A DNA stretch of 64,000 nt from Escherichia coli. GTDB taxonomy: Bacteria > Pseudomonadota > Gammaproteobacteria > Enterobacterales > Enterobacteriaceae. Positions 1-64,000 of this stretch are shown one piece after another. The position numbers and the translations under genes are program-made. Positions within the stretch are counted from its first letter, which is position 1. Each line of letters starts with the position of its first letter. The notes beneath the pieces were generated by a model that did no database searches, was not told where the DNA came from, and saw nothing but the letters and a program-made list of their open reading frames with translations. The stretch lies in assembly GCF_003334355.1 (NCBI RefSeq), contig NZ_QOWP01000011.1. One strand, written 5' to 3'.

Positions 1-11115: not shown

Positions 11116-11719
11116 TGTAGTAATCTCAAACTTATATTGGGGTGGTTTGTTGAGGTAATAATAGAGCCTTAAATTCAGTTGTGCAATAGCCAGGAATGTA
11201 AGGAATTCAAAATTGTTCTTTATTTTGTGCCGCCAATAAATATCTTTTCATAAAATTAGCCAGAAAAGACGCGGCATATAGCCCTATTTACACCGATGAT
11301 TTCGCAGCACGTGAGGTTAAAACTTCCTGATTCATGTCACATTTTATGGGGAGATTATCGTAGGCTGACGACCTTTCAGTCTTCTGTATTAGTTGTGTTT
11401 ACGAGAATTCCCTATTAAGCGAATGATGAAAAGTAGAACAGTCGCAATAAGAGCATGGACTTAGTATTGCACTATCTCCTGGAGGTCAACAGAGGGCTAT
11501 TACTTGCGCAACAGGTTAAAGATTGTGAATAGTTACCAGCAGTCATTTACCCGCTTATAACAAGCGAGGCAGTTGTAATGATAGCTCAGAAGGATTATGC
11601 AAGGCTTCGTAAGGGAGAACGCATATACCCACTTCTGTGCATACTGTTGAGCTGAAAAACTGACGAATTATGATAAACTCCAGCCAACTTTATTTCATAT
11701 CATTGAGGGCCTGTGGCTG

Positions 11720-12337
11720 ATGGCACAGCTATATTTCTACTATTCCGCAATGAATGCGGGTAAGTCTACAGCATTGTTGCAATCTTCATACAATTACCAG
11801 GAACGCGGCATGCGCACTGTCGTATATACGGCAGAAATTGATGATCGCTTTGGTGCCGGGAAAGTCAGTTCGCGTATAGGTTTGTCATCGCCTGCAAAAT
11901 TATTTAACCAAAATTCATCATTATTTGATGAGATTCGTGCGGAACATGAACAGCAGGCAATTCATTGCGTACTGGTTGATGAATGCCAGTTTTTAACCAG
12001 ACAACAAGTATATGAATTATCGGAGGTTGTCGATCAACTCGATATACCCGTACTTTGTTATGGTTTACGTACCGATTTTCGAGGTGAATTATTTATTGGC
12101 AGCCAATACTTACTGGCATGGTCCGACAAACTGGTTGAATTAAAAACCATCTGTTTTTGTGGCCGTAAAGCAAGCATGGTGCTGCGTCTTGATCAAGCAG
12201 GCAGACCTTATAACGAAGGTGAGCAGGTGGTAATTGGTGGTAATGAACGATACGTTTCTGTATGCCGTAAACACTATAAAGAGGCGTTACAAGTCGACTC
12301 ATTAACGGCTATTCAGGAAAGGCATCGCCACGATTAA
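11720..12337 (+). CDS. tdk: thymidine kinase
   Basis: 205 aa; P-loop NAGKST near the N-terminus and C-terminal Cys zinc ribbon. Confidence 0.95.
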
Positions 12338-12351
12338 TAAGAATTTCTTTA

Positions 12352-12394
12352 CTGACAGGGTGAGCAGGGCACTTTTATCCTGTCAGTTCGTTTT
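12352..12394 (+). terminator. candidate terminator after tdk
   Basis: 8-bp stem ctgacagg/cctgtcag with large loop, followed by a T-rich tail; weaker than the others. Confidence 0.4.
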
Positions 12395-12618
12395 ACGCAC
12401 TTCTTCCGGGCTATATACCCTTCTCGGCAGTTTTTTAACGCCGCTATACGCCTCACAGGGCTCTTAAGCACCGACGTTGACTTGTGACCTGTAAAGTACA
12501 ATATCCCTGTGTTTAGGCGTTATACATCGTCGCAAATATGATGAAGGCTAATGCTGTCGGTTTATGGAAAAGTTGCTTTGGGTAAACAAAAAATACGGTC
12601 CCAGAAGGGCAATGCCGT

Positions 12619-13515
12619 TCACTTAAGAGGAGCGGCACTATGTTTCACAGGATAACGGGTTTTTGATATCTTAACCGACCTCGGCCTTGATGGTCGGGGG
12701 CGTTTTGTTATGAACACCACTTCCAGAGCACCCCGAAGATGCTCCAGTCGTTTCGGGATGGTCCCTGGTGACGCCGTGTTTCCCAGCTCTATCATTTCTG
12801 ATGCGATATTCTTCCACGCAGGCAGTAGCCAGTGGCGGTTACAACCCTTCTGGTTCAGCGTCAGCAGCAGGTCTTCGCTGTAAAAAAGTTTATCAAACAA
12901 CGTAATAGAGTTATCCGGGATGGTGGCGAGCATGGAGTGGGCCAGCACAGTTTCGCTCTGCCGGTAAGGTGCGGTCACGGCATTCAGCAGAATGTGACTT
13001 CCCAGGTTCATTAAGGCCACCAGACGCATAACCGGGTAGGCGTTCTGCCGCTTAGTGGATGTGTTGGCAGACCCATAATATTCACGCAGCTCGGGTTTAT
13101 CAGGTGTCCTGAACTGTGCGCCATCAATGGCAAAAAGTTGCAGGCCGTGCCAGTCATCCTTCAAGTAACGTTCCGCGCCCCTGTCTGTGCGGTCTGGCGG
13201 AAGAGCCATTCCACTGGGGCGGCCCCCACGCGCTGACGCGCCTGGGTGACAGCGCTGCGGGCCAGCAGGTTCATCCCCGCTTCGCCATCCGCGCTCAGGT
13301 TCAGACGGCGAACAACATCGGTAATTGGCTCATTGCACCACCATCCAGATAACCATGTCCCCCGGTAAACGACGGCGGCGAACGGTCGCATGAGCAGAAA
13401 ACGTCAGGCAGTGTTGTATCCACTCGGTGGGAAGGTGTTCTGCAAATAGTTGTGCAGAGGGCGGAGGCATAAGCGGATGGTCACTGAAATCGAGCAGATC
13501 ATTGAGAAGTGGCAT
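12619..13515 (-). pseudogene. insZ: degenerate IS4-family-like (DDE) transposase remnant, frameshifted into three ORF fragments (annotated insZ in K-12, as far as I recall)
   Basis: Three consecutive minus-strand ORFs (13330..13515, 13161..13391, 12619..13209) in different frames read as one transposase-like protein; no flanking inverted repeats identified. Confidence 0.6.
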
Positions 13516-13638
13516 AAGAAAACGGCTCCCTGTTGTGGAAGCCGTTATAGTGCCTCAGTTTAAGGATCGGTCAACTAATCCTTAACTGATCGGCATTGCC
13601 CAGAAGGGGCCGTTTATGTTGCCAGACAGCGCTACTGA

Positions 13639-16314
13639 TTAAGCGGATTTTTTCGCTTTTTTCTCAGCTTTAGCCGGAGCAGCTTCTTTCTTCGCTGCAG
13701 TTTCACCTTCTACATAATCACGACCGTAGTAGGTATCCAGCAGAATCTGTTTCAGCTCGGAGATCAGCGGGTAACGCGGGTTAGCGCCGGTGCACTGGTC
13801 ATCGAATGCATCTTCAGACAGTTTATCCACGTTCGCCAGGAAGTCTGCTTCCTGAACGCCAGCTTCACGGATAGATTTCGGAATACCCAGTTCAGCTTTC
13901 AGCGTTTCCAGCCATGCCAGCAGTTTCTCGATCTTAGCAGCAGTACGGTCGCCCGGTGCGCTCAGACCCAAGTGGTCGGCAATTTCAGCATAACGACGGC
14001 GAGCCTGCGGACGGTCATACTGGCTGAATGCAGTCTGCTTGGTCGGGTTGTCGTTCGCATTGTAGCGAATAACGTTACAAATCAGCAGGGCGTTTGCCAG
14101 ACCGTGCGGAATATGGAACTGGGAACCCAGTTTGTGCGCCATTGAGTGACATACACCCAGGAAGGCGTTCGCAAACGCGATACCCGCGATAGTCGCTGCA
14201 CTGTGAACACGTTCACGCGCTACCGGATTTTTAGACCCTTCGTGGTAGGACGCTGGCAGATATTCTTTCAGCAGTTTCAGTGCCTGCAGAGCCTGACCAT
14301 CAGAGAACTCAGATGCCAGTACAGAAACATAAGCTTCCATGGCGTGAGTTACTGCGTCCAGACCACCGAAAGCACACAGGGACTTCGGCATGTCCATAAC
14401 CAGGTTGGCGTCGACAATCGCCATATCCGGAGTCAGCGCATAGTCTGCCAGCGGATATTTCTGACCAGTAGCGTCGTCAGTTACAACCGCAAACGGAGTG
14501 ACTTCAGAACCTGTACCAGAAGTGGTGGTGACAGCGATCATTTTCGCTTTCACGCCCATTTTCGGGAACTTGTAGATACGTTTACGGATATCCATAAAGC
14601 GCAGCGCCAGCTCTTCGAAGTGAGTTTCCGGATGTTCGTACATAACCCACATGATCTTCGCGGCGTCCATCGGGGAACCACCACCCAGCGCGATAATCAC
14701 GTCTGGTTTGAAGGAGTTTGCCAGTTCTGCACCTTTACGAACGATGCTCAGGGTCGGGTCCGCTTCTACTTCGAAGAAGACTTCAGTTTCAACGCCTGCT
14801 GCTTTCAGTACGGAAGTGATCTGATCAGCATAACCATTGTTGAACAGGAAGCGGTCAGTCACGATGAGCGCACGTTTGTGGCCATCAGTAATCACTTCAT
14901 CCAGCGCGATTGGCAGGGAGCCACGGCGGAAGTAGATAGATTTCGGAAGTTTGTGCCACAACATGTTTTCAGCTCGCTTAGCAACGGTTTTCTTGTTGAT
15001 CAGGTGTTTCGGACCAACGTTTTCAGAGATGGAGTTACCACCCCAAGAACCACAACCCAGAGTCAGGGAAGGTGCGAGTTTGAAGTTATACAGGTCACCG
15101 ATACCACCCTGAGACGCTGGGGTGTTAATCAGGATACGCGCCGTTTTCATTTTCTGACCGAAGTAAGAAACGCGAGCCGGTTGGTTATCCTGGTCAGTGT
15201 ACAGGCAAGAGGTATGACCGATACCGCCCATAGCAACCAGTTTCTCTGCTTTTTCTACCGCGTCTTCGAAATCTTTAGCGCGGTACATTGCCAGAGTCGG
15301 GGACAGTTTTTCATGTGCGAACGGTTCGCTTTCATCAACAACGGTCACTTCACCGATCAGAATCTTGGTGTTTTCTGGTACAGAGAAGCCTGCCAGTTCA
15401 GCAATTTTATAGGCTGGCTGACCAACGATAGCCGCGTTCAGCGCACCGTTTTTCAGGATAACATCCTGAACAGCTTTCAGCTCTTTACCCTGCAACAGAT
15501 AGCCGCCGTGGGTTGCAAAACGTTCACGTACAGCATCATAAACAGAGTCAACAACAACAACAGACTGTTCAGAAGCACAGATTACGCCGTTGTCGAAGGT
15601 TTTGGACATCAGTACAGATGCAACTGCACGTTTGATATCAGCAGTTTCATCGATAACAACTGGAGTGTTGCCCGCGCCTACACCGATAGCTGGTTTACCG
15701 GAGCTGTATGCGGCTTTAACCATGCCCGGACCACCAGTCGCGAGGATCAGGTTGATGTCTGGGTGGTGCATCAGTGCGTTAGACAGTTCAACAGAAGGTT
15801 GATCGATCCAGCCGATCAGATCTTTCGGAGCACCGGCAGCGATAGCAGCCTGCAGAACGATATCAGCCGCTTTGTTGGTGGCATCTTTTGCACGCGGGTG
15901 CGGGGAGAAGATAATGGCGTTACGGGTCTTCAGACTGATCAGCGATTTGAAGATAGCAGTTGAAGTCGGGTTAGTGGTCGGAACGATACCGCAAATAATA
16001 CCGATTGGTTCAGCGATAGTGATGGTACCAAAAGTGTCGTCTTCAGACAGAACACCACAGGTTTTTTCATCTTTATAGGCGTTGTAGATATATTCAGAAG
16101 CAAAGTGGTTTTTGATCACTTTATCTTCGACGATACCCATGCCGGATTCGGCAACGGCCATTTTCGCGAGTGGGATTCGAGCATCTGCAGCAGCCAGAGC
16201 GGCGGCGCGGAAGATTTTGTCTACTTGCTCTTGAGTGAAACTGGCATATTCACGCTGGGCTTTTTTTACACGCTCTACGAGTGCGTTAAGTTCAGCGACA
16301 TTAGTAACAGCCAT
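13639..16314 (-). CDS. adhE: bifunctional acetaldehyde-CoA / alcohol dehydrogenase
   Basis: 891 aa; N-terminal aldehyde dehydrogenase and C-terminal iron-containing alcohol dehydrogenase domains; long untranslated leader upstream (16315..16790). Confidence 0.97.
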
Positions 16315-16790
16315 AATGCTCTCCTGATAATGTTAAACTTTTTTAGTAAATCATCTGCTCGAATACGAGAGTATAGTCAGTGCGGTGATGATTTGCTTAA
16401 CCTATGAAAATCAAAAGCTTACTCGCGCTCACACTCACTGTGATTTACTAAAAGAGTTTAAACATTAGAGTTATTATCTCTAATGCGTCACTTCCAGGTG
16501 GCGTAAGCAAGATTACTCACTTCTGGGTACTGATTACGTGATCCAAATCAAATTTTTGCAAAGCTGACACCTTTCAGCATCGCTTTTCGCCATTATAGCT
16601 AACAGTTAATAAATTGTAGTATGATTTGGTGGCTACATTAGCATGTTTTGCACAACTAGATAACAATAACGAATGATAGCAATTTTAAGTAGTTAGGAGG
16701 TGAAAAATGCTGTCAAAAGGCGTATTGTCAGCGCGTCTTTTCAACCTTATTTATGGCTAACATTATCCGGCTTTTGCTTCGGAGCTAACC

Positions 16791-17438
16791 GTGATTCAGA
16801 CCTTTTTTGATTTTCCCGTTTACTTCAAATTTTTCATCGGGTTATTTGCGCTGGTCAACCCGGTAGGGATTATTCCCGTCTTTATCAGCATGACCAGTTA
16901 TCAGACAGCGGCAGCGCGAAACAAAACTAACCTTACAGCCAACCTGTCTGTGGCCATTATCTTGTGGATCTCGCTTTTTCTCGGCGACACGATTCTGCAA
17001 CTTTTTGGTATATCAATTGATTCGTTCCGTATCGCCGGGGGCATCCTGGTGGTGACGATAGCGATGTCGATGATCAGCGGCAAGCTTGGCGAGGATAAAC
17101 AGAACAAGCAAGAAAAATCAGAAACCGCGGTACGTGAAAGCATTGGTGTGGTGCCATTGGCGTTGCCGTTGATGGCGGGGCCAGGGGCGATCAGTTCTAC
17201 CATCGTCTGGGGTACGCGTTATCACAGCATTAGCTATCTGTTTGGTTTCTTTGTGGCTATTGCATTGTTCGCTTTATGTTGCTGGGGATTGTTCCGCATG
17301 GCACCGTGGCTGGTACGGGTTTTACGCCAGACCGGCATCAACGTGATTACGCGTATTATGGGGCTATTGCTGATGGCATTGGGGATTGAATTTATCGTTA
17401 CTGGTATTAAGGGGATTTTCCCCGGCCTGCTTAATTAA
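16791..17438 (+). CDS. ychE: MarC-family (UPF0056) inner membrane protein
   Basis: 215 aa multi-pass hydrophobic ORF, GTG start. Confidence 0.88.
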   Translation: MIQTFFDFPVYFKFFIGLFALVNPVGIIPVFISMTSYQTAAARNKTNLTANLSVAIILWISLFLGDTILQLFGISIDSFRIAGGILVVTIAMSMISGKLGEDKQNKQEKSETAVRESIGVVPLALPLMAGPGAISSTIVWGTRYHSISYLFGFFVAIALFALCCWGLFRMAPWLVRVLRQTGINVITRIMGLLLMALGIEFIVTGIKGIFPGLLN

Positions 17439-18175
17439 TTCCTTTCAAATGAAACGGAGCTGCCATGCTCCGTTTACTTCGTCATTATTTTTACTTTGTT
17501 CCCGCGCAGTTATCAAAAGCAAAAGGAATAGGTAAAAATATTCTTCTCAAATTACAGTTAGTTATAAGGATTTCCTTAACTGCTTCTCCTCACCATCATG
17601 TTATTTTCGCCACATCATAATCCTGGGCTTGCTGAAGAATAATTGAAATGATATTAGTAATTCCACTGCCTTTGGTAGAGGAAAGTGCTAAATAATAATC
17701 AATTGTTAAATTATTGTGCATTTCACTACTGGAACTGTAATCAGAAAAGATAGACATGCTTAGCCAATCTCTATTTGATTGAATTGAAAGATGTTTGTTA
17801 AGGCATGGATGCAAGCTATAGATTCTGATACGGTCAATAAAAGAGAATTGCTTAACAATTTTGCAAAATGTATTGGCGAGTAAGAACCGCATTTGGTACT
17901 TTCCGGGCAACCGCCAGACGATTCTTTATTGGTAATGAGAATAATTAACAATTAAAGAGCGTCGCGAAAGAATAATGTGTCTCGACAGGGGAGACACAGT
18001 ACGAATCGACATAAGGTGATCGTCTGAATCACCAGAATAAATAAAGTCGGTGATAGTAATACGTAACGATAAAGTAACCTGACAGCAGAAAGTCTCCGAG
18101 CCTGTGCAGGGTCCCAATCCGGGATTACACATGCTGGTTAATACCAGTAATTATAATGAGGGAGTCCAAAAAACA

Positions 18176-19807
18176 ATGACCAACATCACCAAGAGAAGTT
18201 TAGTAGCAGCTGGCGTTCTGGCTGCGCTAATGGCAGGGAATGTCGCGCTGGCAGCTGATGTACCCGCAGGCGTCACACTGGCGGAAAAACAAACACTGGT
18301 ACGTAACAATGGTTCAGAAGTTCAGTCATTAGATCCGCACAAAATTGAAGGTGTTCCGGAGTCTAATATCAGCCGAGACCTGTTTGAAGGCTTACTGGTC
18401 AGCGATCTTGACGGTCATCCAGCACCTGGCGTCGCTGAATCCTGGGATAATAAAGACGCGAAAGTCTGGACCTTCCATTTGCGTAAAGATGCGAAATGGT
18501 CTGATGGCACGCCAGTCACAGCACAAGACTTTGTGTATAGCTGGCAACGTTCTGTTGATCCGAACACTGCTTCTCCGTATGCCAGTTATCTGCAATATGG
18601 GCATATCGCCGGTATTGATGAAATTCTTGAAGGGAAAAAACCGATTACCGATCTCGGCGTGAAAGCTATTGATGATCACACATTAGAAGTCACCTTAAGT
18701 GAACCCGTTCCGTACTTCTATAAATTACTTGTTCACCCATCAACTTCACCGGTGCCAAAAGCCGCTATCGAGAAATTCGGCGAAAAATGGACCCAGCCTG
18801 GTAATATCGTCACCAACGGTGCCTATACCTTAAAAGATTGGGTCGTAAACGAACGAATCGTTCTTGAACGCAGCCCGACCTACTGGAACAACGCGAAAAC
18901 CGTTATTAACCAGGTAACCTATTTGCCTATTGCTTCTGAAGTTACCGATGTCAACCGCTACCGTAGTGGTGAAATCGACATGACTTATAACAACATGCCG
19001 ATCGAATTGTTCCAGAAGCTGAAAAAAGAGATCCCGGACGAAGTTCACGTTGATCCATACCTGTGCACTTACTATTACGAAATTAACAACCAGAAACCGC
19101 CATTCAACGATGTGCGTGTGCGTACCGCACTGAAACTAGGTATGGACCGCGATATCATTGTTAATAAAGTGAAAGCGCAGGGCGACATGCCCGCCTATGG
19201 TTACACTCCACCGTATACTGATGGCGCAAAATTGACTCAGCCGGAATGGTTTGGCTGGAGCCAGGAAAAACGTAACGAAGAAGCGAAAAAACTGCTGGCT
19301 GAAGCGGGTTATACCGCAGACAAACCGTTGACCATCAACCTGTTGTATAACACCTCCGATCTGCATAAAAAGCTGGCGATTGCTGCCTCTTCATTGTGGA
19401 AGAAAAACATTGGTGTAAACGTCAAACTGGTTAACCAGGAGTGGAAAACGTTCCTCGACACCCGTCACCAGGGTACTTTTGATGTGGCCCGTGCAGGCTG
19501 GTGTGCTGACTACAACGAACCAACTTCCTTCCTGAACACCATGCTTTCGAACAGCTCGATGAATACCGCGCATTATAAGAGCCCGGCCTTTGACAGCATT
19601 ATGGCGGAAACGCTGAAAGTGACTGACGAGGCGCAGCGCACAGCTCTGTACACTAAAGCAGAACAACAGCTGGATAAGGATTCGGCCATTGTTCCTGTTT
19701 ATTACTACGTGAATGCGCGTCTGGTGAAACCGTGGGTTGGTGGCTATACCGGCAAAGATCCGCTGGATAATACCTATACCCGGAATATGTACATTGTGAA
19801 GCACTAA
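18176..19807 (+). CDS. oppA: oligopeptide ABC transporter periplasmic binding protein
   Basis: ORF track 18104..19807 trimmed to the ATG at 18176 (543 aa) preceded by RBS gagggag; signal peptide then SBP family 5 body. Confidence 0.95.
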   Translation: MTNITKRSLVAAGVLAALMAGNVALAADVPAGVTLAEKQTLVRNNGSEVQSLDPHKIEGVPESNISRDLFEGLLVSDLDGHPAPGVAESWDNKDAKVWTFHLRKDAKWSDGTPVTAQDFVYSWQRSVDPNTASPYASYLQYGHIAGIDEILEGKKPITDLGVKAIDDHTLEVTLSEPVPYFYKLLVHPSTSPVPKAAIEKFGEKWTQPGNIVTNGAYTLKDWVVNERIVLERSPTYWNNAKTVINQVTYLPIASEVTDVNRYRSGEIDMTYNNMPIELFQKLKKEIPDEVHVDPYLCTYYYEINNQKPPFNDVRVRTALKLGMDRDIIVNKVKAQGDMPAYGYTPPYTDGAKLTQPEWFGWSQEKRNEEAKKLLAEAGYTADKPLTINLLYNTSDLHKKLAIAASSLWKKNIGVNVKLVNQEWKTFLDTRHQGTFDVARAGWCADYNEPTSFLNTMLSNSSMNTAHYKSPAFDSIMAETLKVTDEAQRTALYTKAEQQLDKDSAIVPVYYYVNARLVKPWVGGYTGKDPLDNTYTRNMYIVKH

Positions 19808-19892
19808 TGGCAATACGTGGGGCAGGAGTGTCCTGCTCCACGGTGTCTGATTTTTATCGCATTACAGAAGGCACAGGCCAGAAGGTAGGGCA

Positions 19893-20813
19893 ATGTTAAA
19901 ATTTATTCTACGTCGCTGTCTGGAAGCGATTCCGACGCTATTTATTCTTATTACTATTTCGTTCTTTATGATGCGCCTCGCGCCGGGAAGCCCTTTTACC
20001 GGCGAACGTACTTTACCGCCAGAAGTGATGGCCAATATCGAAGCGAAATATCATCTTAATGATCCGATCATGACACAGTATTTCAGCTACCTGAAACAAC
20101 TGGCGCACGGTGATTTCGGTCCATCGTTTAAATATAAAGATTATTCGGTCAATGACTTGGTTGCATCCAGTTTTCCCGTTTCTGCCAAACTGGGAGCCGC
20201 AGCATTTTTCCTTGCGGTAATACTGGGTGTTAGTGCTGGCGTTATTGCCGCATTAAAACAAAACACCAAATGGGACTATACCGTGATGGGGCTGGCAATG
20301 ACCGGGGTTGTTATCCCCAGTTTTGTGGTTGCACCATTATTAGTCATGATATTTGCGATCATTTTGCATTGGCTGCCGGGCGGTGGCTGGAATGGTGGGG
20401 CGCTTAAATTCATGATATTGCCGATGGTGGCGTTGTCACTCGCTTATATCGCCAGTATTGCGCGTATTACCCGTGGCTCTATGATTGAAGTATTACACTC
20501 CAATTTTATTCGTACTGCCCGGGCGAAAGGGTTACCTATGCGGCGGATCATTTTACGTCACGCATTAAAACCTGCTCTGTTACCCGTGCTCTCTTATATG
20601 GGCCCCGCATTTGTCGGCATTATTACCGGTTCTATGGTTATCGAAACCATTTATGGTTTGCCGGGGATTGGACAACTGTTCGTTAATGGCGCATTGAACC
20701 GTGACTATTCCTTAGTGTTAAGCCTGACCATCCTGGTTGGTGCTTTAACCATTTTGTTTAATGCCATTGTCGATGTGCTATATGCGGTTATCGACCCGAA
20801 AATCCGTTACTGA
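19893..20813 (+). CDS. oppB: oligopeptide ABC transporter permease
   Basis: 306 aa membrane protein with ABC permease signature; operon context. Confidence 0.95.
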   Translation: MLKFILRRCLEAIPTLFILITISFFMMRLAPGSPFTGERTLPPEVMANIEAKYHLNDPIMTQYFSYLKQLAHGDFGPSFKYKDYSVNDLVASSFPVSAKLGAAAFFLAVILGVSAGVIAALKQNTKWDYTVMGLAMTGVVIPSFVVAPLLVMIFAIILHWLPGGGWNGGALKFMILPMVALSLAYIASIARITRGSMIEVLHSNFIRTARAKGLPMRRIILRHALKPALLPVLSYMGPAFVGIITGSMVIETIYGLPGIGQLFVNGALNRDYSLVLSLTILVGALTILFNAIVDVLYAVIDPKIRY

Positions 20814-20827
20814 TACTGGAGCTCGCG

Positions 20828-21736
20828 ATGATGTTAAGTAAGAAAAACAGCGAGACGCTGGAAAATTTCAGTGAAAAGCTGGAGGTCGAAGGGCGCAGCT
20901 TGTGGCAGGACGCACGTCGACGTTTTATGCATAACCGTGCGGCGGTTGCCAGTCTGATAGTGCTGGTGCTGATCGCGTTATTTGTAATCCTGGCACCGAT
21001 GCTTTCCCAGTTTGCCTATGACGATACTGACTGGGCGATGATGTCCAGCGCCCCGGATATGGAGTCCGGTCACTACTTTGGTACTGACTCATCCGGTCGC
21101 GACCTGCTTGTGCGCGTTGCGATTGGCGGGCGTATCTCACTCATGGTCGGTGTTGCTGCGGCACTGGTGGCTGTGGTCGTCGGGACACTTTATGGTTCGC
21201 TTTCCGGTTATCTGGGCGGTAAAGTGGATTCGGTAATGATGCGTCTGCTGGAAATCCTCAACTCCTTCCCATTCATGTTCTTCGTCATTTTGCTGGTGAC
21301 CTTTTTCGGTCAAAACATCCTGCTGATTTTCGTGGCGATAGGCATGGTTTCCTGGCTGGATATGGCTCGTATTGTGCGTGGGCAAACCCTGAGTCTGAAG
21401 CGCAAAGAGTTTATTGAGGCGGCACAAGTTGGCGGTGTATCGACATCGGGCATTGTTATTCGCCACATTGTGCCGAATGTACTCGGTGTGGTGGTGGTCT
21501 ACGCATCACTTCTGGTGCCCAGCATGATCCTCTTTGAATCTTTCCTTAGCTTCCTGGGGTTGGGTACGCAAGAGCCGTTAAGCAGCTGGGGTGCATTGCT
21601 GAGTGATGGCGCGAACTCGATGGAAGTCTCTCCATGGTTATTGTTGTTCCCAGCGGGATTCCTCGTGGTGACGCTGTTTTGTTTCAACTTTATCGGCGAT
21701 GGCTTGCGTGATGCCCTCGACCCGAAAGATCGTTAA
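20828..21736 (+). CDS. oppC: oligopeptide ABC transporter permease
   Basis: 302 aa membrane protein; operon context. Confidence 0.95.
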   Translation: MMLSKKNSETLENFSEKLEVEGRSLWQDARRRFMHNRAAVASLIVLVLIALFVILAPMLSQFAYDDTDWAMMSSAPDMESGHYFGTDSSGRDLLVRVAIGGRISLMVGVAAALVAVVVGTLYGSLSGYLGGKVDSVMMRLLEILNSFPFMFFVILLVTFFGQNILLIFVAIGMVSWLDMARIVRGQTLSLKRKEFIEAAQVGGVSTSGIVIRHIVPNVLGVVVVYASLLVPSMILFESFLSFLGLGTQEPLSSWGALLSDGANSMEVSPWLLLFPAGFLVVTLFCFNFIGDGLRDALDPKDR

Positions 21737-21747
21737 GGAGTGCAGCC

Positions 21748-22761
21748 ATGAGCGTAATTGAAACTGCAACTGTGCCGCTCGCACAACAACAGGCTGACGC
21801 ACTGCTGAACGTGAAAGATTTGCGTGTCACCTTTAGTACCCCGGACGGCGACGTCACGGCGGTCAATGATTTGAATTTTTCCCTACGTGCCGGAGAAACG
21901 CTGGGTATTGTAGGTGAGTCTGGTTCGGGTAAATCGCAAACTGCATTTGCGTTGATGGGCCTGTTGGCTGCCAACGGACGTATTGGCGGATCGGCAACCT
22001 TCAATGGGCGTGAAATCCTCAATTTGCCAGAGCATGAACTCAATAAACTGCGCGCTGAACAAATCTCAATGATTTTTCAGGACCCAATGACTTCGTTGAA
22101 TCCCTATATGCGCGTCGGTGAGCAGTTAATGGAAGTGCTGATGCTGCATAAGAACATGAGCAAAGCTGAGGCGTTTGAAGAGTCGGTGCGGATGCTCGAT
22201 GCGGTAAAAATGCCGGAAGCGCGTAAACGCATGAAAATGTACCCGCACGAATTTTCTGGCGGCATGCGTCAGCGAGTCATGATTGCGATGGCATTGCTAT
22301 GTCGACCTAAGCTACTGATTGCGGATGAACCCACTACTGCGCTGGACGTCACCGTACAGGCGCAGATCATGACGCTATTAAATGAACTGAAGCGGGAATT
22401 TAATACCGCCATCATTATGATCACCCACGATCTTGGCGTGGTGGCGGGGATCTGCGACAAAGTGCTGGTAATGTACGCCGGGCGCACGATGGAATATGGC
22501 AATGCGCGCGATGTCTTTTATCAACCCGTTCATCCTTATTCTATCGGTTTGCTCAACGCGGTGCCGCGTCTTGATGCGGAAGGTGAAACAATGTTGACCA
22601 TCCCTGGTAATCCGCCAAACTTGCTGCGATTACCGAAAGGTTGCCCGTTCCAGCCACGTTGTCCACATGCGATGGAAATTTGTAGTAGCGCACCGCCGCT
22701 GGAAGAGTTTACGCCTGGCCGTCTGCGTGCTTGCTTTAAACCGGTGGAGGAACTGTTATGA
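21748..22761 (+). CDS. oppD: oligopeptide ABC transporter ATP-binding protein
   Basis: 337 aa; Walker A GESGSGKS, LSGG signature, Walker B. Confidence 0.95.
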   Translation: MSVIETATVPLAQQQADALLNVKDLRVTFSTPDGDVTAVNDLNFSLRAGETLGIVGESGSGKSQTAFALMGLLAANGRIGGSATFNGREILNLPEHELNKLRAEQISMIFQDPMTSLNPYMRVGEQLMEVLMLHKNMSKAEAFEESVRMLDAVKMPEARKRMKMYPHEFSGGMRQRVMIAMALLCRPKLLIADEPTTALDVTVQAQIMTLLNELKREFNTAIIMITHDLGVVAGICDKVLVMYAGRTMEYGNARDVFYQPVHPYSIGLLNAVPRLDAEGETMLTIPGNPPNLLRLPKGCPFQPRCPHAMEICSSAPPLEEFTPGRLRACFKPVEELL

Positions 22762-23762
22762 ATGCTGTAACTGAAGGAAGAAAAGTCCTCCTTGAAATCG
22801 CCGATCTTAAAGTGCACTTTGAAATCAAAGATGGCAAACAGTGGTTCTGGCAACCGCCGAAAACGCTCAAAGCCGTCGATGGTGTCACTCTTCGCCTGTA
22901 TGAAGGGGAAACATTAGGTGTGGTAGGGGAATCGGGATGCGGTAAGTCCACCTTTGCTCGCGCCATCATCGGTTTGGTCAAGGCGACCGACGGTCATGTT
23001 GCCTGGTTAGGTAAAGAGTTGCTGGGCATGAAGCCCGATGAATGGCGTGCCGTTCGCAGTGATATTCAGATGATTTTCCAGGATCCGTTGGCATCGCTAA
23101 ACCCGCGTATGACCATCGGCGAGATCATCGCTGAACCACTGCGTACTTATCATCCGAAAATGTCATGCCAGGAAGTTCGCGAGCGCGTGAAGGCGATGAT
23201 GCTGAAAGTCGGGTTATTGCCTAACCTGATTAACCGCTATCCGCATGAGTTCTCCGGTGGGCAGTGCCAGCGTATCGGGATTGCTCGTGCTCTTATTCTT
23301 GAACCGAAGCTGATTATCTGCGATGAGCCGGTGTCGGCGCTGGACGTGTCAATTCAGGCGCAGGTGGTCAACCTGCTCCAGCAGCTGCAACGTGAGATGG
23401 GATTGTCATTAATTTTTATCGCTCATGACCTGGCCGTGGTAAAACACATTTCCGATCGTGTGTTGGTGATGTATCTCGGCCATGCGGTAGAACTGGGGAC
23501 CTATGATGAGGTCTACCACAATCCACTACATCCTTACACCAGGGCATTGATGTCGGCAGTCCCCATACCTGATCCGGATCTGGAGAAGAACAAAACCATC
23601 CAGTTACTGGAAGGGGAATTACCGTCGCCGATCAACCCGCCTTCCGGTTGTGTTTTCCGTACCCGTTGCCCGATTGCCGGTCCGGAGTGCGCCAAAACAC
23701 GTCCTGTTCTGGAGGGGAGTTTCAGACACGCCGTTTCTTGCCTGAAAGTCGATCCGCTTTAA
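22758..23762 (+). CDS. oppF: oligopeptide ABC transporter ATP-binding protein
   Basis: 334 aa; Walker A GESGCGKS, LSGG; start overlaps oppD stop. Confidence 0.95.
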   Translation: MNAVTEGRKVLLEIADLKVHFEIKDGKQWFWQPPKTLKAVDGVTLRLYEGETLGVVGESGCGKSTFARAIIGLVKATDGHVAWLGKELLGMKPDEWRAVRSDIQMIFQDPLASLNPRMTIGEIIAEPLRTYHPKMSCQEVRERVKAMMLKVGLLPNLINRYPHEFSGGQCQRIGIARALILEPKLIICDEPVSALDVSIQAQVVNLLQQLQREMGLSLIFIAHDLAVVKHISDRVLVMYLGHAVELGTYDEVYHNPLHPYTRALMSAVPIPDPDLEKNKTIQLLEGELPSPINPPSGCVFRTRCPIAGPECAKTRPVLEGSFRHAVSCLKVDPL

Positions 23763-23771
23763 ACACAATAA

Positions 23772-23797
23772 GGGCTGACAGTTGTCAGCCCTTTTTC
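23772..23797 (+). terminator. rho-independent terminator of the opp operon
   Basis: 8-bp stem gggctgac/gtcagccc, 4-nt loop, 5-T run, 10 bp after the oppF stop. Confidence 0.85.
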
Positions 23798-23814
23798 ACG
23801 CCGAAAGCGATTAT

Positions 23815-25639
<1,825 letters not shown>

Positions 25640-25781
25640 AGATTAGAAATCCTTTTGAAAGCGCATTGTTATGAGTTTACGCATATGGATTCATCTGGCA
25701 AATAAAAACGCGGGAAAAGCACTGGTCAGCGTCGGGGGCGGGGGTATAATGACCATTCTGTTATTGCATAGAGTAGTTAAC

Positions 25782-25955
25782 ATGAAGCGGAGTAGAACGG
25801 AAGTGGGGCGCTGGCGCATGCAGCGTCAGGCTAGCCGACGTAAATCGCGTTGGCTTGAGGGGCAATCGCGCCGAAATATGCGTATCCACAGCATCAGGAA
25901 GTGCATTCTAAACAAACAGCGTAACTCGTTATTGTTTGCGATCTACAATATCTAA
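25782..25955 (+). CDS. yciY: small basic protein (57 aa)
   Basis: In-frame ATG at 25782 within ORF 25671..25955; Arg/Lys-rich; position between clsA and kch; small-ORF call, modest confidence. Confidence 0.5.
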   Translation: MKRSRTEVGRWRMQRQASRRKSRWLEGQSRRNMRIHSIRKCILNKQRNSLLFAIYNI

Positions 25956-26009
25956 ATGTACTGGGCACCATTGCGGTGCCCAATAAGTTTACTCCTCCGT
26001 CTTTAAACT

Positions 26010-27263
26010 CTATTTTTGCGCCGATTCTTTACTGTCAGCTTTCGTTTCTTGTTCATCGTTATCGCTGAAAATACCATGACCTGAGTTCAACAACATTGAA
26101 ACGAGCATATCATTATTAATCTCTTCACCATTTAAAACTCGCGCCAGAATTTCGCTGCCAAACAGTTGCGGTGAGAGAATGATATCCGGATGTACCATCT
26201 TAATCTTATTCAGGTTTTTGCTATCACTGACGGCGAGAACTGTTTTGACATCACTGCTCATATCTTTTGCCGAGAGTACAACAAACGCGTTATCTGCATC
26301 GTTATCACTCAGCGCCAGAATGGCCCGGCAACGATCGATTCCCGCTTTCTTTAATACAGAACTGTCATTACTGTCACCGGGGATAACATCAGCATTATCG
26401 CCTAAGCGTTGCTCAAGTTGCTTGATATCATCTTCAGGCAAGTTGCTGATAACCGTTACGTTTTGTCCGCGTTGATTCAGTTGCAGGATCGTATTGATGG
26501 CGAGAATCGAATGTCCGCAAACAATAAAATGATCTTTACGATGCATTGTATGATTGTTTCCTTTTACAAGTTTGTTGAATCCCCCGCGGATAAGCGGACC
26601 AAAAATTGAGGTCATAGATGTGGCAAAAACGGTAATGCCGGAAATAATGACCGAAATAGTGAACAATCGTGCTGATTCAGAAACAGGGACAATATCGCCA
26701 TAGCCGACGGTTGACATGGTTTCTATCGAAAAATAGAACGCGGTCATCAAACTTTCTATTCGCGGATTAAAACCTTCGCTTAAATAAAGCGCACCGTAGG
26801 TTGAGTAAAACAGTAATGTCGTGAAACTAATAAATGCAAAAATTGTCCCGGCTGCGGCGCTACTGTGGGAGAAGTCTTTGCGCAGTATCAGCAAAAACAC
26901 CAGCGTAAAAATGCAAAATCCAATACTAAATTTCAGCCAGGGATAAAAATGCAGGGTGTAAATTAGCGCTATCAACAACAAAATGATACTGATTGCCCAT
27001 GCGAGCTTTGCCCGGAACAGTAAGCCAATGGAGTTCAGGACAAGAAAGACGCCGAGCATAAAGAGTGGGGCGTTTGCCAGCAAGGAGAGATCCAACTCTG
27101 AAAATGCTTTGATATGGAAAATATCAAGCAAATTGACCGACATACCATAGATTGTTTTAAAAATAAGCAATCCATTTAAAAAGACGGCCAGCGCGAGAAT
27201 GTCGTGCCGAAGGGTCACCCATAAATTTGTTGCTGTTTGTTTGAATGTAGCCCAGTGACTCAC
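26010..27263 (-). CDS. kch: voltage-gated potassium channel with RCK/TrkA domain
   Basis: ORF track 26010..27281 trimmed to the GTG at 27263 (417 aa); selectivity-filter TVGYGD motif present. Confidence 0.92.
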   Translation of the reverse strand: MSHWATFKQTATNLWVTLRHDILALAVFLNGLLIFKTIYGMSVNLLDIFHIKAFSELDLSLLANAPLFMLGVFLVLNSIGLLFRAKLAWAISIILLLIALIYTLHFYPWLKFSIGFCIFTLVFLLILRKDFSHSSAAAGTIFAFISFTTLLFYSTYGALYLSEGFNPRIESLMTAFYFSIETMSTVGYGDIVPVSESARLFTISVIISGITVFATSMTSIFGPLIRGGFNKLVKGNNHTMHRKDHFIVCGHSILAINTILQLNQRGQNVTVISNLPEDDIKQLEQRLGDNADVIPGDSNDSSVLKKAGIDRCRAILALSDNDADNAFVVLSAKDMSSDVKTVLAVSDSKNLNKIKMVHPDIILSPQLFGSEILARVLNGEEINNDMLVSMLLNSGHGIFSDNDEQETKADSKESAQK

Positions 27264-27562
27264 TGATACCTCTGTAACCACAATTTTGTTTAATTATCTT
27301 AGCGTGCACATTTTCTGAACATACATGCAGCGCGTGAATATGTTAAACAATAGTAGATGACTTTATCCGCAGTAATCAAAGGATTTGAGCGAGCAACTGT
27401 ACCTCAGGAAAGGTCATTTTTCCTGAATATGCTCACATCATATAAAGAAATACAGATAAAGTTATTATCTGCTTGTGGTGGTGAATGCACTGACCGGCTA
27501 TAAGGAAAGGCCAAACAAGAACACGGTTGCAAAAACCGTGCCCTTAAATATTGAATCTCTAT

Positions 27563-27859
27563 TCAGAACACTTTCTTAAATGGTTTCACTGAAACGTGTT
27601 CATAGACTCCTGCCGCTACGTACGGGTCAGCATCGGCCCAGGCCTGAGCTGCTTCCAGCGATTCAAATTCAGCAATAACGGTTGAGCCAGTAAATCCCGC
27701 AGCCCCTGGATCGTTACTGTCTACCGCTGGCATTGGACCAGCTGTCAACAAACGACCTTCATCATGCAGTAACTGTAAACGTGCTAAATGTGCCGGACGA
27801 ACGGAAAGGCGTTTTTCGAGGCTATCAGCTTTGTCTTGAGCGTAAATAACATACAACAC
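27563..27859 (-). CDS. yciI: YciI-like (Dabb fold) protein
   Basis: ORF track 27563..27955 trimmed to the GTG at 27859 (98 aa); start choice based on remembered length. Confidence 0.75.
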
Positions 27860-28014
27860 GGGCACAACTCCTTGTTCGGGAAAGTTGTAAAGTACGTTAT
27901 TTGAAAGGGCGAAGATCTGCAACGGAAAGATGATGTCTTTGTTAAGGCCATGCATAAAGTAAGGGTAATTACGCCAAAAATGACATTTTCACTGATCCTG
28001 ATCGTCTTGCCTTA

Positions 28015-28052
28015 TTGAATATGATTGCTATTTGCATTTAAAATCGAGACCT
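28015..28052 (+). promoter_or_regulatory. tonB promoter (-35 TTGAAT 28015..28020, -10 TAAAAT 28039..28044) with overlapping Fur-box-like sequence
   Basis: Sigma70-like hexamers with 18-bp spacer ~30 bp upstream of the tonB ATG; aatatgattgctatttgc has partial (~11/19) match to the Fur box consensus. Confidence 0.5.
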
Positions 28053-28082
28053 GGTTTTTCTACTGAAATGATTATGACTTCA

Positions 28083-28802
28083 ATGACCCTTGATTTACCT
28101 CGCCGCTTCCCCTGGCCGACGTTACTTTCGGTCTGCATTCATGGTGCTGTTGTGGCGGGTCTGCTCTATACCTCGGTACATCAGGTTATTGAACTACCTG
28201 CGCCTGCGCAGCCGATTTCTGTCACGATGGTTACGCCTGCTGATCTCGAACCGCCACAAGCCGTTCAGCCGCCACCGGAGCCGGTGGTAGAGCCAGAACC
28301 GGAACCTGAGCCGATCCCCGAACCGCCAAAAGAAGCACCGGTGGTCATTGAAAAGCCGAAGCCGAAACCTAAGCCAAAACCGAAGCCGGTGAAAAAGGTA
28401 CAGGAGCAGCCAAAACGCGATGTCAAACCCGTAGAGTCGCGTCCGGCATCACCGTTTGAAAATACGGCACCGGCACGCCTGACATCAAGTACAGCAACGG
28501 CTGCAACCAGCAAGCCGGTTACCAGTGTGGCTTCAGGACCACGCGCATTAAGCCGTAATCAGCCGCAGTATCCGGCACGAGCACAGGCATTGCGCATTGA
28601 AGGGCAGGTTAAAGTTAAATTTGACGTTACGCCGGATGGTCGCGTGGATAACGTACAAATCCTCTCAGCCAAGCCTGCGAACATGTTTGAGCGTGAGGTG
28701 AAAAATGCGATGCGCAGATGGCGTTATGAGCCGGGTAAGCCAGGCAGTGGGATTGTGGTGAATATCCTGTTTAAAATTAACGGCACCACCGAAATTCAGT
28801 AA
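28083..28802 (+). CDS. tonB: energy transducer TonB
   Basis: ORF track 28032..28802 trimmed to the ATG at 28083 (239 aa); N-terminal anchor, (EP)n and (KP)n proline-rich spacer, C-terminal domain. Confidence 0.96.
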   Translation: MTLDLPRRFPWPTLLSVCIHGAVVAGLLYTSVHQVIELPAPAQPISVTMVTPADLEPPQAVQPPPEPVVEPEPEPEPIPEPPKEAPVVIEKPKPKPKPKPKPVKKVQEQPKRDVKPVESRPASPFENTAPARLTSSTATAATSKPVTSVASGPRALSRNQPQYPARAQALRIEGQVKVKFDVTPDGRVDNVQILSAKPANMFEREVKNAMRRWRYEPGKPGSGIVVNILFKINGTTEIQ

Positions 28803-28809
28803 GCAGAAA

Positions 28810-28839
28810 GTCAAAAGCCTCCGACCGGAGGCTTTTGAC
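28810..28839. terminator. bidirectional rho-independent terminator shared by tonB (+) and yciA (-)
   Basis: Near-perfect 30-bp palindrome gtcaaaagcctccgaccggaggcttttgac giving a hairpin followed by a U-run on either strand. Confidence 0.85.
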
Positions 28840-28841
28840 TA

Positions 28842-29240
28842 TTACTCAACAGGTAAGGCGCGAGGTTTTCCTTCAGGATCAACCGCGACATACTTAAATA
28901 ATGCTTCTGTCGCTTTATAGCGTTGCCCAATTGGTTCAGACGCTACTTTTTTCACCCACACTTCAATATTAATGCTGACCGATGTCGTCCCTTTCTGGAC
29001 ACAGCGTGCATAGCAGCACACCACATCGCCGACCGCAACCGGCCGTAAGAAAGTCATTCCTTCAACCCGCACAGTCACTACGCGACCGTGGGCAATTTCT
29101 TTTGCCAGAATAGCGCCGCCAATATCCATTTGTGACATTAACCAACCACCAAAGATGTCACCATTGGCATTGGTATCGGCGGGCATGGCTAAAGTACGTA
29201 AAACAAGATCGCCCTGAGGGACGTTATGTGTTGTAGACAT
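28842..29240 (-). CDS. yciA: acyl-CoA thioesterase (hotdog fold)
   Basis: 132 aa ORF. Confidence 0.92.
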   Translation of the reverse strand: MSTTHNVPQGDLVLRTLAMPADTNANGDIFGGWLMSQMDIGGAILAKEIAHGRVVTVRVEGMTFLRPVAVGDVVCCYARCVQKGTTSVSINIEVWVKKVASEPIGQRYKATEALFKYVAVDPEGKPRALPVE

Positions 29241-29344
29241 GGTAAAACCGACTTAAAAGGAAAATCACAGGCGCGATGCTACTATGATTTTCCTGAGGAG
29301 AACAGAGGAGATACAGCGCCAGCCCCGAAGGACTGGCAGTCTGG

Positions 29345-29884
29345 TTAGGATTTATCTTCCTGCGGCATGTGGCGGTAGATATAGATACCGCTTAACAATG
29401 TGAAGATTAAGGTAAGGGCGGTCAGGCCAAAGACTTTAAAGTTGACCCAAATATTTTGCGGCAGCCAGAATGCGATGTAGATGTTTGCCAGACCGCAAAG
29501 GATAAAGAAAACAGCCCAGGCCAGATTCAGCTTCGACCATACCGGTTGCGGCAGCGTGAGTTCTTTACCCAGCATCCGCTGAATTAGCGGCTTTTTCATC
29601 ACCCATTGGCTGACTAACAGGGCTCCCGCAAATAGAGCATAAATGACTGTAACCTTCCATTTAATAAACTCATCATTGTGGAAGAACAGCGTCAAGCCAC
29701 CGAAGACGACCACCAGAACAAAAGTGATCAGGGCCATCTTCTCAACCTTACGAAAGCGAACCCAGCTATAGATAAGCACAATCGCCGTGGCGACGATCAG
29801 CGCCGCAGTAGCCGCATAGATGTCATAAATCTTGTAAAACGCGAAAAAGACAACCAGCGGTAAAAAATCAAGAAACTGCTTCAT
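29345..29884 (-). CDS. yciB: inner membrane protein, intracellular septation protein family
   Basis: 179 aa hydrophobic ORF. Confidence 0.92.
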
Positions 29885-29913
29885 TTTACGATTCCGTAAT
29901 CAAATGCTTAAGG

Positions 29914-30657
29914 TTATTGGCGAATCAACATATACAGGCGGAACAGATAGATGAGCAATATGGCTGAAATCAGGTTGCTCAAGGTGTTCGCCAGTACGGC
30001 ACCAATTTCCGGGGTTAATGCGGCAAAAGAAGAGGCAAAAAGCAGCAACAGTGTTTTTGCCAGCAACCAGCTCAGTACTGCGGGTGCCACCAGACGCATA
30101 TTCGCCCAAGTCAGCCGCATACTGCTACGCATCGAGGCAAAAACGCCCATTTTGTCCTGTACCAACATCACCGGTGCCAGGGCCAGTAAAATGGCCATGA
30201 TAATTCCCGGAACGACCACCAGCATGATGCCAATCTGTACTAAAAGGGTAGTCAGAAAAATCAGAATAAATAACTTTGGCAATATCGGCGCACTGGCACC
30301 AATAGCTCGCAGCGCACTGACTCTCTGACCCGCAGACACCAGCTGGATAATTAATATTACGCCTCCGGCGAGAATGGCGTTACCGATTAATCCTGAAAAA
30401 GTGGACGCCGCTGAAGCCTGCAGCAAAATTTGTTGCTGTTCCGGTGACATATTCTGAACCAGGTCGAACAACCCACTACTGCCGCTAACGGGCACGCCGT
30501 CATTGAGCTGCGCAAGCTGTGCATCACTGGGTGAGAAAACATGCCCTAACACCACTGTGATAAACGCACATAGCAACGATACCAACAGAATGGTCATAAA
30601 TTGATTACGGAAGAAATTTCCGGTGTCACGGTATACGGACTGCGCCGTGATAGACAT
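29914..30657 (-). CDS. yciC: UPF0259 family inner membrane protein
   Basis: 247 aa hydrophobic ORF. Confidence 0.92.
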
Positions 30658-30851
30658 GCACTCTCCTTGAGTTTTATGCAGGTGTTAATTAGCGGGCAAT
30701 TGTACCCTGGTTAAGCCTCGGGTGGCAGCATCAGGTCTTGTATGGAAAAGCATATCTTTGTAAAGCGGAGGTAATTGCTGGCCTTCAGGCATGGGCAAAT
30801 CGCGGCAAGTGGCGACCGAGTTAATATTTGCGTAGCGAAAATATTTAAAAA

Positions 30852-30865
30852 TTGATTTAAATCAC
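30852..30865 (+). promoter_or_regulatory. candidate FNR/CRP-family binding site upstream of ompW
   Basis: TTGATttaaATCAc is a near-match to the FNR consensus TTGAT-N4-ATCAA, ~150 bp upstream of the ompW ATG. Confidence 0.3.
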
Positions 30866-31013
30866 ATTAACCAGGATTCTCAATGCAACTTCTAAATTAA
30901 TCCAGATCAATAAAGGGTGAATTATCATATGTAATGTGATCTATGTAGGATCATTTGTTACTCCAATGTAGGTATATTCGTCACGTTTTTATAACCATAA
31001 CGACGGAGCGGAT

Positions 31014-31652
31014 ATGAAAAAGTTAACAGTGGCGGCTTTGGCAGTAACAACTCTTCTCTCTGGCAGTGCCTTTGCGCATGAAGCAGGCGAATTTTTTATG
31101 CGTGCAGGTTCTGCAACCGTACGTCCAACAGAAGGTGCTGGTGGTACGTTAGGAAGTCTGGGTGGATTCAGCGTGACCAATAACACGCAACTGGGCCTTA
31201 CGTTTACTTATATGGCGACCGACAACATTGGTGTGGAATTACTGGCAGCGACGCCGTTCCGCCATAAAATCGGCACCCGGGCGACCGGCGATATTGCAAC
31301 CGTTCATCATCTGCCACCAACACTGATGGCGCAGTGGTATTTTGGTGATGCCAGCAGCAAATTCCGTCCTTACGTTGGGGCAGGTATTAACTACACCACC
31401 TTCTTTGATAATGGATTTAACGATCATGGCAAAGAGGCAGGGCTTTCCGATCTCAGTCTGAAAGATTCCTGGGGAGCTGCCGGGCAGGTGGGGGTTGATT
31501 ATCTGATTAACCGTGACTGGTTGGTTAACATGTCAGTGTGGTACATGGATATCGATACCACCGCCAATTATAAGCTGGGCGGTGCACAGCAACACGATAG
31601 CGTACGCCTCGATCCGTGGGTGTTTATGCTCTCAGCAGGATATCGTTTTTAA
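31014..31652 (+). CDS. ompW: outer membrane protein W (8-stranded beta-barrel)
   Basis: 212 aa; signal peptide ...SGSAFA; C-terminal aromatic residue (ends GYRF). Confidence 0.96.
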   Translation: MKKLTVAALAVTTLLSGSAFAHEAGEFFMRAGSATVRPTEGAGGTLGSLGGFSVTNNTQLGLTFTYMATDNIGVELLAATPFRHKIGTRATGDIATVHHLPPTLMAQWYFGDASSKFRPYVGAGINYTTFFDNGFNDHGKEAGLSDLSLKDSWGAAGQVGVDYLINRDWLVNMSVWYMDIDTTANYKLGGAQQHDSVRLDPWVFMLSAGYRF

Positions 31653-31659
31653 TTCCGCA

Positions 31660-31687
31660 CAAAAACGACCCCGTAATATACGGGGTC
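31660..31687 (-). terminator. rho-independent terminator of yciE (hairpin may also act on ompW)
   Basis: Stem gaccccg/cggggtc with AT loop; T-run follows on the minus strand. Confidence 0.7.
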
Positions 31688-31711
31688 AATAAGGACATGG
31701 TATAAAGGGTA

Positions 31712-32218
31712 TTATTTCTTCGCTTCTACGCCATCAGTTTCAGAGCGAATTAAAAATTTCTCAGTTGTTTGCGGAATATTCTGAATCAGCCAGTCGGCCA
31801 TTTGCTTTTCCTCATTTAAAATCGCTTCGATGGTTGGAATTGAAGCTGTATCACCGGCATTTTTTGCTGCTGCTAATAGTGAGGTGTAACAGGCGATTTC
31901 AAATTGCTCGAAGACATATCCGCTAATAGAGCCTTTGACTATTTCATCAGAAGGGAATATACCACCGATTGACTGCCCAAGCGCAGCCATTTTACTCATG
32001 GAATCTTTAATGACTGAACGTGAAATGTCATTACGATCAAGAATAGTTTCCAGTTGAACAATCTGGTTTTTGGTTTCACTAAGATGTTGTTCAATACGAG
32101 CGCGTAGTTCAGGATAATTATCTATACGGCTGGCCATGGATTCAAGCATAGATTCGGCTTGCTTTTCCATTGCGTGGGCGTCACGTAACCAGTCATGATA
32201 ATGTTCAATACGATTCAT
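31712..32218 (-). CDS. yciE: DUF892 ferritin-like stress protein
   Basis: 168 aa. Confidence 0.92.
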   Translation of the reverse strand: MNRIEHYHDWLRDAHAMEKQAESMLESMASRIDNYPELRARIEQHLSETKNQIVQLETILDRNDISRSVIKDSMSKMAALGQSIGGIFPSDEIVKGSISGYVFEQFEIACYTSLLAAAKNAGDTASIPTIEAILNEEKQMADWLIQNIPQTTEKFLIRSETDGVEAKK

Positions 32219-32263
32219 GAAAATGTCCTCTTTATAAAATGACTAAAAGTTAAAATTCATATT

Positions 32264-32764
32264 TCAGGCTTTATTTTCGGCTTTCTTATTTACGTTATTA
32301 ATGGCCAGATCAGTCAGTTTGATGTCGGTGGCCTTTTCTTCTTCCAGGGTTTCTTTCAGAAGCTTCGCTGCTTTACGGTAACCTAATTGTTCAGCCAGCG
32401 TCGCTAATGTCCCGTAACTGGCAATCTCATAATGCTCGACTTTCTGTGCTGCGGCAATCAGTGCGGCATCACGCACTTCGTTTTTCTCGGTACTTTCGAT
32501 GACCTCATTAGCTTCTTCAATAAGACCTTCCATTGCCACACATTTCATGCGCTTAATTTTCAGGTTCGATTCGGACTCCACAACTTGATCAATACGTTCA
32601 ATCTGTCCATGAGTTTCCTCGAGGTGCGCATGAAAAGCCTGACTTAATTTTTCATTTGATGTTGCTCTTGCGAGTTTTGCCAGTGCCCGGGTTAATTGTT
32701 TTTCTGCGCTGTAGGTATCTGAAAGCAGGTGAATAAATACATCTTCAATGGTCTTCATATTCAT
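32264..32764 (-). CDS. yciF: DUF892 ferritin-like stress protein
   Basis: ORF track 32264..32812 trimmed to the ATG at 32764 (166 aa). Confidence 0.9.
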   Translation of the reverse strand: MNMKTIEDVFIHLLSDTYSAEKQLTRALAKLARATSNEKLSQAFHAHLEETHGQIERIDQVVESESNLKIKRMKCVAMEGLIEEANEVIESTEKNEVRDAALIAAAQKVEHYEIASYGTLATLAEQLGYRKAAKLLKETLEEEKATDIKLTDLAINNVNKKAENKA

Positions 32765-32849
32765 ATTTTTCTCCAGTGAAATCACTGCGAGCCATACGGC
32801 CCGCAGATGCAATTATCTTTATCAGCTGATATTAATAATTAACGGTGAA

Positions 32850-33029
32850 TCAGGATTTGCCTGATTTATTACCACCGCTTTGTTGACCGCCTTTTTTACC
32901 CGCTTCAGATGCGCGTTGCGGATCATTTTTAAAATTACCGCCGCTATGCTGACCGCCTTTACGGCCTGCGTCGGATGCCTTCTCACGGTCTTCGGCGAAA
33001 TTTCCTGAACCACCACGATGTTCGGCCAT
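32850..33029 (-). CDS. yciG: KGG-repeat general stress protein (59 aa)
   Basis: In-frame ATG at 33029 within ORF 32850..33086; repeated ...KGGQxSGGN... motifs. Confidence 0.8.
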   Translation of the reverse strand: MAEHRGGSGNFAEDREKASDAGRKGGQHSGGNFKNDPQRASEAGKKGGQQSGGNKSGKS

Positions 33030-33371
33030 GTTATTTCTCCCGTTGCGTTGCATTGTTTCATTAATATGAGTGTTGTGTGTCGACACTCATTAAAATTAGT
33101 CGCTAATGAGAATTAGTCAAATTAAGCGCAACGAGAAGATAGAGGGAAAATATATTTTGAGGAACATTCTGGATATATTAACAATTACCTGAGGAATAAG
33201 TGACTTAGAGAAAATTATTGATTTTACTGGTGTTATGTTGCGGGATTAATTTGTTTGATTATATTACTGTTGGGCGGAAAAATGACGTAAGTTGACGTTC
33301 GACCGGGGTAAGCGAAACGGTAAAAAGATAAATATTAAATGAATTTAGGATTTTTCCGGCTTCATTAAAGA

Positions 33372-33402
33372 AAGTTAAAATGCCGCCAGCGGAACTGGCG
33401 GC
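33372..33402 (-). terminator. trp operon terminator (trp t)
   Basis: Minus-strand CAGCCGCCAGTTCCGCTGGCGGCATTTT, 8-bp GC stem plus U-tract, directly 3' of trpA. Confidence 0.9.
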
Positions 33403-33409
33403 TGTGGGA

Positions 33410-34216
33410 TTAACTGCGCGTCGCCGCTTTCATCGGTTGTACAAAAACTTTCAGTGCCGCCAGCATTTTCTCTGGCTCATTAATATGTTGCTCGATGATT
33501 TTAACAATGGCCGAACCAGAAATCGCGCCCGCAGCTCCTGCATCAATCGCTGCTTTTACCTGATCCGGGGCGGAAATACCAAATCCCTGCAATGGAGGTG
33601 CAGCGTTGTACTCTTTCAGCTTCGCAACCAGATGATTGAGGGGTAACGCGGCGCGGTTTTCTGCGCCGGTCACGCCTGCTCGTGACAGCAAATAGGTGTA
33701 ACCACGACCGTAAGAGGCTATCTGGCGCAGCAGGTCGTCATCGGCATTTGGCGGGCAGATGAAGATAGGTGCGACATTATGACGCAACGCGGCCTGGCGG
33801 AAGGGCGCGGACTCTTCAACTGGCACATCGGCAACCAGCACCGAATCGACGCCGACTTTTTCGCACTGGGCATAAAACTCATCAATGCCTTTGTTAAACA
33901 CCAGATTGGCATACATCAACAGGCCAATGGGAATGGTCGGGTGTTTCTGGCGAATCAGTGCCAGCATTTCAAAACATTGTGCCGGAGTCACACCTGCCGC
34001 AAAGGCGCGCAGAGTGGCGTTTTGAATCGTCGGGCCATCCGCCAGTGGGTCGGAGAAGGGGATACCTAACTCCAGCGCGTCAGCACCGGCTTCAATTAGC
34101 GTATCGATAATTTTCAATGACTGCTCAATGCCCGGATCACCGAGCGTGACGAAAGGAACGAATGCGCCTTCTTTGCGCTCCTTCAACTGGGCAAACAGAG
34201 ATTCGTAGCGTTCCAT
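33410..34216 (-). CDS. trpA: tryptophan synthase alpha chain
   Basis: 268 aa; translation recognised ([28 protein letters not shown]...). Confidence 0.97.
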
Positions 34217-35409
34217 CAGATTTCCCCTCGTGCTTTCAAAATATCGTGAACGGTGAAGATGTCTTTATCGCCGCGACCGGAAAGGTTAACCACCAGTAGC
34301 TGCTCTTTATCCGGGTTTTCGCGCATCATTTTCAACGCATGGGCCAGGGCGTGGGAGGATTCCAGCGCCGGGATGATCCCTTCGTGCAGGCACAGCGTTT
34401 TGAAGGCTTCAAGGGCTTCATCATCGGTAATAGACACGTAATCAGCGCGTCCAGTGCTGTTAAGATACGCGTGTTGTGGGCCGACAGACGGGAAATCCAG
34501 TCCGGCGGAGATGGAGTAAGATTCTTCAATCTGCCCGTCTTCGGTTTGCATCATCGGCGCTTTCATACCGAAATAGATACCCACGCGACCATGTTTTAGC
34601 GGTGCGCCGTGCTCGCCAGTTTCGATACCGTGACCACCTGGCTCCACACCAATCAGGCCGACGTTGGTTTCATTGATGAAATCAGCAAACATGCCGATGG
34701 CATTCGAACCGCCGCCAACACAGGCGATAACGGCATCCGGCAGGCGACCTTCTCTTTCCAGAATCTGCGCTTTGGTTTCTTCGCCAATCATCCGCTGAAA
34801 CTCACGCACAATGGTCGGATAAGGATGCGGGCCAGCTGCGGTGCCCAGCATATAGTGCGCGGTTTCGTAACTACCGGACCAGTCGCGCAGCGCCTCGTTA
34901 CAGGCATCTTTCAGCGTCGCGGAACCGCTATGCACCGGGATCACTTCCGCACCCATTAAGCGCATACGAAAAACGTTAGGCGACTGGCGTTCAACGTCTT
35001 TGGCACCCATATAAATACGGCATTTCAGGCCGAGCAGGGCGCTGGCAAGGGCCGACGCCACGCCATGCTGACCGGCACCGGTTTCGGCGATGATTTCGGT
35101 TTTACCCATCCGCTTCGCCAGCAACGCCTGCCCCAGCACCTGGTTAGTTTTATGCGCGCCGCCGTGCAGCAAATCTTCACGCTTGAGATACAGCGTGGTG
35201 TTCGTCCCGGCTGTAATGTTCTGGCATTTGGTCAGCGCGGTTGGACGCCCGGCATAGTTTTTCAGCAGGTCGTTGAACTGAGCCTGAAATTCAGGATCTT
35301 TTTGCGCACTGACAAAAACTTCTTCCAGCTGGCGCAGAGCAGGCATCAGGATTTGTGGCACGTACATGCCGCCAAACTCACCAAAATAGGGGTTAAGTAA
35401 TGTTGTCAT
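34216..35409 (-). CDS. trpB: tryptophan synthase beta chain
   Basis: 397 aa; PLP-lysine motif region (...HGGAHKTNQ...); stop overlaps trpA start. Confidence 0.97.
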
Positions 35410-35420
35410 TGTTCCTTTCC

Positions 35421-36782
35421 TTAATATGCGCGCAGCGTCTGGAAAACCGAGGCCAAAAGACGTGCGTCTTTGATGCCCGGTTGCGACTCTACAGCAGAAT
35501 TAAAATCAAGTCCGGCGCAGCCGGTTTGTGCCGCTTCCACGCAGTTATCTGCGCCTAAGCCCCCCGCCAGCAGAACGTTGCCAAGCGATTGACCATTTAA
35601 TAGTGACCAGTCAAAACGTTGCCCGCTTCCACCCTGGCCGTTGTCTAAAACATATTTATCAACGTGCTGAAACTCGCGGGCGGGCAGGGTTTCACCGACG
35701 CTTAATGCTTTCCAGATGGCAACATGTGCTGGCAGAGCTTCACGCAGCGTATCGATATACAGCTGTTCTTCATTACCATGCAGTTGCACTGCCGCCAGCG
35801 ATAACACCTTAGCTTTGTCCACCACATCGGCAATATCGTGATTGCGGAACACGCCAACATACTGCAACGGTGCCGCAGCCATCACTTCCTGCGCCTGTTC
35901 AACGTTGACGCAACGCGGTGATGTCGCAACAAAAATCAACCCACCGTAAATCGCGCCCGCGTCATAAGCTGCTTTAGCATCTTGCCCACGCGTCAGGCCA
36001 CATACTTTATTCTCACCCAGCAACACCCGGCGCACGGCGGCGTGCAAATCGTCATGGGCCATCAACGCCGAACCAATCAGAAAACCGTTAGCGAAGTGGC
36101 TTAACTCGCGCACCTGAGCGTAAGTATTGATGCCGGATTCGCTGATTACCGTCACGTTGTGCCCCAGTTTCGGCGCAAGCTCGCGGGTACGGTTGAGATC
36201 AATCGACAAATCACGCAGATCGCGGTTGTTGATGCCAACGACCTTTGCCCCCAATGCAATGGCACGCTCCAGTTCCTCTTCATTACTGACTTCGGTCAGC
36301 ACACCCATCTCCAGACTGTGGGCGACGGCGGCAAGCTGGCGATATTGTTCGTCATCCAGTACTGAAAGCATTAATAAGCAGGCATCAGCCTGGTAATAGC
36401 GCGCCAGATAGATCTGGTAAGGATCGATAATGAAGTCTTTACATAAAATCGGCTGCGGGGCGATTTGGCTGACGATGGGGAGGAAATCAAAGCTCCCCTG
36501 AAAATATTTCTCATCAGTCAGCACCGAAATTGCCGAAGCGTAATGTTTATAAATGGCGGCAATGCGTGCTGGATCGAAATCATCACGGATCACGCCTTTT
36601 GACGGCGACGCTTTCTTGCACTCCAGAATAAACGCCGTGCGCGCACCCTGTAGCGCATCATAAAAATGTCGCGTGCTCGGCTGAACCTCATTCTGAAAAC
36701 TGGCCAGCGGTTGCTGCTGTTTGCGGGTTTCTACCCAAATCGCCTTGTCTGCGACGATTTTCGCTAAAACGGTTTGCATCAT
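35421..36782 (-). CDS. trpC: bifunctional indole-3-glycerol-phosphate synthase / phosphoribosylanthranilate isomerase
   Basis: 453 aa two-domain protein in trp operon order. Confidence 0.96.
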
Positions 36783-38378
36783 TTACCCTCGTGCCGCCAG
36801 TGCGGTAACTCTGTCGTAAGCGGAACCACTGCGCAGTACCTCAAGAACGGTTTGCGCATTGGCTTGCAGATCTTCATGGCCATGCAGGCGCATTAACATG
36901 GCGACGTTCGCAGCGACGGCTGCTTCATGGGCGGCGTCGCCTTTACCTTGTAACAAGCGTGTTAAAATGTCACGGTTTTCTTCCGGTGTTCCGCCTGCCA
37001 GTTGCTCCTGGTGGTAGGGAGTCAGGCCAAAATCTTCAGCGGTCAATTGATAGCTCTTAATTTCGCCGTCATGCAGCTCGGCAACGATTGTCGGCGCGTG
37101 TAATGAAACTTCATCCATCCCGCCGCTGTGCACCACCGCCGCGCGTTGATACCCCAGCACGCGCAAGGTTTCGGCAATCGGCAGCACCAGTTCCGGACTA
37201 TAAACACCAATTAACGCCAGCGGCGGATGCGCCGGGTTAATCAATGGCCCCAGCACATTGAACAGGGTGCGGGTTTTCAGTTGCTGGCGAACCGGCATCG
37301 CGTGGCGGAATCCGGTGTGATACTTCGGCGCAAAGAGGAAACATACACCTAACTCATCCAGCGCCTGGCGCGATTTATCGGCGTTCATATCAAGATTAAT
37401 ACCGAACGCCGCCAGCAGATCGGACGAACCTGATTTACTGGAGACGCTACGGTTGCCGTGTTTCGCCACTTTCAGCCCACAGGCCGCGGCGACAAACGCA
37501 CTGGCGGTAGAAATATTGATACTGTTGCTGCCGTCACCGCCAGTACCGACGATATCAGCAAACAGATAATCCGGGCGCGGGAACGGCGCGGCGTTTTCCA
37601 GTAGCGCGGTTGCTGCTCCGGCGATCTCGTTCGGGTGCTCACCGCGAATTTTCATGCTCACCAGCGCCGCCGCCAGTTGTTCCGGCTTCAGCTCGCCACG
37701 CACCACCGCTGAAAACAGCTGGTGGCTTTCTTGTTGGCTAAGCGTCTGCGCCTGATACAGTTTTTCCAGAATCGGTTGCAGCGTGTTGGCTGGCTCTAGT
37801 TTCTGCTGCGCCCAGGCCAGCGTTTGTTCCAGCAGGCGAGCGCCCTGGGTGGTGAGAATGGATTCCGGATGGAACTGGAATCCACAAACGCGATCCGCAT
37901 CGTGACGTACTGCCATCACCATGCCATTAAAATGGGCGTTGATGGTTAAACCGGCCGGAATGTTACTGCCAACCAGCGAGTGATAACGCGCCACCGGCAG
38001 CGGGTTTGTTAATCCGGCAAACATCGCCTGACCGTCATGTTCAATGCTCGACGCTTTACCGTGAAGAATTTCGCCCGCCTGACCGACATAGCCCCCGTAA
38101 GCTTCGACAATTGCCTGATGTCCGAGGCAAATGCCAATAATGGGCAGCTTGCCACGCAAGCGGGTGAGGAGTTCCGGCATACAACCGGCTTCGCTCGGCA
38201 CACCGGGGCCAGGAGAAAGCATCAGTACCGGATTGCTCATCGTCGCCAGGCGTTCAATTAAGGTCTGCGCCGGAATATGGTTGCGGTAAATCACCACGTT
38301 ATGACCATTGCTGCGCAACTGATCTGCCAGGTTGTACGTAAAAGAGTCGATATTATCGAGCAGCAGAATGTCAGCCAT
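36783..38378 (-). CDS. trpD: anthranilate synthase component II (glutamine amidotransferase) / anthranilate phosphoribosyltransferase
   Basis: 531 aa fused GATase-PRT protein. Confidence 0.96.
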
Positions 38379-39940
38379 CAGAAAGTCTCCTGTGCATGAT
38401 GCGCGGTGGCAATAGCGCGCAGTACAGCGCGGGCTTTGTTACGGGTTTCGTCGGCTTCCGACTGCGGAACAGAATCAAGGACTACACCAGCACCCGCTTG
38501 CACGGTGGCGATACCGTTTTCCACCAGCGCCGAGCGGATCACAATGCAGGTGTCGAGATCGCCATGCGCGGTGAAATAACCTACCGCGCCGCCGTAGCTG
38601 CCGCGGCGACGACCTTCCGCCTCGGCAATTAACTGCATAGCGCGTACTTTCGGCGCACCGCTTAACGTCCCCATATTCATACAGGCGCGATAAGCGTGCA
38701 GGGCGTCAAGATCGTGACGCAGTTCGCCGACTACGCGAGAGACGAGGTGCATCACATAGGAATAACGGTCAACTTTGGTGAGATCGGCGACGTAGCGGCT
38801 GCCGGGGGTGCAAATGCGTGCCAGATCATTACGGGCGAGATCAACCAGCATCAGATGTTCAGACAGCTCTTTATGATCGGTACGCATTTCCAGTTCAATA
38901 CGGCTGTCGAGATCTCTGTCCAGTGAACCATCGGCGCGACGACCGCGTGGGCGTGTTCCGGCAATCGGGTAGATCTCAATCTGGCGGCTGGTGGCATCAT
39001 ACTTGAGCGAGCTTTCCGGCGACGCGCCAAATAGGGTGAAATCATTATCCTGCATAAAAAACATGTACGGGCTGGGATTACTCTTTTTCAGCACGTAATA
39101 GGCCGCCAGCGGTGACGGGCAGGGCAGAGAGAAACGGCGAGATGGCACCACCTGGAAAATTTCTCCAGCGCGAATCGCTTTTTGCAACAAACGCACTACG
39201 CCACCGAACTCTTCATCGCTCTGATTACATTCACAACGCATATGCGGCACGGAAACCACTGGCAGCGGCGGCGCGGCTTCGGTCAGTTGCTGACGTAGTT
39301 CGTTCAGGCGAGCAGTGAGACGTTGTTTTTCTTCTTCATTCGGAGCAAACAGGCTGGCCTGAATACGGGTGCTTTTTTTCTGATGGTCAATCACCATCAG
39401 CGTTTCAGCGAGATAAAAACAGAAATCAGGGCAGTTATTTTCCGCTGACAGTTGCGGTAAATCTTCAAATCCCGCCACAAGGTCATAAGAGAACAGGCCG
39501 CCGAAGAACATGGCTTCTCGTTCTTCCTTCGGTACATTCAACAGATTCTGCAATAAACGGAAAGCGTCAAAAACCGAAAGGGAGCATAAGCGGGCGTCTT
39601 CATCCAGCAGTGGACTGACAGGGGGGAAGCGCAGCACACGGCAGTTTGGTGATTGTTCACTTTCTACACCCGCAGGCAGGGCGTTATCCAGTAGTGCCAG
39701 CAGGGCTTCGCCGTTGCCGGAAAGTGCCTGGATTGTGACAGTGTCACCTAAAGCTGTAATGCGCAGCGCACTGTCTACCAGCAGCAGGCTTTTTAAATCA
39801 TCTTTGCTGTCGATATCTGCGGATTCCAGCAGCAGCGTTGCCGGACGATCCCCACACAACTGGTGAAAAAGCGCGGTGGGATTGTCGCGATAAGCGCCTT
39901 CGCAGGTTAGCAGTTCGAGAGTCGGTTTTTGTGTTTGCAT
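38378..39940 (-). CDS. trpE: anthranilate synthase component I
   Basis: 520 aa; stop overlaps trpD start. Confidence 0.97.
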
Positions 39941-39961
39941 TGTTATTCTCTAATTTTGTTC

Positions 39962-39990
39962 AAAAAAAAGCCCGCTCATTAGGCGGGCTG
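39962..39990 (-). promoter_or_regulatory. trp attenuator (3:4 terminator hairpin plus U8 tract)
   Basis: Minus-strand AGCCCGCCTAATGAGCGGGCTTTTTTTT between trpL and trpE. Confidence 0.92.
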
Positions 39991-40031
39991 GGTATCTGAT
40001 TGCTTTACGCATGGTGAATACACTGCCCGTT

Positions 40032-40076
40032 TCAGGAAGTGCGCCACCAACCTTTCAGTACGAAAATTGCTTTCAT
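40032..40076 (-). CDS. trpL: trp operon leader peptide (14 aa, [14 protein letters not shown]) with tandem Trp codons
   Basis: Minus strand ATGAAAGCAATTTTCGTACTGAAAGGTTGGTGGCGCACTTCCTGA; below ORF-track size cutoff, found by direct reading. Confidence 0.93.
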
Positions 40077-40101
40077 TGTCGATACCCTTTTTACGTGAAC
40101 T

Positions 40102-40138
40102 TTCGTACTAGTTAACTAGTTCGATGATTAATTGTCAA
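40102..40138 (-). promoter_or_regulatory. trp promoter (-35 TTGACA, -10 TTAACT) with overlapping TrpR operator palindrome (40104..40123)
   Basis: Minus strand TGTTGACAATTAATCATCGAACTAGTTAACTAGTACGCAAG; operator dyad CGAACTAGTTAACTAGTACG. Confidence 0.92.
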
Positions 40139-40213
40139 CAGCTCATTTCAGAATATTTGCCAGAACCGTTATGATGTCGGCGCAAAAAACATTATCCAGA
40201 ACGGGAGTGCGCC

Positions 40214-41095
40214 TTGAGCGACACGAATTACGCAGTGATTTACGACCTGCACAGCCATACCACAGCTTCCGATGGCTGCCTGACGCCAGAAGCATTGGTG
40301 CACCGTGCAGTCGAGATGCGCGTCGGCACCCTGGCGATCACCGACCATGACACCACAGCTGCAATCGCACCAGCAAGAGAGGAAATTTCACGTTCGGGAC
40401 TGGCGCTGAATCTTATTCCCGGCGTGGAAATTTCCACGGTCTGGGAAAATCATGAAATTCATATTGTCGGGCTGAATATTGATATTACTCATCCGCTAAT
40501 GTGTGAGTTCCTCGCGCAGCAGACAGAACGGCGCAATCAGCGGGCGCAGCTCATTGCCGAAAGACTTGAAAAAACGCAAATACCTGGGGCGCTGGAAGGC
40601 GCGCAACGACTGGCTCAGGGCGGCGCAGTGACGCGCGGTCATTTTGCGCGTTTCCTTGTGGAGTGCGGCAAAGCCAGTTCAATGGCGGATGTCTTTAAAA
40701 AGTATCTGGCGCGCGGGAAAACCGGATACGTTCCGCCACAGTGGTGTACAATAGAACAAGCTATTGATGTCATTCATCATTCTGGCGGTAAGGCGGTGCT
40801 AGCTCATCCTGGGCGGTACAATCTTAGTGCTAAATGGCTGAAAAGATTGGTTGCGCATTTTGCCGAACACCACGGCGACGCGATGGAAGTCGCGCAGTGC
40901 CAGCAATCGCCCAATGAACGCACCCAGTTGGCGACCCTTGCGCGTCAGCATCATTTATGGGCATCACAAGGATCTGATTTTCATCAGCCATGCCCGTGGA
41001 TCGAACTGGGTCGTAAACTCTGGCTGCCCGCAGGCGTTGAAGGCGTCTGGCAGCTATGGGAACAGCCGCAGAACACCACAGAGAGGGAATTATGA
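40214..41095 (+). CDS. yciV: PHP-domain phosphoesterase / 5'-3' exoribonuclease (TrpH/YciV family)
   Basis: 293 aa; N-terminal HxH...D PHP metal motif (YDLHSHTTASDG); TTG start as in ORF track. Confidence 0.88.
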   Translation: MSDTNYAVIYDLHSHTTASDGCLTPEALVHRAVEMRVGTLAITDHDTTAAIAPAREEISRSGLALNLIPGVEISTVWENHEIHIVGLNIDITHPLMCEFLAQQTERRNQRAQLIAERLEKTQIPGALEGAQRLAQGGAVTRGHFARFLVECGKASSMADVFKKYLARGKTGYVPPQWCTIEQAIDVIHHSGGKAVLAHPGRYNLSAKWLKRLVAHFAEHHGDAMEVAQCQQSPNERTQLATLARQHHLWASQGSDFHQPCPWIELGRKLWLPAGVEGVWQLWEQPQNTTEREL

Positions 41096-41712
41096 GCCAG
41101 TTTTTTTATATTCATCCTGATAACCCACAGCAACGTCTGATCAACCAGGCGGTGGAGATCGTGCGTAAAGGCGGGGTGATTGTTTATCCAACTGATTCCG
41201 GCTATGCGCTCGGCTGTAAAATTGAAGATAAAAACGCCATGGAGCGTATTTGTCGTATTCGCCAGCTGCCGGACGGTCACAACTTTACCCTGATGTGTCG
41301 CGATCTTTCTGAACTCTCGACCTATTCATTTGTCGATAACGTTGCGTTTCGTTTAATGAAAAACAACACGCCGGGCAACTATACCTTCATCCTGAAGGGG
41401 ACGAAGGAGGTGCCACGCCGTCTGTTGCAGGAAAAACGCAAAACCATCGGTATGCGTGTGCCTTCTAACCCGATTGCGCAAGCGTTGCTTGAAGCATTGG
41501 GCGAACCGATGCTTTCCACTTCGCTAATGCTGCCAGGCAGCGAATTTACCGAATCCGATCCGGAAGAAATTAAAGACCGTCTGGAAAAACAGGTAGATTT
41601 GATTATTCACGGCGGTTATCTCGGGCAGAAACCAACAACGGTTATTGATCTTACCGATGATACGCCGGTCGTGGTGCGTGAAGGCGTAGGTGATGTGAAG
41701 CCTTTCTTATAA
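41092..41712 (+). CDS. yciO: YrdC/Sua5-family threonylcarbamoyl-AMP synthase-like protein
   Basis: ORF track 41056..41712 trimmed to the ATG at 41092 (206 aa), overlapping the yciV stop (ATGA). Confidence 0.88.
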   Translation: MSQFFYIHPDNPQQRLINQAVEIVRKGGVIVYPTDSGYALGCKIEDKNAMERICRIRQLPDGHNFTLMCRDLSELSTYSFVDNVAFRLMKNNTPGNYTFILKGTKEVPRRLLQEKRKTIGMRVPSNPIAQALLEALGEPMLSTSLMLPGSEFTESDPEEIKDRLEKQVDLIIHGGYLGQKPTTVIDLTDDTPVVVREGVGDVKPFL

Positions 41713-41739
41713 CAAATTGCGTTCCATGGATGGAAGACT

Positions 41740-43635
41740 ATGGCAGGGAAGTTTCGCTGCATTTTGCTGTTGATAGCAGGGCTGTTTGTATCATCTCTAA
41801 GTTATGCAGAAAACACGGAGATCCCTTCTTATGAAGAAGGGATCTCGCTCTTTGATGTTGAAGCCACTCTGCAACCAGATGGGGTGCTCGACATCAAAGA
41901 AAATATTCATTTTCAGGCGCGAAATCAGCAGATTAAGCACGGCTTTTATCGTGATTTACCACGACTCTGGATGCAGCCTGATGGGGACGCTGCACTGCTG
42001 AACTATCATATTGTTGGCGTCACCCGTGATGGTATTCCTGAACCCTGGCATCTTGACTGGCATATCGGGTTAATGAGTATTGTCGTGGGCGATAAACAAC
42101 GTTTCTTGCCTCAAGGCGACTATCATTATCAAATTCATTATCAGGTTAAAAATGCTTTCCTGCGTGAGGGGGATTCTGATCTGCTAATCTGGAACGTGAC
42201 CGGTAACCACTGGCCGTTTGAAATTTATAAGACCCGTTTTTCTCTCCAGTTCTCTAATATTGCGGGTAATCCATTTAGCGAAATCGATCTCTTTACCGGA
42301 GAAGAGGGCGACACATATCGTAATGGCCGCATCCTTGAGGACGGAAGAATTGAATCCCGCGATCCGTTTTATCGTGAAGATTTCACGGTCCTCTACCGCT
42401 GGCCTCACGCTTTACTTAGCAATGCCTCGGCTCCGCAAACGACGAATATTTTCAGCCATCTTCTTTTACCCTCCACGTCATCGTTGTTAATTTGGTTTCC
42501 GTGTCTGTTCCTGGTTTGTGGATGGTTATATCTCTGGAAGCGCAGGCCGCAATTTACGCCGGTAGATGTGATTGAAACCGATGTCATTCCGCCAGATTAC
42601 ACGCCCGGCATGTTACGTCTCGATGCGAAGCTAGTTTACGACGATAAAGGTTTTTGTGCCGATATCGTAAATCTGATTGTGAAAGGAAAAATTCATCTGG
42701 AAGATCAGTCTGACAAGAACCAGCAAATCCTGATTCGTGTTAATGAAGGCGCGACCAGAAATAATGCGGTATTACTGCCCGCAGAGCAGTTATTACTGGA
42801 AGCGTTATTTCGTAAAGGCGATAAGGTCGTTCTTACGGGGAGACGCAACAGAGTCTTACGCAGGGCATTTTTACGGATGCAGAAATTTTATCTGCCGCGT
42901 AAAAAGTCTTCGTTTTACCGGTCTGATACTTTTTTGCAATGGGGTGGACTGGCAATATTGGCGGTCATTCTTTACGGTAACTTGAGTCCTGTAGGCTGGG
43001 CAGGAATGAGTCTGGTGGGCGATATGTTTATTATGATCTGCTGGATTATTCCTTTTTTATTTTGTTCCCTTGAGCTTTTGTTTGCCCGCGATGATGACAA
43101 GCCTTGCGTTAATCGTGTAATCATCACTTTGTTTTTACCACTGATTTGTTCAGGCGTGGCCTTCTATTCTCTCTACATCAATGTCGGAGATGTATTCTTT
43201 TACTGGTATATGCCAGCGGGTTATTTTACCGCTGTTTTCCTGACCGGTTATCTCACTGGCATGGGGTATATTTTTCTGCCAAAGTTTACCCAAACTGGAC
43301 AGCAACGTTATGCCCACGGTGAAGCTATCGTTAACTATCTTGCGCGTAAAGAGGCGGCAACACACAGTGGGCGGCGTCGGAAAGGGGAAACACGGAAACT
43401 GGATTATGCGTTGCTAGGTTGGGCGGTCTCGGCAAACCTTGGCAGAGAATGGGCAGCACGTATCACCCCATCACTCACAGCGGCTGTTCGCGCCCCGGAA
43501 ATTGCCCGTAGCGGCGTTTTATTCTCATTACAGACGCACCTAAGTTGCGGGGCCTATACCAGTTTGTTGGGGCGAAGTTATTCCGGTGGTGGTGCTGGCG
43601 GCGGCGCGGGTGGCGGAGGCGGTGGTGGCTGGTAA
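41740..43635 (+). CDS. yciQ: DUF2207-family membrane protein with Gly-rich C-terminal tail
   Basis: 631 aa; signal/anchor at N-terminus, several TM segments, C-terminus ...SYSGGGAGGGAGGGGGGGW encoded by a (GGN)n run. Confidence 0.88.
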   Translation: MAGKFRCILLLIAGLFVSSLSYAENTEIPSYEEGISLFDVEATLQPDGVLDIKENIHFQARNQQIKHGFYRDLPRLWMQPDGDAALLNYHIVGVTRDGIPEPWHLDWHIGLMSIVVGDKQRFLPQGDYHYQIHYQVKNAFLREGDSDLLIWNVTGNHWPFEIYKTRFSLQFSNIAGNPFSEIDLFTGEEGDTYRNGRILEDGRIESRDPFYREDFTVLYRWPHALLSNASAPQTTNIFSHLLLPSTSSLLIWFPCLFLVCGWLYLWKRRPQFTPVDVIETDVIPPDYTPGMLRLDAKLVYDDKGFCADIVNLIVKGKIHLEDQSDKNQQILIRVNEGATRNNAVLLPAEQLLLEALFRKGDKVVLTGRRNRVLRRAFLRMQKFYLPRKKSSFYRSDTFLQWGGLAILAVILYGNLSPVGWAGMSLVGDMFIMICWIIPFLFCSLELLFARDDDKPCVNRVIITLFLPLICSGVAFYSLYINVGDVFFYWYMPAGYFTAVFLTGYLTGMGYIFLPKFTQTGQQRYAHGEAIVNYLARKEAATHSGRRRKGETRKLDYALLGWAVSANLGREWAARITPSLTAAVRAPEIARSGVLFSLQTHLSCGAYTSLLGRSYSGGGAGGGAGGGGGGGW

Positions 43636-43847
43636 TTAAGCTGATGTTAATCGAAACAAGCTTTAACCATAAAGATAGTGTAGTATGTTGCGCCTCAAAG
43701 CCAGGCCAGTTAAAACGTCGAGTCGTTTACTTAAGGCCTGAGGAGTTCAAACAGACTTTACTATCAGTGAGTCAGATGTAAGTTCTGACTCACTGTTGCA
43801 CAAAAGCATATCAGACGCCTGGGAAGGCGACACCAAAAGGAAGCTCT

Positions 43848-44723
43848 ATGAGCGAAAAGCTACAGAAAGTGCTGGCGCGTGCCGGCCACGGTTCTCGCCG
43901 TGAAATCGAATCTATTATTGAAGCCGGTCGTGTGAGTGTTGATGGCAAAATTGCTAAACTCGGCGATCGCGTTGAAGTTACCCCTGGATTGAAAATCCGT
44001 ATCGATGGTCACCTTATTTCGGTACGTGAGTCCGCTGAACAAATTTGTCGCGTTCTGGCTTATTACAAACCGGAAGGTGAGTTGTGTACCCGTAACGATC
44101 CGGAAGGGCGTCCGACGGTGTTTGACCGTCTGCCAAAGCTGCGTGGCGCACGCTGGATTGCCGTAGGTCGTCTGGACGTTAACACCTGTGGTCTGCTGCT
44201 GTTCACCACTGACGGTGAACTGGCAAACCGTTTAATGCATCCAAGCCGTGAAGTTGAACGTGAATACGCCGTGCGTGTATTTGGTCAGGTTGACGACGCG
44301 AAACTGCGTGATTTGAGTCGTGGCGTGCAACTGGAAGATGGTCCGGCAGCTTTTAAAACCATCAAGTTCAGCGGCGGCGAAGGGATCAACCAGTGGTACA
44401 ACGTTACTCTGACCGAAGGCCGTAACCGTGAAGTTCGTCGTCTGTGGGAAGCGGTTGGTGTGCAGGTCAGCCGCCTGATCCGTGTTCGTTACGGTGATAT
44501 CCCACTGCCGAAAGGTCTGCCACGCGGTGGCTGGACGGAGCTGGACCTCGCCCAGACTAACTATCTGCGCGAACTGGTGGAGCTACCGCCAGAAACCAGC
44601 TCTAAAGTCGCTGTAGAAAAAGACCGTCGTCGCATGAAGGCGAATCAGATTCGTCGTGCGGTGAAACGTCACAGTCAGGTGAGCGGCGGTCGTCGTTCTG
44701 GCGGACGTAATAATAACGGTTAA
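43848..44723 (+). CDS. rluB: 23S rRNA pseudouridine synthase (RsuA/RluB family)
   Basis: 291 aa; S4 domain at N-terminus, basic C-terminal tail. Confidence 0.93.
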
Positions 44724-44730
44724 TCAAAGT

Positions 44731-44757
44731 ATGCCGGACGTCATATCCGGCATTTTT
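44731..44757 (+). terminator. rho-independent terminator after rluB
   Basis: 8-bp stem atgccgga/tccggcat, 7-nt loop, 5-T run. Confidence 0.8.
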
Positions 44758-44762
44758 ACAGA

Positions 44763-45353
44763 TTAATAATCGATCCCTATCTGCGCTTTTACACCGGCAT
44801 CAAACGCATGTTTGATGGGGCGCAACTCACTCACCGTATCCGCCAGTTCAAGAATATCCCGATGACAGCCTCGACCCGTAATAATGACGGTTTGCTGATG
44901 TGGACGTTCATTTAACGCCTGCACCACTTCTTCCAGTGGCAAATAGTCATACGCCACCATATAAGTCAGCTCATCAAGCAAGACCATATCCAGTGAGGAA
45001 TCAGCAAGCATCCGCTTTGCATGTTGCCAGACTTCGCGGCAGGCGGTGGTATCAGACTCGCGGTTTTGTGTATCCCAGGTAAAGCCCGTTGCCATCACCT
45101 GAAACTCAACGCCATGTGGCTCCAGCAGATTGCGTTCGCCATTAGGCCAGGTGCCTTTAATAAACTGCACGACGCCCACTTTTTTTCCGTGACCAACTGC
45201 GCGTGTTGCCGTACCAAATGCCGCGGTGGTTTTGCCTTTTCCATTGCCGGTAAAGACGATGATAATACCGCGTTCATCCTGGGCCTGGGCCACACGAGCA
45301 TCTACTTTTTCTTTCACTCGCTGCTGACGCTGTTGGTAGCGTTCATCACTCAT
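44763..45353 (-). CDS. btuR: cob(I)alamin / corrinoid adenosyltransferase
   Basis: 196 aa; P-loop-like GNGKGKTT. Confidence 0.93.
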   Translation of the reverse strand: MSDERYQQRQQRVKEKVDARVAQAQDERGIIIVFTGNGKGKTTAAFGTATRAVGHGKKVGVVQFIKGTWPNGERNLLEPHGVEFQVMATGFTWDTQNRESDTTACREVWQHAKRMLADSSLDMVLLDELTYMVAYDYLPLEEVVQALNERPHQQTVIITGRGCHRDILELADTVSELRPIKHAFDAGVKAQIGIDY

Positions 45354-46108
45354 TGGGAAATTCCTGGTTTACGGCCCGGTTGGGCGTCAAAGGTCATGCC
45401 GGTTTTACGGCGGCTGTCATCGCCCATCAGCCAGAGGTAGAGCGGCATGATATCAGCGGGTGTTTTAAGTTTCTGTGGATCTTCGGTCGGGAAGGCGCTG
45501 GCACGCATTGCGGTGCGCGTACCGCCTGGGTTAATGCAGTTGACGCGCAGGCGCTGCTGATATTCATCGGCCAGTACCTGCATCATCCCTTCGGTGGCAA
45601 ATTTCGACGCTGCATATGCGCCCCAGTTGGCTCGTCCCTGACGTCCAACGCTTGATGAAGTAAAGACCAGTGAACCGGCGTCCGATTTGAGTAATAAAGG
45701 AAGCAGTGCCTGGGTGAGCATAAAGGTGGCATTAACGTTGACCTGTATGACGTCCTGCCAGACCTGTGGATTTTGTTCGCTCATTGGGCAAACATCGCCG
45801 AGCAATCCGGCATTATGCAAAACACCATCCAGACGCGGATAATTAACGGTAATGCGCTGTGCCAGTTGTTGGCAATCTTCGGACGTGCAGGTCAGCAAAT
45901 CGAGAATAAACCACTGTGGCTGACGTCCAGTTTCTTCGTTTATGTGGCTGGCTACCTGACGTAATTTTTCTTCATTACGGCCCAACAGAATCACTGTCGC
46001 ACCATAGCGTGCATACGTCATCGCGGCTTCACGGCCAATCCCATCGCTGGCTCCCGTCACCAGGATAATGCGATCATTGAGTAAATCTTGTTTTGGCTGG
46101 TAATGCAT
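45350..46108 (-). CDS. yciK: SDR-family oxidoreductase
   Basis: 252 aa; TGASDGIG Rossmann motif; stop overlaps btuR start. Confidence 0.92.
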   Translation of the reverse strand: MHYQPKQDLLNDRIILVTGASDGIGREAAMTYARYGATVILLGRNEEKLRQVASHINEETGRQPQWFILDLLTCTSEDCQQLAQRITVNYPRLDGVLHNAGLLGDVCPMSEQNPQVWQDVIQVNVNATFMLTQALLPLLLKSDAGSLVFTSSSVGRQGRANWGAYAASKFATEGMMQVLADEYQQRLRVNCINPGGTRTAMRASAFPTEDPQKLKTPADIMPLYLWLMGDDSRRKTGMTFDAQPGRKPGISQ

Positions 46109-46327
46109 GGCTACTCCTCAACGACGTTGTCTGTCGCGCTGCCAGTGTACTTTATGACTTTGGGGCTTTATGCCTGAAACAGAAGGGCATTTCAATCAGC
46201 CTGGGGCGATAACACCGCAAAATGGATACTTTGTCATACTTTCGCTGCAATAACATCTCTGCGAGACGGCTTAACATGCCTGTTGTAAACTGTGAGCCAA
46301 AGCGTTGTTTAACCAAGGTGGGGACTC

Positions 46328-47377
46328 GTGGAATTGTTGTCTGAATATGGTTTGTTTTTGGCGAAAATCGTTACCGTTGTGCTAGCGATTGCGGCGATTG
46401 CCGCCATTATTGTCAATGTTGCTCAACGTAATAAACGCCAGCGTGGCGAGTTACGGGTCAACAATCTCAGCGAACAGTATAAGGAGATGAAAGAAGAACT
46501 GGCCGCGGCGCTGATGGACTCACATCAGCAAAAACAGTGGCACAAAGCGCAGAAGAAAAAGCATAAGCAAGAAGCGAAAGCAGCAAAAGCGAAAGCCAAA
46601 CTGGGAGAGGTGGCAACTGACAGTAAACCCCGCGTCTGGGTGCTGGATTTTAAAGGCAGCATGGACGCCCATGAAGTGAACTCGCTACGTGAAGAGATAA
46701 CGGCTGTACTCGCAGCATTCAAACCGCAGGATCAGGTTGTACTACGTCTGGAAAGCCCTGGTGGCATGGTGCATGGTTACGGGTTGGCGGCTTCGCAGCT
46801 GCAGCGTCTGCGTGATAAAAACATTCCTTTAACTGTTACGGTAGACAAAGTCGCTGCCAGCGGCGGTTACATGATGGCCTGTGTGGCGGACAAAATTGTT
46901 TCCGCACCGTTTGCTATTGTGGGTTCCATTGGGGTGGTGGCGCAAATGCCCAACTTTAACCGCTTCCTGAAAAGCAAAGATATTGATATCGAACTTCACA
47001 CCGCCGGGCAGTATAAGCGTACGCTGACCTTGCTGGGTGAAAATACCGAAGAAGGGCGGGAGAAATTCCGCGAAGAGCTGAACGAAACGCATCAGTTATT
47101 TAAAGATTTTGTGAAGCGTATGCGTCCGTCTCTGGATATTGAACAGGTGGCAACGGGTGAACACTGGTACGGACAACAGGCGGTAGAGAAAGGCCTGGTT
47201 GATGAAATCAACACCAGTGATGAAGTTATTCTTAGCCTGATGGAAGGCCGAGAAGTGGTCAATGTACGCTATATGCAGCGTAAACGACTCATTGACCGAT
47301 TCACCGGCAGCGCGGCAGAGAGCGCCGATCGATTGTTGTTACGCTGGTGGCAGCGGGGGCAAAAGCCATTGATGTAA
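46328..47377 (+). CDS. sohB: S49-family peptidase (periplasmic protease homologue)
   Basis: 349 aa; GTG start, N-terminal TM segment. Confidence 0.92.
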   Translation: MELLSEYGLFLAKIVTVVLAIAAIAAIIVNVAQRNKRQRGELRVNNLSEQYKEMKEELAAALMDSHQQKQWHKAQKKKHKQEAKAAKAKAKLGEVATDSKPRVWVLDFKGSMDAHEVNSLREEITAVLAAFKPQDQVVLRLESPGGMVHGYGLAASQLQRLRDKNIPLTVTVDKVAASGGYMMACVADKIVSAPFAIVGSIGVVAQMPNFNRFLKSKDIDIELHTAGQYKRTLTLLGENTEEGREKFREELNETHQLFKDFVKRMRPSLDIEQVATGEHWYGQQAVEKGLVDEINTSDEVILSLMEGREVVNVRYMQRKRLIDRFTGSAAESADRLLLRWWQRGQKPLM

Positions 47378-47383
47378 AAGACA

Positions 47384-47410
47384 AACGCGAGGGTAAGACC
47401 TCGCGTTTTG
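47384..47410 (+). terminator. rho-independent terminator after sohB (overlaps the yciN 3' end region)
   Basis: 9-bp stem aacgcgagg/cctcgcgtt, 6-nt loop, T4 tract. Confidence 0.75.
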
Positions 47411-47412
47411 CT

Positions 47413-47664
47413 TTAATCAACCAGGTGATATTTTTCTGAAAGCACATGGGCCAGGTGTTTGAACATATTAAACACCGCGGTGCTTTTGGCTGTTGGCAAT
47501 CCTTGTTCATCTAAAAAGTAGTCGCCGGTAAATACCAGCACGCCATTACGCTGCGTGACGCCGGTGGCTTCAATCCCTGCGAGCGTATCCTCATGCTCAC
47601 GAATGATTTTGTTGGCCTCTTTCAACAGCGTTTCGCGGTCGATGGGGTGTGTCTCTTTGTTCAT
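47413..47664 (-). CDS. yciN: DUF2498 family protein
   Basis: 83 aa ORF. Confidence 0.88.
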
Positions 47665-48043
47665 TATTTACTCCTTAAACAAGGACATTAGTCTACGCCA
47701 GGCATGGCTTGCAGACAAATATACCACGCTGGTGGCAAGAGCGCCTTACTGGCAACTTTGGATTTTGCATGCTAATAAAGTTGCGTATCGGATTTTATCA
47801 GGTACAGTGTGACGCTTTCGTCAATCTGGCAATAGATTTGCTTGACATTCGACCAAAATTCCGTCGTGCTATAGCGCCTGTAGGCCAAGACCTGTTAACT
47901 CAGTCACCTGAATTTTCGTGAACAGAGTCACGACAAGGGGTTGATATCCGCAGAGAGCGAGTCCATATCGGTAACTCGTTGCCAGTGGAAGGTTTATCAA
48001 CGTGCGACGCATTCCTGGAAGAATCAAATTAGGTAAGGTGAAT

Positions 48044-50641
48044 ATGGGTAAAGCTCTTGTCATCGTTGAGTCCCCGGCAAAAGCCAAAACGATCAACAAG
48101 TATCTGGGTAGTGACTACGTGGTGAAATCCAGCGTCGGTCACATCCGCGATTTGCCGACCAGTGGCTCAGCTGCCAAAAAGAGTGCCGACTCTACCTCCA
48201 CCAAGACGGCTAAAAAGCCTAAAAAGGATGAACGTGGCGCTCTCGTCAACCGTATGGGGGTTGACCCGTGGCACAATTGGGAGGCGCACTATGAAGTGTT
48301 GCCTGGTAAAGAGAAGGTCGTCTCTGAACTGAAACAACTGGCTGAAAAAGCCGACCACATCTATCTCGCAACCGACCTTGACCGCGAAGGGGAAGCCATT
48401 GCATGGCACCTGCGGGAAGTGATTGGTGGTGATGATGCGCGCTATAGCCGAGTGGTGTTTAACGAAATTACTAAAAACGCGATCCGCCAGGCATTTAACA
48501 AACCGGGTGAGCTGAATATTGATCGTGTTAATGCCCAGCAGGCGCGTCGCTTTATGGACCGTGTGGTGGGGTATATGGTTTCGCCGCTGCTATGGAAAAA
48601 GATCGCTCGTGGTCTGTCTGCCGGTCGTGTGCAGTCGGTGGCAGTCCGCCTGGTGGTCGAGCGTGAGCGTGAAATTAAAGCGTTCGTGCCGGAAGAGTTC
48701 TGGGAAGTCGATGCCAGCACGACCACGCCATCTGGTGAAGCGTTGGCGTTGCAGGTGACTCATCAGAACGACAAACCGTTCCGTCCGGTCAACAAAGAAC
48801 AAACTCAGGCTGCGGTAAGTCTGCTGGAAAAAGCGCGCTACAGCGTGCTGGAACGTGAAGACAAACCGACAACCAGTAAACCTGGCGCTCCTTTTATTAC
48901 CTCTACGCTGCAACAAGCTGCCAGCACCCGTCTTGGATTTGGCGTGAAAAAAACCATGATGATGGCGCAGCGTTTGTATGAAGCAGGCTATATCACTTAC
49001 ATGCGTACCGACTCCACTAACCTGAGTCAGGACGCGGTAAATATGGTTCGCGGTTATATCAGCGATAATTTTGGTAAGAAATATCTGCCGGAAAGTCCGA
49101 ATCAGTACGCCAGCAAAGAAAACTCACAGGAAGCGCACGAAGCGATTCGTCCTTCTGACGTCAATGTGATGGCGGAATCGCTGAAGGATATGGAAGCAGA
49201 TGCGCAGAAACTGTACCAGTTAATCTGGCGTCAGTTCGTTGCCTGCCAGATGACCCCAGCGAAATATGACTCCACGACGCTGACCGTTGGTGCGGGCGAT
49301 TTCCGCCTGAAAGCACGCGGTCGTATTTTGCGCTTTGATGGCTGGACGAAAGTGATGCCTGCACTGCGTAAAGGCGATGAAGATCGTATCTTACCAGCAG
49401 TTAATAAAGGCGATGCTCTGACGCTCGTTGAACTGACACCAGCCCAGCACTTTACCAAGCCGCCAGCCCGTTTCAGTGAAGCATCGCTGGTTAAAGAACT
49501 GGAAAAACGTGGTATCGGTCGTCCGTCTACCTATGCGTCGATCATTTCGACCATTCAGGATCGTGGCTATGTGCGAGTAGAAAATCGTCGTTTCTATGCG
49601 GAAAAAATGGGCGAAATCGTCACCGATCGCCTGGAAGAGAATTTCCGCGAGTTAATGAACTACGACTTCACCGCGCAGATGGAAAACAGCCTTGACCAGG
49701 TGGCAAATCACGAAGCAGAGTGGAAAGCTGTACTGGATCACTTCTTCTCGGATTTCACCCAGCAGTTAGATAAAGCTGAAAAAGATCCGGAAGAGGGTGG
49801 TATGCGCCCGAACCAGATGGTTCTGACCAGCATTGACTGCCCGACTTGTGGTCGCAAAATGGGGATTCGCACAGCGAGCACCGGGGTATTCCTTGGCTGT
49901 TCTGGCTATGCGCTGCCGCCGAAAGAGCGTTGCAAAACCACCATTAACCTGGTGCCGGAAAACGAAGTGCTGAACGTGCTGGAAGGCGAAGACGCTGAAA
50001 CCAACGCGCTGCGCGCAAAACGTCGTTGCCCGAAATGCGGCACGGCGATGGACAGCTATCTCATCGATCCGAAACGTAAGTTGCATGTCTGTGGTAATAA
50101 CCCAACCTGCGACGGTTACGAGATCGAAGAGGGCGAATTCCGCATTAAAGGTTATGACGGCCCGATCGTTGAGTGTGAAAAATGTGGCTCTGAAATGCAC
50201 CTGAAAATGGGGCGTTTCGGTAAATACATGGCCTGCACCAACGAAGAGTGTAAAAACACACGTAAGATTTTACGTAACGGCGAAGTGGCACCACCGAAAG
50301 AAGATCCGGTGCCATTACCTGAGCTGCCGTGCGAAAAATCAGATGCTTATTTCGTGCTGCGTGACGGCGCTGCGGGTGTTTTCCTGGCTGCCAACACTTT
50401 CCCGAAATCGCGTGAAACGCGTGCGCCACTGGTGGAAGAGCTTTATCGCTTCCGCGACCGTCTGCCGGAAAAACTGCGTTATCTGGCCGATGCGCCACAG
50501 CAGGATCCGGAAGGTAATAAGACCATGGTTCGCTTTAGCCGTAAAACCAAACAGCAATATGTCTCTTCGGAAAAAGACGGAAAGGCGACTGGCTGGTCAG
50601 CATTTTATGTTGATGGCAAATGGGTTGAAGGAAAAAAATAA
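48044..50641 (+). CDS. topA: DNA topoisomerase I
   Basis: ORF track 48002..50641 trimmed to the ATG at 48044 (865 aa, [16 protein letters not shown]...); Toprim domain and C-terminal Zn-ribbon Cys motifs. Confidence 0.97.
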
Positions 50642-50672
50642 CCTTTAATTCTGTCAGGTTTTTATAAACAAA

Positions 50673-50696
50673 GGGTCGCGAAAGCGGCCCTTTTTT
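50673..50696 (+). terminator. rho-independent terminator of topA
   Basis: 7-bp stem closing a GAAA tetraloop followed by a 6-T run. Confidence 0.85.
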
Positions 50697-50826
50697 ATTG
50701 CATATTATTTTTTCTTCACACCTATACACTAAGGCTATAAATGATATAGTGGTTATAGTTAGCACCTTTTTTATTATTAAATCGTATTAGTCACCCGCCA
50801 GGTGTGACGAAAAAACGATGTTCTGA

Positions 50827-51825
<999 letters not shown>

Positions 51826-52155
51826 TTTCTTGCGTTATTTTCGGCACCTTTTATGTAGCGAAGGTGCCGGAATATATTCTCTTTTGTTACTTATTTCTAT
51901 ACCGTGCACAATATTTTTATCCCTCATATTTATAGGGTAAATTACCTGTAAAGTAGTGTCTAATTACCCGCCTCGCAAACTCCAGTTTTCAAATATCTAT
52001 TTCAGGTCAAAAGATTGAATTATTCACTGGAGACGATTCGTAAATTCGCTGGATTTTTGACTAAAGTTTCTTTAGGATTTGTCTCATCGTATGATTAATT
52101 ACACCAATCGTTCAACGTCTTGCTGATAAGTGATGGCGATTATATGAGGTTAGCA

Positions 52156-52284
52156 ATGCCTTCTGGAAATCAGGAACCCCGCCGCGATCCTGAATTAAAA
52201 CGTAAAGCCTGGCTGGCGGTTTTTCTTGGTTCTGCACTTTTCTGGGTGGTTGTCGCACTGCTGATTTGGAAAGTGTGGGGATAA
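52156..52284 (+). CDS. ymiA: small membrane protein (42 aa)
   Basis: ATG preceded by RBS gagg; single hydrophobic helix; not in the ORF track (below cutoff); stop lies 2 nt before the yciX start. Confidence 0.55.
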   Translation: MPSGNQEPRRDPELKRKAWLAVFLGSALFWVVVALLIWKVWG

Positions 52285-52286
52285 CT

Positions 52287-52454
52287 ATGGTCGGTCAGGA
52301 GCAACTGGAGTCGTCACCATTATGCCAGCATAGTGACAATGAAACAGAAACGAAACGGGAATGTTCCGTCGTTATTCCAGACGACTGGCAACTAACATCG
52401 CAGCAGCAAGCCTTTATAGAACTGTTTGCTGAAGATGATCAGCCGAAACAATAA
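52287..52454 (+). CDS. yciX: small protein (55 aa)
   Basis: In-frame ATG at 52287 within ORF 52266..52454. Confidence 0.6.
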   Translation: MVGQEQLESSPLCQHSDNETETKRECSVVIPDDWQLTSQQQAFIELFAEDDQPKQ

Positions 52455-52826
52455 TTATCATCATTCTTATTACCCATTTTTAATGAATTAAAGGGCTTTT
52501 AATACACCGCAGCAATAACAGCTTGAGTTATCTCAACACAAAATAATAACCGTTAAGGGTGTAGCCTATGATCAACACAAATATGAAATATTGGTCCTGG
52601 ATGGGCGCGTTTTCTCTGTCGATGCTCTTCTGGGCCGAACTCCTCTGGATCATTACTCACTGATCCTTGACCCCGCTGCGGCGGGGTTGTCATTTGCTTT
52701 GCCACAAGGTTTCTCCTCTTTTATCAATTTGGGTTGTTATCAAATCGTTACGCGATGTTTGTGTTATCTTTAATATTCACCCTGAAGAGAATCAGGGCTT
52801 CGCAACCCTGTCATTAAGGAGGAGCT

Positions 52827-55502
52827 ATGTCGTCAACCCTACGAGAAGCCAGTAAGGACACGTTGCAGGCCAAAGATAAAACTTACCACTACTACAGCCT
52901 GCCGCTTGCTGCTAAATCACTGGGCGATATCACCCGTCTACCCAAGTCACTCAAAGTTTTGCTCGAAAACCTGCTGCGCTGGCAGGATGGTAACTCGGTT
53001 ACCGAAGAGGATATCCACGCGCTGGCAGGATGGCTGAAAAATGCCCATGCTGACCGTGAAATTGCCTACCGCCCGGCAAGGGTGCTGATGCAGGACTTTA
53101 CCGGCGTACCTGCCGTTGTTGATCTGGCGGCAATGCGCGAAGCGGTTAAACGCCTCGGCGGCGATACTGCAAAGGTTAACCCGCTCTCACCGGTCGACCT
53201 GGTCATTGACCACTCGGTGACCGTCGACCGTTTTGGTGATGATGAGGCATTTGAAGAAAACGTACGCCTGGAAATGGAGCGCAACCACGAACGTTATGTG
53301 TTCCTGAAATGGGGAAAGCAAGCGTTCAGTCGGTTTAGCGTCGTGCCGCCAGGCACAGGCATTTGCCATCAGGTTAACCTCGAATATCTCGGCAAAGCAG
53401 TGTGGAGTGAATTGCAGGACGGTGAATGGATTGCTTATCCGGATACACTCGTTGGTACTGACTCGCACACCACTATGATCAACGGCCTTGGCGTGCTGGG
53501 GTGGGGCGTGGGTGGGATCGAAGCAGAAGCCGCAATGTTAGGCCAGCCGGTTTCCATGCTTATCCCGGACGTAGTGGGCTTTAAACTTACCGGTAAATTA
53601 CGTGAAGGTATTACCGCCACAGACCTGGTTCTCACTGTTACCCAAATGCTGCGCAAACATGGCGTGGTGGGGAAATTCGTCGAATTTTATGGTGATGGTC
53701 TGGATTCACTACCGCTGGCGGATCGCGCCACCATTGCCAATATGTCGCCAGAATATGGTGCCACCTGTGGCTTCTTCCCAATCGATGCTGTAACCCTCGA
53801 TTACATGCGTTTAAGCGGGCGCAGCGAAGATCAGGTTGAGTTGGTCGAAAAATATGCCAAAGCGCAGGGCATGTGGCGTAACCCGGGCGATGAACCGATT
53901 TTTACCAGTACGTTAGAACTGGATATGAATGACGTTGAAGCGAGCCTGGCAGGGCCAAAACGCCCACAGGATCGCGTTGCACTGCCCGATGTACCAAAAG
54001 CATTTGCCGCCAGTAACGAACTGGAAGTGAATGCCACGCATAAAGATCGCCAGCCGGTCGATTATGTTATGAACGGACATCAGTATCAGTTACCTGATGG
54101 CGCTGTGGTCATTGCTGCGATAACCTCGTGCACCAACACCTCTAACCCAAGTGTGCTGATGGCTGCAGGCTTGCTGGCGAAAAAAGCCGTAATTCTTGGC
54201 CTCAAGCGGCAACCGTGGGTCAAAGCGTCGCTGGCACCAGGCTCGAAAGTTGTTTCTGACTATCTGGCAAAAGCGAAACTGACACCGTTTCTCGACGAAC
54301 TGGGGTTTAACCTTGTGGGATACGGTTGTACTACCTGTATTGGTAACTCTGGGCCGCTGCCCGATCCTATCGAAACGGCAATCAAAAAAGGCGATTTAAC
54401 CGTCGGTGCAGTGCTGTCCGGCAACCGTAACTTTGAAGGCCGTATCCATCCGCTGGTTAAAACCAACTGGCTGGCCTCGCCGCCGCTGGTGGTTGCCTAT
54501 GCGCTGGCGGGAAATATGAATATCAACCTGGCTTCTGAGCCTATTGGTCATGATCGTAAAGGCGATCCGGTTTATCTGAAAGATATCTGGCCATCGGCAC
54601 AAGAAATTGCCCGTGCGGTAGAACAAGTCTCCACAGAAATGTTCCGCAAAGAGTACGCAGAAGTTTTTGAAGGCACAGCAGAGTGGAAGGAAATTAACGT
54701 CACACGATCCGATACCTACGGTTGGCAGGAGGACTCAACCTATATTCGCTTATCGCCTTTCTTTGATGAAATGCAGGCAACACCAGCACCAGTGGAAGAT
54801 ATTCACGGTGCGCGGATCCTCGCAATGCTGGGGGATTCAGTCACCACTGACCATATCTCTCCGGCGGGCAGTATTAAGCCCGACAGCCCAGCGGGTCGAT
54901 ATCTACAAGGTCGGGGTGTTGAGCGAAAAGACTTTAACTCCTACGGTTCGCGGCGTGGTAACCATGAAGTGATGATGCGCGGCACCTTCGCCAATATTCG
55001 CATCCGTAATGAAATGGTGCCTGGCGTTGAAGGGGGGATGACGCGGCATTTACCTGACAGCGACGTAGTCTCTATTTATGATGCTGCGATGCGCTATAAG
55101 CAGGAACAAACGCCGCTGGCGGTGATTGCCGGGAAAGAGTATGGTTCAGGCTCAAGCCGTGACTGGGCGGCAAAAGGTCCTCGTCTGCTTGGAATTCGTG
55201 TGGTGATTGCCGAATCGTTTGAACGAATTCACCGTTCGAATTTAATTGGCATGGGCATCCTGCCGCTGGAATTTCCGCAAGGCGTAACGCGTAAAACGTT
55301 AGGACTAACCGGGGAAGAGAAGATTGATATTGGCGATCTGCAAAATCTACAACCCGGTGCGACGGTTCCGGTGACGCTTACGCGTGCGGATGGTAGCCAG
55401 GAGGTCGTACCCTGCCGTTGTCGTATCGACACCGCGACGGAGTTGACCTACTACCAGAACGACGGCATTTTGCATTATGTCATTCGTAATATGCTGAAGT
55501 AA
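52827..55502 (+). CDS. acnA: aconitate hydratase A
   Basis: 891 aa; RBS aggagg; aconitase family Cys ligands. Confidence 0.97.
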
Positions 55503-55508
55503 CAAGTA

Positions 55509-55543
55509 TTTGCTTGCCGGTTATTTTGCTTCCGGCAAGCAAA
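55509..55543. terminator. hairpin between convergent acnA and ribA (candidate bidirectional terminator)
   Basis: 12-bp stem tttgcttgccgg/ccggcaagcaaa with 11-nt loop; no strong U-tract on either side, hence modest confidence. Confidence 0.45.
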
Positions 55544-55565
55544 TGAATTACACAATGCAAGAGGG

Positions 55566-56156
55566 TTATTTGTTCAGCAAATGGCCCATTTTCTCGGCTT
55601 TGGTATCGAGATAATGTTCGTTATTGGGGTTACGACCTACAATCAATGGTACGCGTTCAACAATATTAATCCCTGCTTCGGTCAGAATTTCGACTTTTTT
55701 CGGGTTATTGGTTAACAAGCGGACTTCATTGACGCCAAGGAGTTTGAACATATCAGCGCAAAGAGTGAAGTCGCGCTCATCAGCGGCGAAGCCTAACTGG
55801 TGGTTAGCCTCTACGGTATCGTAACCTTGATCCTGCAGTGCGTAAGCGCGGATTTTATTCAGCAGACCAATGTTACGACCTTCCTGACGGTGATAGAGCA
55901 AAATACCACGGCCTTCCTCGGCAATTTGCGTCAATGCCGCTTCGAGCTGGAAGCCACAATCGCAGCGCAAGCTGAACAGGGCGTCACCGGTCAGACATTC
56001 GGAATGGACGCGCGCAAGTACCGGGGTATGCCCGGAAATATCGCCATAGACTAGCGCGACATGATCGTGTCCGGTTGCCAGTTCTTCAAATCCCACCATC
56101 AGGAAATCGCCCCATGGGGTTGGCAGTTTGGCTTCTGCCACACGTTTAAGCTGCAT
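55566..56156 (-). CDS. ribA: GTP cyclohydrolase II
   Basis: ORF track 55566..56219 trimmed to the ATG at 56156 (196 aa); zinc-binding Cys motif (CxxGxxxxSxxCDCG). Confidence 0.95.
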
Positions 56157-56325
56157 GAAATTCTCCAGATAATGCTGGTTCTGTATTGGCTTATTTTGCC
56201 ATAACGAGAAGGGGTTCACCTAATCACGACGCGTCGATCGTTCACGGAATGGCACAAATCTGTCAATTTTTCCTGGAACTGGCATTTTCAGTTATGATTG
56301 TGGGACTTATCAAAAAGGAGAGGCC

Positions 56326-57090
56326 ATGCGTTCGATTGCCCGACGTACCGCAGTGGGAGCTGCACTATTGCTTGTTATGCCAGTAGCCGTATGGATTTCT
56401 GGCTGGCGTTGGCAACCTGGAGAACAAAGTTGGCTACTAAAAGCGGCTTTTTGGGTTACTGAAACTGTCACCCAGCCCTGGGGCGTCATTACACATTTGA
56501 TTTTATTCGGCTGGTTTCTCTGGTGTCTGCGTTTTCGCATTAAGGCTGCCTTTGTATTATTTGCCATTCTGGCGGCGGCAATCCTTGTGGGACAAGGCGT
56601 TAAATCCTGGATCAAAGACAAAGTCCAGGAACCACGACCTTTTGTTATCTGGCTGGAAAAAACACATCATATTCCGGTTGATGAGTTCTACACTTTAAAG
56701 CGAGCAGAACGCGGAAATCTAGTGAAAGAACAGTTGGCTGAAGAGAAAAATATCCCACAATATTTGCGTTCACACTGGCAGAAAGAGACGGGGTTTGCCT
56801 TTCCTTCCGGTCACACGATGTTTGCTGCCAGTTGGGCACTGCTGGCCGTTGGTTTGCTGTGGCCGCGTCGGCGAACGTTAACCATTGCTATCTTGCTGGT
56901 CTGGGCAACGGGAGTCATGGGAAGCCGCCTGCTGCTCGGGATGCATTGGCCACGCGATCTGGTGGTAGCTACGTTGATTTCGTGGGCGCTGGTGGCGGTG
57001 GCAACGTGGCTTACGCAACGAATTTGTGGGCCATTAACACCGCCTGCGGAAGAAAATCGCGAAATAGCGCAACGAGAACAAGAAAGTTAA
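56326..57090 (+). CDS. pgpB: phosphatidylglycerophosphatase B (PAP2 family)
   Basis: 254 aa membrane protein with PAP2 motifs (PSGH, SRxxxxxHxxxD). Confidence 0.94.
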   Translation: MRSIARRTAVGAALLLVMPVAVWISGWRWQPGEQSWLLKAAFWVTETVTQPWGVITHLILFGWFLWCLRFRIKAAFVLFAILAAAILVGQGVKSWIKDKVQEPRPFVIWLEKTHHIPVDEFYTLKRAERGNLVKEQLAEEKNIPQYLRSHWQKETGFAFPSGHTMFAASWALLAVGLLWPRRRTLTIAILLVWATGVMGSRLLLGMHWPRDLVVATLISWALVAVATWLTQRICGPLTPPAEENREIAQREQES

Positions 57091-57238
57091 CGCTGGTTGA
57101 TTTTCCGAATTTAGCCCTTAAATCATCAACAATGCGTGTGGATGCCATTTCGCAGACGGCGCGAAAATGGTACTTTAAAGGGCTATTGCGGTAAGTTGAC
57201 CATAATTTATTCGCTCTAACCACATAACGGGAAGTAAT

Positions 57239-57547
57239 GTGAAATATTTACTCATTTTCTTACTGGTGTTAGCGATCTTCGTGATTTCGGTCACGTTGGG
57301 TGCGCAGAACGATCAACAGGTGACGTTTAATTATCTGTTAGCGCAAGGGGAGTACCGTATTTCCACATTGCTGGCGGTATTGTTTGCTGCGGGGTTTGCT
57401 ATCGGTTGGTTGATTTGTGGCCTGTTCTGGCTGCGAGTTCGTGTTTCCCTGGCGCGCGCTGAACGTAAAATAAAGCGACTGGAAAACCAGCTTTCACCCG
57501 CGACTGACGTGGCTGTAGTGCCGCACTCGTCAGCGGCGAAGGAATAA
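57239..57547 (+). CDS. lapA: lipopolysaccharide assembly protein A
   Basis: 102 aa, GTG start, two TM helices; immediately upstream of lapB. Confidence 0.88.
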   Translation: MKYLLIFLLVLAIFVISVTLGAQNDQQVTFNYLLAQGEYRISTLLAVLFAAGFAIGWLICGLFWLRVRVSLARAERKIKRLENQLSPATDVAVVPHSSAAKE

Positions 57548-57553
57548 CTTTCT

Positions 57554-58723
57554 ATGCTGGAGTTGTTGTTTCTGCTTTTGCCTGTAGCCGCTGCCTATGG
57601 CTGGTATATGGGCCGCAGAAGTGCGCAACAAAACAAGCAAGATGAAGCCAACCGCTTGTCGCGTGATTACGTAGCGGGGGTTAACTTCCTGCTTAGTAAT
57701 CAACAGGATAAAGCGGTAGACCTGTTTCTCGATATGCTTAAAGAGGATACAGGCACCGTTGAAGCCCACCTTACGCTCGGAAACCTGTTCCGTTCGCGTG
57801 GCGAAGTTGATCGCGCTATTCGCATCCATCAGACCCTAATGGAAAGCGCCTCGCTGACCTATGAACAGCGTCTGTTGGCGATTCAACAACTGGGGCGTGA
57901 TTACATGGCCGCCGGGTTATATGACCGCGCGGAAGACATGTTCAATCAGCTGACCGATGAAACTGACTTCCGCATTGGCGCGCTGCAACAGTTGCTACAA
58001 ATCTACCAGGCTACCAGTGAGTGGCAGAAAGCAATTGATGTTGCCGAACGCCTGGTGAAGCTGGGTAAAGATAAACAGCGCGTCGAAATTGCCCATTTCT
58101 ACTGTGAGTTAGCCCTGCAGCATATGGCCAGCGACGATCTCGATCGTGCCATGACCTTGCTAAAAAAAGGGGCGGCGGCAGATAAAAACAGCGCCCGCGT
58201 ATCCATAATGATGGGACGCGTGTTTATGGCGAAAGGAGAATACGCCAAAGCCGTCGAAAGTCTGCAACGCGTGATATCCCAGGACAGAGCACTGGTCAGC
58301 GAAACGCTGGAAATGTTGCAAACCTGCTATCAGCAGTTGGGTAAAACTGCCGAATGGGCAGAATTCCTGCAGCGTGCGGTGGAAGAGAACACCGGTGCCG
58401 ATGCTGAATTGATGCTTGCTGATATCATCGAAGCGCGCGACGGTAGTGAGGCCGCACAGGTCTATATTACGCGCCAGCTTCAGCGTCATCCGACCATGCG
58501 TGTGTTCCATAAGTTAATGGATTACCACTTAAATGAAGCGGAAGAAGGGCGTGCCAAAGAGAGCCTGATGGTGCTGCGTGACATGGTTGGCGAGAAGGTA
58601 CGTAGTAAGCCTCGTTATCGTTGCCAGAAATGTGGTTTTACCGCATACACCCTCTACTGGCATTGTCCGTCTTGTCGGGCCTGGTCAACCATTAAACCGA
58701 TTCGCGGTCTTGATGGCCTGTAA
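57554..58723 (+). CDS. lapB: lipopolysaccharide assembly protein B (TPR repeats plus C-terminal rubredoxin-like Zn finger)
   Basis: 389 aa; C-terminal CxxC...CxxC. Confidence 0.94.
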   Translation: MLELLFLLLPVAAAYGWYMGRRSAQQNKQDEANRLSRDYVAGVNFLLSNQQDKAVDLFLDMLKEDTGTVEAHLTLGNLFRSRGEVDRAIRIHQTLMESASLTYEQRLLAIQQLGRDYMAAGLYDRAEDMFNQLTDETDFRIGALQQLLQIYQATSEWQKAIDVAERLVKLGKDKQRVEIAHFYCELALQHMASDDLDRAMTLLKKGAAADKNSARVSIMMGRVFMAKGEYAKAVESLQRVISQDRALVSETLEMLQTCYQQLGKTAEWAEFLQRAVEENTGADAELMLADIIEARDGSEAAQVYITRQLQRHPTMRVFHKLMDYHLNEAEEGRAKESLMVLRDMVGEKVRSKPRYRCQKCGFTAYTLYWHCPSCRAWSTIKPIRGLDGL

Positions 58724-58916
58724 TTTTTAAAAAAAATCCGACTTTAGTTACAACATACTAATTATTAATGTTCCATTGTGCTCCGGCAACGACGGCGCAG
58801 AAAAAGCCTGCCAGGGGAGAAATCGCAACTGTTAATTTTTTATTTCCACGGGTAGAATGCTCGCCGTTTACCTGTTTCGCGCCACTTCCGGTGCCCATCA
58901 TCAAGAAGGTCTGGTC

Positions 58917-59654
58917 ATGACGTTAACTGCTTCATCTTCTTCCCGCGCTGTTACGAATTCTCCTGTGGTTGTTGCCCTTGATTATCATAATCGTGATGAC
59001 GCGCTGGCCTTTGTCGACAAGATCGACCCACGCGATTGTCGTCTGAAGGTCGGCAAAGAGATGTTTACATTGTTTGGGCCACAGTTTGTGCGCGAACTTC
59101 AACAGCGTGGTTTTGATATCTTTCTTGACCTGAAATTCCACGATATCCCCAACACTGCAGCGCACGCTGTCGCTGCTGCAGCTGACTTAGGCGTGTGGAT
59201 GGTGAATGTTCATGCCTCTGGTGGGGCGCGTATGATGACCGCAGCGCGTGAGGCACTGGTTCCGTTTGGCAAAGATGCACCGCTTTTGATTGCTGTGACA
59301 GTGTTGACCAGCATGGAAGCCAGCGACCTGGTCGATCTTGGCATGACACTGTCACCTGCAGATTATGCAGAACGTCTGGCGGCACTGACGCAAAAATGTG
59401 GCCTTGATGGTGTGGTGTGTTCTGCTCAGGAAGCTGTGCGCTTTAAACAGGTATTCGGTCAGGAGTTCAAACTGGTTACGCCGGGCATTCGTCCGCAGGG
59501 GAGTGAAGCTGGTGACCAGCGCCGCATTATGACGCCAGAACAGGCGTTGTCGGCTGGTGTTGATTATATGGTGATTGGTCGCCCGGTAACGCAATCGGTA
59601 GATCCAGCGCAGACGCTGAAAGCGATCAACGCCTCTTTACAGCGGAGTGCATGA
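58917..59654 (+). CDS. pyrF: orotidine-5'-phosphate decarboxylase
   Basis: ORF track 58857..59654 trimmed to the ATG at 58917 (245 aa); active-site region DxKxxD ([10 protein letters not shown]). Confidence 0.95.
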
Positions 59655-59980
59655 TGAGTGATTCCAACAGCCGTCTGGTCTACTCAACGGAAACCGGACG
59701 TATTGATGAGCCCAAAGCGGCCCCTGTACGCCCTAAAGGCGACGGTGTGGTGCGTATTCAGCGTCAGACCAGTGGACGTAAAGGTAAGGGCGTTTGCCTG
59801 ATTACCGGTGTCGATCTCGATGATGCCGAACTGACAAAACTTGCAGCGGAACTGAAGAAAAAATGCGGCTGCGGCGGAGCAGTTAAAGATGGAGTTATTG
59901 AAATCCAGGGCGATAAGCGTGATTTATTAAAATCACTACTTGAAGCGAAAGGGATGAAGGTAAAACTCGCAGGCGGTTAA
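59654..59980 (+). CDS. yciH: SUI1/eIF1-like translation factor
   Basis: 108 aa; start overlaps pyrF stop (ATGA). Confidence 0.9.
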   Translation: MSDSNSRLVYSTETGRIDEPKAAPVRPKGDGVVRIQRQTSGRKGKGVCLITGVDLDDAELTKLAAELKKKCGCGGAVKDGVIEIQGDKRDLLKSLLEAKGMKVKLAGG

Positions 59981-59985
59981 CATAA

Positions 59986-60011
59986 AAAGCCACGGATATA
60001 TCCGTGGCTTT
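59986..60011 (+). terminator. rho-independent terminator after pyrF-yciH
   Basis: 11-bp stem aaagccacgga/tccgtggcttt with 4-nt loop. Confidence 0.8.
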
Positions 60012-60105
60012 CGAATATTTTACTGTGCGTATTATTCAGTTATTTCGTACTGAACAGAATCAAGCGTATTATAATTGCGAGTCGATAATCGACATTTATT
60101 TACGA

Positions 60106-60324
60106 TTATTTACCGACCTGGTGACCAATAACACCACCGACAGCTGCACCACCTAATGTACCCAACGTACTGCCATCGGTCAGTACTGCACCGCCTAATG
60201 CCCCTGCACCCGCGCCGATTGCGGTGTTGCGGTCCCGTTTAGACCAGTTAGAACAGGCACTCAGAGACATTGCCAAAGTAATTGCCAGAACAGCCGCGGT
60301 CATTTTTTTGCTCGTTACAAACAT
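60106..60324 (-). CDS. osmB: osmotically inducible lipoprotein B
   Basis: 72 aa; lipobox ...LSAC; Gly-rich (GxxxG repeats). Confidence 0.93.
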   Translation of the reverse strand: MFVTSKKMTAAVLAITLAMSLSACSNWSKRDRNTAIGAGAGALGGAVLTDGSTLGTLGGAAVGGVIGHQVGK

Positions 60325-60592
60325 AATACTCTCTCCTGAATTTATGATTCACGGAAGTAAGCTCTCTATAACTATAATAGCTAAGAATAAGCCTGGTGAA
60401 ATTATTCCGTGAAATCTGCTCGCGCGCAGGGTTATATCACGCAGGTGATAATGACTTCCTGTTATATCGCTGATAATAATTTTATATCTTGAGAGTGTTA
60501 ATAACAGGTAAATAGTCTTAATTATCAACCAGGAATCATCTTAGAGCGGATGATTTGCCAAACTGCAAATCATCCGTAGAGAAGGGAAATGG

Positions 60593-61342
60593 TTAAATGT
60601 CAACGACGTGAACGGTGAGTTTACTGTGCTCAAGATGCATCAGATCGCTGGCGCGTATTTTCGAATCGGTAATCACGCGATTGAATCGCTCAACGGGACC
60701 GATGGAGTATGAATGTACAGCACCAAATTTCGAGCTGTCAGTCAGGACTATCGCTTCGCACTCTTTTTCCAGCACGGCATTGACCACATCGGTACGCATC
60801 ATATCGCGACCGGTAAATCCAGTTTCAGGTTGCCAGCCATCAATACCAATAAATGCTTTGCTGAAATGCACCTGTTGGATGCACTGGCGTGTCAAAGGGC
60901 CAACCATACTTTCGCTTTTTTTCTGATACACGCCACCGAGCAAAATAACTTCACAAGGCGCGTCTTTCAGCAAATGCGCGATGTAGCTGCTGACCGTGAT
61001 GATAGTGACATTTTTCTTCTGCTCGCCCAGAGTCCGGGCGAGTAGGGCATTGCTGCTGCCATTTTCGATAAAGATGGTTTCGCCCGGTTGAACCAGCGAC
61101 GCGGCAAACTCGGCGAGTTCACGCTTCAGCGTATAGTTGCTCATCATACGGGTTTCGACGTCATCACTATCAAGCGAAACAGCAAAGCCATGTGCACGGC
61201 GGAGGTAACTCAGTTTTTCGAGTGTGTTGAGATCCTGGCGAATGGTAACTTCAGAAACTCCAGTGGCTTTTGCCAGATCGGTTACGCTAACCTGACCCTG
61301 GTCAATGACCATCTGTAGAATAGTTTGTTGTCGGGAATTCAT
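60593..61342 (-). CDS. yciT: DeoR-family transcriptional regulator
   Basis: 249 aa; N-terminal HTH. Confidence 0.92.
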
Positions 61343-61431
61343 CGCTGTAATTCTTATAACGTTATAATACTTAATAAAAAAATACTGACGCGCCGGGCAT
61401 CCTCAAATAGGAAAACCTGAAGGCACGATTG

Positions 61432-61605
61432 TTAAATCTCCCACGGTGCCTTCGGGATGTCTGGCGTAGATTCAGCAACCTGGCGCAAGAGTTCTGCTTT
61501 AAGTATCTCGAGATTATGGATCGCAGAGTGGTAATCGCCTGCCACAAGGATATCTAACACAATATCAATACGTTCGGCAACGCGCTGGGCATCAAATTCA
61601 GACAT
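61432..61605 (-). CDS. yciZ: UPF0509 small protein (57 aa)
   Basis: In-frame ATG at 61605 within ORF 61432..61647. Confidence 0.7.
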
Positions 61606-61751
61606 CAAGGACATCCTTATAGCAAAAGTAGAAAATGAATAATGCAAAAATTGCCGCTAAAAGAGAAGTGTTTAACAGCAACGGCTAATTATCATCCTGG
61701 AATACGATATATAATGACGGAATATAACGCTAAGTATATATATTCATCTAC

Positions 61752-63737
61752 TTATGCGCGCTTCAGATAGCGTTTATACCAACGTTCGAAGGCGACGGCG
61801 GGCATCGGTTTGGCAAACAAAAATCCTTGCCGCTCATTGATCCCGTTCTTGGTTAAAAAAGCATCTTCCTTTGCACTCTCTACACCTTCGGCGATCACCT
61901 GAAGATTCAATGCCTGGGCCACAGCGACGATCGCCCGGACCAGTGACTGCGAGACAGGCTGTTTGTGAATATCTCGAACAAAACCCTGGTCAAGTTTGAT
62001 GGCATCGATCGGAAAGCGCGCCAGTTGCGAAAGTGAAGAGTAGCCGGTACCAAAATCGTCCAGATGCACTTGCGCACCTAGTTGGCTAAATTGTTGAATA
62101 ACAGACAGTGCCAGTTCATCATTCTCAATCAGACAACTCTCTGTCAGTTCAACATCTATTGGGCAGTATTCAAAATTCAGTTCCTGGAGAACCTGTTTCA
62201 GGGCGGTGAAAATGGTTTGATCGGCGAGCTGACGTGCAGAAATGTTTACCGCCACTCGCAGGTTAATGCCTTTATCCCGCCACTTCGCCACCTGGCGTAC
62301 GACATCGAGAATCACCCAACGGCCTAAAGGCACAATTAGCCCTGACTCTTCGGCGTAGGAAATGAAATCCAACGGTGGAATCAACCCACGTTCAGGTGAC
62401 TGCCAACGTACTAGTGCTTCCAGACTGCGCACTTCGCCACGCCAGGTGATTTTCGGTTGATAGTGAATAACCAACTGATCGTTTTCCAGTGCTTTACGCA
62501 AGTTGGTATCCAGCCAGAGATATTCAAATACCCGCTGATTCATTTCTGGAGTAAAAACGCAAAATTGTCCTCGTCCGCCTTCCTTCGCTGTGTACATTGC
62601 TGTGTCGGCGTGACGAATAATAGCCGCGCTGTCCGAACCATGTTCGGGAGAGAGTGCAATACCTACTGAACAGCTGGTATAAACTTCAATTAAACCAATA
62701 CGAAAGGGGAGGCGTAAGCGGGTCAAAATTCGTGATGCCATTGCTTCCAGCGCGCTTTGTGAGGTATTGGATGCCAGTACCAGAAACTCATCGCCACCTG
62801 GACGCGCCAACACCTGGTCATGTTCGAGACAGCTTAAAATAGCCAATGACACGTCGCGTAATAACTGGTCACCAAACAAATGCCCATAGGCGTCGTTGAC
62901 CTTTTTAAAATTATCCAAATCAAGATACACAACCCCAACTTTATTGTTATCTGCATGATTAATAGCGTGATCGATTAACTCCTGCATTGCGTTACGATTC
63001 GGCAGTCCGGTGATACTGTCGGTATTTGCCAGAATACGCAGTCGCTCCTGAGCGCGGCGCTCTTCGGTAATGTCGGTACCGGAACAGATTAAAAAAATCT
63101 CGTTTTTGCCACTGCCGCTGTGGACAAATTTATTGCGAAACAGAAACAGCCGCTGGCCTTTACGTGTTGGTATCCACAGTTCGACTTCATATGCATTGCC
63201 GCTTCGAAAAAATACACGGTTATTGCGCCTGGATGCCGCAGCTTCACGACGGCTCATAAACAGTTTAAACACGCTTTGCCCAATGACGTCGTGTTCTTTC
63301 AACCCTGTGTAATCTTCACATAAGCGATTGAAGCGTTGAATATTCCCCCGGCTGTCGAGAATGACTATTGCGGAATGTGCTTCAGAAACTACCTGCTCAG
63401 CAAAGGAAAGCCCGTGTGATAAATCACGAGCAACCGCCGGTGTGTCATGCCATGCAGACGCGTTGCCAGCCCATTCCCGTTTATTGATTTTTCGTCCTAC
63501 CAGATGCACAGAAAGATCGCTTTCATCGACGGTCAGACTCATCATCAGGCTGGAGGTGATGACCGTCATTTCCCTGATTCGAGCAGCCTGTTCGGCAGAT
63601 AACTGCAACATACGTTCAGGTTCTGTGGTTTCGGTGGTAGAAAAGCGCAAAACATCGCTGCTTTCCGTCAACCGCCAGTATGAATTGTGCGATCCGAGAA
63701 AGTTGTACAACGTTGTGGACTCCCTAACGGTTTTCAT
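61752..63737 (-). CDS. pdeR: cyclic-di-GMP phosphodiesterase (PAS-GGDEF-EAL)
   Basis: 661 aa; degenerate GGDEF region and EAL motif (EALVRW) in translation. Confidence 0.95.
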   Translation of the reverse strand: MKTVRESTTLYNFLGSHNSYWRLTESSDVLRFSTTETTEPERMLQLSAEQAARIREMTVITSSLMMSLTVDESDLSVHLVGRKINKREWAGNASAWHDTPAVARDLSHGLSFAEQVVSEAHSAIVILDSRGNIQRFNRLCEDYTGLKEHDVIGQSVFKLFMSRREAAASRRNNRVFFRSGNAYEVELWIPTRKGQRLFLFRNKFVHSGSGKNEIFLICSGTDITEERRAQERLRILANTDSITGLPNRNAMQELIDHAINHADNNKVGVVYLDLDNFKKVNDAYGHLFGDQLLRDVSLAILSCLEHDQVLARPGGDEFLVLASNTSQSALEAMASRILTRLRLPFRIGLIEVYTSCSVGIALSPEHGSDSAAIIRHADTAMYTAKEGGRGQFCVFTPEMNQRVFEYLWLDTNLRKALENDQLVIHYQPKITWRGEVRSLEALVRWQSPERGLIPPLDFISYAEESGLIVPLGRWVILDVVRQVAKWRDKGINLRVAVNISARQLADQTIFTALKQVLQELNFEYCPIDVELTESCLIENDELALSVIQQFSQLGAQVHLDDFGTGYSSLSQLARFPIDAIKLDQGFVRDIHKQPVSQSLVRAIVAVAQALNLQVIAEGVESAKEDAFLTKNGINERQGFLFAKPMPAVAFERWYKRYLKRA

Positions 63738-63869
63738 GATGCATATCCTCCGGTTAACAGCGGAGTCCGCGGTTAAATAAAAGGAACAACATGACTTACA
63801 TGAAATTAACGGCGGCTAAACGCATTGTTTTTTTTATATATTTATTTGTAATCCAGTTTTGGAAAAACG

Positions 63870-64000
63870 GGTAATGACTCCAACTTATTGATAGTGTTTT
63901 ATGTTCAGATAATGCCCGATGACTTTGTCATGCAGCTCCACCGATTTTGAGAACGACAGCGACTTCCGTCCCAGCCGTGCCAGGTGCTGCCTCAGATTCA
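63870..64000 (-). mobile_element. IS1 insertion sequence, terminal 131 bp (remainder beyond window end)
   Basis: GGTAATGACTCCAACTTATTGATAGTGTTTTATGTTCAGATAATGCCCGATGACTTTGTCATGCAGCTCCACCGATTTTGAGAACGACAGCGACTTCCGTCCCAGCCGTGCCAGGTGCTGCCTCAGATTCA is the reverse complement of the IS1 right end as I remember it, including the terminal inverted repeat. Confidence 0.93.
63885..64000 (-). CDS. insB: IS1 transposase InsB, C-terminal fragment (gene continues beyond window)
   Basis: Minus-strand reading ...[12 protein letters not shown] ending at the stop whose complement is TTA at 63885..63887, 15 bp inside the IS1 terminus. Confidence 0.85.

Follow-up and report, generated by a model that had tools for sequence, protein, structure and literature searches.

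The frameshifted transposase gene that lies between tdk and adhE in the stretch of Escherichia coli DNA analysed here (64,000 nucleotides in full, hereafter the window) is the pseudogene insZ, and the element that carries it, ISZ', is very probably the dead, single-copy relic of one old insertion of an IS4-subgroup element into the loop of the adhE terminator, decayed in place since then. The locus is an ordinary one and already known. RefSeq labels exactly 12619-13515 as a pseudogene ('IS4 family transposase, frameshifted'), the matching stretch of MG1655 carries the pseudogene insZ (b4573, formerly ychG) within a mobile-element feature named 'insertion sequence:ISZ', and a published table of the insertion sequences of E. 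coli has an entry ISZ'/insZ for K-12 (PMC3032704). Being a pseudogene already annotated in the most thoroughly studied of bacterial genomes, it is of small significance; what changes here is its anatomy, with the ends and the target-site duplication (TSD) found intact, a loss that is internal rather than C-terminal, and a boundary in MG1655 that is 9 bp short.

The genes of the neighbourhood are galU, hns, tdk (11720-12337, plus strand) and adhE (13639-16314, minus strand). Compared with K-12 MG1655, the window has the same locus, at the same position relative to tdk and adhE and with the same three deletions; three SNPs separate the two over the 1,301 bp of the tdk-adhE intergenic region. The window comes from a non-K-12 strain and over 12338-13638 is 100% identical to strain PSS-12. 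The ORF list, its translation, NCBIfam, RefSeq and MG1655 all place the transposase pseudogene on the minus strand at 12619-13515, where it is made up of three ORF pieces on that strand: piece 1 (61 aa, 13515-13330), piece 2 (76 aa, 13391-13161) and piece 3 (196 aa, 13209-12619). An earlier note on this DNA, made from the letters alone, had described three minus-strand fragments in different frames. The three fragments stand, but three-frame translation puts pieces 1 and 3 in one frame and piece 2 in another, so that there are two frames, not three, and two frameshifts. In NCBIfam, pieces 2 and 3 match NF033592, the model of IS4 family transposases, at E=2.7e-07 and E=2.9e-23 respectively; piece 1 gave no match of its own in the NCBIfam search and is identical at 58 of 60 positions to the N-terminus of an intact relative. 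This similarity to IS4-family transposases is far above chance, and with these matches, and with pieces that are colinear with a 445-aa transposase of the family, the note was right to place a decayed transposase between tdk and adhE.

The whole ISZ' element spans 12610-13598 (989 bp, minus strand) and, in global alignment to an intact copy (2501-3930 of sequence L003), is a copy, shortened by internal deletion, of an IS4-subgroup insertion sequence of 1430 bp. The earlier note had seen no terminal inverted repeats (IRs) and had suggested looking in the flanks for their remnants and for a target duplication; all of these are present. The IR at the transposase-distal end reads CAATGCCGTTCACTTAAG (12610-12627, plus strand) and the one at the transposase-proximal end reads CAATGCCGATCAGTTAAG on the minus strand (13581-13598). 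Both were located by a scan for the IR pattern and both recur as the ends of the intact copies; each is 18 bp long, and the two match at 16 of 18 positions. In the 64-kb window the pattern occurs only twice, on opposite strands and precisely at the two ends of the element, against 0.06 occurrences expected by chance. A sub-terminal palindrome, TTAAGGATCGGTCAACTAATCCTTAA (13560-13585), recognized by its fold, overlaps the inner part of the transposase-proximal IR, and the motif is also found at the equivalent end of IS4. The ISZ feature of MG1655 agrees with our right end at 13598, while its left end was drawn at the insZ stop codon, 9 bp short, so that the outermost 9 bp of the transposase-distal IR (12610-12618 of the window, 1294417-1294425 of MG1655) fall outside it.

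Directly outside the IRs, alignment to the empty site identifies two copies of the 10-bp TSD CCCAGAAGGG, at 12600-12609 and 13599-13608. In many strains the tdk-adhE spacer is only 301 bp long and is empty, and comparison with strains that lack the remnant, also suggested in the earlier note, recovers the pre-insertion sequence. When the empty-site strain L002 is aligned with the window, the insertion falls at a single point. The empty site reads ACGGCCCCAGAAGGGGCCGTTT, within the longer stretch AAAAAAACGGCCCCAGAAGGGGCCGTTTATG. Across the insertion, the window reads ACGGTCCCAGAAGGG on the left, then the element from CAATGCCGTTCACTTAAG to CTTAACTGATCGGCATTG, then CCCAGAAGGG followed by GCCGTTTATG. 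Removal of the element and of one TSD copy from the window gives the L002 sequence save for two changes in the left flank, a T inserted in a run of A (12596) and a C-to-T substitution at 12599. The one-base insertion and the substitution are later changes, the latter being seen in the window strain.

What the copy has lost is best seen against the intact relative on plasmid NZ_CP062837.1 (33003-34432, corresponding to L003 2501-3930), which is 1430 bp long and has one ORF of 445 aa encoding the transposase WP_029488891.1. ISZ' is 94.4% identical in DNA to this element over 989 aligned bp in the global alignment and differs from it by exactly three deletions, of 423, 17 and 1 bp (441 bp in all). 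The largest is in frame, with its junction at 12799-12803, and removes aa 243-383 (141 codons). The 423-bp block is flanked in the intact element by 14-bp direct repeats exactly 423 bp apart (TTTCTGTCGCGATA at L003 2686, TTTCTGCCGCGATA at L003 3109), and slippage or recombination between these repeats is the likely origin of the deletion. The earlier note had called for at least two frameshifts, and two are found: the first results from the 17-bp deletion at 13335-13336 (L003 CATTGCGGAAAAAGGTCATGGCCACCACC, window CATTGCACCACC) and the second from the 1-bp deletion at 13181-13182 (L003 GAGCCCCATGTCTG, window GCGCCCCTGTCTG). Since 17 bp and 1 bp add up to 18 bp, ORF pieces 1 and 3 are in the same frame.

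Once the 17-bp and 1-bp gaps are mended, the translation runs colinearly through aa 1-242 and then aa 384-445 of the 445-aa transposase, and the repaired protein is identical to the intact one at 281 of 304 aligned positions, seven unknown residues being scored as mismatches. The residues D137 and D214 are present; Y311-R314-E318-K325 (YHSRWEIEVGFRNLK), the YREK motif with the catalytic glutamate, is deleted. The C-terminal 62 aa of the transposase are kept in frame, and the missing block (aa 243-383) is internal, contrary to the loss of the C-terminal part that the note had supposed. This internal loss takes away the active site, and ISZ' is predicted to be catalytically dead and is presumably a relic without activity. 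The copies active today differ from it by 5.6%, which may be a matter of age or of its having come from another sub-lineage of the insertion sequence.

Members of the IS4 subgroup have been defined as elements of 1400-1650 bp with ends of the form -AATR--------WTW---- and a TSD of 10-13 bp, and with a single ORF, no programmed frameshift, and a DDE triad with Y-(2)-R-(3)-E-(6)-K (PMC2266710). The intact relative has every one of these features. Its 445-aa transposase carries the Pfam domains Nterm_IS4 (residues 21-112, 1.7e-30) and DDE_Tnp_1 (residues 129-356, 5.1e-22) and scores 263 bits against NF033592, for which the cut-off is 115. ISZ' itself has a transposase homologous to IS4-type DDE transposases (NF033592), ends that fit the subgroup consensus, with AATG (positions 2-5) and TTA (positions 14-16) in both CAATGCCGTTCACTTAAG and CAATGCCGATCAGTTAAG, and a 10-bp TSD (CCCAGAAGGG), checked against the empty site, that falls within 10-13 bp. 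It departs from the definition in size and ORF (989 bp, broken reading frame) and in the DDE/YREK residues (aa 243-383 deleted), and these departures are attributed to decay, not to a different architecture. From its sequence, then, ISZ' is best classed as a member of the IS4 family, IS4 subgroup, by descent. We considered whether it is an iso-form of IS4 and rejected this, the two transposases being 39% identical and the DNA lining up clearly only at the flanks and extreme ends. No ISfinder name for the parent element was obtained from the literature search or from a look-up of exact-sequence clusters, where it was absent from the collection; the name ISEc13, which nothing here supports, is not adopted.

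The closest known relatives are the intact ISZ-type elements, which have the same 18-bp ends as ISZ' and, as in the 94.4% identical 1430-bp element, a TSD of 10-11 bp as against 10 bp in ISZ'. These copies are 1429-1430 bp long with a single 445-aa ORF that includes D137, D214 and Y311-R-E318-K325, whereas ISZ' is without the catalytic glutamate. The intact copies examined (L003 2501-3930, L009 1501-2930, L012 1501-2929, L013 1501-2930 and L014 1501-2929) have TSDs of 10-11 bp, that of the copy on plasmid NZ_CP062837.1, which has the same ends as ISZ', being 11 bp. Among the 40 best-matching copies listed, intact copies are 99.3-100% identical to each other, and they are present, on chromosomes and plasmids, in 162 of 5,426 genomes. 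More distant is IS4 (insG in K-12), which belongs to the same subgroup and has the same domain architecture, although its transposase is only 39% identical. The transposase-proximal end of IS4 differs from that of ISZ' only at the first IR base (T in IS4, C in ISZ') and has the sub-terminal palindrome in common with it. Between IR and start codon IS4 has, in the same position as ISZ' but with a different sequence, a strong terminator-like hairpin (about 4620-4655 of L005). In O157:H7 chromosomes the tdk-adhE site is empty, and partial ISZ-type fragments (~93% identical, 44% query coverage) are found elsewhere, annotated 'transposase domain-containing protein'.

Distribution was scored over 5,426 complete E. 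coli genomes. A megablast with 12338-13638 reaches a coverage of at least 80% in 1,884 genomes, where the stretch is labelled 'IS4 family transposase'; the tdk-adhE locus is 99.3-100% identical in every carrier among the matches listed, and the carriers sampled each have it at one place, tdk-adhE. The tdk-adhE hairpin was found empty in 2,204 of the 5,426 genomes, which upholds the earlier view of the remnant as the fossil of an old insertion. ISZ' itself, scored by its 423-bp deletion junction, occurs in 1,885, and the tdk-side flank is joined to an IS4 end in a further class of 1,130. The junction was counted at 1,887 places in all, of which 1,885 are chromosomal and two plasmid-borne, and a single genome accounts for three; the plasmid and extra places may be chromosomal segments that were captured, or may reflect rare movement of a dead element. 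ISZ' is a single-locus, immobile relic. The IS4-type occupants of the site are a full-length IS4 of 1426 bp (L005 3273-4698) and a deleted form of 1145 bp that is 98% identical to IS4 (L004 1772-2916, L006 3273-4417), both in the orientation of ISZ' and both with the 12-bp TSD CCCCAGAAGGGG. The three states of the site (empty, ISZ', IS4) form a polymorphism usable as a lineage marker.

We propose that a 1430-bp IS4-subgroup element with a DDE cut-and-paste transposase would have entered the loop of the adhE terminator once, long ago, duplicating 10 bp of target. Decay at the site would have followed: the 14-bp repeats, through slippage or recombination, would have cost the copy 423 bp that included the catalytic glutamate and the YREK motif, and the 17-bp and 1-bp deletions would have broken the reading frame. 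The dead ISZ'/insZ would thereafter have been passed on vertically and is now found in about a third of E. coli, K-12 included. No observation made here goes against this course of events. That the gene is really intact, its breaks being sequencing errors or programmed ribosomal frameshifts, is a general possibility for any interrupted ORF, and here scarcely a credible one. The 423-bp junction recurs in 1,885 complete genomes, all listed carriers have the locus, 17-bp and 1-bp deletions included, at 99.3-100% identity, and two independently annotated records that we inspected both call it a pseudogene. Relatives encode an uninterrupted 445-aa ORF, and frame-repaired ISZ' is still without the catalytic glutamate. 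On the recurrent junction and the protein comparison, we reject both sequencing error and programmed frameshifting. Better founded, if still very improbable, is the idea that ISZ' is non-autonomous yet mobilisable, its IRs being served in trans by an intact ISZ-type or IS4 transposase: both 18-bp IRs are intact, the transposase-proximal end is nearly identical to that of IS4 and shares its palindrome, intact ISZ-type copies occur in 162 genomes, and IS4 is widespread. Against this, the deletion junction of 1,885 genomes lies at only 1,887 places, with the sampled carriers having the one place between tdk and adhE; the ISZ-type and IS4 transposases are 39% identical; and the ISZ' IRs mismatch at 2 of 18 positions. 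The multiple dispersed deleted copies, each with its own TSD, that would mark a MITE-like element are likewise not seen among the 1,887 places in 1,885 genomes.

A third alternative accepts the decay and concerns why the relic has been kept, and it turns on the adhE terminator. On the adhE (minus) strand the empty site has an intrinsic terminator of 10 pairs, AAACGGCCCCTTCTGGGGCCGTTT followed by TTTTGTTTAC, that is, AAACGGCCCC-TTCT-GGGGCCGTTT and then TTTTGTTTAC. The insertion point of ISZ' is the loop of this hairpin, and the terminator is split, with its adhE-proximal half at 13599-13622 (minus strand) and its other half and T-tract at about 12586-12609. A terminator scan found no intact adhE terminator at the insertion place in the window. 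The same scan, with RNA folding, found within the element a terminator-like hairpin, AACGGCTTCC-ACAACA-GGGAGCCGTT followed by TTCTTATG (13521-13546, minus strand), with a 10-bp G+C-rich stem directly 5' of the transposase ATG (13515) and 26-33 nt from the inner edge of the IR. On the adhE strand it comes some 95-120 nt after the adhE stop codon, and it has a T-rich tail. Hairpins in front of the transposase start are known in insertion sequences to shield the transposase gene from external transcription. Past the end of adhE, no other terminator-like structure precedes this hairpin in the window, and adhE transcripts of carrier strains probably stop at it. Whether the hairpin (13546-13521) has been co-opted, serving now as the adhE terminator with the remnant retained as functionally needed, is a further step that we think rather unlikely. 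The splitting of the canonical terminator of empty-site strains and the presence of a G+C-rich 10-bp hairpin with a T-rich tail past the adhE stop speak for it; the tail (UUCUUAUG) is, however, a weak U-tract, retention is equally explained by the lack of an excision mechanism, and carriers and non-carriers are both common. In an Rfam scan of 11100-13700 the sole match, sub-threshold, was of ctRNA_p42d to the element hairpin (33.4 bits, where the gathering score is 50); we rejected membership of that family and take the match as one to a generic hairpin with a U-tail.

The site has been struck more than once. ISZ' and the IS4 occupants are different elements with TSDs of different length (10 bp in ISZ', 12 bp in the IS4 of other strains, in the same hairpin and orientation), and therefore at least two independent insertions have entered the same hairpin. 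Five independent ISZ-type insertion sites were compared: tdk-adhE, ssrA-ypjA, copM-silE, a site near gnd, and one on a plasmid. Four of the five rebuild G+C-rich hairpins of terminator-like appearance, with loops of 3-4 nt and with the loop at the centre of the TSD; the fifth, on the plasmid, is an imperfect palindrome only. The copM-silE copies (sil/pco island; ATCC 8739 and ETEC H10407) are 1429 bp long and frameshifted. The target rule of IS4, known from the IS4 literature of the 1980s, is AAA-N20-TTT; it holds, in the same register, for the tdk-adhE site and for the IS4 site of K-12. The tdk-adhE hairpin may thus be a recurrent landing pad of IS4-subgroup elements, through recognition of G+C-rich hairpin loops and with independent ISZ-type and IS4 hits, and the hairpin before the transposase ATG may now terminate the highly expressed adhE transcript in carriers; taken as one, this is a tentative reading that we put a little short of an even call. 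If it holds, the locus would clearly illustrate how elements of the IS4 subgroup target terminator hairpins and swap the terminator of a host gene for their own.

On the other side of the insertion, tdk has its own hairpin directly after its stop codon (12351-12386), and because of this tdk should be unaffected by the insertion. An unannotated spacer of ~200 bp (12395-12595) separates this hairpin from the adhE terminator; it is present in essentially all E. coli, empty-site strains included. A heat-shock-dependent sigma-32 ChIP site has been placed 'between tdk and ychG' in K-12 (PMC3738151). Read directly, the plus strand of the spacer has TTGACT at 12477-12482 and, 16 nt on, CAATAT.

Follow-up and report, generated by a model that had tools for sequence, protein, structure and literature searches.

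The window analysed here is a stretch of 64,000 nucleotides of Escherichia coli DNA, and the open reading frame (ORF) in question occupies 297 nt of its minus strand (17596..17892) between ychE and oppA. This ORF is very probably a chance stop-free frame opposite the oppA promoters P1 and P2 and the start of the oppA leader, and does not encode a functional protein. A chance ORF inside the long oppA leader/regulatory region was also the reading preferred in the original prediction, and it is supported by tests of the frame, of composition and of selection. The functional elements under the ORF are already known, and the minus strand is presumably not translated.

The neighbouring genes are adhE (13639-16314, minus strand), ychT (16708-16761, plus strand), which is annotated in RefSeq directly 5' of ychE and encodes the 17-aa small protein YchT (b4771), ychE itself (16791-17438, plus strand) and oppA (18176-19807, plus strand). 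The ychE-oppA spacer spans 17439-18175 (737 bp). Its GC content is 32-37% overall and 0.32-0.345 in 200-bp windows across 17500-17899, compared with 0.45-0.52 in the flanking genes, so that the description of an AT-rich spacer with a minus-strand ORF is borne out by both the coordinates and the GC windows. A hairpin on the plus strand behind ychE, AAACGGAGC...GCTCCGTTT (17452..17475), is followed by a T-rich tract and resembles a terminator; among Escherichia species its stem is kept and its loop is variable. The ORF runs from an ATG at 17892-17890 to a TGA at 17598-17596 and has 98 codons, or 104 if a TTG at 17910 is taken as the start. The minus-strand sequence reads GGAAAG (17904-17899), TACCAA, ATG, and both the start codon and the Shine-Dalgarno-like motif at a 6-nt spacing can therefore be read in the sequence as originally reported.

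The translation was said to have no recognisable domain, and sequence searches with it against Pfam, NCBIfam, PHROG and the PDB indeed gave no match. Protein searches with a word index over 5.8 billion proteins and with exhaustive HMMER over 1.84 billion cluster representatives recovered only variants or fragments of the same locus, from Escherichia, Shigella and one record labelled Enterobacter. The mean pLDDT of an AlphaFold2 model is 43, which is weak evidence because the model was made from a single sequence.

The ORF had been described as unannotated. This is correct for the curated record of K-12 MG1655, which has no gene at the locus and in which an IS5 element sits inside the ORF. It is incorrect elsewhere, since PGAP annotates the ORF as a "hypothetical protein" (WP_001211520/21 and variants) in most of the sampled RefSeq E. 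coli genomes. The PGAP calls in the spacer differ between near-identical genomes, which may have the 98-aa ORF, a 53-aa remnant, a 51-aa ORF on the plus strand or no call, and the 53-aa remnant is called even in genomes in which the long frame is intact. Such variation is typical of low-confidence ab initio predictions. At least one RefSeq genome has the 51-aa ORF (17465-17620, plus strand; hypothetical protein WP_001362935.1) annotated instead of the minus-strand ORF, and this is probably another spurious call. A literature search for the RefSeq protein accessions of the minus-strand ORF found no papers.

Conservation of the reading frame in related genomes had been proposed as a check. Homologous spacers were collected from 76 other Enterobacteriaceae species, and the ORF was projected from the homologous start codon through an alignment of 78 sequences. 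Only in E. coli proper does the frame stay open over 98 codons. In each of the 76 other species, among them five other Escherichia lineages, a stop codon interrupts it after 2-77 codons. The homologous segment measures 304-307 bp in most genera against 297-298 bp in Escherichia, and these lengths differ, for the most part, by a number not divisible by three. Within Escherichia, the near-invariant P1 block (CCTGGG-CTTGCTG) contains a 1-bp indel that shifts the frame in the species other than E. coli; since this indel lies inside a near-invariant block, the conservation there cannot be protein-coding. The ATG of the ORF is kept in 56 of the 78 species, although the ORF itself is not. The related spacers recovered are 665-880 bp long with 34-45% GC and contain alignable conserved blocks. 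Because the spacer is present at nearly equal length in all 78 Enterobacteriaceae spacers aligned, it is ancestral and not an acquired AT-rich island.

No sign of purifying selection on a protein was found. When the window was compared with E. coli E500002 and the five other Escherichia lineages, Nei-Gojobori dN/dS in the frame of the ORF was 0.56-1.1, within the range of the other frames tested of the same DNA (0.34-1.73), whereas the flanking ychE and oppA gave 0.00-0.03 against the five Escherichia lineages. The dN/dS check that had been proposed thus returned values like those of non-coding frames. The GC contents of the three codon positions are flat in the ORF (0.33/0.35/0.33) compared with those of the genes in the window (0.60/0.41/0.54). 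A codon log-odds model trained on the long genes of the window gave the ORF 0.016 bits per codon, a score exceeded by 98% of equally long segments of real genes. Host-like codon usage, another of the proposed checks, is therefore lacking, and the ORF cannot be distinguished from AT-rich non-coding DNA by composition. A very young lineage-specific gene would likewise show a dN/dS near 1 and have no homologues, so that the evolutionary tests leave room for a weak and recent function.

The ORF has also been lost repeatedly within E. coli. The region was taken from 18 further genomes spread over the identity range, giving 19 strains in all, among which the O157:H7 representative has a TAA at codon 36 and the ST131 representative a TAG at codon 43. 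Complete genomes were searched with exact 41-nt queries centred on each allele, which are unable to seed a match where the allele is absent. The O157-type TAA was found in at least 435 and the ST131-type TAG in 552 of 5,426 genomes, and these two independent nonsense alleles together account for at least 987 genomes (about 18%). Roughly four-fifths of E. coli genomes have the ORF intact. In MG1655 (NC_000913.3), an IS5U element (insH21) is inserted at a CTAA target (17689..17692); it starts 254 bp past the end of ychE and divides both the ORF, near codon 67, and the P1 leader, near +25. An IS1 interrupts the ORF in strain Ecol_448 (about 17729). With nonsense haplotypes as well as IS5 and IS1 disruptions, the ORF is not maintained intact as a bona fide gene would be. 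A further IS1 is situated near the MicF site (about 18050) in one DH5alpha assembly, so that three independent IS insertions are seen in the spacer, and about 1.5% of the complete genomes have no contiguous spacer match.

The 39 variant alleles of the ORF in the 19 strains comprise 26 nonsynonymous, 11 synonymous and two stop changes. The ratio of nonsynonymous to synonymous changes is near-identical across all six frames, and the three codon positions carry 11, 15 and 13 changes. Within E. coli, 32 of the 37 polymorphic sites of the ORF fall in a stretch of 114 bp (17719-17832). Strain E500002 alone differs at 22 of the 297 ORF positions, compared with only seven positions in the remaining spacer. 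This stretch seems either to have been imported by recombination or to be under very weak constraint.

What is conserved under the ORF fits the oppA promoters. A dual promoter, P1 and P2, with a 511-nt leader was described by Igarashi and colleagues in 1997, as cited in Carrier, Lalaouna & Masse 2023 (PMC9988348). Primer extension located two start sites, P1 (+1) and P2 (+246), and the same study mapped an RNase E site to +341 and MicF pairing to +372-392 (PMC9988348). Three anchors from that paper place this leader in the window. The primer of the P1-promoter fusion ends at 17665, the T7 template for the RNA "starting at +341" begins at 18005, and the MicF site (+372..+392) maps to 18036-18056. 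All three agree on 17665 as +1 and so identify the DNA as the oppA promoter-leader region. The P1 start is accurate to about 1 nt and gives a 5' UTR of 511 nt on the plus strand; the P2 start (+246 from P1) falls at 17910.

Upstream of P1 lies a conserved plus-strand element, TGTTATTTTCGCCACA (17599..17614), with the family consensus TGTTA-N6-TCACA in most genera. It forms a palindrome, TGTTA-N6-(T/C)CACA, centred about -58.5 from the P1 start, and it agrees with the CRP consensus at nine of ten positions in most genera and at eight of ten in E. coli. From the known consensus, it resembles a CRP half-site palindrome and is a candidate for one. The P1 core (17629..17657, plus strand) consists of a -35 element TTGCTG (17629-17634), a 17-nt spacer, a TG at 17649-17650 and a -10 element TATTAG (17652-17657). 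The P2 block (17839..17902, plus strand) includes an upstream part, AAAAGAGAATTG..TTAACAATTTTGCAAAATGT, a -35 element TTGGCG (17873-17878) and an extended -10 element TGgTACTTT (17894-17902), and its conservation in the family is about 90% or higher. Both promoters have the layout of sigma-70 promoters: TTGCTG-17-TATTAG with a TGn motif ends 8 nt before 17665, and TTGGCG-18-TACTTT with a TGn motif ends 8 nt before 17910. We infer the exact hexamer assignments from these positions, which are conserved at 70-90% or more in the 78 species and lie at the right distance from the published starts.

Further conserved elements are found in the leader. An early-leader block, AGAGGAAAGTGCTAAATAATAATCAATTGTTAAATTATTGTG (17679..17723, plus strand; +15 to +59 of the P1 transcript), reaches the conservation level of the promoters: in each 15-bp bin, 83-86% of species match E. 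coli. It may bind a protein or act as an RNA element. A conserved palindromic hairpin, TGTGTCTCGACAGGGGAGACACA (17976..17998, plus strand), is situated just 5' of the RNase E site at +341 (18005) and looks like a terminator on the minus strand. The MicF pairing site (18036..18056, plus strand) is conserved at 90%. Conservation under the ORF across the 78 species is strongly bimodal, being high at 17604-17723 and at 17844-17903 and at background between them. The central spacer of the P1 leader (17724..17828, plus strand), which is the middle of the ORF, is unconstrained in sequence, with an identity to E. coli of 25-35% except for one bin at 60%. The C-terminal 23 codons of the ORF overlie the P1 promoter and its upstream element, and the middle of the frame lies opposite +1..+228 of the P1 leader. 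The P2 block contains the complements of the ATG of the ORF (CAT, 17890-17892) and of its "Shine-Dalgarno" motif (CTTTCC, 17899-17904).

Across many genera, 69 of the 78 spacers place the -10 blocks of P1 and P2 251-254 bp apart; in Escherichia the distance is 243-244 bp. The central ~105 bp between the promoters are saturated with substitutions, and the distance from P2 to the ATG of oppA is far more variable, mostly 243-309 bp. The steady P1-P2 distance suggests a constraint on spacing or phasing, for example via a nucleoprotein complex. In the conserved block upstream of P2, a perfect 10-bp palindrome, TTTTGCAAAA (ATTTGCAAAT in most other genera), occupies 17859-17868 with its centre at about -46.5, and a regulator may bind there. 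Position 17657 is a T in K-12 strains and a G in the window, in all other sampled E. coli and in all other Enterobacteriaceae. The T changes the P1 -10 element from TATTAG to TATTAT, which is nearer the consensus, and may be a K-12-specific promoter-up change for oppA. The same change is the sole amino-acid difference between WP_001211520 and WP_001211521.

Other candidate features of this DNA were rejected. A 14-aa peptide on the plus strand under the P1 block (ATG at 17598) would be broken too by the 1-bp indel in other Escherichia, and the ATG of a 30-aa plus-strand uORF (17791-17883) is not kept even within Escherichia. A genomic SELEX study lists a promoter "TTAACA-17-AAGAAT" at 17945-17973 (PMC3946193), and a consensus scan of the window finds the same site. 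It fits neither of the mapped oppA start sites.

A simple account of the ORF follows from this arrangement. The DNA serves the plus strand, as the upstream region and core of P1, the first ~228 nt of the 511-nt leader and the upstream half of P2. The two conserved ends of the ORF are the promoters P1 and P2, and its middle is a stretch that is free in sequence and constrained in length. Its ATG is the complement of a CAT in the P2 spacer, and its "Shine-Dalgarno" GGAAAG the complement of the P2 -10 region, TACTTTCC. The ATG is conserved in 56 of the 78 species without the ORF because the ATG and the "Shine-Dalgarno" motif complement the conserved P2. The frame would have happened to be open in the ancestor of E. 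coli. That most strains still have it reflects only the youth of E. coli, and nonsense mutations and IS insertions have already destroyed it repeatedly.

The length of the ORF at first seems to speak for a gene. In dinucleotide shuffles of the spacer, the probability that the longest ORF reaches the observed length was ~0.02, and it was ~0.003 for the AT-rich core alone. On the other hand, 19 of the homologous spacers of the 76 other species hold an ORF of at least 98 aa, compared with 5.8 predicted by the shuffles, and the ORFs in these 19 spacers are found at different positions and on both strands and are non-homologous to one another. This excess shows that the dinucleotide-shuffle null is too strict. 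Since long ORFs are common in related spacers, the length alone is no evidence of a gene. The minus strand, across from the A-rich proximal oppA leader, holds most of these long ORFs, and a local skew in strand composition that depletes antisense stop codons is the likely cause of the excess of long antisense ORFs.

Three other explanations were weighed against a chance ORF. According to the first, the ORF is a de novo proto-gene, in which ribosomes now and then translate an antisense RNA of the oppA leader into a non-essential, unselected peptide, the raw material for gene birth. This is very improbable, and an equally small chance is given to its more specific form, an E. coli-specific proto-gene that arises from spurious antisense transcription of the H-NS-bound leader, is neutral and is already decaying in O157 and ST131. 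The ORF is restricted to one lineage, and homologous DNA is present and closed in all outgroups, as the definition of such a proto-gene demands; the single lineage, the missing homologues and the neutral evolution are all as expected. AT-rich DNA commonly harbours spurious promoters, and one promoter-like match on the minus strand is found inside the ORF (17720-17692). However, this sole minus-strand site is downstream of the start codon, and the repeated loss of the ORF shows no benefit. The ORF is also absent, by coordinates and gene names, among the entries listed in the available part of the Ribo-RET supplement of Stringer et al. At this locus, the only entries in the PIRT-seq tables are those for ychE and oppA. 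Because a neutral proto-gene of recent origin would fail all of the evolutionary tests, the proto-gene reading keeps a small share of the probability. If it is true, the locus captures the birth and decay of a gene on top of two promoters.

A real E. coli-specific coding gene, possibly silenced by H-NS and transcribed divergently from the P2 region with its ATG at 17892, is very unlikely. Such a gene would fit the length beyond shuffle expectation, the ATG with a purine-rich GGAAAG at the canonical 6-nt spacing, the PGAP gene calls in many genomes and the intact frame in roughly four-fifths of E. coli. Against this, the start codon and the "Shine-Dalgarno" motif are accounted for by conservation of P2. 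Nonsense alleles are fixed in two large lineages that together make up about 18% of genomes, IS elements disrupt the ORF elsewhere, and no sister species has kept the frame. The equality of dN/dS with that of non-coding frames and the flat GC content by codon position also count against a gene, and a promoter scan of the minus strand from 17893 to the 17976-17998 hairpin found nothing resembling a sigma-70 promoter. As for silencing, the ychE>oppA spacer is marked "HNS" in the genomic SELEX table (PMC3946193), and H-NS binding there would suit a silenced gene; it fits a regulatory region equally well. The spacer shows no AT-rich insertion relative to its syntenic relatives, as a xenogeneic islet would. 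The suggestion that the AT-rich pocket hides an H-NS-silenced small gene is thus not supported, because the spacer is ancestral to the family and the ORF is truncated in about 18% of E. coli genomes.

The last alternative is a non-coding antisense RNA, encoded on the minus strand by the conserved DNA and regulating oppA transcripts from P1, with the ORF incidental to it. It can practically be dismissed: both conserved blocks are in principle readable on either strand and a hairpin (17998-17976) looks like a terminator when read on the minus strand, but this hairpin is upstream and not downstream of the ORF on that strand, the blocks match plus-strand promoter geometry and the published starts exactly, an Rfam scan of 16300-18400 at E <= 1 returned only a meaningless miRNA match, and the sRNAs reported from the spacer are described as derived from the oppA 5' UTR, that is, from the plus strand.

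The reading as a chance ORF has consequences for curation. WP_001211520, WP_001211521, WP_001211524, WP_001211514 and the 53-aa WP_000051910 most likely describe no protein, and these RefSeq entries, annotated in many E. coli genomes, overlie the experimentally mapped oppA promoters P1 and P2. Two lessons are more general. A start codon and a Shine-Dalgarno-like motif that are conserved throughout a family can be the mere reverse complement of a conserved promoter, and dinucleotide shuffles can underestimate the frequency of long ORFs in real regulatory DNA.

The ORF can be compared with several known systems. De novo antisense or overlapping gene candidates have been proposed in E. coli, for example in EHEC, and these rest on expression or phenotype data. 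The ORF resembles them in being lineage-restricted, antisense to a known transcript and devoid of homologues. It differs in that it is known here from sequence alone and that, in O157:H7, it has a stop at codon 36. With acquired AT-rich genes silenced by H-NS it shares the AT-rich DNA and the reported H-NS binding in the spacer, whereas the spacer is ancestral and syntenic in all 78 species and the ORF has no coding signature. Spurious automated "hypothetical protein" calls in AT-rich intergenic DNA are like it in every respect considered, and no difference was found. These calls have no domain and no homologue outside the locus, their start choice is inconsistent, they are present or absent between near-identical genomes, and here the truncated remnant of one haplotype is still called a protein.

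RNAs have been reported from the same intergenic region, and they overlap the coordinates of the ORF. OppX, a sponge of MicF from the 5' UTR of oppABCDF in Salmonella, and the Hfq-dependent "ychE-oppA" sRNA reported from RNA-seq of E. coli are leader RNAs of the plus strand, unlike the minus-strand ORF. Carrier et al. detected no stable OppX-like fragments in E. coli (PMC9988348). The published oppA P1/P2 leader is the same DNA as that under the ORF, with +1, +246, +341 and +372-392 corresponding to 17665, 17910, 18005 and 18036-18056. On the plus strand the two differ only at the P1 -10 element, which is TATTAG in the window and TATTAT in K-12. The published description of this leader does not include the ORF, which sits on the opposite strand.

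Follow-up and report, generated by a model that had tools for sequence, protein, structure and literature searches.

The palindrome between tonB and yciA of Escherichia coli: a known bidirectional terminator recognised from raw sequence

The palindrome at positions 28809..28840 of the E. coli DNA that we analysed (one stretch of 64,000 nt, called the window below) is very probably a bidirectional intrinsic (Rho-independent) terminator common to the converging tonB and yciA transcription units. This assignment draws on the anatomy, position, departure from chance and conservation of the element, all of which were observed in this work, and takes its bidirectional Rho-independent activity from the literature. 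The element has been known since 1985. The title of Postle and Good (Cell 41:577-585, pmid 2985285) calls it bidirectional and rho-independent; the 'tonB-P14 terminator' has become a standard vector part, present in pJAZZ and other vectors, and the tonB/yciA gap is used as a chromosomal integration site. The locus of Postle and Good is the same as ours and the terminator sequence is identical, with no material difference here. The initial annotation of the window, made from the letters alone, had presented the site as known biology, which is accurate; the observation is correct but ordinary.

The tonB coding sequence occupies 28083..28802 on the + strand (ORF list and RefSeq annotation of the identical sequence in ER1709 and MG1655) and ends with the stop codon TAA at 28800-28802, representing the upstream transcription unit on that strand. 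The yciA coding sequence, which encodes an acyl-CoA thioesterase and is the 'P14' opposing gene, lies at 28842..29240 on the - strand (ORF list and RefSeq annotation), with its stop codon at 28842-28844; it closes a series of three genes on this strand (yciC, yciB, yciA). The two genes converge on a gap of 39 bp (28803-28841) with a single hairpin inside, where about 40 bp had been annotated initially, and RefSeq confirms the identities of both genes. The gap reads GCAGAA-AGTCAAAAGCCTCCG-AC-CGGAGGCTTTTGACT-A. The palindrome begins 6 nt past the tonB stop and finishes 1 nt short of the yciA stop, so that on both sides the hairpin has the position of an intrinsic terminator, just 3' of the last stop codon. 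Measured from the stop codons, the core stem sets in after 14 nt on the tonB side and after 9 nt on the yciA side, and the outer stem only 1 nt past the yciA stop. A stretch of 1301 bp spanning tonB-yciA is an exact substring of K-12 MG1655 (NC_000913.3; MG1655 coordinate = window coordinate + 1,283,006), and this 1301-bp site and its gene order were found in 5414 of 5426 complete E. coli genomes at an identity of at least 95%. Over its full length the window shows 99.3-99.5% identity to MG1655 and is without the IS5U copy upstream of oppA, which marks its source as an E. coli other than K-12; with IS5U absent, coordinates before ~17688 (window 1-17691) differ by 1198 from the MG1655 offset given above. 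A plasmid search gave only 12 records, which have native yciA/tonB annotation or chromosome size and are most likely chromosomal, not a sign of mobility.

The repeat finder returned perfect 15-nt arms, 100% complementary, at 28809-28823 and 28826-28840, on either side of a non-palindromic 2-nt centre (AC, 28824-28825). A near-perfect palindrome of 30 bp had been annotated at 28810..28839; the palindrome is real, but that interval misses one base on either side, and the arms contain no mismatch. RNA copied from the palindrome on either strand has a 14-bp stem and a 4-nt loop. No other perfect-arm hairpin in the 64-kb window is as long. In 30 dinucleotide-preserving shuffles of the window arms reached 12 nt at most, and hairpins with arms of 12 nt or more occurred at a mean of 0.07 per shuffle, compared to 11 hairpin/loop combinations in the real window. 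The RNA fold energies of the site are -24.5 kcal/mol on the + strand and -28.4 kcal/mol on the - strand (z of about -6.7), and none of 200 shuffles gave a fold as stable as the real site. The hairpin is not a chance feature.

Its anatomy is nested. The terminator hairpin proper is a GC-rich core, GCCTCC-GACC-GGAGGC, at 28817..28832 (6 bp, 4-nt loop, -10.4 kcal/mol). On its 5' side stands the A-tract AAAA (28813..28816), the complement of the U-tract in yciA transcripts and, in RNA of the tonB direction, the pairing partner of the U-tract, and on its 3' side the T-tract TTTT (28833..28836), the U-tract for tonB-direction transcripts, with a moderately U-rich continuation, GACTATTACT. Outside the tracts, an Escherichia-specific extension AGTC (28809..28812) pairs with GACT (28837..28840), which carries the C28839T site discussed below. 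The extended 14-bp stem reaches -23.5 kcal/mol on both strands, and the core and the extended stem both have the GC-rich stem-loop character of an intrinsic terminator. The A-tract mirrors the T-tract; since the DNA is palindromic, what precedes the stem as an A-tract on one strand is read as the U-tract from the other, and both strands encode a hairpin followed by a U-tract, as expected of a bidirectional terminator.

In order to score the two directions we used a d'Aubenton-Carafa-type score with ViennaRNA energies, in which the hairpin is taken as the core stem and is followed by the tail. The tails after the core stem are UUUUGACUAUU (+ strand, tonB) and UUUUGACUUUCUGCUU (- strand, yciA), each with a U-tract, and their tail scores are 3.37 in the tonB direction and 3.51 in the yciA direction. 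The resulting terminator scores on core stem and tail, +7.2 for tonB and +9.7 for yciA, are positive yet modest, and they become negative if the whole 14-bp stem is counted as the hairpin. This explains the result of a simple consensus scan, which takes the maximal stem and detects a terminator on the - strand only. The initial annotation's hairpin and U-tract in both orientations is borne out by positive scores on both strands, with the correction that the tracts lie inside the palindrome and are short, namely four consecutive U followed by GACU. Promoter scans found nothing at the palindrome, so that a promoter was discarded as a reading, and Rfam has no family at gathering score over the tonB/yciA site. 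Low-threshold Rfam matches to miRNA, leader and sRNA models (16-22 bits) were rejected as generic hairpin matches.

On this anatomy, nascent RNA from either strand would fold the GCCUCC-N4-GGAGGC hairpin directly before the UUUU run, and the transcript would be released through the weak rU:dA hybrid together with hairpin invasion. The predicted 3' ends fall at about 28839-28841 on the + strand and at about 28808-28810 on the - strand, and with such ends the two mRNAs would share some 30 nt (~30 nt) of complementary sequence at their termini. The A:U pairs and the outer AGUC:GACU pairs would lengthen the stem to 14 bp, and this long stem probably also acts as a stable 3' hairpin on the released RNAs.

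The published activity data accord with a nested arrangement. In the in vivo terminator panel of Cambray 2013, tonB is listed among the terminators with an extended stem, in which the extension takes in part of the U-tail and a G-C pair closes the stem; the AGTC/GACT extension seen here corresponds to this. The same study describes the minimal tonB construct (hairpin and U-tail) as weaker than a version with 30 nt of native context and groups it with the poor terminators. These results match the nested anatomy and the compensatory changes that we see here. The poor performance of the minimal construct alone in a one-directional reporter may also be read in another way, in which the hairpin mainly pauses and positions RNA polymerase, and termination becomes efficient only when converging polymerases collide head-on, with trailing co-directional collisions in addition. 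The element does stand between convergent genes, and the U-tracts of its hairpin are short; inefficient termination has been reported for most convergent E. coli operons; and a collision model has been described for bidirectional terminators between convergent genes, for example ynaJ-uspE (bioRxiv 10.1101/2022.10.23.513370). However, the Cambray 2013 reporter is one-directional with no converging promoter, and the version of tonB with native flanks terminates in it. The element also serves as a stand-alone vector terminator, and the title of Postle and Good 1985 calls it rho-independent and bidirectional. Collision-dependent terminators (Ju et al. 2019; the ynaJ-uspE model) likewise involve two convergent genes with a hairpin where they overlap, and 3' ends that are complementary, but they are described as unlike intrinsic terminators and weak alone, whereas the tonB/yciA element has a canonical hairpin-plus-U arrangement on both strands. 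The preprint's class is in the same way set apart from the intrinsic terminators that the tonB/yciA element resembles, and the preprint makes no mention of tonB/yciA. We consider a collision-dependent mechanism unlikely as the main account; collisions may contribute but are unneeded for an element that is active as a stand-alone part.

The spacing between stop codon and hairpin deserves a separate remark. A terminating ribosome is reported to depress terminator efficiency when stop and hairpin are close (PMC4824070), and Li et al. 2015 report that a terminator a few bp past the gene is almost completely repressed, with efficiency rising with distance. The tight spacing after the yciA stop counts against the intrinsic-terminator reading, as do the short U-tracts, the modest scores and the poor minimal construct.

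Direct evidence of RNA 3' ends was sought in the Term-seq tables of Adams et al. 2021 (LB and M63 glucose), which hold no curated 3' end here on either strand (MG1655 13117xx-13118xx). This too speaks against the intrinsic-terminator reading; low expression in LB and M63 glucose is a plausible reason for it. Supplementary file 2 of the same study places a bicyclomycin-sensitive (Rho-dependent) termination region on the + strand, with its peak at 28962 (MG1655 1311968). This region is antisense to yciA and lies ~120 nt downstream of the hairpin on the tonB strand, not at the hairpin. Its coverage upstream/downstream is 64/22 without bicyclomycin and 59/67 with it, in 800-nt windows and at low counts. 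The tables list no Rho region on the - strand at the site. The + strand region would fit incomplete termination in the tonB direction, which is a further point against the preferred reading, and it suggests either tonB-direction leak-through with Rho as a back-up or independently started antisense transcription that is suppressed by Rho.

The same region invites a different account, in which Rho ends transcription downstream, 3'-5' exonucleases trim the RNA back to the 14-bp stem, and the hairpin is chiefly a stabiliser of the 3' end or a processing stop. The high stability of the full stem (-23.5 kcal/mol) and the reported trimming of Rho-terminated 3' ends by 3'-5' exonucleases would agree with this. 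A pure exonuclease block, however, needs no U-run, and here both strands have a canonical U-run behind the GC core, kept across genera. The element is moreover rho-independent according to the title of the 1985 report, and there is no - strand Rho region in the Adams 2021 tables. We regard trimming to the stem as quite unlikely to be the main role of the element, and an intrinsic terminator in both directions is the reading that we retain.

We then considered variation within the species. A 66-nt query over the site returned 5424 records, with 3264 at 99% identity or more, 2055 at 95-99% and 105 at 90-95%; about 40% of complete genomes depart from the K-12 allele somewhere in these 66 nt. Among the four variant strains that we sampled, two changes occur near the hairpin: G28806T, which falls short of the palindrome, and C28839T, which hits its outer arm. 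All four strains keep the core and both A/T tracts intact. C28839T is a common E. coli polymorphism. It turns the closing G-C pair into G.U in the tonB RNA and into an A.C mismatch in the yciA RNA, and the full-stem energy goes from -23.5 to -21.3 kcal/mol in the former and to -19.8 kcal/mol in the latter. The 'perfect' palindrome is consequently a trait of K-12-like alleles and is not fixed in the species: the description as perfect holds for the K-12-like allele of this window, and does not extend to the outermost pairs in general, which are Escherichia-specific and polymorphic within E. coli. Insertion sequences are also found at the site. E. coli N64 carries an IS200C copy that abuts the palindrome on its 3' side, immediately behind 28840 (L089, 1549-2268), and that adds its own terminal hairpins between tonB and yciA; MC4100_0.1s and WP7-S17-ESBL-04 have IS1A in the tonB-yciA region.

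The polymorphism and the downstream Rho region together allow a more elaborate proposal. The tonB gene is under Fur repression, which is lifted in iron limitation. The element might then act as a leaky valve that is specific to direction and strain, with tonB read-through past the short U-tract into antisense yciA/yciB/yciC under iron limitation, a Rho stop at ~28962, and C28839T tuning the leak by weakening the outer stem unequally on the two strands (G.U against A.C). If true, such a valve would couple iron status to the expression of yciA and its upstream same-strand neighbours. We think this improbable, and continue with the bidirectional intrinsic terminator.

Conservation was assessed by a scan with YciA, one genome per species, which gave 80 Enterobacteriaceae loci. 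In 53 of them tonB converges on yciA, and the hairpin is present in 38 of these 53 species, belonging to seven genera (Escherichia, Citrobacter, Enterobacter, Kosakonia, Lelliottia, Leclercia and Silvania). An identical core, A(n)-GCCTCC-loop-GGAGGC-T(n), occurs in 37 of the 53, with a gap of 26-48 bp, an invariance that is partly circular in that the hairpin class was defined by the core motif, for which reason core covariation is not assessable either. One further species (L057) has a 5-bp variant, GCCTC/GAGGC, with A7/T7. Within the hairpin class the identity of the TonB C-terminal domain goes down to ~70%, the loop has 25 different sequences of 3-6 nt, and the median U count in the first 8 nt is 7 in the tonB direction and 6 in the yciA direction. 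The symmetric A/T tracts keep near-complete complementarity for ~6 positions (36 distinct sequences). What carries information in this comparison is how often the hairpin occurs (38 of 53), how freely its loop varies and that both tracts are kept.

The flanking tracts also carry occasional complementary double changes, namely T-A in a Lelliottia locus (L023) and C-G/T-A in Escherichia, and an Enterobacter locus (L055) has the tract pair G-C where its relatives have A-C. Such double changes weaken the U-tract both ways, and are sensible only if the extension pairs, or as a product of quasi-palindrome correction. They argue that the stem extension pairs. That the palindrome is perfect could, instead of selection, go back to template-switch correction of a quasi-palindrome.

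Other lineages have different arrangements. Two Salmonella loci have another GC hairpin in the same gap, without U-tracts. In the Citrobacter freundii group, and only there, REP-like GCCGGATG repeats fill the tonB/yciA gap, and in the three Mangrovibacter loci, with a gap of 18-19 bp, the hairpin reaches into the end of the tonB coding sequence. The gene facing yciA in Klebsiella, Raoultella and Kluyvera is yniB-like, and the hairpin there is GCCCGGC/GCCGGGC. The tonB/yciA terminator has been replaced in several lineages. The perfect dyad symmetry, the other hairpins and REP-like repeats in the gap of Salmonella and the Citrobacter freundii group, and the IS200C copy exactly at the palindrome edge in one strain might be taken to mean that the palindrome acts at the DNA level, as the site of a dimeric protein, a REP-type repeat or a cruciform, and not as an RNA signal. 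The palindrome is, however, single-copy in each genome, and a REP element was rejected on this count (median of 1 place per genome, 5423 genomes). A protein site would be expected to keep a fixed spacing between its half-sites, whereas here the length of the centre varies; the 25 loop variants differ in both sequence and length, yet complementarity between the arms is retained, as expected of an RNA stem-loop. A DNA-level element is extremely improbable in our judgement, and the comparative data are better read as those of a terminator hairpin in RNA.

Comparison to known systems places the element near the symmetric ('hypersymmetric') bidirectional terminators, of which Tn10 tetA/orfL, the terminator of Wright, Kumar and Hayward 1992 and, in this window, galU/hns at 10654-10678 are examples. 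The tonB/yciA element has in common with them a GC-rich stem, flanking A- and T-tracts and a location between convergent genes. It differs in that its A/T tracts are shorter (4+4) and that the stem is prolonged by a further 4 bp outside them, with a G-C pair closing it; owing to this extension no other hairpin in the window has perfect arms of such length. The convergent junctions of the window are where long perfect-arm hairpins cluster, namely galU/hns, oppF/yciU, tonB/yciA, sohB/yciN, acnA/ribA and yciH/osmB. Besides galU/hns, symmetric hairpins with A/T-flanked GC stems are found at oppF/yciU (23770-23793), sohB/yciN (47383-47408) and yciH/osmB (59986-60011), the last being a perfect 26-bp palindrome. 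The hns Term-seq 3' ends of Adams 2021 map at the galU/hns hairpin.

The acnA/ribA hairpin had been annotated as a weaker analogue without clear U-tracts. It is real, at 55508-55544, with 13-nt arms, an 11-nt loop and -20 kcal/mol, and its intrinsic-terminator score is strongly negative; Adams 2021 has no Term-seq 3' end for it. With no U-tract on either strand, it fits the collision-dependent class better than tonB/yciA does, and it could be a collision-type or a Rho- or processing-associated 3' structure. Perfect-arm hairpins also lie inside coding sequences, at 41818-41846 and 8687-8715; the one in yciQ has 13-nt arms and a 3-nt loop and lies ~80 nt into the coding sequence, and the one in rssB has 10-nt arms. 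At gathering score, Rfam matched four RtT repeats interleaved with two tRNAs at 4901-5815 on the - strand, the tRNAs matching tyrT/tyrV once the coordinate shift is applied, the leader of the trp operon at 39962-40055 on the - strand, and the sRNA STnc180 at 52495-52697 on the + strand, between cysB and acnA.

The tonB/yciA site may serve as a positive control, in which a true bidirectional terminator was recognised from raw sequence. The comparative data illustrate how such a terminator is kept in the family, with the stem and both U-tracts held across seven genera and the loop drifting freely. The double changes in the A:U pairs and the outer stem accord with the published evidence that the extension of the stem aids efficiency.

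Follow-up and report, generated by a model that had tools for sequence, protein, structure and literature searches.

The closest described relatives of the E. coli membrane protein YciQ are the members of the DUF2207 family (PF09972 plus PF20990), such as S. mutans SMU.243, and the S. mutans work described an intracellular C-terminus “rich of glycines and serines” (PMC10457818). In parallel, glycine-rich C-terminal extensions were reported for bacterial TPM homologues in a preprint on Psb32 (bioRxiv 10.1101/2025.05.08.652833). The Gly/Ser-rich C-terminus has thus already been mentioned in passing, and our search of the literature on yciQ, DUF2207, YgcG, LemA, TPM and polyglycine-Trp tails found no study of the fixed length or the function of this tail. 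Two other kinds of system invite comparison. In the contingency loci of Haemophilus, Neisseria and Campylobacter, slipped-strand indels at repeats and frame-keeping triplet changes occur in long perfect tracts, typically of at least six identical units, that change frequently within clones. The GlyGly-CTERM, PEP-CTERM and LPXTG sorting signals, on the other hand, are conserved motifs at the extreme C-terminus of envelope proteins, in which a TM helix and then a basic cluster come after the motif.

The yciQ gene studied here lies in a stretch of E. coli DNA of 64 kb, hereafter the window. YciQ shares both domains of its family, with residues 35–175 matching the N-terminal DUF2207 domain PF09972 (E = 2.1e-21) and residues 284–540 the DUF2207_C membrane domain PF20990 (E = 2.3e-9) in Pfam, and it also carries the terminal G3-x-G7-W block discussed below; NCBIfam holds no model for it. 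The protein begins with a signal peptide and, in the periplasm, the N-terminal DUF2207 beta domain; TM1 leads to a cytoplasmic domain, TM2–5 come next, and a helical region in the cytoplasm precedes the Gly tail. When its structure model was searched against the PDB by fold, ribophorin I/OST1 and the N-domains of M1 aminopeptidases came up as weak matches only (TM about 0.2); they concern the N-terminal beta domain and tell nothing about the tail. The gene and its 3' end are laid out as follows.

41740..43635, + strand: yciQ coding sequence, 631 aa (ORF list, RefSeq annotation, Pfam and AlphaFold2 secondary structure)
43582..43632, + strand: whole tail, S615–W631 (S GGGA GGGA GGGGGGG W), read from the sequence, with pLDDT below 50 in the AlphaFold2 model
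43585..43608, + strand: proximal, length-variable half made of two GGGA units, (GGT)3 GCT (GGC)3 GCG, where all E. coli indels of a 14-locus alignment fall
43597..43632, + strand: canonical family motif G3-x-G7-W, G620–W631 with x = A623, defined by the family alignment and by counts of representatives
43609..43632, + strand: distal G7-W block, unchanged in all but one of the 15 E. coli tails read
43633..43635, + strand: yciQ stop codon TAA

The original prediction had taken the end of yciQ for a slippage-prone (GGN)n simple-sequence repeat of about 20 codons, starting at position 43570. A near-continuous run of Gly codons does close the gene, and the translated C-terminus is exactly the peptide that had been quoted; the extent needs correction, given that the first four codons from 43570 are ordinary (G R S Y) and that the Gly/Ala tract itself comprises 15 codons at 43585–43629, namely 6 GGT, 6 GGC, 1 GGA, 1 GCT and 1 GCG, for 13 Gly and 2 Ala. 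The final codons read TCC, then (GGT)3 GCT, (GGC)3 GCG, GGT GGC GGA GGC GGT GGT GGC, and at last TGG TAA. Residues 620–631 are GGGAGGGGGGGW and conform to the terminal block G3-x-G7-[W/F]-COOH, an operational definition of our own drawn from the family alignment, the cluster representatives, the acidobacterial members and an unbiased scan. YciQ outside its tail is 7.5% Gly, and none of the six frames of the window has another 15-residue stretch containing 10 or more Gly, so the density of the tail is far beyond chance. A +2-frame ORF at 43545..43781 (78 aa, Arg/Trp-rich) was rejected as a gene, being a by-product of out-of-frame GGN codons.

At the DNA level the tract is a poor repeat, since its codons are mixed, its longest run of one codon and its longest run of G are both 3, and Tandem Repeats Finder returned only a weak period-15 array (2.3 copies, 84% match, score 47). 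The comparison of yciQ 3' ends across E. coli that had been proposed showed that their lengths do differ, as anticipated, with in-frame tails of 17, 15 and 13 codons and no frameshift. From a ranked systematic sample of 60 genomes together with identity-band counts, rather than a full census, the 17-codon tail is found in about 77% of the complete E. coli genomes having yciQ, the 15-codon tail in about 10% and the 13-codon tail in about 12%, and the 60 sampled genomes hold these three classes only. All the indels are multiples of 3 and are placed at (GGT)3 and (GGC)3, as slipped-strand mispairing would give; in the alignment of 14 E. coli loci, a 6-nt deletion takes away two of the three GGC codons, and a 12-nt deletion either one GGGA unit or three GGC plus one GGT.

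These in-frame variants mapping to triplet runs are what favours a hypermutable contingency tract, that is, a (GGN)n that changes often by slippage and tunes or diversifies YciQ between isolates. However, the repeat is imperfect, and the length classes are fixed haplotypes, with 1672, 316, 190 and 104 genomes sharing them at no less than 99% identity; in the O157 type, 316 genomes reach 99% identity or more over 129 nt, and just 8 fall at 95–99%. The K-12-haplotype strains sampled, both laboratory and natural, all have the same tail length, and the distal A-G7-W is unchanged in 14 of the 15 tails read (the window and 14 E. coli loci), with strain 98218 (G5-S-G-W) as the lone exception. In contrast to the contingency loci, then, the yciQ tract is imperfect, with no more than three identical units, clonally stable and under constraint at the protein level: it has repeat polymorphism between lineages, and neither a perfect tract nor length change within clones. 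The contingency reading is already largely refuted and we hold it to be highly improbable, the more so because the distal block is also kept across phyla. The slippage-prone tract that had been supposed is thus not supported, and the repeat is not unstable or hypermutable; its length alleles are lineage-fixed, and the variation in E. coli is limited to the proximal unit. Not being a phase-variable locus, it is unsuited as a marker of rapid variation.

We think it likely that the tail alleles of E. coli arose by infrequent replication slippage that deleted sequence in frame at (GGT)3 and (GGC)3 in the duplicated proximal GGGA unit. We propose that such deletions would be tolerated because A-G7-W stays in place and because selection on yciQ is relaxed in this species. 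The gene is missing from about 1460 of 5426 E. coli genomes (about 27%), which shows it to be dispensable in E. coli, and relaxed selection is seen also in an internal deletion in O157/O55 and in alleles with IS1 and with a frameshift. For E. coli genomics this is an ordinary case: the membrane protein is dispensable and poorly characterised, and its low-complexity tail has a small number of in-frame length alleles, each fixed in its lineage.

What the original prediction had overlooked is the conservation of a fixed-length tail across the family at the amino-acid level, by which comparison of sequences indicates that the tail is no peculiarity of E. coli. Distant DUF2207 proteins from more than 10 phyla, at only 23–30% identity, end in [S]-G3-x-G7-[W/F], where most members have Gly as x, enterobacterial YciQ has Ala and an acidobacterial clade has Phe, and in 34 of 34 full-length homologues the last residue is W, F or R after a run of Gly. 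In a family alignment of 31 sequences (21–57% identity), 9 of the 25 invariant columns belong to the tail (G620–622, G624–628 and G630). A DUF2207 profile search gave 24,866 clusters, and among the best 149 representatives, less than 50% identical to one another, W is the last residue in 144 and the end is exactly G11-W in 133, in a selection that favours canonical tails and leaves out the divergent parts of the family. Acidobacterial-type members end in seven Gly and then F in 111 of 119 cases, typically as GGGF-GGGGGGG-F. Scanning the DNA of species genomes for the pattern G7-W-stop, which likewise favours canonical tails, yielded 120 loci in more than 10 phyla, where 103 of 121 ORFs are DUF2207 proteins; the full-length ones end exactly in G11-W in 58 of 75, with the 11+1 register retained in most of the others that were examined. 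Compared with the rest of the family, enterobacterial YciQ is set apart by the Ala at motif position 4 and by a duplicated GGGA unit where GGGG(F/S)S is usual.

Upstream of the terminal block runs a variable Ser/Gly-rich linker, of 84 to 128 residues from the last folded motif to the C-terminus, while the block itself stays fixed and tolerates substitution only at position 4 and rarely at position 2. Its synonymous codons differ between lineages although the protein-level sequence is kept. These facts weigh on the possibility that the tail is a neutral low-complexity spacer, a functionless disordered appendage kept by mutational inertia, which would agree with the disorder predicted by AlphaFold2, with the tolerance of E. 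coli to the loss of 2–4 residues and even of the whole gene, and with the lack of any tail function in the literature searched. A neutral homopolymer would nevertheless drift in length and composition, and what is found is 11 residues plus a terminal aromatic retained through synonymous turnover, next to an adjoining linker that does vary, so we regard this alternative as quite improbable. The codon data likewise disfavour a nucleic-acid element, in which the G-rich DNA or mRNA would matter as a regulatory structure or a G-quadruplex and the peptide would be incidental: the coding strand is indeed rich in GG doublets, but Gly codons force these anyway, and third codon positions vary freely across lineages under fixed amino acids. 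An Rfam search around the tract gave no match, a promoter and terminator scan found no such site there, and we consider this reading, already disfavoured, extremely improbable. In the G11 block of 8 loci the longest run of a single codon is 2–3, and the runs lie at or slightly below the expectation from the Gly-codon usage of each gene, a difference that is not significant (P = 0.27–0.88) as a sign of selection against slippery DNA.

The tract is thus very probably, from the sequence comparisons, the coding sequence of a C-terminal signature of the DUF2207 membrane-protein family, the fixed-length G3-x-G7-[W/F]-COOH, and since this motif is conserved at the amino-acid level throughout the family, the constancy of the distal part of the tail in E. 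coli can be attributed to selection. An end of exactly 11 Gly plus Trp or Phe, kept in thousands of distant DUF2207 proteins, is unusual for low-complexity sequence. The explanation that we favour overall, with a probability of roughly 0.6, joins this family motif to a cytoplasmic terminal module and to length alleles made by rare slippage.

Concerning the location of the tail, we strongly infer that it is cytoplasmic, as predicted from the signal peptide before the N-terminal domain, the five TM helices after it, the RRRK cluster past TM5 and the existence of LemA-DUF2207 fusions that require the same orientation, the topology being based on AlphaFold2 helices and basic clusters. This sets YciQ apart from the sorting-signal proteins, given that it ends at W631, with no helix after the motif, in the predicted cytoplasm. 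In the AlphaFold2 models the tail is disordered, with pLDDT below 50 and no docking predicted either for E. coli YciQ (31-sequence alignment) or for a natural LemA-DUF2207 fusion (150-sequence alignment).

A terminal cytoplasmic tail brings proteolysis to mind. Gly-rich tracts weaken the grip of AAA+ unfoldases, and FtsH starts degradation from cytoplasmic tails of about 20 residues. The polyGly might therefore be “slippery” to AAA+ proteases (FtsH, ClpXP) and block extraction and degradation from the C-terminus, an idea that suits a tail of more than 15 residues at the very end of the protein and, by prediction, in the cytoplasm. We judge it unlikely, since it leaves the exact length and the invariant aromatic last residue unexplained. 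Another reading is that G11 takes a defined conformation in an assembled, probably oligomeric complex. It might pack on other tails as a polyglycine-II strand, or thread into a partner or the TM bundle, and the aromatic residue would form its cap. The exactly kept length, the restriction of substitutions to position 4 and rarely 2, the invariant aromatic end, and the repeated G7-8-[S/F]-[W/F] modules of an unrelated Chloroflexales coiled-coil protein all point that way, while the AlphaFold2 monomer models show no structure in the tail, and we consider this alternative unlikely. At about 3.1 Å per residue, G11 would cover about 34 Å.

On function, two related proposals can be made. The first, possible in our estimation and put forward tentatively, is that G3-x-G7-[W/F]-COOH is a discrete functional module, of which we found no description in the literature searched: an exactly 11-residue polyGly with an aromatic cap that, in a LemA/DUF2207 envelope complex and perhaps in a TPM one too, would be structured in a defined way or would thread into a partner. 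If true, it would belong to a small set of homopolymer runs in which function fixes the exact length across bacterial phyla. The second, which belongs to the explanation that we favour and is our best guess at a function, though a weak one, is a Gly tether with an aromatic C-terminal anchor acting within the LemA-associated DUF2207 system: the flexible Gly chain, poorly gripped by proteases, would present the aromatic C-terminal residue to a putative hydrophobic site, which may be a partner, YciQ's own cytoplasmic domain or the membrane interface. That the chain would adopt a defined bound state is argued from its exactly conserved length. A mechanistic analogy, and only that, is offered by E. 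coli SSB, in which a disordered Gly/Gln/Pro-rich linker ends in ...DDDIPF-COOH and the aromatic end would dock in pockets of partner proteins. The combination of a Gly-rich disordered segment with an aromatic C-terminal residue is as proposed for YciQ; in contrast, SSB has a linker of variable length and an acidic peptide as its tip, while the Gly block of YciQ is of fixed length and its docking is a candidate feature.

A nearer parallel in the same organism is the TPM-domain protein YgcG of E. coli, which, like YciQ, has a signal peptide, a periplasmic domain, one or more TM segments and a Gly/Ser-rich tail with an F-S insert and a W end. Its globular fold is different, with a Pfam match to TPM_phosphatase (PF04536) that YciQ does not have, so that tail style alone is shared, and the tail of the one TPM sequence compared is less regular, with neither a G7 nor a G11 run. 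Given that no TPM protein with a G7-W-type tail was found among the 120 scanned loci, the parallel draws on E. coli YgcG and the single preprint.

The fixed tail offers a sharp and cheap experimental handle on the large DUF2207 family and on its link with LemA. A DUF2207 phenotype exists for SMU.243 of S. mutans, in acid and H2O2 tolerance and in biofilm. LemA as the partner of the tail is unsupported, because canonical tails are about as frequent in loci that contain LemA (38/46) as in those that do not (16/23). YciQ, which E. coli is also losing, differs from most other DUF2207 lineages in that lemA is not its neighbour: in the window, yciO lies upstream of yciQ and LemA (PF04011) is not adjacent, and an adjacent lemA was not found for the yciQ orthologues of Klebsiella and Serratia either. 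Elsewhere LemA is present in 41 of 59 scanned DUF2207 loci, is directly upstream of the DUF2207 gene in 4 of 5 non-enteric loci, and is joined to DUF2207 in natural fusion proteins, so that LemA adjacency is frequent in the family, though not universal.

The glycine-rich tail of YciQ is encoded at the end of a gene that stands in the window in the order trpH/yciV (rnm), yciO, yciQ and rluB, with minus-strand btuR/cobO and yciK after them (ORFs, with RefSeq names), and its coordinates are as follows:

41740..43635, + strand, yciQ ORF of 631 aa (ORF calling)
43585-43629, + strand, Gly/Ala tract proper of 15 codons (codon reading)

The final 18 codons of yciQ (TCC GGT GGT GGT GCT GGC GGC GGC GCG GGT GGC GGA GGC GGT GGT GGC TGG TAA) translate as S GGGA GGGA GGGGGGG W stop, the same residues as the tail peptide of the original prediction, which was also right about the presence of a Gly run at this end of the gene and overstated its length at ~20 codons, the tract proper having 15. 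Nowhere else in the 64 kb window, read in all six frames, do 15 consecutive residues include 10 or more Gly, and the Gly content of YciQ outside the tract is 7.5%; the tract is no chance feature. Its DNA is imperfect, with the same codon at most three times in succession and G runs of at most three, and Tandem Repeats Finder reported a weak period-15 array and nothing more.

Both the N-terminal and the C-terminal domains of DUF2207, the membrane-protein family of YciQ, match in Pfam, and all full-length homologues found, down to 23% identity, end in a long Gly run and then W, rarely F or R. In a 31-sequence alignment, the tail glycines G620-622, G624-628 and G630 make up 9 of the 25 invariant columns. 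A profile search over 1.84 billion cluster representatives yielded 24,866 family members, and tails were scored in the best 149 of these (pairwise identity <50%), where a terminal W was found in 144 and exactly eleven Gly and then W in 133, typically as ...(F/S)S-G11-W. A separate acidobacterial-type clade has seven Gly and then F (111/119), typically as ...GGGF-GGGGGGG-F. Taken together, the G11 ends of the W type and the GGGF-G7-F ends give a family motif G3-x-G7-[W/F]-COOH, with G, A, F, R, S or V at x, the fourth position. Residues 620-631 of the E. coli protein, GGGAGGGGGGGW, are the enterobacterial version, Klebsiella having SGGGFS-GGGAGGGGGGG-W, and from these comparisons the YciQ tract is E. 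coli's instance of a C-terminal motif that the family shares.

As an unbiased check, the DNA pattern (GGN)7-TGG-TRA was scanned in one genome per species, giving at least 120 loci that span Proteobacteria, Bacteroidota, Acidobacteriota, Actinomycetota, Bacillota, Chloroflexota, Planctomycetota, Verrucomicrobiota, Armatimonadota, Omnitrophota and a CPR lineage. Among the matches listed, 121 ORFs terminate at the pattern and 103 of these were DUF2207 by local HMM, with at least one further ORF being a divergent DUF2207 by Pfam, and the 75 full-length DUF2207 proteins comprised 58 with G11-W, 8 with G3-x-G7-W, 6 with G-S-G9-W and 3 with longer runs. Between LPYAxAL, the last folded motif, and the C-terminus, the distance runs from 84 to 128 residues, and the linker is therefore free in length, unlike the terminal block. 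The exact length of the polyglycine block and its aromatic last residue, behind a variable linker, show strong purifying selection, and we disfavour the view that the tail is a neutral spacer, since its exact length is conserved. The choice of Gly codons in the tail differs between lineages, and the constraint acts on the peptide rather than on the DNA; a nucleic-acid-level element is likewise disfavoured, given that synonymous codons turn over.

We tentatively prefer to read the tail as a terminal module made of a glycine tether and an aromatic C-terminal anchor, at a probability of roughly one in four. The flexible tether would hold out the aromatic C-terminal carboxylate, and the aromatic end may then meet a hydrophobic site, whether this belongs to a partner or to the cytoplasmic domain of the protein itself, or lies at the membrane interface. 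With AlphaFold2, the tail came out disordered, including in a LemA fusion with a deep alignment. As alternatives, the glycines may form a structured polyglycine element within an oligomeric assembly, or the tail may be a "slippery" end that resists AAA+ proteases. The literature mentions the existence of the tail, and none of the studies we found dealt with its fixed length or with its function; its family-level regularity is a neat, testable curiosity, of modest interest for this window alone.

In the AlphaFold2 layout, the signal peptide precedes an N-domain of beta-sandwich fold, and TM1, with basic residues after it, leads to a cytoplasmic alpha/beta domain; four further TM helices come next, then basic residues in a cluster (RRRK in E. 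coli) and a short helical region ahead of the tail. Since the TM helices number five and the N-domain is exported, the DUF2207 tail is predicted to be cytoplasmic, and the same prediction was made for the C-terminal tail in a study of S. mutans DUF2207 (PMC10457818). Outside the enterics, the gene for LemA lies immediately upstream of the DUF2207 gene, often with a 4-nt overlap, and was found in 41 of the 59 scanned loci; tail canonicity bears no relation to whether a LemA gene is near. In natural LemA-DUF2207 fusions (P0048, P0153), the topology sets LemA and the tail on one cytoplasmic side. These fusions are of ~820 aa and keep the G-run-W tail, as do proteins of ~850 aa in which the DUF2207 N-terminal domain occurs twice in tandem (P0040, P0044, P0047 and others).

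A similar tail style recurs in a second envelope protein family, given that the C-terminus of E. coli YgcG, a TPM-domain membrane protein of the same genome (locus L019:6712-7584, K-12 ygcG), is a looser version of it. Separately, two Chloroflexales loci (L069, L079) encode coiled-coil proteins of ~570 aa, without a match in the Pfam search, with repeated G7-8-[S/F]-[W/F] modules in their C-termini and a G8-W end, and are non-DUF2207 carriers of such a tail.

Within E. coli, a 141-nt query spanning the tail matched in 3967 of 5426 complete genomes, and length classes were tallied from 60 evenly spaced rows of the ranked matches. The 17-codon tail (full 141-nt span) was found in 46 rows, including SCU-171, whose frame is shifted by 1 nt upstream of the tract, the 15-codon tail (135 nt) in 6 and the 13-codon tail (129 nt) in 7, the one other row being LR-28, a deletion pseudogene. 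Allele sequences were taken from 14 loci.

Tail alleles of E. coli yciQ, with the number of codons in the name.
A17, tail SGGGAGGGAGGGGGGGW: window, K-12, 33F4, C7, THO-008, MS20673, D10, SCU-171
B15, tail SGGGSGAGGGGGGGW: Nissle, FDAARGOS_1372
B15 variant, tail ...GGGGGSGW: 98218
C13, tail SGGGAGGGGGGGW: Ec-U14-1, AR_0372
D13, tail SGGAAGGGGGGGW: O157

The A17 alleles differ solely by a synonymous GGC/GGT/GGG change in the codon preceding the second Ala. Every indel among these alleles is a multiple of three and lies within the proximal (GGT)3-GCT-(GGC)3-GCG: B15 keeps one of its three GGC codons and lacks the other two, C13 lacks one 12-nt GGGA unit, and D13 lacks all three GGC codons and one GGT. 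Of the 15 tails read, 14 have the distal A-G7-W intact. These indels match the footprint expected from slipped-strand mispairing at short triplet runs, and therefore the in-frame length variation predicted between isolates is borne out by the 17-, 15- and 13-codon tails. With allele-specific queries, the window/K-12-type segment was found at ≥99% identity in 1672 genomes, the O157 type in 316 (and 8 more at 95-99%), the Nissle type in 190 and the C13 segment in 104, and the sampled K-12-haplotype strains, lab and natural, have one tail length throughout. The tract is stable over the timescale of clones, so that the original prediction holds for in-frame polymorphism and fails for a slippage-prone repeat, the tract having at most three identical codons in succession.

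E. coli can do without yciQ, and the gene is in decay there. Both flanks, yciO and rluB, are present in 5423 of the 5426 complete genomes, with at least 80% of the region covered in 3962; in the other ~1460, for example O104:H4, an unrelated 66-bp sequence replaces 41713-43813 (2.1 kb) between the kept flanks. In O157:H7/O55:H7, an internal deletion of ~300 bp (window ~42580-42880; locus L002, protein P0004) takes out ~65-100 residues of the cytoplasmic domain (YciQ ~280-380), leaving a product of 527 aa whose tail is likewise the 13-codon form, while yciQ carries an IS1 insertion in H113 and the frameshift in SCU-171. In LR-28 (L006), where RefSeq calls a pseudogene, an out-of-frame deletion of ~220 bp, with ends at 43369-43376 and 43597-43605, fuses the GGGCGGCG motif (~43369) to the tail GGCGGCG, and looks like a microhomology-mediated event with the Gly tract as one end. 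The tail variation in E. coli is explained by relaxed selection on yciQ together with retention of A-G7-W, by which a few in-frame deletions within the proximal unit came to be fixed in lineages.

Among E. coli overall, identity in the 3' part of yciQ lies between 87% and 100%. Just upstream of the tail, a mosaic patch at 43331-43530, where K-12 and the window strain share 66% at 43431-43480 and 98-100% in the flanks, suggests recombination between diverged yciQ alleles. A pan-genome paper places yciQ among the "transcriptional regulators & DNA-binding" extended-core genes (PMC12595684), a label not supported by the domain content of YciQ, a DUF2207 membrane protein. The yciQ-rluB spacer contains, at 43765-43795, a perfect inverted repeat of 12 bp, CAGTGAGTCAGA / TCTGACTCACTG, around a loop of 7 nt; no T run comes after it, and it was not called in the terminator scan. 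It lies within the segment missing from the yciQ-less genomes. An Rfam Trp_leader match at 40000-40055 (- strand, 43 bits), clipped at 40000, the start of the stretch searched, indicates that the window adjoins the trp operon, which is ordinary.

Follow-up and report, generated by a model that had tools for sequence, protein, structure and literature searches.

The ymiA-yciX gene pair upstream of acnA in Escherichia coli: conserved small-protein genes with a tightly kept junction and possible translational coupling

The region 52156-52454 of the sequence analysed here (a 64,000-nucleotide stretch of an Escherichia coli contig, NZ_QOWP01000011.1, hereafter the window) is the 5' part of a known and conserved small-protein operon, ymiA-yciX-ymiC, which occurs in E. 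coli and its relatives. Of 5426 complete E. coli genomes, 5422 were found by megablast to carry the region, with ymiA, yciX, ymiC, and acnA annotated there, and the annotations of RefSeq and of K-12 MG1655 (b4522, b4523, and b4741) place ymiA at 52144-52284, yciX at 52287-52454, and ymiC at 52568-52663, all on the plus strand, as are the promoter-region block, leader, junction, and STnc180 match described below. Sequence, gene order, and coordinates are the same as in the K-12 operon, and the window locus is that locus, with no differences. On the 5' side, the pair is preceded by the end of cysB and a 320-nt spacer (layout examined at approximately 52100-52850), and on the 3' side yciX is followed by a 31-codon open reading frame (ORF; 52568-52663), a terminator-like hairpin, and the start of acnA at 52827. 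A first-pass annotation, made from the sequence alone, had named the two genes ymiA and yciX and placed them upstream of acnA, and both megablast and RefSeq show that the names and the position are right. Since RefSeq and K-12 annotations are found at matching coordinates, the first-pass finding is a correct rediscovery of annotated genes. The pair is a known and ordinary locus, and because its genes, operon structure, and stress induction are already in print, it has little importance beyond annotation hygiene; the few modestly new points are indicated below where they arise.

Comparative analyses were based on 81 loci, namely the window and 80 species representatives from more than 25 genera. 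In a tblastn survey, matches to CysB and AcnA flank ymiA in nearly all of 83 loci, and the same holds for distant relatives. The first-pass annotation had named a lack of conservation of the frames in close relatives as an outcome that would refute the pair, and both frames proved to be conserved (ymiA in 81 of 81 loci and a yciX-like frame in 80 of 81), with coding signatures in both. Judging from the pattern of sequence divergence, ymiA is clearly a real protein-coding gene. Three candidate start codons (TTG at 52120, ATG at 52144, and ATG at 52156) lie in frame in one and the same ORF, which ends at TAA 52282-52284. The ATG at 52156 opens a 42-codon ORF (MPSGNQEPRRDPELKRKAWLAVFLGSALFWVVVALLIWKVWG) with a hydrophobic stretch of 21 residues, and this frame (52156-52284), supported by alignments, codon-position divergence, and ribosome-binding site (RBS) energy, forms the conserved core of the gene: it is intact in all 81 loci, and its Met is invariant in an alignment of 18 protein sequences. 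Pairwise differences at the first, second, and third codon positions of the core are 0.167, 0.102, and 0.448, respectively, which is a third-position excess, and pN/pS across the 81 loci is 0.20 versus 1.45 and 1.86 in the shifted-frame controls. The protein matches the NCBIfam model NF000536 with 96.8 bits (cutoff 30), profile positions 1-42 corresponding to residues 5-46, and its homologues carry the Pfam domain PF22868. A basic KRKAW segment is followed by the 21-residue hydrophobic run, the arrangement of a basic stretch and a single hydrophobic segment that characterizes the YmiA family, and the invariant residues in the alignment follow the pattern KRKAW...W...W. YmiA, with its 42-46 aa, is a small protein of the inner membrane that crosses the membrane once and has a cytoplasmic N-terminus. 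Its translation has been documented previously by start-site profiling, parallel reaction monitoring (PRM) mass spectrometry, and a GFP fusion; a targeted mass spectrometry study of 2025 reported approximately 1000-3000 copies of the 46-aa protein per cell by PRM, and GFP-YmiA was localized to the membrane in a preprint on small proteins under low Mg2+ (2024-25; hereafter the low-Mg2+ preprint).

The first-pass annotation had described a 42-aa hydrophobic ORF with a good RBS. The ORF, its hydrophobicity, and the GAGG motif at 52146-52149 (6 nt upstream of the ATG at 52156) are all present, but the length does not stand for E. coli, in which a 46-aa product is supported. The annotated coding sequence (52144-52284) rests on RefSeq, NF000536, start mapping by tetracycline-inhibited ribosome profiling (TetRP), a mass spectrometry peptide, and Onc112 profiling. 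The RefSeq product has 46 aa and the N-terminus MRLAMPSG. TetRP mapping selected the ATG located 12 nt upstream of the 42-aa start, with replicate signals of 58, 30, and 26 versus 0, 32, and 37 at the downstream ATG, and the same paper reported the tryptic peptide LAMPSGNQEPR, which can be obtained from the longer form only. Onc112/retapamulin profiling in the Weaver preprint likewise indicated MRLAMP as the likely site of ymiA initiation, and the 42-aa form corresponds to an older annotation in the style of Hemm 2008 that is four codons short for E. coli; compared with K-12, the shorter start is therefore the older annotation and the 46-aa start the current one. From an evolutionary point of view, the 42-aa start and its GAGG (positions -10 to -7) are the sole start and RBS retained in 81 of 81 loci, whereas the codon at -4 is ATG in only 57 of them and is ACG, GCG, AAG, or GTG in Kosakonia, Phytobacter, Trabulsiella, Pseudocitrobacter, and others. 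The NCBIfam model of YmiA has 42 positions, the first of which is the Met of the 42-aa form, and the calculated RBS duplex energy is -6.3 kcal/mol at the 42-aa start versus -4.6 kcal/mol at the 46-aa start. In our reading, both starts are usable in E. coli, the 46-aa form being documented there, and the 42-aa core is the conserved YmiA protein. Experiment and evolution thus point to different ymiA starts: the 46-aa start is preferred experimentally in E. coli, whereas the start conserved in evolution is that of the 42-aa form, with its invariant GAGG. This mismatch is another of the modestly new points and matters for the annotation of small-ORF starts in different species.

The second gene, yciX (52287-52454), encodes an acidic soluble small protein of 55 aa, as indicated by annotation, retention of the ORF in 80 of the 81 loci, pN/pS, and AlphaFold2, and the protein encoded in the window shows 100% identity to the product that RefSeq gives for yciX at the locus. 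When a single sequence was searched against 5.8 billion proteins, relatives were found in Escherichia and Shigella only, no family in Pfam or NCBIfam matched YciX, and no relative was found in the PDB. The view that YciX is restricted to Escherichia was nevertheless overturned by tblastn against the 83 loci, in which a yciX frame of 33-50% identity directly follows ymiA almost everywhere, and by profile searches. A profile built from 40 YciX sequences retrieved 172 database proteins, all labelled 'hypothetical protein' and none with a Pfam domain, and the matches include proteins from Kosakonia, Enterobacter, Citrobacter, Salmonella, Trabulsiella, Yokenella, and Dryocola. When 1.84 billion representatives were searched exhaustively by HMM, only 75 YciX clusters were obtained, almost all with members of 50-60 aa. 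Three highly divergent members are located in a topA-cysB-ymiA-like-yciX-like-acnA context, and a fourth, borderline match is not. A family model could be built for YciX, since all homologues that were examined in Enterobacteriaceae are encoded immediately next to ymiA. The name 'protein YciX' is used in Escherichia alone, while the family is in fact Enterobacteriaceae-wide with unnamed homologues; this wide extent, together with the invariable juxtaposition to ymiA, is one of the modestly new points. With regard to structure, AlphaFold2 (run with the YciX alignment) gave a disordered chain in which helix 38-46 alone was confident. YciX is mostly disordered, and conservation is confined to a short helix motif in its C-terminal part, IPxxWxL(T/S)xxQ(Q/R/K)xFI(D/E)xF, encoded at about 52374-52430.

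It might be argued that yciX is non-coding: either an ORF that arose by chance within the 3' untranslated region that follows ymiA, or a segment of a regulatory RNA. The restriction of single-sequence hits to Escherichia and Shigella and the lack of a Pfam or NCBIfam family would agree with this, as would the N-terminal half of the frame, which is nearly neutral (pN/pS of 0.71) and yet stays open; in addition, direct detection of the YciX protein was not found in the literature searched. However, 80 of 81 loci retain the ORF at a conserved length of 49-59 aa (56 in most cases), with an ATG start in 79 of these 80, and its C-terminal half shows a third-position excess (differences of 0.237, 0.159, and 0.498 by codon position) and a pN/pS of 0.28, as compared with 1.49 and 1.88 in the shifted frames. 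Moreover, W34, L36, Q40, F43, and I44 are invariant among 40 species, the profile finds 172 family members, and the distant members that were sampled share the genomic context. A non-coding yciX therefore appears extremely unlikely. Two loci lack a full-length frame while ymiA and ymiC are intact: in the type strain of Salmonella enterica subsp. arizonae (L062:2636-2760) an internal deletion in yciX removes the motif, and in one E. coli locus (strain 4, L003:762-884) a premature stop leaves a 40-aa product.

As the first-pass annotation had noted, the 42-codon ORF ends 2 nt before a 55-codon ORF: TAA at 52282-52284 is followed by CT and then by the ATG at 52287, whose frame ends at 52454. The junction, GGGG A TAA CT (52277-52286), comprises an RBS-like GGGG within the Trp-Gly codons of ymiA, the stop codon, and the 2-nt spacer. 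In the loci that have yciX (n = 80), most often 2 nt separate the stop of ymiA from the start of yciX (54 loci); gaps of 0, 1, 3, and 4 nt occur in 3, 13, 7, and 3 loci, respectively. These five gap sizes, together with the occurrence of all three relative frames, show that insertions and deletions occurred at the junction and that the tight spacing was kept each time. By contrast, the spacer between yciX and ymiC varies from 43 to 152 nt. The five nucleotides preceding the ymiA stop are GGGGN in 79 of 81 loci and GGAGC in the other two, in which the last YmiA residue is Ser instead of Gly and pairing with the anti-Shine-Dalgarno sequence is retained. The duplex energy calculated for the yciX RBS is -5.5 kcal/mol in E. 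coli (species median -5.4 kcal/mol), against a window background of -2.2 +/- 2.4 kcal/mol.

Translational coupling of yciX to ymiA by termination-reinitiation is plausible, and it is the reading that we moderately favour, since the gap is 0-4 nt in all 80 loci with yciX and the yciX RBS lies within the last two codons of ymiA; the coupling proposed by the first-pass annotation was a reasonable suggestion, as the anatomy of the junction is what would be expected for termination-reinitiation. According to this mechanism, ribosomes terminating on ymiA would restart on yciX, whose RBS (GGGG) is built into the final Trp-Gly codons of ymiA, without leaving the mRNA, and the output of YciX would be tied to that of YmiA from a single stress-induced mRNA (PhoQP, low Mg2+). 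Alternatively, the genes may form a compact operon without functional coupling, in which yciX initiates independently at its own RBS; the gap of 0-4 nt would then result simply from selection favouring compact polycistronic mRNAs, or from an RBS that happens to sit in the last codons of ymiA. Short gaps between genes are common in bacterial operons in general. Independent initiation is possible because yciX has a usable RBS of its own, whose duplex energy is close to the values of ymiA and ymiC, and it would also be in line with two more distant relatives, in which the gap is 13 nt and a canonical GAGG lies within the spacer. Furthermore, no conserved structure occluding the yciX start was found, with 0 conserved pairs at the junction by RNAalifold, and a hairpin at approximately 52231-52281 of E. 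coli that would pair the GGGG with upstream ymiA codons is no better than shuffled sequences (z = 0.73) and is not conserved. A masking structure is not obligatory for coupling of the reinitiation type. What speaks against a merely compact arrangement is that the junction has stayed at 0-4 nt through several indels while the yciX-ymiC spacer has drifted from 43 to 152 nt, and that the Gly-to-Ser change in the last codon of ymiA gives GGAG and hence preserves the RBS. We accord independent initiation an appreciable probability, clearly below even. Given that there is no occluding structure, that yciX has its own RBS, and that distant relatives have a 13-nt spacer with GAGG, coupling is something that we infer; no experiment on the dependence of yciX upon ymiA translation was found in the literature searched. 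The conserved 0-4 nt junction offers a cheap, testable case of possible reinitiation from a membrane protein to a soluble small protein.

Several known gene pairs are informative for comparison. The classical coupled neighbours trpE-trpD and trpB-trpA have overlapping UGAUG sequences, and the dependence of downstream translation has been shown experimentally for them. They resemble ymiA-yciX in that only a few nucleotides are involved between stop and start and in that the RBS of the second gene is located inside the coding sequence of the first; they differ in that the trp genes overlap and their dependence is experimental, whereas ymiA and yciX are separated by 2 nt and form a putatively coupled pair. 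Closer in biology are mgtS-mgtT and yriA-yriB of E. coli, which are induced by low Mg2+ and are likewise pairs of small ORFs on one stress transcript with juxtaposed stop and start, and they have been read as co-expressed. However, the two ORFs of each of these pairs overlap out of frame, whereas in E. coli a gap of 2 nt keeps ymiA and yciX from overlapping. At 55 aa, yciX also exceeds the 50-aa cutoff for a 'small protein' used in the mgtS-mgtT and yriA-yriB studies.

A tentative possibility, which we regard as less likely than not, is that YciX is an obligate, Enterobacterales-wide partner of YmiA in an envelope/Mg2+-stress module, often together with YmiC, with the ymiA leader as a site of post-transcriptional control. 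In such a module, the disordered YciX may bind YmiA or a common membrane target via its C-terminal helix (IPxxWxLTxxQQxFIDxF), and reinitiation at the abutting junction may set the YmiA:YciX stoichiometry. Any functional partnership between the two would be putative at this stage. AlphaFold2 modelling of YciX-(G4S)5-YmiA with 45 paired sequences gave a pTM of 0.26 and no confident complex, and the low pTM together with lower confidence in the YciX helix offers no support for a complex. Natural YmiA-YciX fusions (database entries of 91-100 aa) were also considered as evidence for linkage and were rejected as gene-calling artefacts or rare variants. In the Citrobacter 'fusions' (P0220, P0225, and P0239; 99-100 aa), the gene caller had translated an amber stop as Gln, and the DNA (locus L084:460-762, examined for P0220) reads TGG GGG TAG GTT ATG with the TAG stop intact; the E. 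coli 'fusions' occur as single entries or stem from frameshifts or deletions. A different kind of partnership would be a module of the toxin/antidote type, in which YmiA is a membrane toxin that is neutralized by the acidic YciX from the coupled frame. The lag of 8-10 h upon YmiA overexpression, which is abolished by mutation of the start codon, would be compatible with it, and the close spacing of the two genes would set the ratio in which the proteins are made. On the other hand, the locus is a fixed, syntenic part of the core genome between cysB and acnA across the family rather than a mobile element, structure prediction yielded no YmiA-YciX complex, and there was no PADLOC match: none of the PADLOC defence-system models matched YmiA, YciX, or YmiC at E <= 0.1. 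In addition, loss of ymiA by deletion is without phenotype, and the same lag is seen upon overexpression of several small membrane proteins that are harmless. We consider a toxin/antidote role very unlikely.

YmiA and YmiC are among 17 small proteins reported to be induced in the low-Mg2+ preprint, in which ymiA-yciX-ymiC is treated as one PhoQP-dependent operon induced by low Mg2+. In the same preprint, a reporter for the region upstream of ymiA was PhoQ-dependent while the region just upstream of ymiC had negligible activity, GFP-YmiC was located at the membrane, and deletion of ymiA caused no phenotype whereas its overexpression resulted in the 8-10 h lag and longer cells. According to differential RNA-seq, ymiC, or the downstream part of the operon, has no promoter of its own, and in other transcriptome papers yciX is counted with the genes that are associated with Cpx or respond to envelope stress. 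Within the spacer downstream of cysB, an alignment of 29 species revealed a conserved block at 52061-52095, to which a promoter role can be provisionally assigned. It contains CTAAAGTTTCTTTAGGATTTGTC with a perfect 6-bp inverted repeat (CTAAAG-TTT-CTTTAG), and 3' of the repeat follow a near-invariant TTAGGATTT and a -10-like (T/G/C)ATGAT, the candidate -10 hexamer in the window being TATGAT at 52090-52095. A consensus promoter scan gave no call within 52061-52095. A scan with the PhoP-box consensus returned only matches with three mismatches at 52058-52085, the total for the whole window being 207 as compared with approximately 154 expected by chance, and a CpxR consensus scan found no match with two or fewer mismatches in the conserved block; neither scan discriminates. 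Despite the published PhoQ dependence, there is no convincing PhoP or CpxR box in the putative ymiA promoter block by consensus.

Between this block and the 42-aa start lies the ymiA leader or possible N-terminal extension (52096-52155), which includes the TTG at 52120 (54-aa form), the ATG at 52144 (46-aa form), and the GAGG at 52146-52149. The 30-60 nt upstream of the 42-aa start are more conserved than the synonymous sites of ymiA and contain the blocks TGATAAG, CGATTG, and GAGGTTAGC. In the last 11 codons of the leader, differences by codon position are 0.168, 0.187, and 0.152, so that the third position shows no excess. The search for a consensus RNA structure in the leader was negative, and single-sequence folds were no better than those of shuffled sequences. 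Our reading is that these 30-60 nt are conserved as nucleic acid, with neither a coding nor an RNA-structure explanation, and possible roles include the binding of an sRNA or a protein and ribosome standby. Conservation of the leader at the nucleotide level is one of the few modestly new points of this analysis.

Downstream of yciX, the hydrophobic ymiC had been missed in the first-pass annotation. This third small membrane-protein cistron (52568-52663, 31 aa) is supported by annotation, the NCBIfam model NF041484 (66.3 bits, cutoff 42), TetRP, and epitope tagging; published data include a strong TetRP start signal and validation by an epitope tag. It was detected in 70 of 84 sequences scanned (the window and the 83 loci, including three extra E. 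coli copies) and is absent from representatives of the Citrobacter freundii complex and Pseudescherichia. The same region is matched by the Rfam sRNA family STnc180 (RF02079) at 52495-52697 (cmscan, 198 bits, gathering threshold 50, E = 6.6e-43), a match that spans the 3' region of yciX, ymiC, and the terminator-like hairpin at 52668-52689 found by a terminator scan. On the basis of this 198-bit match, the 'sRNA' STnc180 corresponds to the 3' end of the ymiA-yciX transcript, the part in which ymiC lies. It thus belongs to the same transcription unit but covers ymiC and the terminator rather than the ymiA-yciX pair, and what is called an sRNA holds here a validated 31-aa coding frame; STnc180 at ymiC is either a coding or a dual-function RNA. 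As for acnA, its distal promoter P1 was reportedly mapped by Cunningham, Gruer, and Guest in 1997 about 407 bp upstream of the acnA start. P1 would presumably fall at approximately 52420, inside the 3' end of yciX, leaving ymiC within a long acnA leader.

The general remark of the first-pass annotation, that length-filtered ORF calling under-represents small proteins, is correct, and the genes it gave as further examples (yciY, yciG, trpL, and yciZ) all have an annotation in the matching part of K-12. Four small genes were absent from its list, namely ymiC, ymiD, ymiB, and ychT; within K-12 positions 1297100-1347004 (window approximately 14100-64000), ychT (17 aa), ymiD (42 aa), and ymiB (34 aa) are among the further annotated ORFs shorter than 60 aa. 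The K-12 record also has an IS5 copy annotated near oppA.

Follow-up and report, generated by a model that had tools for sequence, protein, structure and literature searches.

An IS1 insertion between pdeR and rnb in a small lineage of Escherichia coli

The region considered here lies at the end of the window, by which we mean the whole 64,000-nucleotide stretch of Escherichia coli DNA that was analysed. It contains an intact pdeR gene (also named yciR or gmr), followed upstream of its start codon by a short segment of native DNA and then by the end of an insertion sequence that runs off the window. In the MG1655 annotation pdeR is followed by the oppositely oriented small open reading frame ymiB and by rnb, and no insertion sequence separates them, the absence of IS1 agreeing with what the initial annotation had stated of this reference strain. 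The features of the locus are collected in Table 1, together with the other IS1 insertions that were found in the same region of other strains.

Table 1. Features at the pdeR end of the window, and IS1 insertions in the pdeR 5' region (positions of insertions are relative to the pdeR start codon)
Feature	Position	Strand or orientation	Basis or carrier
Intact pdeR (yciR/gmr), 661 aa	61752..63737	-	Open reading frame list; annotated in PSS-12 as an intact cyclic di-GMP phosphodiesterase
Retained native pdeR upstream DNA (5' UTR, -10 region, promoter spacer), 132 bp	63738..63869	-	Identical to MG1655
Truncated ymiB', 27 aa, MTYMKLTAAKRIVFFIYLFVIQFWKNG	63791..63874	+	Translations; MG1655 annotation
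Candidate weak hybrid promoter: TTGGAG (63878-63883), 17-bp spacer, AAAACT (63855-63860)	63855..63883	-	Predicted
pdeR-proximal copy of the target duplication, GAAAAACG	63862..63869	.	Second copy after the IRL end, past the window; read in PSS-12
IRR-proximal 131 bp of IS1 (IS1A-like)	63870..64000	-	131/131 to MG1655 IS1A
Transposase (insB') stop codon	63885-63887	-	PSS-12 annotation; coding sequence runs on past the window end
IS1 insertion	-132	Parallel to pdeR	Window allele; PSS-12
IS1 insertion	-142	Parallel to pdeR	At least 3 draft assemblies; 9-bp duplication CAGTTTTCA
IS1 insertion	-152	Parallel to pdeR	TUM1881
IS1 insertion, 5' UTR	-33	Antiparallel	1919D3
IS1 insertion, 5' UTR	-47	Antiparallel	AR_0369
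IS1 insertion, 5' UTR	-61	Antiparallel	50EVAW
IS1 insertion, inside the pdeR coding sequence	about 92 nt from the ATG (+92)	Antiparallel	AB66; pdeR pseudogene

The nucleotides that close the window (63870-64000) match the IRR end of IS1A, as annotated in MG1655, at all 131 of 131 positions. They start with the right inverted repeat of the element, an imperfect 23-bp terminal repeat, GGTAATGACTCCAACTTATTGAT, matched exactly at 63870-63892, and no further IS1 sequence was found elsewhere in the 64-kb window. The initial annotation had taken these 131 bp for the right end of an IS1 lying some 130 bp upstream of the pdeR start, with insB oriented towards that gene, and all of this proved correct: the ATG of pdeR is separated from the IS1 tip by 132 bp (63738-63869), and insB' reads towards pdeR, since in strain PSS-12 the transposase coding sequence lies on the pdeR strand with its stop codon 15 bp inside the tip.

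The other junction of the element lies past base 64000, and was read not in the window but in PSS-12, the nearest complete genome (about 99.98% identical), which differs from the window over 64 kb by 12 single-nucleotide polymorphisms and one change in the length of a tandem repeat (357 bp, 179-bp rtT repeat), so that the two are not the same genome; the PSS-12 transposase coordinates were mapped onto the window as window = L001 + 57499. There, a full IS1 of 768 bp is present with both inverted repeats (L001 6371-7138), rnb standing directly beyond it. This copy matches IS1A at 763 of 768 positions, with 5 differences; its insA and insB' frames are open, the A6C frameshift motif (AAAAAAC) is found at position 307, and RefSeq annotates it as an intact transposase with programmed frameshift. 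The 8-bp target duplication GAAAAACG flanks the element on both sides and is present as a single copy in MG1655. A full-length element with a duplication of 8-9 bp, which had been proposed as a check, is therefore what PSS-12 displays. Both flanks are, moreover, collinear with the MG1655 spacer, which together with the direct repeat identifies a simple insertion. All the defining features of IS1 that were tested are present, and the element looks like an active copy of the IS1A type. Compared with the IS1A of K-12 (IS1 family, 768 bp, insA/insB', programmed -1 frameshift), the PSS-12 copy shares the same features and differs by its location alone; the pdeR-rnb spacer of K-12 is free of IS1. 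RefSeq already annotates this insertion in PSS-12, and the event is of a kind already known.

How widespread is this allele? A megablast search with positions 63500-64000 of the window against 5,426 complete E. coli genomes recovered the pdeR/IS1 junction in two of them, PSS-12 (100% identical) and TUM1881 (96%, with an offset of 20 bp). An IS1 in this orientation at the pdeR locus is absent from the remaining 5,424 of the 5,426, MG1655 included, and the exact insertion site of the window is found in PSS-12 only. Judged on the adjacent 25 kb, the four genomes that resemble the window most closely after PSS-12 (MLI023K1, MLI023K2, PRO_A-1412-6M-A_ESBL and OW1E2) have an uninterrupted pdeR-rnb spacer. 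The suggestion that the insertion is strain-specific is borne out, for a lineage rather than a single strain, by this single site-matched genome amid uninterrupted relatives, and because the closest relatives of PSS-12 lack IS1 at pdeR we may consider the insertion as recent. The 27-aa open reading frame that is created by the junction was found on four contigs, corresponding to at least three separately deposited protein records, which indicates that a small lineage carries the allele; a scan of metagenome contigs for the exact junction gave no match. The insertion is thus recent and confined to a small lineage, made of PSS-12 and a few close relatives that include the source of the window. 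PSS-12 was isolated from human faeces in Ecuador. About 21 matches to IS1 ends are present in its chromosome, so that the strain is rich in IS1 (about 20 copies) and new insertions are unsurprising.

Several further observations were made on this lineage. The RefSeq protein numbers along the PSS-12 region are nearly consecutive (WP_087899385, 87, 88, 89 and 90), the last of the series being the IS1-truncated YmiB'; this suggests that another genome of the PSS-12 lineage, already carrying the insertion, had been deposited earlier, around 2017, and accession OWD72892.1 fits such a deposit. In PSS-12 an IS1203 element, of the IS3 family, splits yciW, which codes for a CMD-domain protein, into two pseudogene fragments (L001 9251-11691); this second element comes shortly after rnb, some 2.6 kb beyond the end of the window, so that the lineage has two insertion sequences within 5 kb. 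At the other side of the window, the tyrT/tyrV tRNA-Tyr genes are followed by 3.1 copies of the 179-bp rtT repeat (4895-5455), and the PSS-12 array is 357 bp (two units) shorter, reflecting either a real variation in copy number or the collapse of repeats in one of the assemblies. A frameshifted pseudogene of an IS4-family transposase, annotated in PSS-12 (930010-930906), is located between adhE and tdk at about 12619-13515 of the window.

The first consequence that can be read at the junction concerns ymiB rather than pdeR. IS1 is inserted within ymiB, and the translations show that its product is reduced from 34 to 27 aa: the last codon and the stop (GGG TAA) of ymiB' run into the tip of IS1, which supplies the new stop. 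In the literature ymiB is a putative small protein, poorly expressed. Both this truncation and the position of the insertion at the edge of the pdeR -35 region, discussed below, had been overlooked by the initial annotation. YmiB fragments of 26-29 aa also occur in many draft assemblies (P0008, P0009, P0010, P0013), several of them at contig ends, and 15 contigs carry a 29-aa form whose last residues before the stop are NASF. The presence of such fragments in drafts suggests further insertions of IS elements in ymiB, possibly of the IS3 family.

To place the insertion with respect to the pdeR promoter, we relied on the description given in PMC3367168, itself secondary to the mapping of Cairrao et al. 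2001. According to that paper, the mapped sigmaS-dependent yciR promoter carries CAAAACTG in its spacer, a sigmaS-like -10 element with a C at -13 is located 6 bp upstream of the proposed yciR -10 and is recognised by FliZ, and the FliZ footprint extends over the spacer, the -35 and DNA further upstream. The pdeR-rnb spacer contains CAAAACTG only once, at 63854-63861 (-124 to -117). With this motif in the promoter spacer and a distance of 16-18 bp between -35 and -10, the -35 element would fall between about -139 and -125, a span that includes the junction at -132. It follows that, as far as this secondary description of the position goes, IS1 appears to abut or enter the -35 region of the pdeR promoter in its published form, which depends on sigmaS and is repressed by FliZ. 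From about -132 upwards, IS1 sequence takes the place of the native DNA, which is displaced by 776 bp; the promoter spacer, the -10 element, the start site, the 5' UTR and the coding sequence remain as in the native allele. The displaced segment comprises the upstream part of the FliZ footprint, any read-through from rnb, and a start site that a high-throughput study placed inside rnb. On the far side of IS1 the terminator hairpin of rnb is intact, with its 11-bp stem and T tract, and this terminator stands between the distal gmr start site and pdeR even in the native allele.

That distal site is the sole gmr start reported by Cho et al. 2014, in three conditions; it precedes the ATG by 307-308 nt and falls within the 3' end of rnb. 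It corresponds to L003 7050 (about 1347050 in MG1655), before the terminator of rnb, and disagrees with the proximal promoter that was used in the FliZ study. If the distal start were the main promoter, IS1 would separate it from pdeR and the effect could be large. ChIP-chip experiments of the same study have detected binding of both sigmaS and sigma70 over the pdeR-rnb spacer, the sigmaS region being centred close to the pdeR start, not inside rnb (PMC3923258). The supplementary data of Conway 2014, of Adams 2021 and of the ROSE study gave no pdeR start site, and a search of the last 9 kb against Rfam at gathering thresholds found no RNA family.

The initial annotation had also raised the possibility of a hybrid promoter. 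When the IS1-bearing spacer was scanned with the standard consensus, one match was obtained, the pIRL promoter of IS1 itself, which points into the element from the rnb side; neither the pdeR-side junction nor the uninterrupted spacer of MG1655 gave a match. When the alleles with and without IS1 were compared by a lenient scan, only one new pairing was revealed at the junction, TTGGAG and AAAACT separated by 17 bp, while the native promoter-like pairs downstream of -132 were unchanged by the insertion and no TTG-containing hexamer was present at that spacing in the native allele. The outward TTGGAG lies 8 bp from the IRR tip. Each hexamer agrees with the sigma70 consensus at 3 of 6 positions; AAAACT agrees at 4 of 6 with the sigmaS-type TATACT, and has a C at -13. 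The new pairing would accordingly count as weak, and the junction does not seem to create a strong hybrid promoter. The flanks of the three antiparallel insertions located in the 5' UTR, inspected by eye, had no plausible -10 suitably spaced for TTGGCA, the stronger hexamer of the IRL end.

This situation may be compared with that of known IS1 hybrid promoters: bla in pBR322 (Prentki et al. 1986), afaA in ST131 (PMC8764528), acrEF and blaTEM-6. In these cases, as here, IS1 lies upstream and in the same direction as the gene, with an outward TTGG-type hexamer 8 bp from its tip, placed to act as a -35. In contrast to them, the candidate partner -10 provided at pdeR, AAAACT, is weak. The ST131 data (PMC8764528) are instructive: with IS1 in the same orientation, afaA was up by about 7 log2, osmB down by about 2 log2 and ugd unchanged, the outcome depending on a good -10 at the right distance from IS1. 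As the three outcomes differ, the orientation of IS1 does not predict its effect. Variation at pdeR between natural strains has a precedent in the YciR/PdeR variants of Cimdins et al. 2017 (PMC5635171); those variants are, however, amino-acid substitutions with measured phenotypes, whereas the IS1 at pdeR lies upstream of an intact coding sequence. PMC5635171 and PMC3715855 relate pdeR activity to the output of csgD and curli. IS1 in regulatory regions, hybrid promoters made with IS1 ends and natural PdeR variation have therefore all been described already.

The window allele is not the only interruption of this region. At least seven independent IS1 events were identified in the pdeR 5' region (Table 1), using a chimeric query with the opposite IS1 orientation, look-ups in clusters of YmiB variants and the contigs that encode them; the other insertions that could be read at both ends all had clean 8-9 bp duplications (5 of 5). 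Their orientation and position split perfectly, three parallel against four antiparallel, an arrangement that would arise by chance about once in 64 if orientations were random, though this was noticed post hoc on seven events. Other elements have also been caught there. In strain 17MR471, ISApl1, an IS30-family element associated with mcr-1, lies about 100 bp upstream of pdeR (L004, about 2931-4000), between the AT-rich -10 region and the 5' UTR. In TUM1881, an IS200C (L002 7215-7930) is located between IS1 and the rnb terminator, so that the spacer of this strain holds two different IS elements.

Recurrence must be set against what happens elsewhere. The pdeR-rnb spacer is disrupted, in the sense that a 335-bp query found no contiguous match, in 40 of 5,423 genomes. 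An identical survey of control spacers of the window gave 33 for cysB-topA, 12 for osmB-yciT and 3 for sohB-yciK, each out of 5,423, and pdeR-rnb did not stand out by more independent disruptions than comparable neutral spacers. The idea that it is an exceptional hotspot for insertion sequences, or under selection, finds no support in a comparison of 33, 12 and 3 with 40: it is not exceptional, because control spacers are disrupted at similar rates, pdeR-rnb being at the high end. The cysB-topA spacer (about 47050-47260 of the window; L009 16676-16884) is in its own right a place where interruptions or rearrangements are seen, in the 33 genomes just mentioned. The GC content of the pdeR-rnb spacer is 40%, and 20-34% around the insertion sites, for 49% in the window. 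IS1 is said to favour AT-rich targets (Zerbib et al. 1985). Insertions of IS1 or IS5 upstream of flhDC reportedly raise motility (Barker et al. 2004). The pdeR locus is similar in that a mobile element has entered the control region of a lifestyle regulator, recurring independently across strains; unlike at flhDC, where activation was shown by experiment and selection, recurrence at pdeR is no higher than at control spacers.

Taking these data together, the account that we deem probable is that of a simple IS1 insertion in a small lineage, which keeps the core promoter of pdeR, has at most a modest effect and behaves as a near-neutral polymorphism. In one small lineage of E. coli, an IS1A-type element would have transposed into the pdeR-rnb spacer, which is rich in AT, so that past base 64000 one would meet 637 further bp of the element, then GAAAAACGCCAGTTTTC, and after it the terminator of rnb and that gene itself. 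The core promoter of pdeR would still drive its transcription, the expression level or the response to FliZ and sigmaS changing modestly at most, and the allele, recent and near-neutral, would be what one expects of a strain that holds about 20 copies of IS1. One may wonder whether the IS1 end could rather be a solo remnant, the mark of an IS1-mediated deletion or inversion, or an assembly join, as the window shows the left junction only and is not identical to PSS-12. This would be very surprising: PSS-12, the nearest genome, has the whole element with matching 8-bp repeats and rnb directly beyond, the junction-dependent open reading frame is present in at least three separately deposited protein records, and five other IS1 insertions nearby show clean duplications of 8-9 bp. 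The two findings against which the initial annotation had staked its reading, namely the same IS1 in the reference strain or a solo end lacking an element, are accordingly not what is seen, MG1655 having no IS1 at this place.

The alternatives that deal with expression are each unlikely, yet deserve to be weighed in turn. The one that ranks next after a near-neutral insertion is a reduction of pdeR expression. A polar IS1 would isolate pdeR from the start site inside rnb and from transcripts that read through that gene, upstream activating DNA being lost or moved away by 776 bp, so that PdeR would fall and curli and the rdar biofilm would be de-repressed. The single gmr start of Cho et al. 2014, inside rnb at 307-308 nt upstream, argues in this direction, as do the osmB transcript of ST131, down about 4-fold with IS1 upstream in the same orientation (PMC8764528), and the link between natural variation of YciR activity and a semi-constitutive rdar biofilm (PMC5635171); other natural alleles clearly damage pdeR, in its coding sequence in AB66 or in its 5' UTR at -33, -47 and -61. 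Yet the strong rnb terminator already separates the distal start from pdeR in the native allele, the mapped proximal promoter elements are kept, and the centre of the sigmaS ChIP region is near the pdeR start, not inside rnb. A hybrid promoter made of TTGGAG-17-AAAACT, combined with partial loss of the FliZ operator, comes after it as a rather improbable explanation; pdeR would be turned on sooner or to a higher level, and the DgcM/MlrA-dependent expression of csgD and curli would drop. The geometry of this promoter is read directly from the sequence and was recovered by the lenient scan, which showed no hexamer with TTG so placed in the native allele; IS1 ends can donate an outward -35 (PMC8764528; Prentki et al. 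1986 via PMC9330008), and a FliZ-recognised sigmaS-like -10 with C(-13) lies within the yciR spacer (PMC3367168). This has to be balanced against hexamers that each match the sigma70 consensus at 3 of 6 positions and a standard scan that reports nothing at the junction; moreover, the same-orientation IS1 at -142 and -152 lack the TTGGAG/AAAACT pairing, so that recurrence lends no support to a hybrid promoter.

A more ambitious proposal would see in the pdeR 5' region a place where insertion sequences repeatedly adjust the trigger enzyme PdeR. Parallel insertions (-132, -142, -152) would rewire the sigmaS/FliZ-controlled promoter, the TTGGAG-17-CAAAACT hybrid of the window allele escaping part of the FliZ operator, while antiparallel ones (-33, -47, -61, +92) would silence the gene. 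Natural isolates would thereby gain heritable settings of high or low curli, and the split between orientation and position would reflect selection, not chance. We hold this to be distinctly improbable. Ranked as a whole, a near-neutral insertion of at most modest effect precedes, as the probable account, reduced expression, then the hybrid promoter, a remnant or artefact coming last as scarcely credible.

What this insertion means for the cell depends on the place of PdeR in the network of cyclic di-GMP. PdeR is the trigger phosphodiesterase that gates DgcM/MlrA-dependent transcription of csgD, so that a cis change in its expression could shift the strain between a curli biofilm and a planktonic way of life. 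Should IS1 alter the transcription of pdeR, this would be a further case of natural regulatory variation driven by insertion sequences in the c-di-GMP network, and the strain would provide a natural mutant to explore the role of the DNA upstream of the pdeR -35, including the upstream FliZ footprint. As it stands, we are dealing with a routine insertion polymorphism in an IS1-rich commensal lineage, which provides a strain marker and calls for caution in the annotation of ymiB.
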